Shown: piece after piece, positions 1 to 24,000 of the stretch | Position numbering within the stretch: the stretch's first letter is position 1 | Layout: each line of letters starts with the position of its first letter | Assembly: GCF_003668575.1 (NCBI RefSeq) | Contig: NZ_RCVZ01000001.1 | Location: forward strand, 501,046 to 525,045 | Reading direction: 5' to 3' | Origin: Falsibacillus albus | GTDB taxonomy: Bacteria > Bacillota > Bacilli > Bacillales > DSM-25281 | Length of the DNA stretch: 24,000 bases | Program-made: the position numbers and the translations under genes | Notes under the pieces: model-generated | Database searches by the model: none | The model's input: only the letters and a program-made list of their open reading frames with translations | What the model was told of the DNA's origin: nothing

Positions 1-1
1 G

Positions 2-274
2 ACAGAAACGACAGTGCGAGCTGCCTGGGAAGAAAGCCTGAAGGAAATATGGAAACTCACGGCCTTTAAACAAGGTGAGTATGAAGTGTTGCTGCAGTTT
101 GGCGAGAATTTAGGAAAACACGATTTAATCACCCAGCAGAAACAGATTGTATTGGCACTCACCCACCTTGAAAGGGAAGAACAAGAAGCGAGGGAAAAAC
201 AGCATAAATATGAAAAAATGGCAAAAAGTCTTGGTCTCATGTCCGGGTTATTGCTGATCATCTTACTTCTGTAA
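2..274 (+). CDS. spoIIIAB: Stage III sporulation protein AB, C-terminal part (5' end outside window)
   Basis: The frame is open from the window edge (..TETTVRAAWEESLKEIW..). It ends in a hydrophobic tail and sits immediately upstream of spoIIIAC-AH in the conserved operon order. The GTG at 14 in the ORF track is probably internal. Confidence 0.8.
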   Translation, partial: TETTVRAAWEESLKEIWKLTAFKQGEYEVLLQFGENLGKHDLITQQKQIVLALTHLEREEQEAREKQHKYEKMAKSLGLMSGLLLIILLL

Positions 275-297
275 AGGAAAATTTAGGAGGAACTAAT

Positions 298-504
298 ATG
301 GGGATTGATGTGGATGTCATTTTCAAAATCGCAGGAGTTGGAATCGTGGTGGCATTTTTACATACGATTCTCGATCAAGTTGGAAAAAAGGAATATGCAC
401 AGTGGGTGACTTTATTTGGATTTATTTACATTCTGTTCATGGTAGCTTCGATCGTGGATGATTTATTTCAAAAAATCAAGTCCGTCTTTTTATTTCAAGG
501 GTAG
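298..504 (+). CDS. spoIIIAC: Stage III sporulation protein AC (small 2-TM membrane protein)
   Basis: This 68-aa product matches the length and sequence style of B. subtilis SpoIIIAC (from memory). An AGGAGG SD lies 7-8 nt upstream of the ATG, and the operon position fits. Confidence 0.9.
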   Translation: MGIDVDVIFKIAGVGIVVAFLHTILDQVGKKEYAQWVTLFGFIYILFMVASIVDDLFQKIKSVFLFQG

Positions 505-518
505 GGGAGGGCTTTGCG

Positions 519-911
519 ATTGAAATTATCCAAATTGTAGGAATTGCCCTTGTGACCACTTTTTTGGCCTTGATTGTCAAAGAACAAAAGCCCAATTTTG
601 CATTTTTATTAGTAGTATTTGTTGGCTGTGCGATTTTTCTGTTTTTAATTGATCAAATCTACCTCATTATCCGTATGATCGAAAAGATCGCCATCAATGC
701 CAACATCAATATGATTTATGTTGAGACGATTTTAAAAATTATCGGAATTGCCTATATAGCCGAATTTGCTTCTCATATTACAAAGGATGCCGGACAAGGG
801 GCCATTGCGGCAAAAGTGGAATTGGCGGGAAAGATCTTGATCCTGGCGATGGCTATCCCGATCTTGACCGTTCTGATTGAAACGGTGATAAACATGATAC
901 CAAAAGGATAG
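519..911 (+). CDS. spoIIIAD: Stage III sporulation protein AD; start uncertain (ATT at 519 proposed, first canonical start is GTG 552)
   Basis: Residues (I)EIIQIVGIALVTTFLALIVKEQKP align with the remembered B. subtilis N-terminus MQIDIVQIVGLGLIATFLSLIVKEQKP. The frame is open from 462 but has no ATG/GTG/TTG before 552. A GGGGAGG SD (504-510) lies 8 nt upstream of ATT 519. Confidence 0.8.
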   Translation: MEIIQIVGIALVTTFLALIVKEQKPNFAFLLVVFVGCAIFLFLIDQIYLIIRMIEKIAINANINMIYVETILKIIGIAYIAEFASHITKDAGQGAIAAKVELAGKILILAMAIPILTVLIETVINMIPKG

Positions 912-938
912 ACGCATTACTATGATGGGGTGAAATGA

Positions 939-2126
939 ATGCGGCAGTGGATGCAGATTATCTTTATCATTGCTCTTTTGTTTTTAACAGTTCCGAATCT
1001 TGTACAAGCTGCAGATGATCAACAAACAAGAAATATAGAGGATGAATTGGTCAGCCAACAGATGGATGACCTGGGGATTACAGAATTAAAAGGATACTGG
1101 CAAAATATCATCGATAAATATGGAGGATATCTTCCAGAAAGCCAAAAAGGCAGCTTGATCGATTTCATTAAAGGAGACAAAAAATTTTCTCTGAAGCAAT
1201 GGTTTTATGGAATCACCAAATACACATTTCAAGAATTGATACAAAATGGAAAGCTTCTCGGCTCCCTGATCATGCTGACCATATTCAGCATGTTTCTGCA
1301 ATCGCTGCAAAATGCATTTGATCAAGGGAATGTCAGCAAGGTAGCTTATGCCATCGTTTTCATGGTACTCATCATCATCGCCTTGAATTCATTTCATGTG
1401 GCGATTGATTATACACAGGATGCAATAAATACGATGATCCACTTCATCATTGCCTTGTTCCCCCTGCTTCTCGCATTGATTGCAACATCTGGTGGGGTGA
1501 CATCGGCAGCCTTTTTTCATCCGGTCATCATCCTGCTGATGAATACGAGCGGTTTATTGATTGAATACATCGTTTTGCCCCTGCTTTTCCTGGCGGCACT
1601 CCTGAGCATTGTCAGTACACTTTCCGAACAGCATAAAGTGACTCAATTGGCCCAGCTTCTCCGAAATTGGAGCATCGGGCTGCTGGGGGTATTCATGACC
1701 GTTTTCTTAGGGGTCATTTCAGTACAGGGAGCCACGTCTGCTGTAACCGATGGCATTACGATCAGAACGGCAAAATTCGTCACCGGCAATTTTGTTCCGG
1801 TCATTGGGAGGATGTTTACCGATGCTACGGACACAGTCATTTCGGCTTCAGTCCTTCTTAAAAATACAGTGGGCATCGCCGGGGTGGCAATCCTGCTCAT
1901 GATCGCAGCATTTCCAGCGATCAAAGTACTGGTGATTGCATTTGTTTATAAGCTTGCAGCAGCGCTTTTGCAGCCGGTTGGCGGGGGTCCTGTCATTGCA
2001 TGCTTGGACACAATCAGTAAAAGTGTCATCTATGTATTTGCAGCATTGGCTATTGTTTCGTTCATGTTCTTTCTGTGTGTGACGGTCATGATCGCTGCAG
2101 GGAATATAACCTTGATGATTCGATAA
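939..2126 (+). CDS. spoIIIAE: Stage III sporulation protein AE (polytopic membrane protein with signal sequence)
   Basis: The 395-aa product has an N-terminal signal-like segment ending VQA/AD and multiple TM helices. Size and operon position match SpoIIIAE. Confidence 0.9.
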   Translation: MRQWMQIIFIIALLFLTVPNLVQAADDQQTRNIEDELVSQQMDDLGITELKGYWQNIIDKYGGYLPESQKGSLIDFIKGDKKFSLKQWFYGITKYTFQELIQNGKLLGSLIMLTIFSMFLQSLQNAFDQGNVSKVAYAIVFMVLIIIALNSFHVAIDYTQDAINTMIHFIIALFPLLLALIATSGGVTSAAFFHPVIILLMNTSGLLIEYIVLPLLFLAALLSIVSTLSEQHKVTQLAQLLRNWSIGLLGVFMTVFLGVISVQGATSAVTDGITIRTAKFVTGNFVPVIGRMFTDATDTVISASVLLKNTVGIAGVAILLMIAAFPAIKVLVIAFVYKLAAALLQPVGGGPVIACLDTISKSVIYVFAALAIVSFMFFLCVTVMIAAGNITLMIR

Positions 2127-2138
2127 GGGGGAGGAAAC

Positions 2139-2768
2139 ATGAGCTATCTCGTGCAATGGATTACGAACATTATATTATTCGTTCTTTTAACGGTCGTAAT
2201 GGACATGCTCCTCCCCAATTCATCTTTTAAGAAATATACAAAAATGGTAACGGGGCTCCTTTTGATCACCATCATTCTCACTCCGGTGCTTAGGTTCATT
2301 TCCAGTGACTTCGATCAAGTGTTCAATCAAATTTCAATAAAGGAGTCCGTGGGAAATTTTCAGGTAGAAAATTTAATAGAAAGTAAGAAAAAAGAAATAC
2401 AAGCATCACAACGTGCATATATTTTAGAACAAATGGCTGTCCAAATGAAAAAGGACGCAGAAGAGGAGATGATCGGCCAATTTGGAATAGGGATTGAGTC
2501 TATAAAGTTAAAGGTTAAACAAGGGGGAACAGATAGTTTTCCTGAAAATTTGGAAAAAATCACCGTTATGCTTGGAAAACCGCATGAGGCAGGTGTTGTT
2601 CAAGCGGTGAAGCCAGTATCCATTGACACCCGCGAAAACGATACGCAGCAGGTTAAGGATGAAAAGACAGAAAAAATGATAGACCTCTTGGCAAACAGAT
2701 GGAATCTAGACGCAAAAAGTATTCAAATTCAATTTGAAGGAGGGATCCAAACAAACGATGAGCGGTGA
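2139..2768 (+). CDS. spoIIIAF: Stage III sporulation protein AF
   Basis: The 209-aa product has two N-terminal TM helices and a soluble C-terminal domain. A strong SD (GGGGGAGG) precedes the ATG, and the operon position fits. Confidence 0.85.
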   Translation: MSYLVQWITNIILFVLLTVVMDMLLPNSSFKKYTKMVTGLLLITIILTPVLRFISSDFDQVFNQISIKESVGNFQVENLIESKKKEIQASQRAYILEQMAVQMKKDAEEEMIGQFGIGIESIKLKVKQGGTDSFPENLEKITVMLGKPHEAGVVQAVKPVSIDTRENDTQQVKDEKTEKMIDLLANRWNLDAKSIQIQFEGGIQTNDER

Positions 2769-3432
2769 AAAAGGACCAATCGACTGGTTGAAATCATTAT
2801 TGCTTACCAAAAGTGATTCTTCAAAGCCTTCTGGAAAGAAAATAGGCAAGCTTCAATATTTTCTGATCATCTTGATTTGTGGGATTGCCTTTATGCTGAT
2901 AAGCGATCTTTGGAGGTCAGGAAATGATCAAGCATCATCACCCGCCATGAAGCAAGCGCCTGAAAATGGAGGAAGCGTGGAGACCTTTGGCTCAAACAAG
3001 GATGACAAACCTAAAAGCATGGCTGACTATGAAAAACAATATGAAAACGAGCTTAAAGAAGCTCTCGATCAAATTGTAGGAGTCAGCAACGTGACGGTTG
3101 TCGTGAATGTAGAGGCATCCGAGCAAAAGGTATTTGAAAAGGATTCGAAAGCACAAAATCAAATTACAAATGAAACGGATCCAAAAGGCGGCGAGAGAAA
3201 AATAGAAGAACAAACAAAAGACGACCAGCTGGTGATCGTCAAAAACGGCGACAAAGAGGTTCCAATTGTGAAGGAAACGAGAAAACCAGAAATCAAGGGG
3301 GTTCTTGTAGTTGCAAATGGAGCTGATAATATACAAATCAAAAAATGGATCATTGAAGCGGTGACGCGTGTCTTGGATGTCCCAAGCCATCAGGTCGCCG
3401 TGATGCCAAAAAAATCAAAGGGGGATTCCTAA
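2758..3432 (+). CDS. spoIIIAG: Stage III sporulation protein AG (alternative TTG start at 2734)
   Basis: The C-terminal block KGVLVVANGADNIQIKKWIIEAVTRVLDVPSHQVAVMPKK closely matches the remembered B. subtilis SpoIIIAG C-terminus. It has a single TM helix. The start choice between ATG 2758 and TTG 2734 is unresolved. Confidence 0.85.
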   Translation: MSGEKGPIDWLKSLLLTKSDSSKPSGKKIGKLQYFLIILICGIAFMLISDLWRSGNDQASSPAMKQAPENGGSVETFGSNKDDKPKSMADYEKQYENELKEALDQIVGVSNVTVVVNVEASEQKVFEKDSKAQNQITNETDPKGGERKIEEQTKDDQLVIVKNGDKEVPIVKETRKPEIKGVLVVANGADNIQIKKWIIEAVTRVLDVPSHQVAVMPKKSKGDS

Positions 3433-3975
3433 GTGTTACTAAAAAAACAAACTGTTTGGCTATTGACAATGTTAAGTCTAGTGGTAGTATTATCGGTTTA
3501 TTATGTCACATCACCAGAAACGAAGACTGCAGATCTTGCCGCTGTTGATAAGGGCAAGAAAACGAGTGAAAGTGCATCAGCATCCAATAAGAAAGACATG
3601 GATGTTGTGACAGATGCTGCAGGCGATGAAGTTTTCGAAGCATTACGTTTAGATGAACAAGATAAACGGAGTGAGCTGCGCCAGCAATTAACGGAAATGG
3701 TCGCTTCACCTGACTTAACAGCAGAGGAGAAAAATAAAGCATACGAACAAATGCAGCAGCTTACTGAATTGGAAACAAAGGAAAAAGTACTTGAAAGTCT
3801 GATCCAATCAATGGGCTATAAAGATGCGCTGGTTCGCGCTGATGGTGAAAAGGTGTTGATCACTGTTAAAGCAAATGAGCAATCCAAAAAAGCAGCAAAT
3901 CAAATCATCCAAAAAGTCGGCGATGAAATAGGAGAAATGCAGAAGGTTTCAGTAACATTCGAACCTGAAAAATAA
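3433..3975 (+). CDS. spoIIIAH: Stage III sporulation protein AH
   Basis: The N-terminus MLLKKQTVWLLTMLSLVVVLSVYYV and the C-terminal VTFEPEK are near-identical to remembered B. subtilis SpoIIIAH. It has a GTG start with an upstream SD. Confidence 0.88.
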   Translation: MLLKKQTVWLLTMLSLVVVLSVYYVTSPETKTADLAAVDKGKKTSESASASNKKDMDVVTDAAGDEVFEALRLDEQDKRSELRQQLTEMVASPDLTAEEKNKAYEQMQQLTELETKEKVLESLIQSMGYKDALVRADGEKVLITVKANEQSKKAANQIIQKVGDEIGEMQKVSVTFEPEK

Positions 3976-3980
3976 TACAA

Positions 3981-4032
3981 AAGGAGTCATTCCATTAGCC
4001 AGCGAGTCTGGCCGGAATGACTCCTTTTTTTA
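3981..4032 (+). terminator. Rho-independent terminator of the spoIIIA operon
   Basis: The arm AAGGAGTCATTCC (3981-3993) pairs with GGAATGACTCCTT (4014-4026) and is followed by a T-run. Confidence 0.8.
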
Positions 4033-4190
4033 AATGGCATATCCTAAAAGATAGTAGTCATCACTTTGGATTCATCCTATCATAACGATTGAAATGGAAA
4101 GTGCGATTCTCCATGATGTATTCGCTTTCAATGGACATCTGACCTCTTTAAAATGTATGATATGTTTAGGTAGGAAAAAGTGGTCTTACC

Positions 4191-4229
4191 AATTCAACGT
4201 TGAATTTTTCATGTAAATTATCGTATGAT
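4191..4229 (+). promoter_or_regulatory. Candidate sigma-A promoter of accBC (TTGAAT-18-TATGAT) with an overlapping perfect 16-bp palindrome
   Basis: The -35 TTGAAT is at 4200-4205 and the -10 TATGAT at 4224-4229. The palindrome AATTCAACGTTGAATT spans 4191-4206. Confidence 0.4.
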
Positions 4230-4269
4230 ATTAGTAGCTAGTCATAATTCAAGTTAGGAGATGTATCAA

Positions 4270-4773
4270 ATGTTAAAGGTTCAAGAAATTCGTGAGCTTA
4301 TTAAGCTAGTCGATCAATCGAGCATTGATGAATTCGTATATGAATATGAAGGTTCTAAAATAGAAATGAAAAAAAGAGGTGAGGCTGTCGTTGCCGCACA
4401 GCCAGTTCAACAAGCGGCTGCTCCAGCACCATCTGCACCACCGGCACCTGCTGCACCTGCCGCACCGGCGCCTGAGGCTCCAGCTGCAGCCGTTCAAGAA
4501 ACTGTTCAGCCAGCAGCAGAAGATGATGCCAATTTACATAAAATCACTTCCCCGATGGTGGGAACATTTTATGCTTCCCCATCACCTGATGCAGACCTTT
4601 ATGTGAAAACTGGATCAAGGGTTGGAGAAGATACGGTTGTCTGTATCGTTGAAGCGATGAAATTATTCAATGAAATCGAAGCGGAAGTGAATGGAGAAAT
4701 CGTAGAAATTTTAGTTAAAGATGGACAACTGGTAGAATATGGACAACCATTATTCTTAGTAAAGCCTGAGTAA
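4270..4773 (+). CDS. accB: Acetyl-CoA carboxylase biotin carboxyl carrier protein (BCCP)
   Basis: It carries the biotinylation motif [11 protein letters not shown] and a Pro/Ala-rich linker, and it aligns with remembered B. subtilis AccB (MLNIKEIHELIK..). ATG 4270 is preferred over 4261 because the AGGAG SD ends at 4259. Confidence 0.95.
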
Positions 4774-4786
4774 GGAGCGATTCTTT

Positions 4787-6139
4787 ATGATTAAAAAGCT
4801 ATTAATTGCAAATAGGGGAGAAATAGCGGTCCGCATCATCCGTGCAGCACGGGAGATGGGGGTAGAAACCGTTGCAGTATACTCCGAAGCAGATAAAGAG
4901 GCTCTTCATGTCCAAATTGCAGACGAAGCATACTGTATAGGACCAAAGACGTCAAAAGACAGCTACTTAAATTTCACAAATATCATCAGCGTTGCAAAAC
5001 TGACTGGATGTGAAGCGATTCATCCCGGATATGGATTCTTAGCGGAGAATGCAGATTTTGCTGAGCTCTGCAGGGACTGCAATATCACTTTTGTCGGCCC
5101 GAGCCCTGAAGCGATCTCCAAAATGGGTACAAAAGATGTGGCAAGGGAAACGATGCGTGAGGCAGGCGTCCCGATTGTGCCCGGTTCAAAGGGAATCGTG
5201 AAAGATATTGATGATGCGATTAAATTAGCCAATGAAATGGATTATCCCGTCATCATCAAAGCTACTGCCGGCGGTGGTGGAAAAGGGATCCGCGTGGCAA
5301 GGACCGAACAGGAATTAATTAAAGGAATCAACATTACACAGCAGGAGGCAATGACTGCATTTGGGAATCCTGGTGTGTATATAGAAAAGTACATTGAGGA
5401 TTTCAGACATGTAGAAATCCAAGTCATGGCAGACAACTATGGCAATGTCATCCACTTGGGTGAAAGGGATTGCTCCATCCAACGGAGACTTCAAAAGCTC
5501 TTGGAAGAAACACCGTCCCCCGCTTTGGATGGTGAAATGCGTGCTACGATGGGAGAAGCGGCTGTCAAGGCAGCAAAAGCAGTTGATTATTCCGGAGCTG
5601 GGACGGTAGAATTTATATATGACCATGTAAATCGTAAGTTTTACTTCATGGAAATGAACACGCGCATCCAGGTCGAGCATCCAGTCACAGAAATGGTCAC
5701 AGGCGTTGATTTGATCAAAGAAATGATCCGTGTGGCTTCCGGTGAAAAATTGTCATTGAAACAAGAAGAGGTAACGTTCAGTGGCTGGTCGATCGAATGC
5801 CGCATCAATGCAGAAAATCCGGAGAAGAACTTCATGCCGTCACCGGGCAAGATCGATATGTATCTCCCTCCCGGCGGCTTTGGTGTAAGGGTGGAATCGG
5901 CAGCATATCCAGGCTATTCAATCCCGCCGTATTATGATTCCATGATCGCCAAGCTCATTACCTATGGAGCTACTAGGGAAGAAGCCATCCAAAGAATGAG
6001 GCGTGCTCTCAGCGAATTTGTCATCGAAGGTATCCATACCACGATTCCTTTCCATTTGAAGTTATTGGAGCATGAAACGTTTGTAGGCGGGGATTTTAAT
6101 ACAAAGTTCCTCGAAAAGTACGATGTAATGAATACTTAA
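4787..6139 (+). CDS. accC: Acetyl-CoA carboxylase biotin carboxylase subunit
   Basis: The 450-aa product has ATP-grasp motifs ([20 protein letters not shown]) and lies immediately downstream of accB. Confidence 0.97.
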
Positions 6140-6160
6140 TCTTCACTGGAGGTGTTGGAT

Positions 6161-6577
6161 ATGTCAGAAAATCAGATGAATAATGTTTTAGAAATGAATC
6201 AAGGAAACGATGGGCTCGGTAAAGTCGAGATTGCACCTGAAGTCATTGAAGTCATTGCAGGCATTGCTGCATCCGAAGTGGAAGGAGTTGCCCAAATGCG
6301 CGGCAACTTTGCTTCTGGCGTCGTAGAACGCTTAGGCAAAAAAAACCACGGAAAAGGCGTTAAGGTGGAGCTCTCGGAAGAAGGCATAAAAGTTGATGTC
6401 TTCTGCCTTATGAACTTCGGAGTCTCCATCCCGAACGTAGCCCAAGAAATACAGGATAACATTCGCCAGGCATTAATGAATATGACTGCACTGGAAGCGA
6501 ATGAAGTCAATATTCATGTAGTCGGAATTCAATTCGAAAACCAAAAACATGAAATCTATGACGAAACAGAAGAATAA
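6161..6577 (+). CDS. yqhY: Asp23/Gls24 family envelope stress response protein (YqhY-like)
   Basis: GKVEIAPEVIEVIAGIAASEVEGVAQMRG is the typical Asp23-family N-terminus, and the gene has the conserved position after accC. ATG 6161 is preferred because a GGAGG SD lies 8 nt upstream. Confidence 0.85.
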   Translation: MSENQMNNVLEMNQGNDGLGKVEIAPEVIEVIAGIAASEVEGVAQMRGNFASGVVERLGKKNHGKGVKVELSEEGIKVDVFCLMNFGVSIPNVAQEIQDNIRQALMNMTALEANEVNIHVVGIQFENQKHEIYDETEE

Positions 6578-6584
6578 GTGAAAC

Positions 6585-6620
6585 AAAATCCCAAAGGCCA
6601 ATTGGCCTTTGGGATTTTTA
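6585..6620. terminator. Rho-independent terminator after yqhY; perfectly palindromic, with an A-run and a T-run (bidirectional in form)
   Basis: AAAATCCCAAAGGCCA (6585-6600) pairs with TGGCCTTTGGGATTTT (6603-6618). Confidence 0.8.
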
Positions 6621-6685
6621 GTTTGAAGCTGGAGAATATTGGCGATTAGTCGGCATGGGACACGGGTACCCTAAGACATGAAAAA

Positions 6686-8173
6686 TTGATTGATTGTCGG
6701 GTGTTTAATGCTCTTGATATGTCAAGTTTGATTAAAAAGAAAGCAATGGAGCGTGAATGGCTCCTGTTGAGGAAGAGATGGGCTCGTAACGGTAGCAAAA
6801 GAGAGCATCTGATGCCCGTCAGAACCGAAACGGAAGCTGAAGGGAACCAGAATCGAGATCTGATGCCCGCCAGGAACGAAACGGAAGCTAAAGGGAATCA
6901 GAACCGAAATCTGGTGCCCGTCAGGAACGAAATGAAAGCTGAAGGGAACCAGAACCGAAATCTGATGCCCGCCAGAACCAAAACCGAAGCTAAAGGGAAT
7001 CAGAATCGAAATCTGATGCCCGCCAGAACCAAAACCGAAGCTAAAGGGAATCAGAACCGAAATCTGGTGCCCGTCAGAACCGAAACGGAAGCTAAAGGGA
7101 ATCAGAACCGAAATCTGATGCCCGTCAGGAACGAAACGGAAGCTAAAGGGAATCAGAACCGAAATCTGGTGCCCGTCAGGAACGAAACGGAAGCTGAAGG
7201 GAACCAGAATCGAGATCTGATGCCCGCCAGGAACGAAACGGAAGCTAAAGGGAATCAGAACCGAAATCTGGTGCCCGTCAGGAACGAAATGAAAGCTGAA
7301 GGGAACCAGAACCGAAATCTGATGCCCGCCAGAACCAAAACCGAAGCTAAAGGGAATCAGAATCGAAATCTGATGCCCGCCAGAACCAAAACCGAAGCTA
7401 AAGGGAATCAGAACCGAAATCTGGTGCCCGTCAGAACCGAAACGGAAGCTAAAGGGAATCAGAGTCGAAATCTGATGCCCGCCAGAACCAAAACCGAAGC
7501 TAAAGGGAATCAGAACCGAAATCTGGTGCCCGTCAGGAACGAAACGGAAGCTGAAGGGAACCAGAATCGAGATCTGGTGCCCGTCAGAACCGAAACGGAA
7601 GCTAAAGGGAATCAGAACCGAAATCTGATGCCCGTCAGGAACGAAACGGAAGCTAAAGGGAATCAGAACCGAAATCTGGTGCCCGTCAGGAACGAAACGG
7701 AAGCTGAAGGGAACCAGAATCGAGATCTGGTGCCCGTCAGAACCGAAACGGAAGCTAAAGGGAATCAGAACCGAAATCTGATGCCCGTCAGGAACGAAAC
7801 GGAAGCTAAAGGGAATCAGAACCGAAATCTGGTGCCCGTCAGGAACGAAACGGAAGCTGAAGGGAACCAGAATCGAGATCTGGTGCCCGTCAGAACGGAA
7901 ACCGAAGCTAACGGGAATCAGAATCGAAATCTGATGCCCGCCAGAACCAAAACCGAAGCTAAAGGGAATCAGAACCGAAATCTGGTGCCCGTCAGGAACG
8001 AAACGGAAGCTAAAGGGAATCAGAATCGAGATCTGGTGCCCGTCAGAACCGAAACGGAAGCTAAAGGGAATCAGAACCGAAATCTGGTGCCCGTCAGGAA
8101 CGAAACGGAAGCTAAAGGGAATCAGGATGGCATTACGCTTTCCATTGCAGATGGCCTCCTTCTTTTATGTTGA
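6686..8173 (+). CDS. Doubtful ORF: hypothetical repetitive protein (17-aa repeat LxPxRxxxxAxGNQNRN x26), possibly just a by-product of the 51-bp array
   Basis: The frame is open for 495 codons. However, there is no SD before TTG 6686, ATG 6719 or ATG 6746, and no signal peptide or TM segment. Most unit variants are non-synonymous, including K/E swaps. An open frame across a 17-codon unit is expected by chance in several of the six frames. Confidence 0.3.
   Translation: MIDCRVFNALDMSSLIKKKAMEREWLLLRKRWARNGSKREHLMPVRTETEAEGNQNRDLMPARNETEAKGNQNRNLVPVRNEMKAEGNQNRNLMPARTKTEAKGNQNRNLMPARTKTEAKGNQNRNLVPVRTETEAKGNQNRNLMPVRNETEAKGNQNRNLVPVRNETEAEGNQNRDLMPARNETEAKGNQNRNLVPVRNEMKAEGNQNRNLMPARTKTEAKGNQNRNLMPARTKTEAKGNQNRNLVPVRTETEAKGNQSRNLMPARTKTEAKGNQNRNLVPVRNETEAEGNQNRDLVPVRTETEAKGNQNRNLMPVRNETEAKGNQNRNLVPVRNETEAEGNQNRDLVPVRTETEAKGNQNRNLMPVRNETEAKGNQNRNLVPVRNETEAEGNQNRDLVPVRTETEANGNQNRNLMPARTKTEAKGNQNRNLVPVRNETEAKGNQNRDLVPVRTETEAKGNQNRNLVPVRNETEAKGNQDGITLSIADGLLLLC
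6809..8125. repeat. Tandem array of ~26 x 51-bp units, perfectly phased, with 357-bp and 153-bp higher-order repeats
   Basis: Unit starts (CTG) fall at 6809+51n, checked at 6860, 7217, 7574 and 8084. There are four main unit types built from about 12 biallelic positions. Confidence 0.97.
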
Positions 8174-8406
8174 CGATGAGGAGTTACAGCCGACGTACAG
8201 GCGTTGAAAGACCATCCAGGTATTCCCACTTTTCCTCATGCAAATCCTCTAGAAAAAACAGCTGCCTTTATAAAGTGTCCTTACAAATAAAGACTTTTCA
8301 AAAAGTGAGAATAGTTCTTTTATTGAAATATCCGTGCGTTGGTTCCTATGTTTATGCTATTATCTTGTTATGAACTCGAGATTATTCTAAAAGGAGTATT
8401 GAAATA

Positions 8407-8793
8407 ATGAAAAGACGTACTGCGCGTGAAAAGGCGCTTCAAGCATTGTTCCAAATGGATGCGAATGATATCCAGGCGGACGAAGCCATTTCCAATGTAT
8501 TGGAAGATAAACCGAATGACGAATACCTTCAGAAATTGGTGGCAGGGACCATTGAACATAAAAGCGAGATTGATCAAACGATCCAAAAACATTTAGAAAA
8601 ATGGAAACTTGGGCGGCTTGCGAAAGTGGATCGGAATATCCTTAGACTCGGTGTATTTGAAATGTACTATATGGAGGACCTTCCAAAGAATGTTGCCATC
8701 AACGAAGCGATTGAAATAGCGAAAACATTCGGTGATGATCAGTCAAGTAAATTCATCAATGGAGTACTCTCCAAAATAAAGGATTCTTTATAA
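8407..8793 (+). CDS. nusB: Transcription antitermination factor NusB
   Basis: The 128-aa product begins MKRRTAREKALQALFQ, the canonical NusB N-terminus. A GGAG SD lies 10 nt upstream. Confidence 0.95.
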   Translation: MKRRTAREKALQALFQMDANDIQADEAISNVLEDKPNDEYLQKLVAGTIEHKSEIDQTIQKHLEKWKLGRLAKVDRNILRLGVFEMYYMEDLPKNVAINEAIEIAKTFGDDQSSKFINGVLSKIKDSL

Positions 8794-9035
8794 GAGAACG
8801 GGGTCCATTCATAAAGAATTACTGCAGCTTAAGCGTCTAACGACATCGAAGCGGTAGCATGATAGAAGCGTTTAGGGCTGTTCCGCTGGTGCCTGGCTTC
8901 TCCTATAAAGCTCTATATAGTAGAAGTGCGAGCCGATGGCATTCTACTAAATATGGTTTAGGAGTCGCCCGGCACTTTCTTTATGGACAGATCCTTTCTT
9001 TTTCGGGCAAAATTTCTTTATGAAGGGTGTAATAG

Positions 9036-10397
9036 ATGACCGAGAATCGATATTTAACGATAAGAGCATTAACCAAATACATAAAACGAAAATTCGATGC
9101 CGATCCCTATTTGAAAGATGTATATGTGAAAGGGGAAATATCGAATTTTAAACAACATTCCAGCGGGCATATGTACTTTACATTGAAGGATGAAAATGCT
9201 CGCATATTATCCGTCATGTTTTCCTCCGCAAATCGATCAATGAAGTTTTCCCCTGAAAATGGCATGAATGTCCTGGTCAGAGGGGATGTTTCTGTTTTTG
9301 AGTCGAGTGGACAGTATCAGCTATATGTCAAAGAAATGCAGCCCGATGGAATCGGGGAGCTTTTTTTGGCTTACGAACAGCTGAAAGCAAAGCTCGAGAA
9401 GGAAGGCCTTTTTGATGCTGCCAGGAAAAGAAAGCTTCCGATGTATCCGAAAGCGATTGGCGTCATAACTTCTCCTACTGGGGCAGCTGTGCGGGATATC
9501 ATTACCACCATTCAGCGAAGGTATCCGATTGGCAAAGTACTGGTCATCCCTGCACTCGTGCAAGGACAGCAGTCTGCTGCATCCATTGTGGAGGCCATCG
9601 AAAAAGCCAATCAAATGGAAGGACTGGACGTATTGATTGTCGGCAGGGGCGGGGGTTCAATCGAAGAGCTCTGGTCATTTAATGAAGAAGCTGTGGCAAG
9701 GGCGATCTACCAATCAGCCCTTCCCGTCATCTCTGCTGTCGGACACGAAACAGATTTTACAATCGCTGATTTTGTAGCGGATATGAGAGCTCCCACTCCT
9801 ACCGGGGCAGCGGAATTGGCTGTCCCGCACATAGAGGAAATCATTGAACGCGTCATGAATCTGCAAATGAGGCTTGCCAGAGTGATGAGGCAGCAAGTGG
9901 ATGCGCGGAAAAAGGAATTGGACAATCTTCAGCGCAGCTATGCCTTCCGCAATCCTATGAAGCTTTACGAACAAAAGATGGAGGAAGTCGATCGGCTCAC
10001 AGAAAGACTCATCAGGGAAAAGAACATTCTCTTTGCTTCATTTCAGGACCAATTAAAAAACATGGAATCGAGGCTGCAGCGGAGCCATCCATCCGGCAAA
10101 CTTGACCAACATAAAGAAAAATACAAGCATTTGAATAGATGGCTGCAAAAGTACATCCAAGATATATATAAAGAGAAAGTCCAAGCATTGAATCAAAGCA
10201 TTTCCACACTGAAGGCGATGAATCCATTGAATATCATGGAGAGAGGCTACAGCGTTGCCTATAATGAAAAGCAGGAAGTGATCAAATCCACTGCACAGGT
10301 CAGTGAAGGAGACCATATCAGGCTGCACCTGAAGGATGGAAGATTGGTTTGCTCGATTGAAAATATAGAGGAGGAAAGTGAACATGAAAGAAACTGA
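9036..10397 (+). CDS. xseA: Exodeoxyribonuclease VII large subunit
   Basis: The 453-aa product has an N-terminal OB-fold region and the GRGGGS motif. It overlaps xseB, as is typical. Confidence 0.95.
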
Positions 10398-10611
10398 ACT
10401 TACTTTTGAACAAGCGATGGAACAGTTGGAAACTATCGTGCAAAAACTCGAAGAAGGAGATGTGCCTCTTGAGGAAGCGATCTCCATTTATCAAAAAGGC
10501 ATGGAGCTTTCAAAGATGTGTCATGATAAATTAAAAAATGTCGAAGATCAATTGACAAAAATTTTGACGGGTGATGAAGAAAAAGATTTCTCTCTTCAAG
10601 AGGAGGAATAA
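10384..10611 (+). CDS. xseB: Exodeoxyribonuclease VII small subunit
   Basis: [28 protein letters not shown] is the canonical XseB sequence. ATG 10384 is preferred over GTG 10378 because the GGAGG at 10370-10374 is 9 nt upstream. Confidence 0.9.
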
Positions 10612-10613
10612 TT

Positions 10614-11501
10614 TTGTTCCAGCAATCATTGAAAGAATTCATGTCGGCCCACAGAGATGTGGTCGAGAAAGAAATGAACAAAAAAATCTCGGGATTGGCG
10701 GCTCCGGAAATCATGAAAGAGGCAATGACCTATTCGCTGCAGGCGGGTGGAAAAAGGCTAAGGCCCATCCTGCTGCTTGCGACCCTCTCTGCCTATGGGG
10801 AGAAGCTCGGAAAGGGGTTAGCGGCAGCCTGCGCATTGGAGATGATCCATACATATTCCCTCATTCATGATGATCTTCCAAGCATGGACAATGATGACCT
10901 TCGCAGGGGGAAGCCGACGAATCATAAAGTATTCGGCGAAGCATTTGCCATTCTTGCCGGGGATGCATTGCTTACATATAGTTTTCAGATCCTTGCAGCC
11001 GATGAGGAAAATACACCGGAAATAAAAATCCGGCTGGTAGAACTGCTGAGCAAATGTTCGGGTGCAGAAGGGATGGTTGGAGGTCAGGCGGCAGACCTTC
11101 AAGGTGAAAATCGGTCATTGACACTCGAGGAATTGGAGTATATCCATTTAAATAAAACGGGTAAACTGCTCATGTTCAGTGTGGTGGCTGGTGCCATCAT
11201 AGCAGGCGCAAGCAGCAAGGAGCTCCAATTATTTGAAGCGTTTGCGCTGCATCTTGGACTGGCTTTTCAAATACAGGATGACATTTTGGACATAGAAGGA
11301 GACGTATCTAAAATCGGCAAACCGATTGGGAGCGATACAACGAATCATAAGAGCACCTACCCTGCATTGCTGACCATGGATGGAGCTAAGGAAAAGCTGA
11401 AAGAACACGTGGCAGAAGCAAAGAAAATGCTGGCTCAAACACGATTGGATATCGGATTATTGGAGGAAATCACCGATTTGGTCGCGCAAAGGGATCATTA
11501 A
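10614..11501 (+). CDS. ispA: Farnesyl diphosphate synthase (polyprenyl synthetase family)
   Basis: Both aspartate-rich motifs are present (LIHDDLPSMDNDDLRRG and FQIQDDILD). It has a TTG start 7 nt after a GGAGG SD, and the position after xseB is conserved. Confidence 0.92.
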   Translation: MFQQSLKEFMSAHRDVVEKEMNKKISGLAAPEIMKEAMTYSLQAGGKRLRPILLLATLSAYGEKLGKGLAAACALEMIHTYSLIHDDLPSMDNDDLRRGKPTNHKVFGEAFAILAGDALLTYSFQILAADEENTPEIKIRLVELLSKCSGAEGMVGGQAADLQGENRSLTLEELEYIHLNKTGKLLMFSVVAGAIIAGASSKELQLFEAFALHLGLAFQIQDDILDIEGDVSKIGKPIGSDTTNHKSTYPALLTMDGAKEKLKEHVAEAKKMLAQTRLDIGLLEEITDLVAQRDH

Positions 11502-11590
11502 TGATCGATCCTTCTATAAAGGTTGTTTCTCAAAGATTGTTGCTTCAGTGGATGTGCAGCGTCGGAATAGACGCAATCACAGATTATCGT

Positions 11591-11629
11591 TTGAGCGTAT
11601 GAAATAACCTATGGTATAATAAGTATAAT
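11591..11629 (+). promoter_or_regulatory. Candidate sigma-A promoter upstream of the OLE-like RNA (TTGAGC-18-TGgTATAAT, second TATAAT at 11624-11629)
   Basis: The -35 TTGAGC is at 11591-11596. The extended -10 has TG at 11612-11613 and TATAAT at 11615-11620. Confidence 0.4.
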
Positions 11630-12235
11630 GATAGATGGATGGTGCAGTATTCTAGTCGACCTACCATTCTTGAAGGTGGGCCTAAAAATCCACTAAAGGG
11701 CACATCGATGAAGTTCCTGGTTTTGGCTTGGGGAGCCCAGCCTTGGGTCAAAGCTGGGAGTAAAGCTTAAGGGCGATCCACAATGGCATGTGGGCGATGA
11801 CCCTTAAGCTGCGGAGGCTTCGTATCTAGCGCTGGCAATATGCATGTGCAATAGTGCGGAGTATGAACCTGTGATGTGGTCAAAGGGTATCACTAGCAGC
11901 GTAGCCTGCCTTGAGTGAAGTTTGAGGGGATTATGGTAACAAAGCACACATCAGTTGGCCATTGATATGTACTTTTTCGCCCATATGAAATCGGCTTTGC
12001 AAAAGAGGCTAAGGAATGGTTAAAGGTTGTTGAGGAAATCTCCTAGGCTGTTTCTATCTGAACATATTTAGGGGATTATAGTGCGGACTAAGTGGTAATC
12101 CAGTCTAACTGCTGGTGACACAGTTAAGATGCCTTTAAAGGGAAACCGCCGGCTTGGCAACATCCGGTATGCATCTGGGAAAACCTACTGGACCTAAGCC
12201 GCAATCTTAACCCTGCATATGACCATCCATTTTTA
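11630..12235 (+). ncRNA. ole: OLE (ornate, large, extremophilic) RNA candidate; ends approximate
   Basis: This gap of about 750 bp has no ORF of 60 aa or more on either strand. It lies in the diagnostic ispA / ole / oapA / dxs context. A long-range closing helix pairs 11635-11647 (ATGGATGGTGCAG) with 12213-12230 (CTGC..ACCATCCAT). A 10-bp helix pairs 11764-11773 with 11801-11810, and there are many further local helices. The length of about 600 nt matches the published size of about 610 nt. Confidence 0.75.
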
Positions 12236-12257
12236 ATCATATTGACACAAGAAATCG

Positions 12258-12884
12258 GTGATTGATAAATATATGAGAGATATAATGATAAACTCAATAA
12301 AATGGAGTATCAGCATTGCCGTTATCACTTTTGTGTTAGCGGCTATTTTTTCAATAGCATCAAACGGCATCCTTCATGGGGTTGCCTGGGGTACTGGATT
12401 GATTGTCGTTTTGATCATTGTCTTTATCGGTATTTTCTTTGATATGATCGGGATCGCCGCAACGGCAGCAGATGAAGTCCCTTTTCATGCGATGGCCTCA
12501 AAAAAAGTGTATGGAGCGAAGCATTCCATCAACATCGTACGCAATGCCGACCGATTTGCAAGCTTTTGTAATGATGTAATAGGCGATGTTTCGGGTATTA
12601 TAAGTGGTACAGCCACTACAATTGTCATCATCCAGCTCACGGTGAATCTGAAGCTTGGCCAAAGCTCTTATATCGATTATATGATCAATGTTACATTAAC
12701 AAGTTTCATCGCCGCGCTGACCGTTGGCGGGAAAGCCTTTGGAAAATCCTTTGCGATTCGCTATTCTCGTGATATTATTTTTCAGGTCGGGAAAGTTTTA
12801 CAATTTCTTGAGGAAAAATTTCATATCGCTATAATAAAAGATAAAAAGTCGAAAAAGAAATCAACTATTAACAGACGAAAGTGA
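12258..12884 (+). CDS. oapA: OLE-associated membrane protein OapA candidate (small 4-TM protein, basic C-terminal tail); start uncertain (GTG 12258, ATG 12273 or ATG 12285)
   Basis: It lies immediately downstream of the OLE-like RNA and upstream of dxs. It has four hydrophobic segments, two related motifs (FDMIGIAATAAD and NDVIGDVSGIISG, the latter D-x-x-x-D), and a KKSKKKSTINRRK tail. Confidence 0.72.
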   Translation: MIDKYMRDIMINSIKWSISIAVITFVLAAIFSIASNGILHGVAWGTGLIVVLIIVFIGIFFDMIGIAATAADEVPFHAMASKKVYGAKHSINIVRNADRFASFCNDVIGDVSGIISGTATTIVIIQLTVNLKLGQSSYIDYMINVTLTSFIAALTVGGKAFGKSFAIRYSRDIIFQVGKVLQFLEEKFHIAIIKDKKSKKKSTINRRK

Positions 12885-12894
12885 GTGATCCGTG

Positions 12895-14787
12895 ATGGAT
12901 CTGTTAGAAATAAAAGACCCTGGGTTTTTAAAGAACATGACCAATAGCCAGCTGGAAGGACTAAGCAAGGAAATTCGCCAGTTCTTGATTGAAAAGCTAT
13001 CCGTTACCGGCGGCCATATCGGCCCGAACCTTGGGGTGGTGGAGCTTACACTTGCCCTACATAAGTGTTTTGACAGCCCAAAGGACAAGATGATCTGGGA
13101 CGTGGGACACCAGTCCTATGTCCATAAAATATTGACTGGACGCGCCGGTGAATTTGACACCTTGCGTCAATACAAAGGTCTTTGCGGGTTCCCGAAACGA
13201 AATGAGAGTGAGCATGATGTATGGGAGACCGGGCATAGTTCCACATCTCTCTCTGCTGCCATGGGCATGGCAATCGCGAGGGATTTGAAAAAGGAAAAAT
13301 CATATATTCTACCAATTATCGGCGATGGGGCCCTTACAGGTGGAATGGCGCTCGAAGCACTGAATCATATCGGTGATGAGAAGAAAAATATGATCGTCGT
13401 CTTGAATGATAATGAAATGTCGATTGCCCCGAATGTAGGGGCATTGCACAAAGTGCTCGGGAAACTTCGTACAGCAGGTAAGTACCATTGGGCAAAGGAT
13501 GAGTTGGAGTACTTGCTGAAGAAAATCCCGGCAGTCGGCGGAAAGCTTGCCACTACAGCGGAGCGGATCAAGGATAGCCTAAAATATTTCCTTGTTTCGG
13601 GAATGTTCTTTGAAGACCTTGGGTTCACTTACTTGGGACCAGTGGATGGGCATAATTTTGAAGATTTATTTGAGAACATACAATATGCGAAGAAGACAGA
13701 AGGTCCCGTCCTCCTTCATGTCCTAACAAAGAAGGGGAAGGGATTTGACCCTGCTGAGTCGGATACAGTCGGCACTTGGCATGGTACAGGGCCTTATAAA
13801 ATCGATACCGGTGACCTTATTAAGCCCGTCAATGCTCCTCCTGCCTGGAGCAAATTGGTAAGTGAAACGGTCCGCAAGCTGGCGAGGACCGACGAACGCA
13901 TTGTTGCGATCACACCTGCGATGCCGGTCGGATCAAAGCTGGAAGGATTTGCTCAGGAATTTCCTGATAGGATGTATGATGTCGGGATAGCCGAGCAGCA
14001 CGCCGCAACGGTTGCGGCTGGATTGGCCACTCAGGATATGAAGCCATTCCTTGCCATTTATTCCACCTTTCTTCAACGTGCCTATGATCAAGTGGTCCAT
14101 GATATTTGCCGTCAAAATTTGAACGTGTTCATCGGAATCGACCGGGCAGGATTGGTCGGGGCAGATGGAGAGACGCATCAAGGCGTTTTTGATATTGCCT
14201 TTTTAAGACATTTGCCGAATATGGTATTAATGATGCCAAAGGATGAAAATGAAGGACAGCATATGGTCAATACCGCTATAAAATATGATGCTGGACCAAT
14301 CGCGATGCGCTTTCCACGCGGAAATGGCTATGGCGTGCCAATGGATTCGTCTCTCAAAGAGATACCGATCGGTTCATGGGAAGTATTGAGAAAAGGAACG
14401 GATGCGGCGATCCTAACGTTTGGAACGACGATCCCTATGGCGATGGAGGCTGCCGATCAATTGGAAAGCAGCGGAATTTCGGTTAAAGTCATCAATGCAA
14501 GATTCATCAAACCACTCGATGAGAAAATGCTGACTGAACTATTGTCTCAGGAAATGCCGATATTGACGATTGAGGAAGCCGTCCTTCAAGGGGGATTTGG
14601 AAGTGCTGTCCTGGAATTTGCCCATGATCATGGTTATCATCATGCAGCGATTGACAGAATGGGCATACCTGATTGCTTTATTGAACACGGCAGCGTTGGC
14701 AAACTCTTGGAAGAGATCGGGCTTACTTCTGAGCAGGTAGCCTTGAAGATACAAACAATGACACCAAAAAAACAAAAAAGGGCTTAA
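12895..14787 (+). CDS. dxs: 1-deoxy-D-xylulose-5-phosphate synthase
   Basis: It is near-colinear with remembered B. subtilis Dxs (MDLLSIQDPSFLKNM.., [22 protein letters not shown]). ATG 12895 is preferred over GTG 12892. Confidence 0.97.
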
Positions 14788-14789
14788 GG

Positions 14790-15623
14790 ATGAAAGTAAA
14801 AAAACAACGAATAGATGTACTATTAGTAGATAGAGGGCTTTTTGAAACAAGGGAAAAAGCAAAGCGGGCTGTTATGGCGGGCATCGTCTACAGCAATGAA
14901 CTGCGGTTGGATAAACCGGGAGAAAAGGTGAATGAAGATATCCCGATAAACATTAAAGGGAGTACAATGCCTTATGTCAGCAGGGGTGGATTAAAACTTG
15001 AGAAGGCTTTAAAGGAATTCCAAGTGAATGTTGAAGGGAAAATCATGCTTGACATCGGATCTTCAACAGGAGGATTTACTGACTGCGCACTTCAAAACGG
15101 TGCTAAAATGTCATATGCACTTGATGTGGGCTATAACCAGCTTGCCTGGAAATTAAGACAGGATGAACGGGTCGTGGTGATGGAGAGGACCAATTTTAGA
15201 TATGTGACACCGGCAGACCTGGAAAAAGGGATGCCCGACTTTGCTACCATCGATGTTTCTTTTATATCCTTGAAATTGATCCTTCCTGTCTTGAAAACGT
15301 TATTAGTGCAAAATAGCGACATCATCGCTTTGATCAAGCCTCAATTTGAAGCTGGACGCGAACAGGTTGGAAAGAAAGGGATCGTCAGGGATCCCAAAAT
15401 CCATGAGCAAGTGATTGAAAAGATCATTACATTCGCTCAAAATGAAGGCTACAAAATCAAAAATCTGTCCTATTCGCCTATAACAGGCGGCGATGGGAAC
15501 ATTGAGTTTTTAGCACACTTATATTGGGGCGATTCGACTGAAGGTGTCCTTGAGAACCTTCCAGATAAGTTTGATGAAGTGGTCGAAGAGGCCCATAGGG
15601 AATTACAAAGCAAGGATAAATAA
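14790..15623 (+). CDS. tlyA: TlyA-family rRNA (cytidine-2'-O)-methyltransferase (YqxC-like; S4 plus FtsJ domains)
   Basis: It has an N-terminal S4-like segment (RIDVLLVDRGLFETREKAKRAVMAG) and a SAM-binding motif (LDIGSSTGGFTD). The position after dxs is conserved. Confidence 0.9.
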   Translation: MKVKKQRIDVLLVDRGLFETREKAKRAVMAGIVYSNELRLDKPGEKVNEDIPINIKGSTMPYVSRGGLKLEKALKEFQVNVEGKIMLDIGSSTGGFTDCALQNGAKMSYALDVGYNQLAWKLRQDERVVVMERTNFRYVTPADLEKGMPDFATIDVSFISLKLILPVLKTLLVQNSDIIALIKPQFEAGREQVGKKGIVRDPKIHEQVIEKIITFAQNEGYKIKNLSYSPITGGDGNIEFLAHLYWGDSTEGVLENLPDKFDEVVEEAHRELQSKDK

Positions 15624-15789
15624 AAGATGGATGAGCTTGTGCGTCTTGAATGTGTTCCTTCATTGGGGACCATTCAAGATTGTGCAGGCTTTTTCAGTGG
15701 AAAATTGTACTTTTCAAAAAAATAAGCTAACATGTATGTATATCCGAGCATAAATATACAAGTTAGTTGGGGGTCGGCATATACCGATG

Positions 15790-16239
15790 ATGAATAAAGG
15801 ACAGAGACATATAAAAATACGCGAAATCATTGCACACTATGAAATTGAGACACAGGACGATTTGGTGGATCATCTAAAGAATTTAGGATTTAACGTGACC
15901 CAGGCCACTGTCTCAAGGGATATTAAAGAACTTCACCTGGTAAAGGTCCCTTTAATGGATGGGCGCTATAAATACAGCTTGCCGGCAGACCAGAGGTTCA
16001 ATCCGCTGCAAAAGCTGAAAAGAACTTTGACAGATGCATTCATTACCATCGATTCGGCAGGTCATTTGCTTGTGATGAAGACACTTCCGGGCAATGCCAA
16101 TGCCATTGGTGCATTATTGGATAATCTGGATTGGGAGGAGATCCTCGGGACCATTTGCGGGGATGATACGTGTTTAATTATTTGTAAAACGGAAAAAGAT
16201 ACAGAAATTATCTCGCAAAGATTATTAGATATGCTGTAA
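15790..16239 (+). CDS. argR: Arginine repressor ArgR/AhrC
   Basis: [14 protein letters not shown]...[16 protein letters not shown]...GTICGDDT is near-identical to remembered B. subtilis AhrC. Confidence 0.94.
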
Positions 16240-16256
16240 AGTGAGGCGAATTCTTA

Positions 16257-17954
16257 TTGCTACAGGAACTTTCAATTAAAAATTTTGCAATTATCGATGA
16301 ACTTTCCGTTTCTCTTGAAAAAGGATTGACGGTGCTTACTGGTGAAACGGGAGCTGGAAAATCGATCATCATTGATGCACTCCATTTGCTTGTGGGAGGC
16401 AGGGGTTCTTCTGAGTTTGTCCGACATGGCGAGAGAAAAGCTGAAATTGAGGGTTTATTTATCATTGAGGACCCAAATCATCCAATTTATAAGCGGGCTG
16501 ATGAATTTGGGATGGACATTGAAGATGGGATGGTCGTTTTAAGGCGGGATATCTCCAGTGCGGGAAAAAGTGTTTGCCGGGTGAACGGAAAGCTTGTAAC
16601 AATTGCAACGCTTCGTGAGATAGGCTCTTCGATCGTTGACATACACGGCCAGCATGAGCATCAGGAATTAATGAATGAGTCCCTTCATATGGCTTTATTG
16701 GACCAATATGGAGAAAAGAACATTTATCCTGCATTGCAAAGCTATCAGGAAATCTTTGCAGAGTATGACCACACTTCGAAAAGAATCAAGCAGCTAAGTG
16801 AAAATGAACAGCAAATGGCGCATCGTCTCGATCTCATCCAGTTCCAGCTGAATGAAATCCAGAATGCGGATTTAAGATTAAATGAAGATGAAGAGTTATT
16901 CGAAGAAAAACGAAAATTAATGAATTTCGAGAAGTTGTTTGAATCGATGCAAGCAAGCTACAATGCTCTGCAAGGCGAGCAGCGGGGCTTGGATTGGATC
17001 AGTTTGGTGATGGGGCATATCGAGGCCGCAGCAGAATTGGAATCAGACCTTTCTCCTGTACTTGAAGCGGTTACGAGCAGTTTCTATGCACTCGAAGATG
17101 CAACAAGGACCATCCGCAACCATTTGGATATATTGGAATTCAATCCAGAAAGACTGAATGACATCGAAGCCAGATTGAATGAAATCAATCAATTAAAAAG
17201 GAAATATGGCAGTACGATTGAAGAAATACTCGAGTACAGTTCCAAAATTGAAGAAGAGATTGATACCATTACAAACCGTGATAATCATGTACAGCAGCTT
17301 CAGCAAAAATTAATTTCGTTGGAAAAGGATTTGGCGCTTGAGGCGAATGAACTGAGCGATTTAAGGAGAAAATGGGCCAAAAAACTGCAAAATAGCATCC
17401 ATAAAGAGTTGAAACAATTGTATATGGACAAAACTGTTTTTGAAGTTAGGTTCAGTGAGGCAACTCCACATGCCAATCGCTTTAAAAAAGAAGGACAGGA
17501 CTCATTGGAATTTTACATTTCCACCAATCCGGGAGAACCGCTGAAGCCGCTATCCAAAGTGGCATCAGGTGGGGAACTGTCAAGGATGATGCTTGCGATG
17601 AAGACGATTTTTTCCAAGCATCAAGGAGTCACATCGATCATTTTTGACGAAGTGGATACCGGCGTAAGCGGCAGGGTGGCACAGGCAATCGCTGAAAAAA
17701 TTCATCAAGTCGCCGTCCATTCTCAAGTTTTATGTATTTCCCATTTGCCTCAAGTTGCTGCGATGGCGGATACACATCTTTATATTCGAAAAAAAATTAC
17801 CGGCGGCAGAACAAAGACAACGGTCACTTCATTGGATGATGAATCGAAAATCAAGGAAATCGGCAGGATGATATCTGGAGTGGAGATTACCGATTTAACG
17901 AAAAAACATGCCAAAGAATTGTTGGAGCTTGCTCATACAATCAAAATGACTTGA
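16257..17954 (+). CDS. recN: DNA repair protein RecN
   Basis: It has a Walker A motif (GETGAGKS), a coiled-coil middle, and the signature SGGELSR plus a Walker B motif (IIFDEVD). It aligns with remembered B. subtilis RecN. The TTG start lies 9 nt after a GTGAGG SD. Confidence 0.95.
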   Translation: MLQELSIKNFAIIDELSVSLEKGLTVLTGETGAGKSIIIDALHLLVGGRGSSEFVRHGERKAEIEGLFIIEDPNHPIYKRADEFGMDIEDGMVVLRRDISSAGKSVCRVNGKLVTIATLREIGSSIVDIHGQHEHQELMNESLHMALLDQYGEKNIYPALQSYQEIFAEYDHTSKRIKQLSENEQQMAHRLDLIQFQLNEIQNADLRLNEDEELFEEKRKLMNFEKLFESMQASYNALQGEQRGLDWISLVMGHIEAAAELESDLSPVLEAVTSSFYALEDATRTIRNHLDILEFNPERLNDIEARLNEINQLKRKYGSTIEEILEYSSKIEEEIDTITNRDNHVQQLQQKLISLEKDLALEANELSDLRRKWAKKLQNSIHKELKQLYMDKTVFEVRFSEATPHANRFKKEGQDSLEFYISTNPGEPLKPLSKVASGGELSRMMLAMKTIFSKHQGVTSIIFDEVDTGVSGRVAQAIAEKIHQVAVHSQVLCISHLPQVAAMADTHLYIRKKITGGRTKTTVTSLDDESKIKEIGRMISGVEITDLTKKHAKELLELAHTIKMT

Positions 17955-17987
17955 AAAGCTATCCATAATGGGTAGCTTTTTTTCTTT
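17954..17987 (+). terminator. Rho-independent terminator after recN
   Basis: AAAAGCTATCC (17954-17964) pairs with GGGTAGCTTTT (17970-17980), with one G-U pair, and is followed by a T-run. Confidence 0.7.
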
Positions 17988-18079
17988 TAATCCCTGTTAT
18001 AATTGCTTGCATTCAAGGCTAAATTAAGAGTGTAGCCAAAGAAGCGAGTGTGGATTAGAAGCGAGGAGAGTGTGGAATT

Positions 18080-19366
18080 TTGAAATGGGATCTTTTTAGA
18101 AAAACAATTGGTGGAATTCTCCTTGTTTCACTTATAGCAATAGGGTTTATCAAACCGATTCATGAATATATTGATCTCCCCAAGAATGTGACGATGTTCA
18201 GCGGCGAACACCAATCATTTGCTCAGCCCCAAGCTGTGACAGCTACAGTCATGAAGGGGGAGAATGTCGCGGTCACAACTGAAAATAAAGGGATTACAGT
18301 ACAAGCGCAAACAGCAGGCAAAAACGAAGTACTAATGGAATTTGCAGGATTTCCGATAAAAAAAGTCAATGTAAATGTTTTGAAAGATTTTAAAGTGATC
18401 CCTGGCGGCCAGTCAATCGGTGTGAAATTAAATACACTTGGAGTATTGGTTGTTGGACATCATTTAGTTTCAACAGAACAAGGAAAGCTATCCCCAGGGG
18501 AAGAAGCAGGCATCCAGGTTGGTGACATCATAACAAAAATCAATGGCAAAAAAATAAAAAATATGTCAGATGTAGCTCCATTTGTGCAAAGTGCAGGAGA
18601 AAGCGGGAAACCGCTTCATGTTTCCGTTCAGCGTGACCATACGGTGTTTAATACCGATTTAAAACCTTTGCAGGACAAATCCGAAAAATCCTATAAATTA
18701 GGATTATATATACGTGATTCTGCAGCAGGTATCGGAACCATGACATTTTATGATCCAAAATCCCATAAATATGGGGCATTGGGCCATGTCATTTCTGATA
18801 TGGATACCAAAAAGCCGATTGTTGTGGAAGATGGGCAAATTGTCAGATCGACCGTCACCTCGATTGAAAAGGGAAGCAATGGTAATCCCGGAGAAAAGCT
18901 GGCAAGGTTCTCTTCTGATCGTGAGATAATAGGGAATATTGTCAGAAACAGCCCATTTGGAATCTTTGGGAAGCTTCACCACGGGCTCGATAATGGATTA
19001 TTGGAAAAGCCAATGCCCATAGCTTTATCGAATCAGGTAAAAGAAGGACCGGCCCAAATATTGACGGTAGTAGACGGAGATCAAGTGGAAAAGTACGATA
19101 TTGAAATTGTCAGCACGATACCGCAGAAATTCCCGGCAACCAAAGGAATGGTCATTAAAGTCACCGATCCGAAGCTGCTGGCGAAAACTGGAGGAATCGT
19201 TCAGGGGATGAGCGGAAGTCCGATCATCCAAGACGGAAAATTAATCGGTGCTGTCACACATGTATTTGTAAATGACCCTACTTCGGGATATGGCGTCCAT
19301 ATCGAATGGATGCTCCATGAAGCAGGAATCGATATATATGGAAATGATGAACATAAAGCGAGCTGA
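18080..19366 (+). CDS. spoIVB: SpoIVB signalling serine peptidase (S55 family, PDZ domain)
   Basis: The 428-aa product has an N-terminal TM segment, a PDZ-like segment ([16 protein letters not shown]) and a catalytic region ([25 protein letters not shown]). The position between recN and spo0A is conserved. Confidence 0.92.
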
Positions 19367-19371
19367 TGATG

Positions 19372-19407
19372 AAAAGCCGGGTGAAATAATCTCGGCTTTT
19401 TATTTTG
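19372..19407 (+). terminator. Probable terminator after spoIVB (8-bp stem, 13-nt loop, T-run)
   Basis: AAAAGCCG (19372-19379) pairs with CGGCTTTT (19393-19400) and is followed by TATTTT. Confidence 0.5.
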
Positions 19408-19528
19408 CCGAGGCATACGGCGATATTTAGATGAGGCATCTTCAAGGTTTTTTTTGTGTAATTTTAAAATTTAACATGATACGACCTTACAATTCAAGAT
19501 TTTTTTGATAAAATATACATAAAGAAAA

Positions 19529-19660
19529 TTCGACAAATGCATAATGAATTACTCGAATAACGTCGAAAATAGAAGTAATTAAAAGAAAAACAAAGGATTT
19601 ATATATTTTTTTAGATTTTTTTAAAAAATGAGAGGATTTTCGGTTGCATTGTCGAAATTG
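19529..19660 (+). promoter_or_regulatory. spo0A control region: 0A-box-like motifs and a candidate sigma-H promoter
   Basis: The 0A-box-like motifs are TTCGACA at 19529-19535 (inverted), cGTCGAA at 19561-19567 and a perfect TGTCGAA at 19650-19656. The candidate sigma-H elements are AGGATTT (19633-19639), a 14-nt spacer and GAAAT (19654-19658). Confidence 0.5.
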
Positions 19661-19725
19661 TCATTTACAATAATATTTAGACGAATATAAATATAGATCT
19701 TTATGAATTGAGGAGGAAACCTGTA

Positions 19726-20511
19726 GTGAAGAAGATAAAAGTTTGCATTGTGGATGATAATCGTGAATTGGTCGGCTTATTAGATGAGTACATTGCCTCT
19801 TTGGATGATATGGAAGTAGTTGGTGTTGCACACAATGGACAAGAATGCCTGCAGCTGTTGGAAGAAGTGAAACCTGATGTCCTTGTTTTGGATATCATCA
19901 TGCCCCATCTGGATGGATTGGCAGTTCTTGAAAAACTTAAGGAAAATCCTCGTTCATCTGTACCTAATGTCATTATGCTTACCGCATTTGGACAGGAAGA
20001 TGTCACGAAAAAAGCGGTTGAGCTTGGAGCTTCTTATTTTATTTTGAAACCTTTTGACATGGACAATTTAGCAAATCATATTCGTCAAGTCAGCGGAAGT
20101 TCTAATCCGATCATCAAAAAGTCTTCTTCAATGAAAAGCCACTCTGAACAAAAACCAAGGAATTTGGATGCCAGCATTACCAGCATCATTCATGAAATTG
20201 GGGTCCCTGCTCATATTAAAGGGTATTTATATTTAAGAGAAGCCATCTCAATGGTTTATAACGATATCGAATTGCTTGGTTCAATTACGAAGGTTCTCTA
20301 TCCTGATATCGCAAAGAAATACAATACAACGGCAAGCCGTGTAGAAAGAGCGATCAGACATGCAATCGAAGTAGCTTGGAGCAGGGGGAACATCGATTCA
20401 ATTTCTTCCCTATTCGGCTATACGGTTTCCATGTCAAAAGCCAAGCCGACAAACAGCGAGTTCATTGCCATGGTGGCAGACAAGCTTCGTCTGGAGCATA
20501 AAGCTTCTTGA
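19726..20511 (+). CDS. spo0A: Sporulation master regulator Spo0A (response regulator)
   Basis: It is near-identical to remembered B. subtilis Spo0A across the receiver and DNA-binding domains (..[61 protein letters not shown]). The GTG at 19726 lies 9 nt after an AGGAGG SD (19711-19716), and the track start TTG 19708 overlaps that SD. Confidence 0.97.
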
Positions 20512-20545
20512 AAGAGTGAGAATCAATAAAATATGATTGCAGCAT

Positions 20546-20610
20546 ATGCCCAGGAGGTCCATGGAATTGGCGAAAGTATTTTGCCGATTGGTGGTGCTGG
20601 GCATTTTTTA
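20546..20610 (+). terminator. Possible spo0A terminator: 8-bp closing stem around a 43-nt interior, followed by a T-run
   Basis: ATGCCCAG (20546-20553) pairs with CTGGGCAT (20597-20604) and is followed by TTTTT. Confidence 0.45.
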
Positions 20611-20705
20611 TTGGGACAGATAGGCATAATATATGAAAAATTCTCCGAATACTCTGTAATTGCTTTATACTGGTATGGAAAGAAAAATATGAAAGGGTCG
20701 GCAAA

Positions 20706-22250
20706 GTGAAAATTCATCATAATGATTATTTTTCAATTGATACAATTAACAACGATGTATTGATCACTGTCCAAAAAACAGGGTATCCTCTCTCTGCCTT
20801 CAATAATGTTCTGATGGAATTCCCGAGGATAGCCTTGGAAGATTTTCTATCCCTGAAAACGGCAATCACCAAGGCTGACTGCACCCAGCAAAGAATAGGT
20901 TCTTTGAAGGAAGAAGCCGAATGTTGGATCGAAGAGGATGAAATGATTGCATCTATTCAAGTGAATATGACCGAAAAGGATTATATTGAAAAAAAGGAAA
21001 GCATACAAACCAAAATCAATGAAATGCTTGCTGCAAAAGGAGTCGTTTTCGGGATTATGGAGGAAGCAATAGCAGGGCTGTCACCGATGAAGAAAATAAT
21101 AGCAGCAAAGGGTAAGGATGCAGTCCAAGGAAGCAATGCATCCATTTCATACAAGGAAAGACCGGAAAGAAAGCCGACGATCACTGCAGAAGGCAAAGCG
21201 GACTATTTTGATATGAATTTTTTGACGGAAGTAAAGGAAGGGGATTGCTTAGGAAAAAAAACACGTCCTACAAAAGGGGAATCCGGAAAGACTGTTATCG
21301 GTAGAGAAATACCGGGGCCTTCTGGAAAAGATCAAGAGTTTGTTTATGATAAGAAAACGATTGAACTTATCGATGAAGGTGAGAATTCATATTTGATTGC
21401 AAAGGTGAACGGTGTTTTGGAGTTCATCAATGGTAAAATTTCTGTCGGTCCTCATTTAATCATTGAGGGGGATGTCGGCTATGAAACGGGAAATATTGAA
21501 TTTGATGGTACGGTTACGATAAAAGGGACGGTTCAGCGCGGCTTTTCAGTGAAAGCTTCTAAGGATATAGCCGTCCATGGCGAGCTTGGGATTAGTGGAT
21601 GTGACCTGATTGAATCATACGATGGAGATGTATTTATTAAAGGAGGGCTCTTTGGAAGCGGAATTTCAAAGGTTGTAGCTGCACATAATATTTTCATCAA
21701 GCATGCCCATGAGTCCACAATGGTTGCCGGGGAAGACATCAGAATAGGCTACAGTGGAATCGGATGCATGATCATAGGGAAAAATGTTTTAGCTGATCAT
21801 AAAAAAGGGAAAATCATTGGTGGTGTCATTGAAGCAGAGGGAAAAGTGATTTCTGGAACGATTGGGAATAAGACAGAGATGAAAACGAATATTATTGTAA
21901 AAGGCTTCGATCGTTCAGAGGTGATAAGCAAAGTAAAGGATTATCGAAATCGTCAGAAAAAAGCCGAGCTTGCTCTAAAGGATGCAAGGAATGAACTTGC
22001 CCGTGCAGCAAAAACCGGCGCACATTCGTTACATAAGCTTATTTCGGAAATAGCAGATGAGATGGAACAAAACAACCGTGAAATCAAATCCCTGCTTTCC
22101 CTTTTGGACACGAAAGGAGAAGGGGAAATAACTGCGTTTCACGGTATGTTCCCCCAAACCTATATTCAAATCAAGTCTGCAAGAAAACTGATAAAAATGA
22201 TGACAAGAGGGACAGTTTATTTAAAAGAACATTCATTAAATTTTCTATAG
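20706..22250 (+). CDS. FapA/DUF342 family protein (beta-helix repeat region followed by a coiled coil)
   Basis: The central region GDVGYETGNIEFDGTVTIKGTVQRGFSVKASKDIAVHGEL...KGKIIGGVIEAEGKVISGTIGNKTEMKTNIIV has the pattern I associate with PF03961-type proteins, and a C-terminal coiled coil follows. It has a GTG start with a weak SD. The family call is from memory of the motif pattern only. Confidence 0.65.
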   Translation: MKIHHNDYFSIDTINNDVLITVQKTGYPLSAFNNVLMEFPRIALEDFLSLKTAITKADCTQQRIGSLKEEAECWIEEDEMIASIQVNMTEKDYIEKKESIQTKINEMLAAKGVVFGIMEEAIAGLSPMKKIIAAKGKDAVQGSNASISYKERPERKPTITAEGKADYFDMNFLTEVKEGDCLGKKTRPTKGESGKTVIGREIPGPSGKDQEFVYDKKTIELIDEGENSYLIAKVNGVLEFINGKISVGPHLIIEGDVGYETGNIEFDGTVTIKGTVQRGFSVKASKDIAVHGELGISGCDLIESYDGDVFIKGGLFGSGISKVVAAHNIFIKHAHESTMVAGEDIRIGYSGIGCMIIGKNVLADHKKGKIIGGVIEAEGKVISGTIGNKTEMKTNIIVKGFDRSEVISKVKDYRNRQKKAELALKDARNELARAAKTGAHSLHKLISEIADEMEQNNREIKSLLSLLDTKGEGEITAFHGMFPQTYIQIKSARKLIKMMTRGTVYLKEHSLNFL

Positions 22251-22264
22251 AGGGAAGGATTTGA

Positions 22265-22993
22265 ATGACACAAATATTTGCTCATAGAGGATCGGCGGGC
22301 ACGCATCCTGAAAATACAATGCAATCATTTTTTGAAGCTGAAAAAGTAAATGCTGATGGCATTGAATTGGACGTTCAGCTCTCAAAAGATGGTGAAGTCG
22401 TGGTTATTCATGATGAAACGCTTGAGAGAACCACCAATGGGAAAGGATTTGTCAAAGACTTCAATTTAAATGAATTAAAGAAACTGGATGCCAGCTACAA
22501 GTTTAAAACCTTCTTGAAAAAACCAACAATCCCATCATTGCGTGAGGTTTTGGAGTGGTTGACTGGGAATGGCCTTTTGTGCAACATCGAGCTGAAGAAC
22601 GGTGTTTTTCCATATCCGTCATTGGAGGAAAAAGTCATTTCACTTGTAAGGGAATATCAGTTGGAAGATAGAATAATCATTTCTTCTTTCAATCATTATT
22701 CCATTGTTTATTGTTACCGTCTCGCTCCGGAAATCCAGATTGCACCGCTTTACTCGGAAGGATTATTCATGCCGTGGGTATATGCCAAGTCAATCCATGC
22801 AGGTGCGATCCATCCTAAATTAAGGGCAGCACCCGATGAAATCATCCTATCATCAATGGAAAATGGGGTTGCCGTGAGACCGTATACGGTCAATAAAAAA
22901 GACGATATGCTGCGGCTTTTTCAAATCAACTGCTCAGCCATCATTACTGATTATCCAGCGAAGGCAATTGAATTAAGAGATGGAGTTTCCTAA
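22265..22993 (+). CDS. yqiK: Glycerophosphodiester phosphodiesterase (GDPD family, YqiK-like)
   Basis: It has the GDPD motifs HRG..PENT, ELDVQLSKDG and VIHDETLERTTNG. Its synteny position between spo0A and bkdR matches B. subtilis yqiK. Confidence 0.88.
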   Translation: MTQIFAHRGSAGTHPENTMQSFFEAEKVNADGIELDVQLSKDGEVVVIHDETLERTTNGKGFVKDFNLNELKKLDASYKFKTFLKKPTIPSLREVLEWLTGNGLLCNIELKNGVFPYPSLEEKVISLVREYQLEDRIIISSFNHYSIVYCYRLAPEIQIAPLYSEGLFMPWVYAKSIHAGAIHPKLRAAPDEIILSSMENGVAVRPYTVNKKDDMLRLFQINCSAIITDYPAKAIELRDGVS

Positions 22994-23018
22994 GCATGAT
23001 TGCGATGGACCCGGTATC

Positions 23019-23090
23019 AAAAAAAGACTGATTGGAAAAACAATGCCTGGCGAGAGGCAGTTCGTTTTTCCAATCAGTCTGCTTTTTTTT
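23019..23090. terminator. Bidirectional rho-independent terminator between convergent yqiK and the yqzF-like gene
   Basis: A 17-bp stem pairs AGACTGATTGGAAAAAC (23025-23041) with GTTTTTCCAATCAGTCT (23064-23080). An A-run (23019-23024) and a T-run (23083-23090) flank it. Confidence 0.8.
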
Positions 23091-23328
23091 ATCCCTTCTT
23101 TTTAAACCTATCCTGAACCTTATTGCGCTTCCGGTCGCGATAAAATATGAAGCCTGCAATAAAACTTAATCCTCCCAAAAAGAAGATCAACCCAGTCAGG
23201 AATTGCAGCCATAAAAACGGAAAAGGGTCCTGCAGGATGCCGAACGTCATGTCGCGCATAAGTTTAACACCAAGCACTGCTGCGATTCCGGGTATCACCA
23301 TTATTAGTAATGCAAAAATACGAATCAT
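23089..23328 (-). CDS. Small 2-TM membrane protein (YqzF/DUF2627-like)
   Basis: The 79-aa product has two hydrophobic helices and a basic C-terminal tail (RDRKRNKVQDRFKKKG). An AGGAG SD lies 7 nt upstream of the ATG at 23328; the track's TTG at 23331 is too close to the SD. The position next to bkdR matches B. subtilis yqzF (from memory). Confidence 0.65.
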   Translation of the reverse strand: MIRIFALLIMVIPGIAAVLGVKLMRDMTFGILQDPFPFLWLQFLTGLIFFLGGLSFIAGFIFYRDRKRNKVQDRFKKKG

Positions 23329-23379
23329 CAAATTTCTCCTTTATGTGCATTCAAAAAAATCATATCTCATGAGCAAAAT

Positions 23380-23408
23380 TTGTCAAGTGAGTGATTTTTA
23401 GATAAAAT
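23380..23408 (+). promoter_or_regulatory. Candidate sigma-A promoter for the bkdR-like gene (TTGTCA-17-TAAAAT)
   Basis: The -35 TTGTCA is at 23380-23385 and the -10 TAAAAT at 23403-23408. Confidence 0.45.
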
Positions 23409-23458
23409 TAAAAGGTATGAAAGATTTTGCACTTCTTTGATGCAAAGGAGGAAAAGAT

Positions 23459-24000
23459 TTGCAGGGAGTCCTAATTGTAGGCGCAGGAAAAGGCGGAATG
23501 GCCATTTTGAAAATATTGAAAGAATCTTCTGCACTGAAGGTGATTGCCGTCATCGACCCTAATGAAAATGCGCCTGGAATGATCTTTGCTAAAAATGAAG
23601 GCATCCAAACCGGAACAGATTGGTCATTATTTCTGGATGAATCAATCGATATTATCATCGAGGTTACTGGTAATCAAGATGTGTTCAGGCAAATTCGGGA
23701 TGCAAGAAGCAAAGACACTGTCTTGATCCCGGGCAGTGTGGCATATTTAATCGCTACTCTGCTGGATGAGAAGGAAGAATTGATAAACAAATTAACCAAT
23801 CAGTCATACTTTCATGACTTGATTTTTAATTCGACTGATGATGGTATGGTGGTCATCGATAATAATGAAATGGTGATCTTATTCAATCGCAGTGCAGAAC
23901 GGATGGTGGGCATAAAGCAGGGAGATGCTCTCGGCAAGCATGTGTTCGACGTTATTCCGACAAGCCAGCTGCCTCGTATTTTGGAAACGAGGCGAATGGA
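23459..24000 (+). CDS. bkdR: Sigma-54-dependent transcriptional activator with PAS domain, BkdR-like; N-terminal 180 codons (3' end outside window)
   Basis: This ORF is not in the track because it runs off the window. It has a TTG start 7 nt after a GGAGG SD (23447-23451). My hand translation MQGVLIVGAGKGGMAILKIL..IIIEVTG..VLIPGSVAYLIATLLDEKEELI..DDGMVVID aligns with the remembered B. subtilis BkdR N-terminus (MKKVLIVGAGKGGTALLDLI..). Confidence 0.8.
   Translation, partial: MQGVLIVGAGKGGMAILKILKESSALKVIAVIDPNENAPGMIFAKNEGIQTGTDWSLFLDESIDIIIEVTGNQDVFRQIRDARSKDTVLIPGSVAYLIATLLDEKEELINKLTNQSYFHDLIFNSTDDGMVVIDNNEMVILFNRSAERMVGIKQGDALGKHVFDVIPTSQLPRILETRRM

Follow-up and report, generated by a model that had tools for sequence, protein, structure and literature searches.

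The array of 51-bp tandem repeats that separates an Asp23-family gene from nusB in Falsibacillus albus probably represents a hyper-expanded, non-coding copy of a family of modular intergenic repeats that are dispersed in Bacillaceae, and it is the largest copy found of this 51-bp family. Its units share period, core and hairpin with arrays at other intergenic loci, and the long reading frame across it lacks the signals of a gene. The array appears to have arisen by insertion of a module followed by expansion, its sequence changes seem neutral, and the array itself is most likely without function. The window referred to below is the whole 24,000-nucleotide stretch that was analysed.

Architecture of the array

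Tandem Repeats Finder places the array at 6807-8125 of the + strand, with 25.9 copies of a 51-bp unit (consensus CTGGTGCCCGTCAGGAACGAAACGGAAGCTAAAGGGAATCAGAACCGAAAT; 88% matches, 0% indels, score 1971). The CTG of each unit falls at 6809+51n in all 26 units of the unit table, which bears out the perfect phasing of about 26 units described in the initial annotation. Its counts of the four unit types were likewise reproduced, the units reading RTETE (7), RNETE (11), RNEMK (2) and RTKTE (6) in the + frame. The number of variable positions is slightly higher than the roughly 12 biallelic sites it had given; we count 15, of which 11 are transitions. The + strand of the array is purine-rich (AT skew about +0.55), and its GC content is 0.51, against 0.42 for the 24-kb window. 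A 34-nt unit probe has 21 matches in the window, all within the array (0 in shuffles), and an nhmmer model of the unit gives no hit in the rest of the 24 kb. The units are repeated head to tail and lie in the 10-100 bp range that characterizes VNTRs, or minisatellites.

The order of unit types, HEFGABDC EFGAIAC BDC BDC JAKB, in which H, I, J and K are singletons, displays a higher-order structure. Units 2-8 recur as units 9-15 (6860-7573, + strand) at a lag of 357 bp and with an exact common run of 281 bp: units 9-12 reproduce units 2-5, two bases separate unit 13 from unit 6, unit 14 is not the same as unit 7, and unit 15 equals unit 8. Next to this seven-unit duplication, a three-unit block of 153 bp stands twice in exact copy on the + strand (7574-7879), 7574-7726 being identical to 7727-7879 and also to 7064-7216. 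Similarity between units is maximal at lags 3 and 7. The blocks are exactly as first described, and they point to recent unequal recombination, as then proposed, or to slippage. At the left edge, a degenerate unit (AACGGTAGCAAAAGAGAGCATCTGATGCCCG; 6788-6818, + strand) matches the units of Cytobacillus-type arrays at 26-28 of 32 positions, compared with 23 of 32 for the F. albus consensus.

A dispersed family of 51-bp arrays

Relatives were found by phmmer and profile searches with the array translation, which recovered open reading frames lying over 51-bp arrays, and the DNA of these was then checked; because the discovery route was a protein search in one frame, the sample carries an ascertainment bias for frames and possibly for orientation. 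Cytobacillus sp. S13-E01 contains three loci, with 21.5 (L008), 2.5 (L007) and 1 (L009) units, and several metagenome contigs carry homologous 51-bp arrays, two of them, with 4.0 (L006) and 2.6 (L011) units, from one metagenome. The period is 51 in the F. albus window and in L006, L008 and L011. A second F. albus locus is represented by RLQ90600.1, a partial open reading frame at a contig end that begins NEGNQNRNLVPV; dispersal within F. albus to two loci is suggested on this thin evidence, the second being seen from a partial protein alone.

The unit consensuses of F. albus and Cytobacillus are identical at 32 of 51 positions, a value reached in 0 of 20,000 shuffles, and a joint HMM of both unit types matches every array with E-values of about 1e-10 to 1e-15. 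The family signature is GG.AAYCARAA-N7-TCTGRTGCCCG at a 51-bp period. All arrays are intergenic, each with different neighbours. Where an upstream gene is seen (five loci), it is always co-directional, usually with its own terminator between gene and array, and the downstream gene converges on the element in three of six loci.

Cytobacillus-type arrays resemble the F. albus array in their 51-bp period, in the core GG.AAYCARAA..G.AATCTGRTGCCCG, in the hairpin that it forms, in their orientation to the upstream gene and, for the large array, in a three-unit higher-order period, with unit similarity peaking at lag 3. The two unit types nevertheless differ at 37% of positions and in GC content (0.37 in Cytobacillus-type units, 0.49 in F. 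albus units). Cytobacillus copies are also preceded by a conserved leader (about 130 bp) and have S modules on both sides (GGGCGCCCTGCGCTTTTCTTA) and a 22-bp direct repeat (CGGGCGCCCTGCGCTTTTCTTA), the last seen at L011, whereas the F. albus locus has neither leader nor S modules; comparison of its flanks with both yielded no significant similarity, and a search of them for S-module remnants gave nothing above shuffles. The leader is missing from some Cytobacillus copies (L007, L009) as well. Loci of 1-2.5 units have no common termini, and single or decayed units exist (L009, L011).

The S module, and not the array, matches a megaplasmid of Cytobacillus spongiae, and neither unit type has a match in phage and plasmid collections. 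A unit-pattern scan of genomes, metagenomes and viral contigs, with a pattern specific to the F. albus type, returned no array. That scan did not return F. albus itself, which is either absent from the genome collection or masked over this stretch. Rfam gave no match on the F. albus array, either at the gathering threshold or at E <= 10, and none on the Cytobacillus arrays; within the library of papers searched, no described family has this 51-bp unit. With Pfam and NCBIfam also silent on the translation, the view that the unit belongs to no described family stands. The initial annotation had tied its claim of novelty to the unit not being a known repeat protein or dispersed repeat family. Dispersal is indeed what we find, in Cytobacillus, in metagenomes and on a second F. 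albus contig, but the dispersed family is apparently an undescribed one. Searching the translation against protein databases, as it had proposed, gave no known family and did recover the frames over homologous arrays, which overturn the picture of the array as a one-off.

Several other candidates were set aside. Most phmmer matches of the open reading frame, with E-values down to 3.6e-29, are periodic low-complexity proteins that are unrelated to it and whose periods or motifs differ; P0174 was the one match that led further. A blastn match (68%, E 1e-3) to pRML02, a plasmid of Bacillus cereus, traces to a (PEPK)n coding repeat of similar GAACCAAAACC composition; the two are not homologous. 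The genome scan gave two isolated single matches, in Neorhizobium and Pseudonocardia, that we attribute to chance; the metagenome scan gave one single match on a contig without a tandem array, and the viral contigs gave none. PHROG matches were sums of sub-threshold repeat matches. A 50-bp array of 3.9 copies containing GGTAATCAGAA is a marginal relative (E 0.15-0.46) and was left out of the family.

The yqhY-nusB spacer as a probable insertion site

The array lies among housekeeping genes, with the accBC-yqhY operon on one side and nusB on the other. The Asp23-family, yqhY-like gene (6152-6577, + strand; Pfam PF03780, E 3e-37) has its F. pallidus orthologue at 4389-4805 of locus L003. It is followed at 6585-6618 by an intrinsic terminator detected in the terminator scan, a perfect 17+17 palindrome (100% complementary) with T-runs on both strands that could act bidirectionally. 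This terminator is the left edge of a tolerant gap. On the other side, the conserved nusB upstream or promoter region (8305-8373, + strand), which contains TTTATGCTATTATCTT, is 77% identical over 69 bp to F. pallidus L003 4888-4956 (E 4.5e-14) and delimits the inserted material on the right; nusB itself (8407-8793, + strand; Pfam PF01029) encodes a product 100% identical to F. albus NusB RLQ98279.1. The terminator and the nusB upstream region are the bounds that had been proposed.

The spacer had been assumed to be short, and it measures 195 bp in F. pallidus CP158866 and 288 bp in F. pallidus GCA_003350505. The longer spacer holds a 125-bp long-hairpin element (dG -44 kcal/mol) that is absent from the other strain and whose 3' end shows homology to the S module flanking Cytobacillus arrays. 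The yqhY-nusB spacer thus looks like a tolerant and recurrently occupied site.

Between the bounds, the array is flanked by non-repeat sequence. The left flank or 'leader' (6619-6787, + strand) has no detected homologue among the F. pallidus spacer, the S modules and the right flank; it contains a hairpin (6748-6764, GGAGC-GTGAATG-GCTCC) and, at 6746, an ATGGAG, which together may bear a weak resemblance to the GGAGT...ACTCC hairpin of Cytobacillus-type leaders. No homologue of the right flank (8126-8304, + strand) was detected either, and its - strand carries AAGGAGG (8161-8155) followed by a 7-codon mini-ORF (8145-8122). No terminal inverted repeats rise above chance between the two flanks; a 20-nt inverted match within the left flank is 70% complementary. 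No target-site duplication is recognisable around the array, the sister species being too diverged to define the boundaries of the element, and no transposase is linked to it. Measured against MITEs, the array is non-coding, multi-copy and intergenic but has no terminal inverted repeats.

A plausible history is that one or a few modules arrived just past the Asp23/yqhY terminator, ahead of the nusB promoter, and multiplied in place by replication slippage or by unequal homologous exchange among units. Through concerted evolution the interior units would have drifted from an ancestral sequence that the left-edge unit would retain. At least three recent block events, one seven-unit duplication and two copies of the three-unit block, would then have shaped the present array.

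Could a short-read assembler, looping through repeats, have made the array, or its length and block order? Its exact internal repeats (281, 248 and 158 bp) are longer than the k-mers normally used in assembly, the genome is a draft in several contigs (540 kb and 17.9 kb among them) with the second F. albus locus at a contig end, and a Logan assembly of F. pallidus breaks within the hairpin repeat of this same spacer. We nonetheless regard such an origin as highly improbable. The array sits inside the 540-kb contig with unique flanks on both sides, loops would not create the singleton variants H, I, J and K or the degenerate edge unit, and a comparable 21.5-unit array occurs in the independent Cytobacillus genome. 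Because exact repeats of up to 281 bp occur in a multi-contig draft, copy number and block order are uncertain; doubt extends at most to these two properties and not to the existence of the array.

Coding potential

Two long frames are open across the array. The first, 495 codons on the + strand (6686-8173), starts with TTG and has in-frame ATGs at about 6719 and 6746; we judge it a non-gene. The second, (ISVLIPFSFRFVPDGHQ)n, emerges from six-frame translation of the - strand (6809-8125), lacks an ATG, GTG or TTG start, and is shut off by upstream stops. Both open frames most likely result from the 3n period, the unit being free of stops by chance, and two open frames out of six is about the chance level.

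A real gene, newborn or unannotated, would encode a protein of about 475-495 residues made of 17-residue repeats, which might fold as a beta-solenoid or be a disordered protein of the surface or the spore. The uninterrupted 1.49-kb frame runs in the direction of the operon, both unit types have a period divisible by three, and the partial frame annotated by NCBI at the second F. albus locus is the same one. Moreover, an in-frame ATGGAG precedes the first CTGATGCCC by 63 nt, a distance that is equal in one Cytobacillus-type leader. Reading of the sequence, however, reveals no Shine-Dalgarno motif before any candidate start of the frame, and the NCBI annotation has no CDS over the array. Codon scoring gives 0.04 bits per codon, where real genes have 0.23-0.33, and the CAI-like score is 0.66, where 12 genes of the window have 0.73-0.79. 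The frame is also absent from a collection of about 15 billion proteins that includes other F. albus proteins.

Patterns of substitution agree with this. The variant sites comprise 5 synonymous and 10 non-synonymous ones, fitting a random expectation of 38:109, and are spread over the codon positions as 5, 4 and 6, so that substitutions in the array look neutral. When the unit types are compared, the conserved block is unchanged at first, second and third codon positions alike, and the differences, counted by hand on the consensuses, fall on the three positions as 5, 6 and 9. In the 21.5-unit Cytobacillus array, the frame is broken three times, by two 52-bp units and an in-frame TAA, and the loci of 1-2.5 units, with no termini in common, add to the case against a gene.

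Structure prediction did not discriminate. AlphaFold2 returned a beta-solenoid for the + frame in one of five models (pLDDT 85) and, more confidently, for the start-less opposite frame in five of five (pLDDT 79-86); confident folds for perfect repeats are a known artefact of the method (PMC11795689). AlphaFold2 with Foldseek was therefore uninformative as coding evidence. The translation has no match in Pfam, NCBIfam or the PDB. Taken together, the array is unlikely to be coding, the specific proposal of a real gene of 17-residue repeats is very unlikely, and the + frame is most likely a by-product of the 3n period.

A conserved hairpin module

A hairpin spans every unit junction. Its first instance (6842-6868) pairs GGGAAYCAGA with TCTGRTGCCC across a 7-nt loop, and further instances follow at 51-bp intervals until the array ends; the form common to both unit types is GG(G/T)AATCAGA-N7-TCTGATGCCC. 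The F. albus hairpins fold at -8 to -12 kcal/mol. Within the array, one stem pair varies (2 of 20 stem positions, compared with 13 of 31 elsewhere; Fisher p = 0.026). Between F. albus and Cytobacillus, the stem is identical at 19 of 20 positions, the loop at 4 of 7 and the rest of the unit at 9 of 24. This degree of stem conservation (95%, with the remaining positions 63% different) and the preserved 51-bp period suggest some constraint beyond a purely neutral model, which makes the stem a small puzzle of interest. The hairpins could have a function, and at most could perturb local transcription.

A more definite proposal makes them functional modules, either an antisense-facing stack of terminators or insulators between the accBC-yqhY operon and nusB or, if the array is transcribed, a multivalent platform or sponge for a protein that recognizes the conserved core AATCTGATGCCCG. 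In addition to the stem conservation, the predicted folding and the single variable pair, the Cytobacillus arrays offer evidence in its favour: on their - strand the hairpin is followed by GUUUUUUAUUUUUUU, and the terminator scan flags 21 terminator-like sites in the 21.5-unit array, against 2.1 in shuffles. The converging downstream genes and co-directional upstream genes would also suit such a role. The F. albus units, in contrast, are not flagged by the scan, the tract that follows the hairpin on their - strand is weakly U-rich (tail about 55% U), and the window contains no - strand gene requiring termination. The sole variable stem pair does not covary: its states, counted by hand (T-A 7, T-G 11, C-G 3, C-A 4), are as expected under independent assortment. 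In Cytobacillus units, the 5' arm is often lost (ATCAAA, ATCACA, ACCAAA) with no compensating change. Substitutions favour pairing of the + strand in F. albus and of the - strand in Cytobacillus, which is inconsistent, and the silence of Rfam at E <= 10 and the existence of single, decayed units at L009 and L011 weigh further against the proposal. We consider it unlikely.

A binding array at the level of DNA, comparable to iterons or a sopC-like centromere, would place a dimeric protein on ATCAGA-N7-TCTGAT in each unit. The palindromic core is indeed present in every unit at fixed spacing and is conserved across both unit types. At 15 of 25 junctions, however, the variable pair disrupts its symmetry, which is lost in many Cytobacillus units too; single-unit loci exist, no partner gene is linked and neighbours are different everywhere. 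The arrays are also chromosomal, amid housekeeping genes, and are missing from the plasmid and phage collections; this reading is exceedingly improbable.

More specific resemblances were rejected in turn. CRISPR was discarded for lack of spacers: the 'variable' half of the unit (24 nt) differs at only 10 biallelic sites, and the neighbours are housekeeping genes. By eye, GGA motifs as in a CsrA-type sponge occur in F. albus units and not in Cytobacillus units; a hammerhead-like CUGAUG...GAAA has no room for stem II, and Rfam gave nothing; and no resemblance to Spo0A, LexA, ParB or Noc sites was convincing.

That the module is a working part, with arrays of 20-26 copies serving as dosage-tunable transcriptional insulators or protein sponges after operon terminators, or that expansion gave rise to a de novo protein of about 475 residues, is in our estimate quite improbable. 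Were either the case, the array would be the first of a class of regulatory repeats tuned by copy number, or an instance of gene birth, among Bacillaceae. We retain the reading of the array as a non-coding member of a dispersed repeat family.

Relation to known repeat elements

Judged by analogy, the F. albus array would work most like the BOX elements of pneumococci. These are built as boxA-(boxB)n-boxC, change in length through gain and loss of boxB, and have open reading frames on both strands (PMC3049150). As in the array, BOX elements are dispersed, intergenic and modular, with a module of about 45-51 bp in variable tandem number (Croucher et al. 2011, PMC3049150). They also share with the 51-bp family predicted stem-loops, frames on both strands annotated as hypothetical genes, and nesting with other small repeats. 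The likeness is one of architecture, and sequence similarity is not expected: the BOX module measures about 45 bp, against 51 bp here, and belongs to a different phylum branch. In size, BOX elements span 67-637 bp, whereas the F. albus array reaches 1.3 kb and 26 modules. They also possess terminal inverted repeats and target-site duplications, neither of which was found at the F. albus array, which has no conserved tail either.

BrickBuilt, a MITE of Porphyromonas gingivalis with an internal minisatellite, provides a second parallel (Klein et al. 2015, PMC4596501). Its 23-nt unit occurs in 1 to 22.8 copies between a leader and a tail, always in intergenic positions and with spurious hypothetical genes (PMC4596501). 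There are about 19 loci per genome, some copies lacking leader or tail, and, like the 51-bp family, BrickBuilt forms a spacer-free tandem array of units with a conserved and a variable half. It differs in unit length (23 against 51 nt) and host (Bacteroidota against Bacillaceae). Small terminal inverted repeats and a promoter activity that was measured are further features reported for BrickBuilt.

The family adds an apparently undescribed, interspersed, modular and minisatellite-bearing repeat to Bacillaceae, where such elements are far less catalogued than in streptococci, mycobacteria and Porphyromonas, and its signature can be used for genome-wide searches. The arrays also have practical consequences for annotation. 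They break short-read assemblies, give rise to spurious hypothetical proteins (RLQ90600.1, PY093_05495, PY093_19545, PY093_03960), provoke confident but meaningless AlphaFold2 solenoids and can be mistaken for CRISPR-like arrays.

Bacterial minisatellites of the MIRU-VNTR kind are similar in several respects. They consist of tandem units of about 50 bp, lie in intergenic positions within operons and are oriented with the flanking genes. MIRUs have a period compatible with small open reading frames and occupy multiple loci per genome, in arrays shorter than that of F. albus. VNTRs are defined by copy-number polymorphism between strains; if copy number varies among isolates here, the array would be a ready typing marker.

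Array structure and internal duplications

The 51-bp repeat array spans window positions 6807-8125 and comprises 25.9 copies with 88% matches and no indels (Tandem Repeats Finder score 1971). When the array is cut at 6809+51n, CTG opens all 26 units, and the two approaches agree that it is real and phased without indel, as the initial annotation had described. Unit cutting also reproduced the four + frame translation types in the numbers claimed (RTETE 7, RNETE 11, RNEMK 2 and RTKTE 6). The mosaic character of the units was likewise borne out, but 15 positions vary rather than about 12; 11 of these 15 are transitions. The 25 full units comprise eleven distinct sequences, arranged as HEFGABDC EFGAIAC BDC BDC JAKB. 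The reported block duplications were recovered as a seven-unit duplication at a lag of 357 bp, with an exact common run of 281 bp, and a three-unit block in triplicate, whose exact run is 248 bp; both the copy number and the order of the blocks depend on the draft assembly. No further unit copies were found elsewhere in the 24-kb window.

The Asp23-nusB spacer in Falsibacillus

The array is neighboured by accB, accC, an Asp23-family gene (yqhY-like; 6152-6577), nusB (8407-8793) and xseA, and the encoded NusB is 100% identical to F. albus RLQ98279.1, which is encoded on a 540-kb contig. Just 3' of the Asp23 gene is a perfect 17+17 hairpin (6585-6618) that has T-runs on either side. The spacer is otherwise short, as had been expected, at 195 and 288 bp in the F. 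pallidus assemblies CP158866 and GCA_003350505, respectively. Only the nusB upstream region (8305-8373) can be aligned with the CP158866 spacer (77% over 69 bp), so that F. albus has about 1.7 kb of additional DNA here (roughly 6620-8304). This DNA consists of the 1.32-kb array and flanks of about 190 and 180 bp, for which a search detected no relatives; a search of the locus for terminal inverted repeats, the defining feature of a MITE, found none.

The 288-bp spacer contains a 125-bp long-hairpin element (L012, the GCA_003350505 locus, 2262-2385; dG -44 kcal/mol) that matches no Rfam family and is absent from this spacer in strain CP158866 (L003 4806-5000). Its 3' end, GGGCGCTTCCGCTTTTCTTA, is homologous to the 3' end of the terminator-like S module that flanks Cytobacillus-type arrays. 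A Logan assembly for F. pallidus is broken within this element, contig L013 starting there. Because the spacer is occupied by the array in F. albus and by the hairpin element in one F. pallidus, the gap between the Asp23 terminator and the nusB promoter is a recurrent, tolerated landing site for intergenic repeats in Falsibacillus.

At 8161-8122 on the - strand, a consensus Shine-Dalgarno sequence (AAGGAGG) stands 9 nt 5' of an ATG that opens a seven-codon mini-ORF, MESVMPS, ending in the last repeat unit; this is probably a chance occurrence. In both Falsibacillus species xseA directly follows nusB (window 8793-9036; L003 5393-5516). The B. subtilis order is nusB-folD-xseA, and by that order folD is presumably missing at this position in both species. 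F. pallidus also carries a gene for a 491-residue methyl-accepting chemotaxis protein between spoIIIAH and accB (L003 819-2294, - strand), which the corresponding F. albus gap (window 3975-4261) lacks.

A dispersed family of 51-bp repeats

The + frame across the array forms a 495-residue ORF with no match among 5.8 billion proteins at E <= 0.001. Exhaustive phmmer against 1.84 billion representatives returned 60 matches; those inspected were unrelated periodic low-complexity proteins, except P0174, which carries the motif NGNQKGNLMPE and whose own contig holds a 4 x 51-bp array. A profile built from the ORF and P0174 recovered 13 ORFs: several from contigs of ENA metagenomes, three that are hypothetical proteins in Cytobacillus sp. 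S13-E01, and RLQ90600.1, a partial F. albus hypothetical protein that starts NEGNQNRNLVPV at the end of a 17.9-kb contig. At the DNA level, the Cytobacillus loci carry 21.5 units (L008, 423-1522), 2.5 units (L007) and one unit (L009), and two loci from one metagenome carry 4.0 (L006, the P0174 array) and 2.6 (L011). The F. albus and Cytobacillus consensus units (GCTAAAGGGAATCAGAACCGAAATCTGATGCCCGTCAGAACCGAAACGGAA and AAAAACGGTAATCAGAAGAGCAATCTGATGCCCGAAACTCCGAAAAAAATA, respectively) have the same period and 32 of 51 positions in common, a level reached by none of 20,000 shuffles.

The F. albus array thus belongs to a dispersed family of intergenic repeats. The earlier reading of a real, recently rearranged and unannotated array stands, but not that of a singular structure, given relatives in Cytobacillus sp. 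S13-E01, in metagenomes and on a second F. albus contig. The unit and its translation are, as had been proposed, unlike described families: searches of Pfam, NCBIfam, PHROGs and PDB sequences yielded no meaningful match, no Rfam family matches the F. albus or Cytobacillus arrays, and literature searches found no description of the 51-bp repeat. These relatives were recovered via one reading frame, which biases statements on frame and possibly orientation, and the DNA scans of whole collections were run with an F. albus-specific unit pattern.

A degenerate unit at the left edge (6788-6818) matches the Cytobacillus type at 26-28 of 32 positions versus 23 of 32 for the consensus of its own array, a pattern that fits concerted evolution, which would have moved interior units off the ancestral form. 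Unit GC tracks that of the host (0.49 in the 0.42 window for F. albus; 0.37 in 0.36 genomes for the Cytobacillus type), which argues against recent transfer.

Cytobacillus-type arrays are housed in composite elements (L011 3864-4206; L008 119-290; L007 6420-6653) and bracketed by the S module, in the order S module (TAGTTTTAGTGTCTAGCTCCGGGCGCC..GCGCTTTTCTTA), a conserved leader of about 130 bp, (51 bp)n and S tail. Over 512 bp, identity between L006 and L008 is 93.5%. The S module sometimes carries a hairpin insert of about 110 nt, and in L011 a perfect 22-bp direct repeat accompanies the S modules. The S module was looked for at the F. albus locus and is absent. A Bacillaceae-1 RNA (RF01690, 52.6 bits) sits inside an S-like module of L007. 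Directly after the 21.5-unit array of L008, a long open frame, seen by eye, runs from ATGGATAGAAAT (1672 onward); since the gene calls for that contig do not include it, it could be a pseudogene or a gene that was overlooked. A separate 50-bp x 3.9 tandem array (L010 3996-4189, ENA ERZ25039546 contig_92924) has DUF1657 genes on one side and, on the other, an unnamed 92-residue ORF and then a NERD-domain gene. It has only GGTAATCAGAA...GCCC in common with the family (nhmmer E 0.15-0.46); the resemblance may be due to chance, or L010 may represent a third unit type at a greater distance.

Coding potential

Two of the six frames are open across the array, one + and one - (ISVLIPFSFRFVPDGHQ)n, which is about the chance level for a stop-free 17-codon unit. 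The - frame has no start codon, and no Shine-Dalgarno sequence precedes any candidate start of the + ORF. The + ORF scores 0.04 bits per codon versus 0.23-0.33 for real genes, and its CAI-like value falls under those of all 12 window genes. Variant sites are spread over the codon positions (5, 4 and 6), and the synonymous to non-synonymous ratio of 5:10 is in line with the 38:109 expected at random. From any of its three starts, the + ORF has no entry in a set of about 15 billion proteins, although F. albus NusB and the partial ORF from the other locus are both in it; this implies that NCBI annotated no CDS at this position. The 21-unit Cytobacillus array does not keep the frame, which is interrupted by two 52-bp units and a TAA.

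AlphaFold2 without an alignment modelled a beta-solenoid for the + frame (6746-8170) in one of five models (pLDDT 85), and for the start-less - frame (6809-8125) in all five (79-86). The + frame model, the only one compared, has no fold match in the PDB. We read this fold, which is firmer in the frame that lacks a start, as the documented AlphaFold2 artefact for perfect repeats (PMC11795689). Both frames provide a clean natural example of that artefact. The array most probably encodes no protein and serves no function of its own.

Hairpin architecture and possible function

An imperfect hairpin occurs at every unit junction, formed by GG(G/T)AATCAGA, a 7-nt loop and TCTGATGCCC, with a folding energy of -8 to -12 kcal/mol whichever strand is read. 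A comparison of the two unit types gives identities of 19/20 in the stems, 4/7 in the loop and 9/24 in the rest. Within the F. albus array a single stem pair varies (2/20 stem positions versus 13/31 elsewhere; Fisher p = 0.026). This strong retention of stems and 51-bp period across diverged unit types is unexplained by lodging and amplification, and would be compatible with a functional reading as an antisense-facing terminator/insulator or a protein-binding module. The sole variable stem pair shows no covariation (T-A 7, T-G 11, C-G 3, C-A 4), and uncompensated loss of the 5' arm is frequent among Cytobacillus units. A U-rich tract (GUUUUUUAUUUUUUU in Cytobacillus, UUUAGCUUCCGUUUCGUU in F. 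albus) follows the hairpin on the - strand; a simple terminator scan flagged 21 L008 units and no F. albus units. We regard such a function as improbable.

We instead favour, as the probable history, an intergenic-family module that lodged, was amplified in place, homogenised and block-duplicated. One module would have lodged 3' of the Asp23 terminator and been amplified by slipped-strand mispairing or unequal exchange between 51-bp units, which the hairpin may have favoured; the interior units would then have been homogenised, and blocks duplicated on at least three recent occasions. Neither adjoining gene need be affected, as the array lies between a terminator and an intact promoter. The large L008 array shows the same three-unit periodicity as F. 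albus, so short-block expansion may be a general habit of the family.

This organization works like those of two known systems. Pneumococcal BOX elements have a boxA-(boxB)n-boxC structure with variable boxB number, ORFs on both strands and possible nascent CDSs (PMC3049150). In BrickBuilt elements of P. gingivalis, 1 to 22.8 copies of a 23-nt unit stand between a leader and a tail; these elements are always intergenic and annotated as hypothetical genes (PMC4596501). The 51-bp array belongs to neither, a distinction drawn from unit length and host lineage.

OLE RNA in the same window

Between ispA and dxs, the window encodes a full-length OLE (ornate large extremophilic) RNA (11623-12242, + strand; RF01071, 504.8 bits). 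It is followed by a 208-residue membrane-like ORF (12258-12884), which we take, by the known ole-oapA synteny, to be probably oapA. The ispA-dxs gap of F. pallidus is only about 160 bp, which indicates that F. albus has OLE and F. pallidus lacks it.

Follow-up and report, generated by a model that had tools for sequence, protein, structure and literature searches.

The window analysed here is a 24,000-nucleotide stretch of the Falsibacillus albus genome (contig NZ_RCVZ01000001.1, positions 501,046 to 525,045 of the forward strand). It carries, in order, spoIIIAC to spoIIIAG, accB, accC, yqhY (Asp23 family), a repeat array, nusB, xseA, xseB, ispA, ole, oapA, dxs, tlyA, ahrC/argR, recN, spoIVB and spo0A. 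The features around which the analysis was built are as follows.

10614..11501, + strand: ispA, farnesyl diphosphate synthase (NF045485, 430 bits; PF00348)
11623..12242, + strand: OLE RNA gene (ole), with the limits of the Rfam RF01071 match
12285..12884, + strand: oapA, 199 aa (other possible starts at 12258 and 12273)
12892..14787, + strand: dxs, 1-deoxy-D-xylulose-5-phosphate synthase (TIGR00204, 964 bits)

Between the end of the ispA homologue (11501) and the start of the next open reading frame (ORF) of at least 60 aa (12258) lies a gap of 756 bases (11502-12257). The original prediction described this gap as free of ORFs of at least 60 aa on either strand, and none was found there; the 14 ORFs of 20-57 aa on the two strands combined reach a maximum length of 57 aa. 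It also described the gap as richer in GC than its surroundings, which is not the case, as the GC content of the region is 0.45 versus 0.41-0.50 in the flanking 600-nt windows.

A scan of the whole 24 kb window with Rfam 15 gave a match to the OLE family (RF01071) at 11623-12242 on the + strand, with a score of 504.8 bits (gathering score, 50) and an E value of 1.5e-145. The match is untruncated and covers model positions 1-616 of 616, and no Rfam family other than OLE was found in the window. The gap had been read as an OLE RNA gene in the original prediction, which proposed running the OLE covariance model over it; the significant full-length match bears out that reading. When the structure line of RF01071 was mapped onto the window, 140 of the 158 consensus pairs in 18 helices were canonical, with the noncanonical pairs clustering in P7 (11/17 canonical) and P8 (9/13) in the register of the model. 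The terminal helix P1 (11633-43 with 12222-32) encloses 600 nt, as expected from the length of OLE RNA. P7, P8, P9 and the P13 OapB site are all found, indicating the full-length type of OLE RNA rather than variant 1 or 2. The host also fits the family, since F. albus belongs to the Bacillota (Bacilli; Bacillaceae), and the sporulation genes spoIIIA, spoIVB and spo0A lie within the window. Nothing contradicts the identification, and 11623-12242 (+) is almost certainly the F. albus ole gene, encoding an OLE (ornate, large, extremophilic) RNA that is full-length and measures about 610 nt. The mature RNA probably extends from about 11627 to 12232-12242, or roughly 605-615 nt.

For comparison, a pattern scan with the invariant block GGGCACATCGATGAAG, taking one genome per species, returned at least 120 loci, all from genomes other than those of the window and H. 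halodurans. An OLE homologue was detected by nhmmer in 89 of the at least 120 loci listed, while about 30 of them were chance matches outside the Bacillota that carry no OLE. Many comparable Bacillaceae among the loci listed also carry OLE. Alignment A1 was made from the window and 74 full-length homologues (75 sequences). About 25% of OLE positions are described as near-invariant, and about 25 helices are assigned to the RNA. The original prediction was to fail if the covariance model gave no significant hit and conserved OLE nucleotides were absent. Of the 167 columns with at least 97% conservation among the 74 other OLE RNAs, the window agrees at 166. At the 90% level the agreement is 223/229; among the six positions that disagree, 11677 and 11692 compensate each other as a U-A pair in P4.

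Covariation was tested on the Rfam structure plus the candidate helix P1 (169 pairs) against 500 shuffles. Across the 75 sequences, 84.0% of the cells were paired, compared to 68.1% after shuffling and 40-45% when the partners were slid by 1-3 columns. Compensatory changes were seen in 143/169 pairs, and the observed measures were reached by 0/500 shuffles.

The long-range helices that organize the RNA are the following.

11633..11643, + strand: P1, 5' strand, pairing with 12222-12232 and closing the whole RNA
12222..12232, + strand: P1, 3' strand, with a U run (12230-12234) after it
11644..11655, + strand: P2, 5' strand, GCAG (11644-47) and UCUAG (11651-55) with a UAU bulge
12043-12051, + strand: P2, 3' strand, CUAGG and CUGU, partner of 11644-55
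11657-62 with 12024-29, + strand: P3.1, 6 bp, located from the literature description
11663-71 with 12012-20, + strand: P3, 9 bp, located from the literature description
12032-42, + strand: P10 hairpin, between the 3' strands of P3.1 and P2

P1 comprises 11 bp, and its inner 7 pairs are 85-100% paired across the homologues. It is not part of the Rfam structure line, whose ends stay unpaired; the helix closing OLE RNA goes by the name P1 in published work (Lyon and Breaker 2025, PMC12265935), and the 5' RACE ends of B. halodurans OLE map near its start (Wallace et al. 2012, PMC3413148). The Rfam line also lacks P2, P3 and P3.1, and our search for these helices started from the account of P1-P3 that Lyon and Breaker gave in 2025 (PMC12265935). 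We infer that the helix formed by 11644-55 and 12043-51 is P2. It is 99-100% paired, its 5' strand contains a CUAG palindrome, and position 11651 (U/C) covaries with 12047 (A/G; UA in 56 and CG in 18 sequences). P3 and P3.1 show compensatory changes in 14/15 pairs and are 86-88% paired. Together, P2, P3.1 and P3 are 91.8% paired, compared to 34-49% with slid partners. The P3/P3.1 stalk, which has been proposed to span the membrane, with about 14 bp estimated for the bilayer (PMC12265935), is 15 bp long in the window.

The local helices, loops and protein-contact elements are listed in 5' to 3' order; we infer the numbers of P10 to P15 from position.

11675..11694, + strand: P4 hairpin with the conserved A-rich loop CCUAAAAA (11681-88); 6/6 pairs canonical, 98% paired
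11695..11713, + strand: P4a / J4a-5 segment AAAGGGCACAUCGAUGAAG, invariant in 75/75 sequences
11714..11760, + strand: P5/P5.1 hairpin, 20 bp, loop GCCCA (11735-39); 19/20 pairs canonical
11764-73 with 11801-10, + strand: P6, AGCTTAAGGG with CCCTTAAGCT; 9/9 consensus pairs canonical
11778-82 with 11789-93, + strand: P6.1, loop AAUGGC (11783-88); 5/5 pairs canonical
11818-61, + strand: P7, 11/17 pairs canonical in the register of the model
11869-99, + strand: P8, 9/13 pairs canonical in the register of the model
11908..12009, + strand: P9 arm of four stacked helices; 5/5, 10/10, 5/5 and 13/15 pairs canonical
12052..12221, + strand: 3' domain, helices 81-99.8% paired and nearly all covarying
12052-62, + strand: P11, consensus helix
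12063-73 with 12211-21, + strand: P12, consensus helix
12082-86 with 12199-203, + strand: unnamed consensus helix of the 3' domain
12099-104 with 12187-92, + strand: P12.2, consensus helix
12106-26, + strand: P13, consensus helix with GUGA loop (12115-18) and bulged C12112
12127-34 with 12169-76, + strand: P14, consensus helix
12148-68, + strand: P14a, consensus helix with loop GCAA

Several of these elements correspond to known contact sites. The A-rich L4 is a dimerization contact in cryo-EM structures, and in the dimer L5.1 forms a kissing interaction with L6.1 of the other RNA (PMC12265935). The P5/P5.1 hairpin that bears L5.1 is 96.5% paired, with 15/20 pairs covarying in the 75 sequences. 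The terminal loop of the P9 arm, L9.3, holds the palindrome GGCC (11957-60); L9.3 is described in the literature as a kissing-loop dimer contact with the palindromes GGCC, GAUC and AGCU. The P4a / J4a-5 segment carries an AUCGAU palindrome (11704-09) and, going by the literature, the GA-rich side of the kink turn that OapC binds. The contact regions of OapA have been mapped "in or near P2 and P4a", and by analogy CUAG in P2 and AUCGAU in P4a would be these two regions in the window. The docking site of OapB is known to consist of P12.2 and P13, and its determinants (the GUGA tetraloop, the single-nucleotide P13 bulge and P12.2) are present. The bulge, two positions before the loop-closing pairs, is C12112 in the window and U498 in B. 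halodurans. P7 and P8 are short, as in other Bacillaceae, and local folds give them a slightly different register. The region from J6/7 to P8 is variable in OLE RNAs, and some functional variants lack P7/P8 altogether (Fernando and Breaker 2024, PMC11332333).

The helices named in the original prediction, which was made by inspection of the sequence, fared unequally. Its closing helix, ATGGATGGT at 11635-11643 with ACCATCCAT at 12222-12230, was confirmed by an exact string check and is the core of P1, in which 10/11 pairs changed on both sides among the 75 OLE sequences. The proposed pairing of AGCTTAAGGG with CCCTTAAGCT, enclosing CCACA/TGTGG, coincides with the consensus helices P6 and P6.1. 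Its extension of the terminal helix by GCAG (11644-11647) and CTGC (12213-12216) is present in the single-sequence minimum-energy fold, yet it does not covary. We rejected this extension because it is only 58.7% paired, no better than shuffles, and because both strands belong to covarying helices: GCAG is part of P2, and CTGC is part of the helix 12063-73 with 12211-21, in which 11/11 pairs covary. The suggested hairpin of CCCAGC with GCTGGG (11753-58) was likewise discarded. CCCAGC lies at 11736-41 rather than 11746-51, ten positions from where it had been placed, and the complementarity is conserved with zero covariation and competes with the 20-bp P5 hairpin, CCCAG being the L5.1 loop and GCUGGG the 3' strand of P5. 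For GTGAT and ATCAC, both strings are in place (11871-75 and 11889-93) inside the P8 region, but the register of their pairing is ambiguous, because GUGGU (11876-80) takes ATCAC in the local minimum-energy fold.

A 10-nt direct repeat had also been pointed out, and AGGGGATTAT does occur twice, at 11925-34 and 12070-79. About 0.2 repeated 10-mers would be expected by chance within 620 nt by our estimate. The repeat is exact only in the window, and at least 8 nt of it are shared in 11 of the 75 homologues, mostly Bacilli; we therefore rejected it as a feature of the OLE family. The copies of the duplicated motif, GGGGAUUAU / (G)AGGGGAUUAU, lie in an internal loop of the P9 arm and at the 3' end of the 5' strand of P12, and both fall in conserved elements with a common GGAU core. 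It is conceivable, although improbable, that the (G)AGGGGAUUAU copies are equivalent docking sites for one partner, or make a lineage-specific intra- or intermolecular contact, in Bacillaceae OLE. If so, such a contact would connect cytoplasmic domain 1 to the unresolved domain 2.

The RNA is preceded by promoter-like elements.

11591..11620, + strand: proximal ole promoter, 10/12 hexamer matches plus TG

The promoter consists of a -35 element, TTGAGC (11591-96), an 18-nt spacer and an extended -10 element, TGgTATAAT (11612-20). This arrangement, proposed beforehand as a promoter belonging to the RNA itself, outscores every other promoter-like site on the + strand near the OLE RNA and ends 12 nt before P1. 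Judged from its sequence, the promoter is probably of the sigma-A type with an extended -10, and the transcription start is predicted near 11627, 6 nt before P1. We surveyed the 90 nt upstream of GCAGUAU in the OLE loci among the matches listed, requiring at least 5/6 hexamer matches for an extended -10. The best promoter-like site in this interval was an extended -10 in 69 of 85 loci, compared to 2.6% of random segments of 90 nt drawn from these loci and judged by the same criterion. The extended -10 usually ends 20-21 nt before GCAG, and the TTGAGC -35 is common to several loci. A proximal promoter of ole has been shown experimentally in B. halodurans (Wallace et al. 2012, PMC3413148). No terminator-like site was found on the + strand between 10500 and 13000, so that ole is not separated from ispA or oapA. 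It is therefore plausible that transcription reads through from ispA and on into oapA, and the OLE RNA is probably cotranscribed with oapA, as no such site lies between them. Read-through has likewise been reported for B. halodurans ole.

The oapA ORF begins 43 nt after the Rfam OLE match on the same strand. Its product matches an F. albus "hypothetical protein" of 199 aa at 100% identity, for which reason the start at 12285 was adopted, and the second-best match shows 77% identity. Homologues carry the name "CNNM transmembrane domain-containing". No family matched OapA at the default threshold; with a relaxed threshold, residues 40-175 matched PF01595 (CNNM) with an E value of 0.0016 and 18.6 bits, below the cutoff of 28.4, while one homologue (P0069) passes the PF01595 threshold with 29.2 bits. 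Strongly hydrophobic stretches lie at about 1-63 and 98-120, a weaker one, judged by eye, is at about 133-150, and the C-terminal tail is rich in Lys/Arg (KDKKSKKKSTINRRK). The protein thus has the traits expected of OapA: about four transmembrane helices (an approximate count from a hydropathy scan), a basic cluster and a distant relation to CNNM. In nearly all of the loci listed for which sequence was available, an OapA homologue is encoded on the strand of OLE, 8-340 nt downstream of it, and most of the loci listed have ispA upstream and dxs downstream of OLE. Because a homologue follows OLE in nearly all comparison loci, and following the published definition of oapA, the 199-aa membrane protein is, as judged by its conserved position beside OLE in about 70 loci, OapA. 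The predicted order of ispA, OLE, a small membrane-protein gene and dxs is thus present. Genomes with the OLE ribonucleoprotein are expected to carry genes for OapB, a KOW-motif protein of about 100 aa, and for OapC as well, and in most cases to be free of MpfA. No oapB, oapC or mpfA gene was found in the 24 kb window.

Three other explanations of the gap were weighed against a free-standing OLE RNA. One is that it acts in cis as a leader (riboswitch or attenuator) for oapA-dxs. The absence of a terminator-like site before oapA would suit such a leader, and dxs is a metabolic gene of a type that riboswitches often control. However, the Rfam scan matched no riboswitch or leader family in the window, and known leaders are far smaller than this P1-closed structure of some 25 helices and about 600 nt. 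Moreover, OLE also occurs where tlyA, not dxs, follows oapA (L090, L018 and L050), and in B. halodurans OLE is present as one stable, abundant species and works together with OapA (PMC3413148). A role as a leader is therefore very improbable. The proposal that the gap encodes one or more missed small proteins, with the RNA structure being incidental, can draw on the 14 short ORFs on the two strands. It is contradicted by the 60-aa mark that none of them reaches, by conservation that tracks pairing (143 pairs compensatory) and by invariant blocks that cover three frames, and a covariance-model score of 504.8 bits is impossible from coding constraint. We regard this as the least probable of the three, with a likelihood that is practically negligible.

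The remaining alternative is a decaying, nonfunctional relic of OLE in a nonextremophile host. To our knowledge, F. albus is neither an alkaliphile nor an extremophile, and P7 and P8 fit the model imperfectly. A relic would hardly be expected to keep 166 of 167 near-invariant positions, all long-range helices intact, the promoter and an intact oapA ORF, and P7 and P8 are naturally variable and missing in some functional variants (PMC11332333). Decay is consequently extremely unlikely, and only the coding of small proteins is less likely still. A full-length, intact OLE RNA remains the preferred reading.

OLE RNA, a membrane-associated RNA of the stress response, has been known since 2006 (Puerta-Fernandez 2006). 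Fernando and Breaker (2024; PMC11332333) reported it from 2,822 Bacillota genomes. Publications already cover the family as well as its synteny, promoter and protein partners, and the case is an ordinary one. Because the family, neighbourhood, promoter and partners have been described, the locus adds little to biology, and the F. albus copy makes no open question about OLE newly testable. As an aerobic, spore-forming member of the Bacillaceae that is not evidently an extremophile, F. albus provides one more comparison point for the family. For annotation, the 756-bp "empty" gap of F. albus is explained and the adjoining "hypothetical protein" can be named OapA.

The likely workings of the locus can be drawn from characterized OLE systems. 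By analogy with H. halodurans and Clostridium, ole would be transcribed mainly from its own promoter, with some read-through of the xseA-xseB-ispA transcript, and the RNA would accumulate as a stable, abundant species. Two RNAs may dimerize via the A-rich L4, the L5.1/L6.1 kissing loops and the GGCC kissing loop of L9.3. OapA would be expected to bind the CUAG of P2 and the AUCGAU of P4a, on either side of the 15-bp P3/P3.1 stalk, and to tether the RNA to or through the membrane. From the same kind of comparison, OapB may dock on the P13 GUGA loop and P12.2, and the base of P5 and P6 may offer kink-turn conformers to which OapC and bS21 bind. A particle built in this way would contribute to tolerance of short-chain alcohols, of cold, of excess Mg2+ and of poor carbon sources, as its counterparts do. 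According to a published hypothesis, which we favour as the most likely biochemical role, OLE RNA might regulate OapA, a putative divalent-cation transporter; equally hypothetically, the RNA might replace the CBS and CorC regulatory domains of the related all-protein MpfA/CNNM transporters.

The locus can be set beside several known systems. GOLLD, ROOL and the raiA motif are, like OLE, large and highly structured RNAs, and GOLLD and ROOL are multimeric; however, they are unrelated to OLE in sequence and fold and lack a membrane-protein partner, and the Rfam scan found no match to any of them in the window. MpfA is regarded in the literature as the all-protein counterpart of the OLE particle, and the relation of OapA to CNNM/MpfA has been published. 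The OapA of the window resembles the CNNM domain of the MpfA / CNNM / CorB Mg2+ transporters (PF01595 + CBS + CorC) at a subthreshold level. In contrast to these transporters, it consists of the membrane domain only (199 aa), without CBS or CorC, and is paired with a large RNA.

The OLE RNAs of Clostridium acetobutylicum and C. botulinum form homodimers in cryo-EM structures (Kretsch 2025, PMC12286853). All of the clostridial dimer contacts are found in the window (the A-rich L4, GCCCA in L5.1, UGGC in L6.1 and GGCC in L9.3), whereas the clostridial RNA is shorter (577 nt) and differs in its variable helices (PMC12286853). Among the matches listed, the nearest OLE is that of Rossellomorea sp. 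FM04394 (L045; nhmmer, 448 bits), followed by those of Lederbergia citrea (L008), L. lenta (L040) and Siminovitchia thermophila (L036). These four relatives resemble the window in their OLE (nhmmer, 381-448 bits) and share its gene order; their OapA and Dxs proteins are 72-77% and 81-84% identical to those of the window, respectively, and the promoter of the Rossellomorea locus, TTGAGC-18-TGnTATAAT, is as in the window. They differ from it at the species level, chiefly in P7, P8 and the outer P9 helices.

The OLE of Halalkalibacterium (Bacillus) halodurans C-125 shares with the F. albus RNA the full-length P1-P15 architecture, the conserved nucleotides and a proximal promoter by P1 (PMC3413148, PMC12265935). 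Also shared are oapA directly downstream, the neighbourhood of xseA/xseB, ispA, dxs, tlyA, argR and recN, and the OapB site with its GUGA loop, bulged P13 and P12.2. The two RNAs differ in the bulged P13 nucleotide, which is C rather than U in F. albus, and in P7 and P8, which are shorter there.

The promoter proposed for the OLE RNA gene (ole) at 11591-11620 gained support from comparison across loci. Among the matches listed, an extended -10 element (TGnTATAAT) was present upstream of OLE in 69 of 85 loci, versus 2.6% of random segments. The distance from P1, the helix that closes the whole RNA, to this element was nearly constant across the listed OLE loci of Bacilli and Clostridia, and a TTGAGC -35 element was common to several of them. 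Examples include the window promoter and those of Rossellomorea sp. FM04394 (L045), Lederbergia citrea (L008), and Siminovitchia thermophila (L036). To our knowledge, there is no published statement on the conservation of the OLE extended -10 element across the whole family. In B. halodurans, a promoter upstream of OLE has been demonstrated experimentally (PMC3413148). Another perfect TATAAT occurs at 11624-11629, 4 nt past the first hexamer, with no TG upstream and no good -35 element; it overlaps the region of predicted transcription start.

Within the RNA, the 10-nt internal direct repeat described in the original prediction, AGGGGAUUAU, was recovered as exact copies at 11925-11934, in the P9 internal loop, and 12070-12079, where the 5' strand of P12 ends. 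The two sites had at least 8 nt in common in 11 of the 75 OLE RNAs, mostly from Bacilli, and a GGAU core was retained family-wide at both sites, in each case among the matches listed. A U run (12230-12240) immediately follows the P1 3' strand, and the Rfam OLE consensus is likewise U-rich at its end.

Two comparison loci, L012 (Ammoniphilus MAG, about 4370-5160) and L037 (about 1615-2460), had no detectable oapA homologue between OLE and dxs, which starts about 200 nt past OLE in both. They depart from an ole-oapA pairing that is otherwise near-universal among the matches listed. A third locus, L117, is a 2.3-kb contig from a MAG labelled Fibrobacter sp. that carries xseB, ispA, and OLE in an order typical of Bacillota. 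This contig probably comes from a member of the Bacillota and was misbinned, a reading that agrees with the remark in the literature on the few non-Bacillota OLE hits.

Elsewhere in the window, a tandem array at 6807-8125 comprises 25.9 copies of a 51-nt unit (88% matches, without indels) and is flanked by yqhY (Asp23 family) and nusB. The array lies within a 495-aa ORF (6686-8173, +), and in-frame translation of the unit yields NLMPARTKTEAKGNQNR or a variant of it, a repeat of 17 aa for which Pfam gave no match. The array could be either a highly repetitive protein or a noncoding repeat. The nusB-xseA gap spans 243 nt (8794-9035); this position is occupied by folD in B. subtilis, and no folD was found in the 24-kb window. 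Downstream of spo0A, a 514-aa ORF (20706-22250) had no NCBIfam match at an E value of 1e-5.

Two genes near ole also appear in the OLE literature:
6152-6577, yqhY, 5 kb upstream of ole
15787-16239, ahrC/argR, 3.5 kb downstream of ole

The former is among the frequent ole neighbours, and ArgR has been named as an unpublished candidate OLE partner (Lyon and Breaker 2025, PMC12265935).
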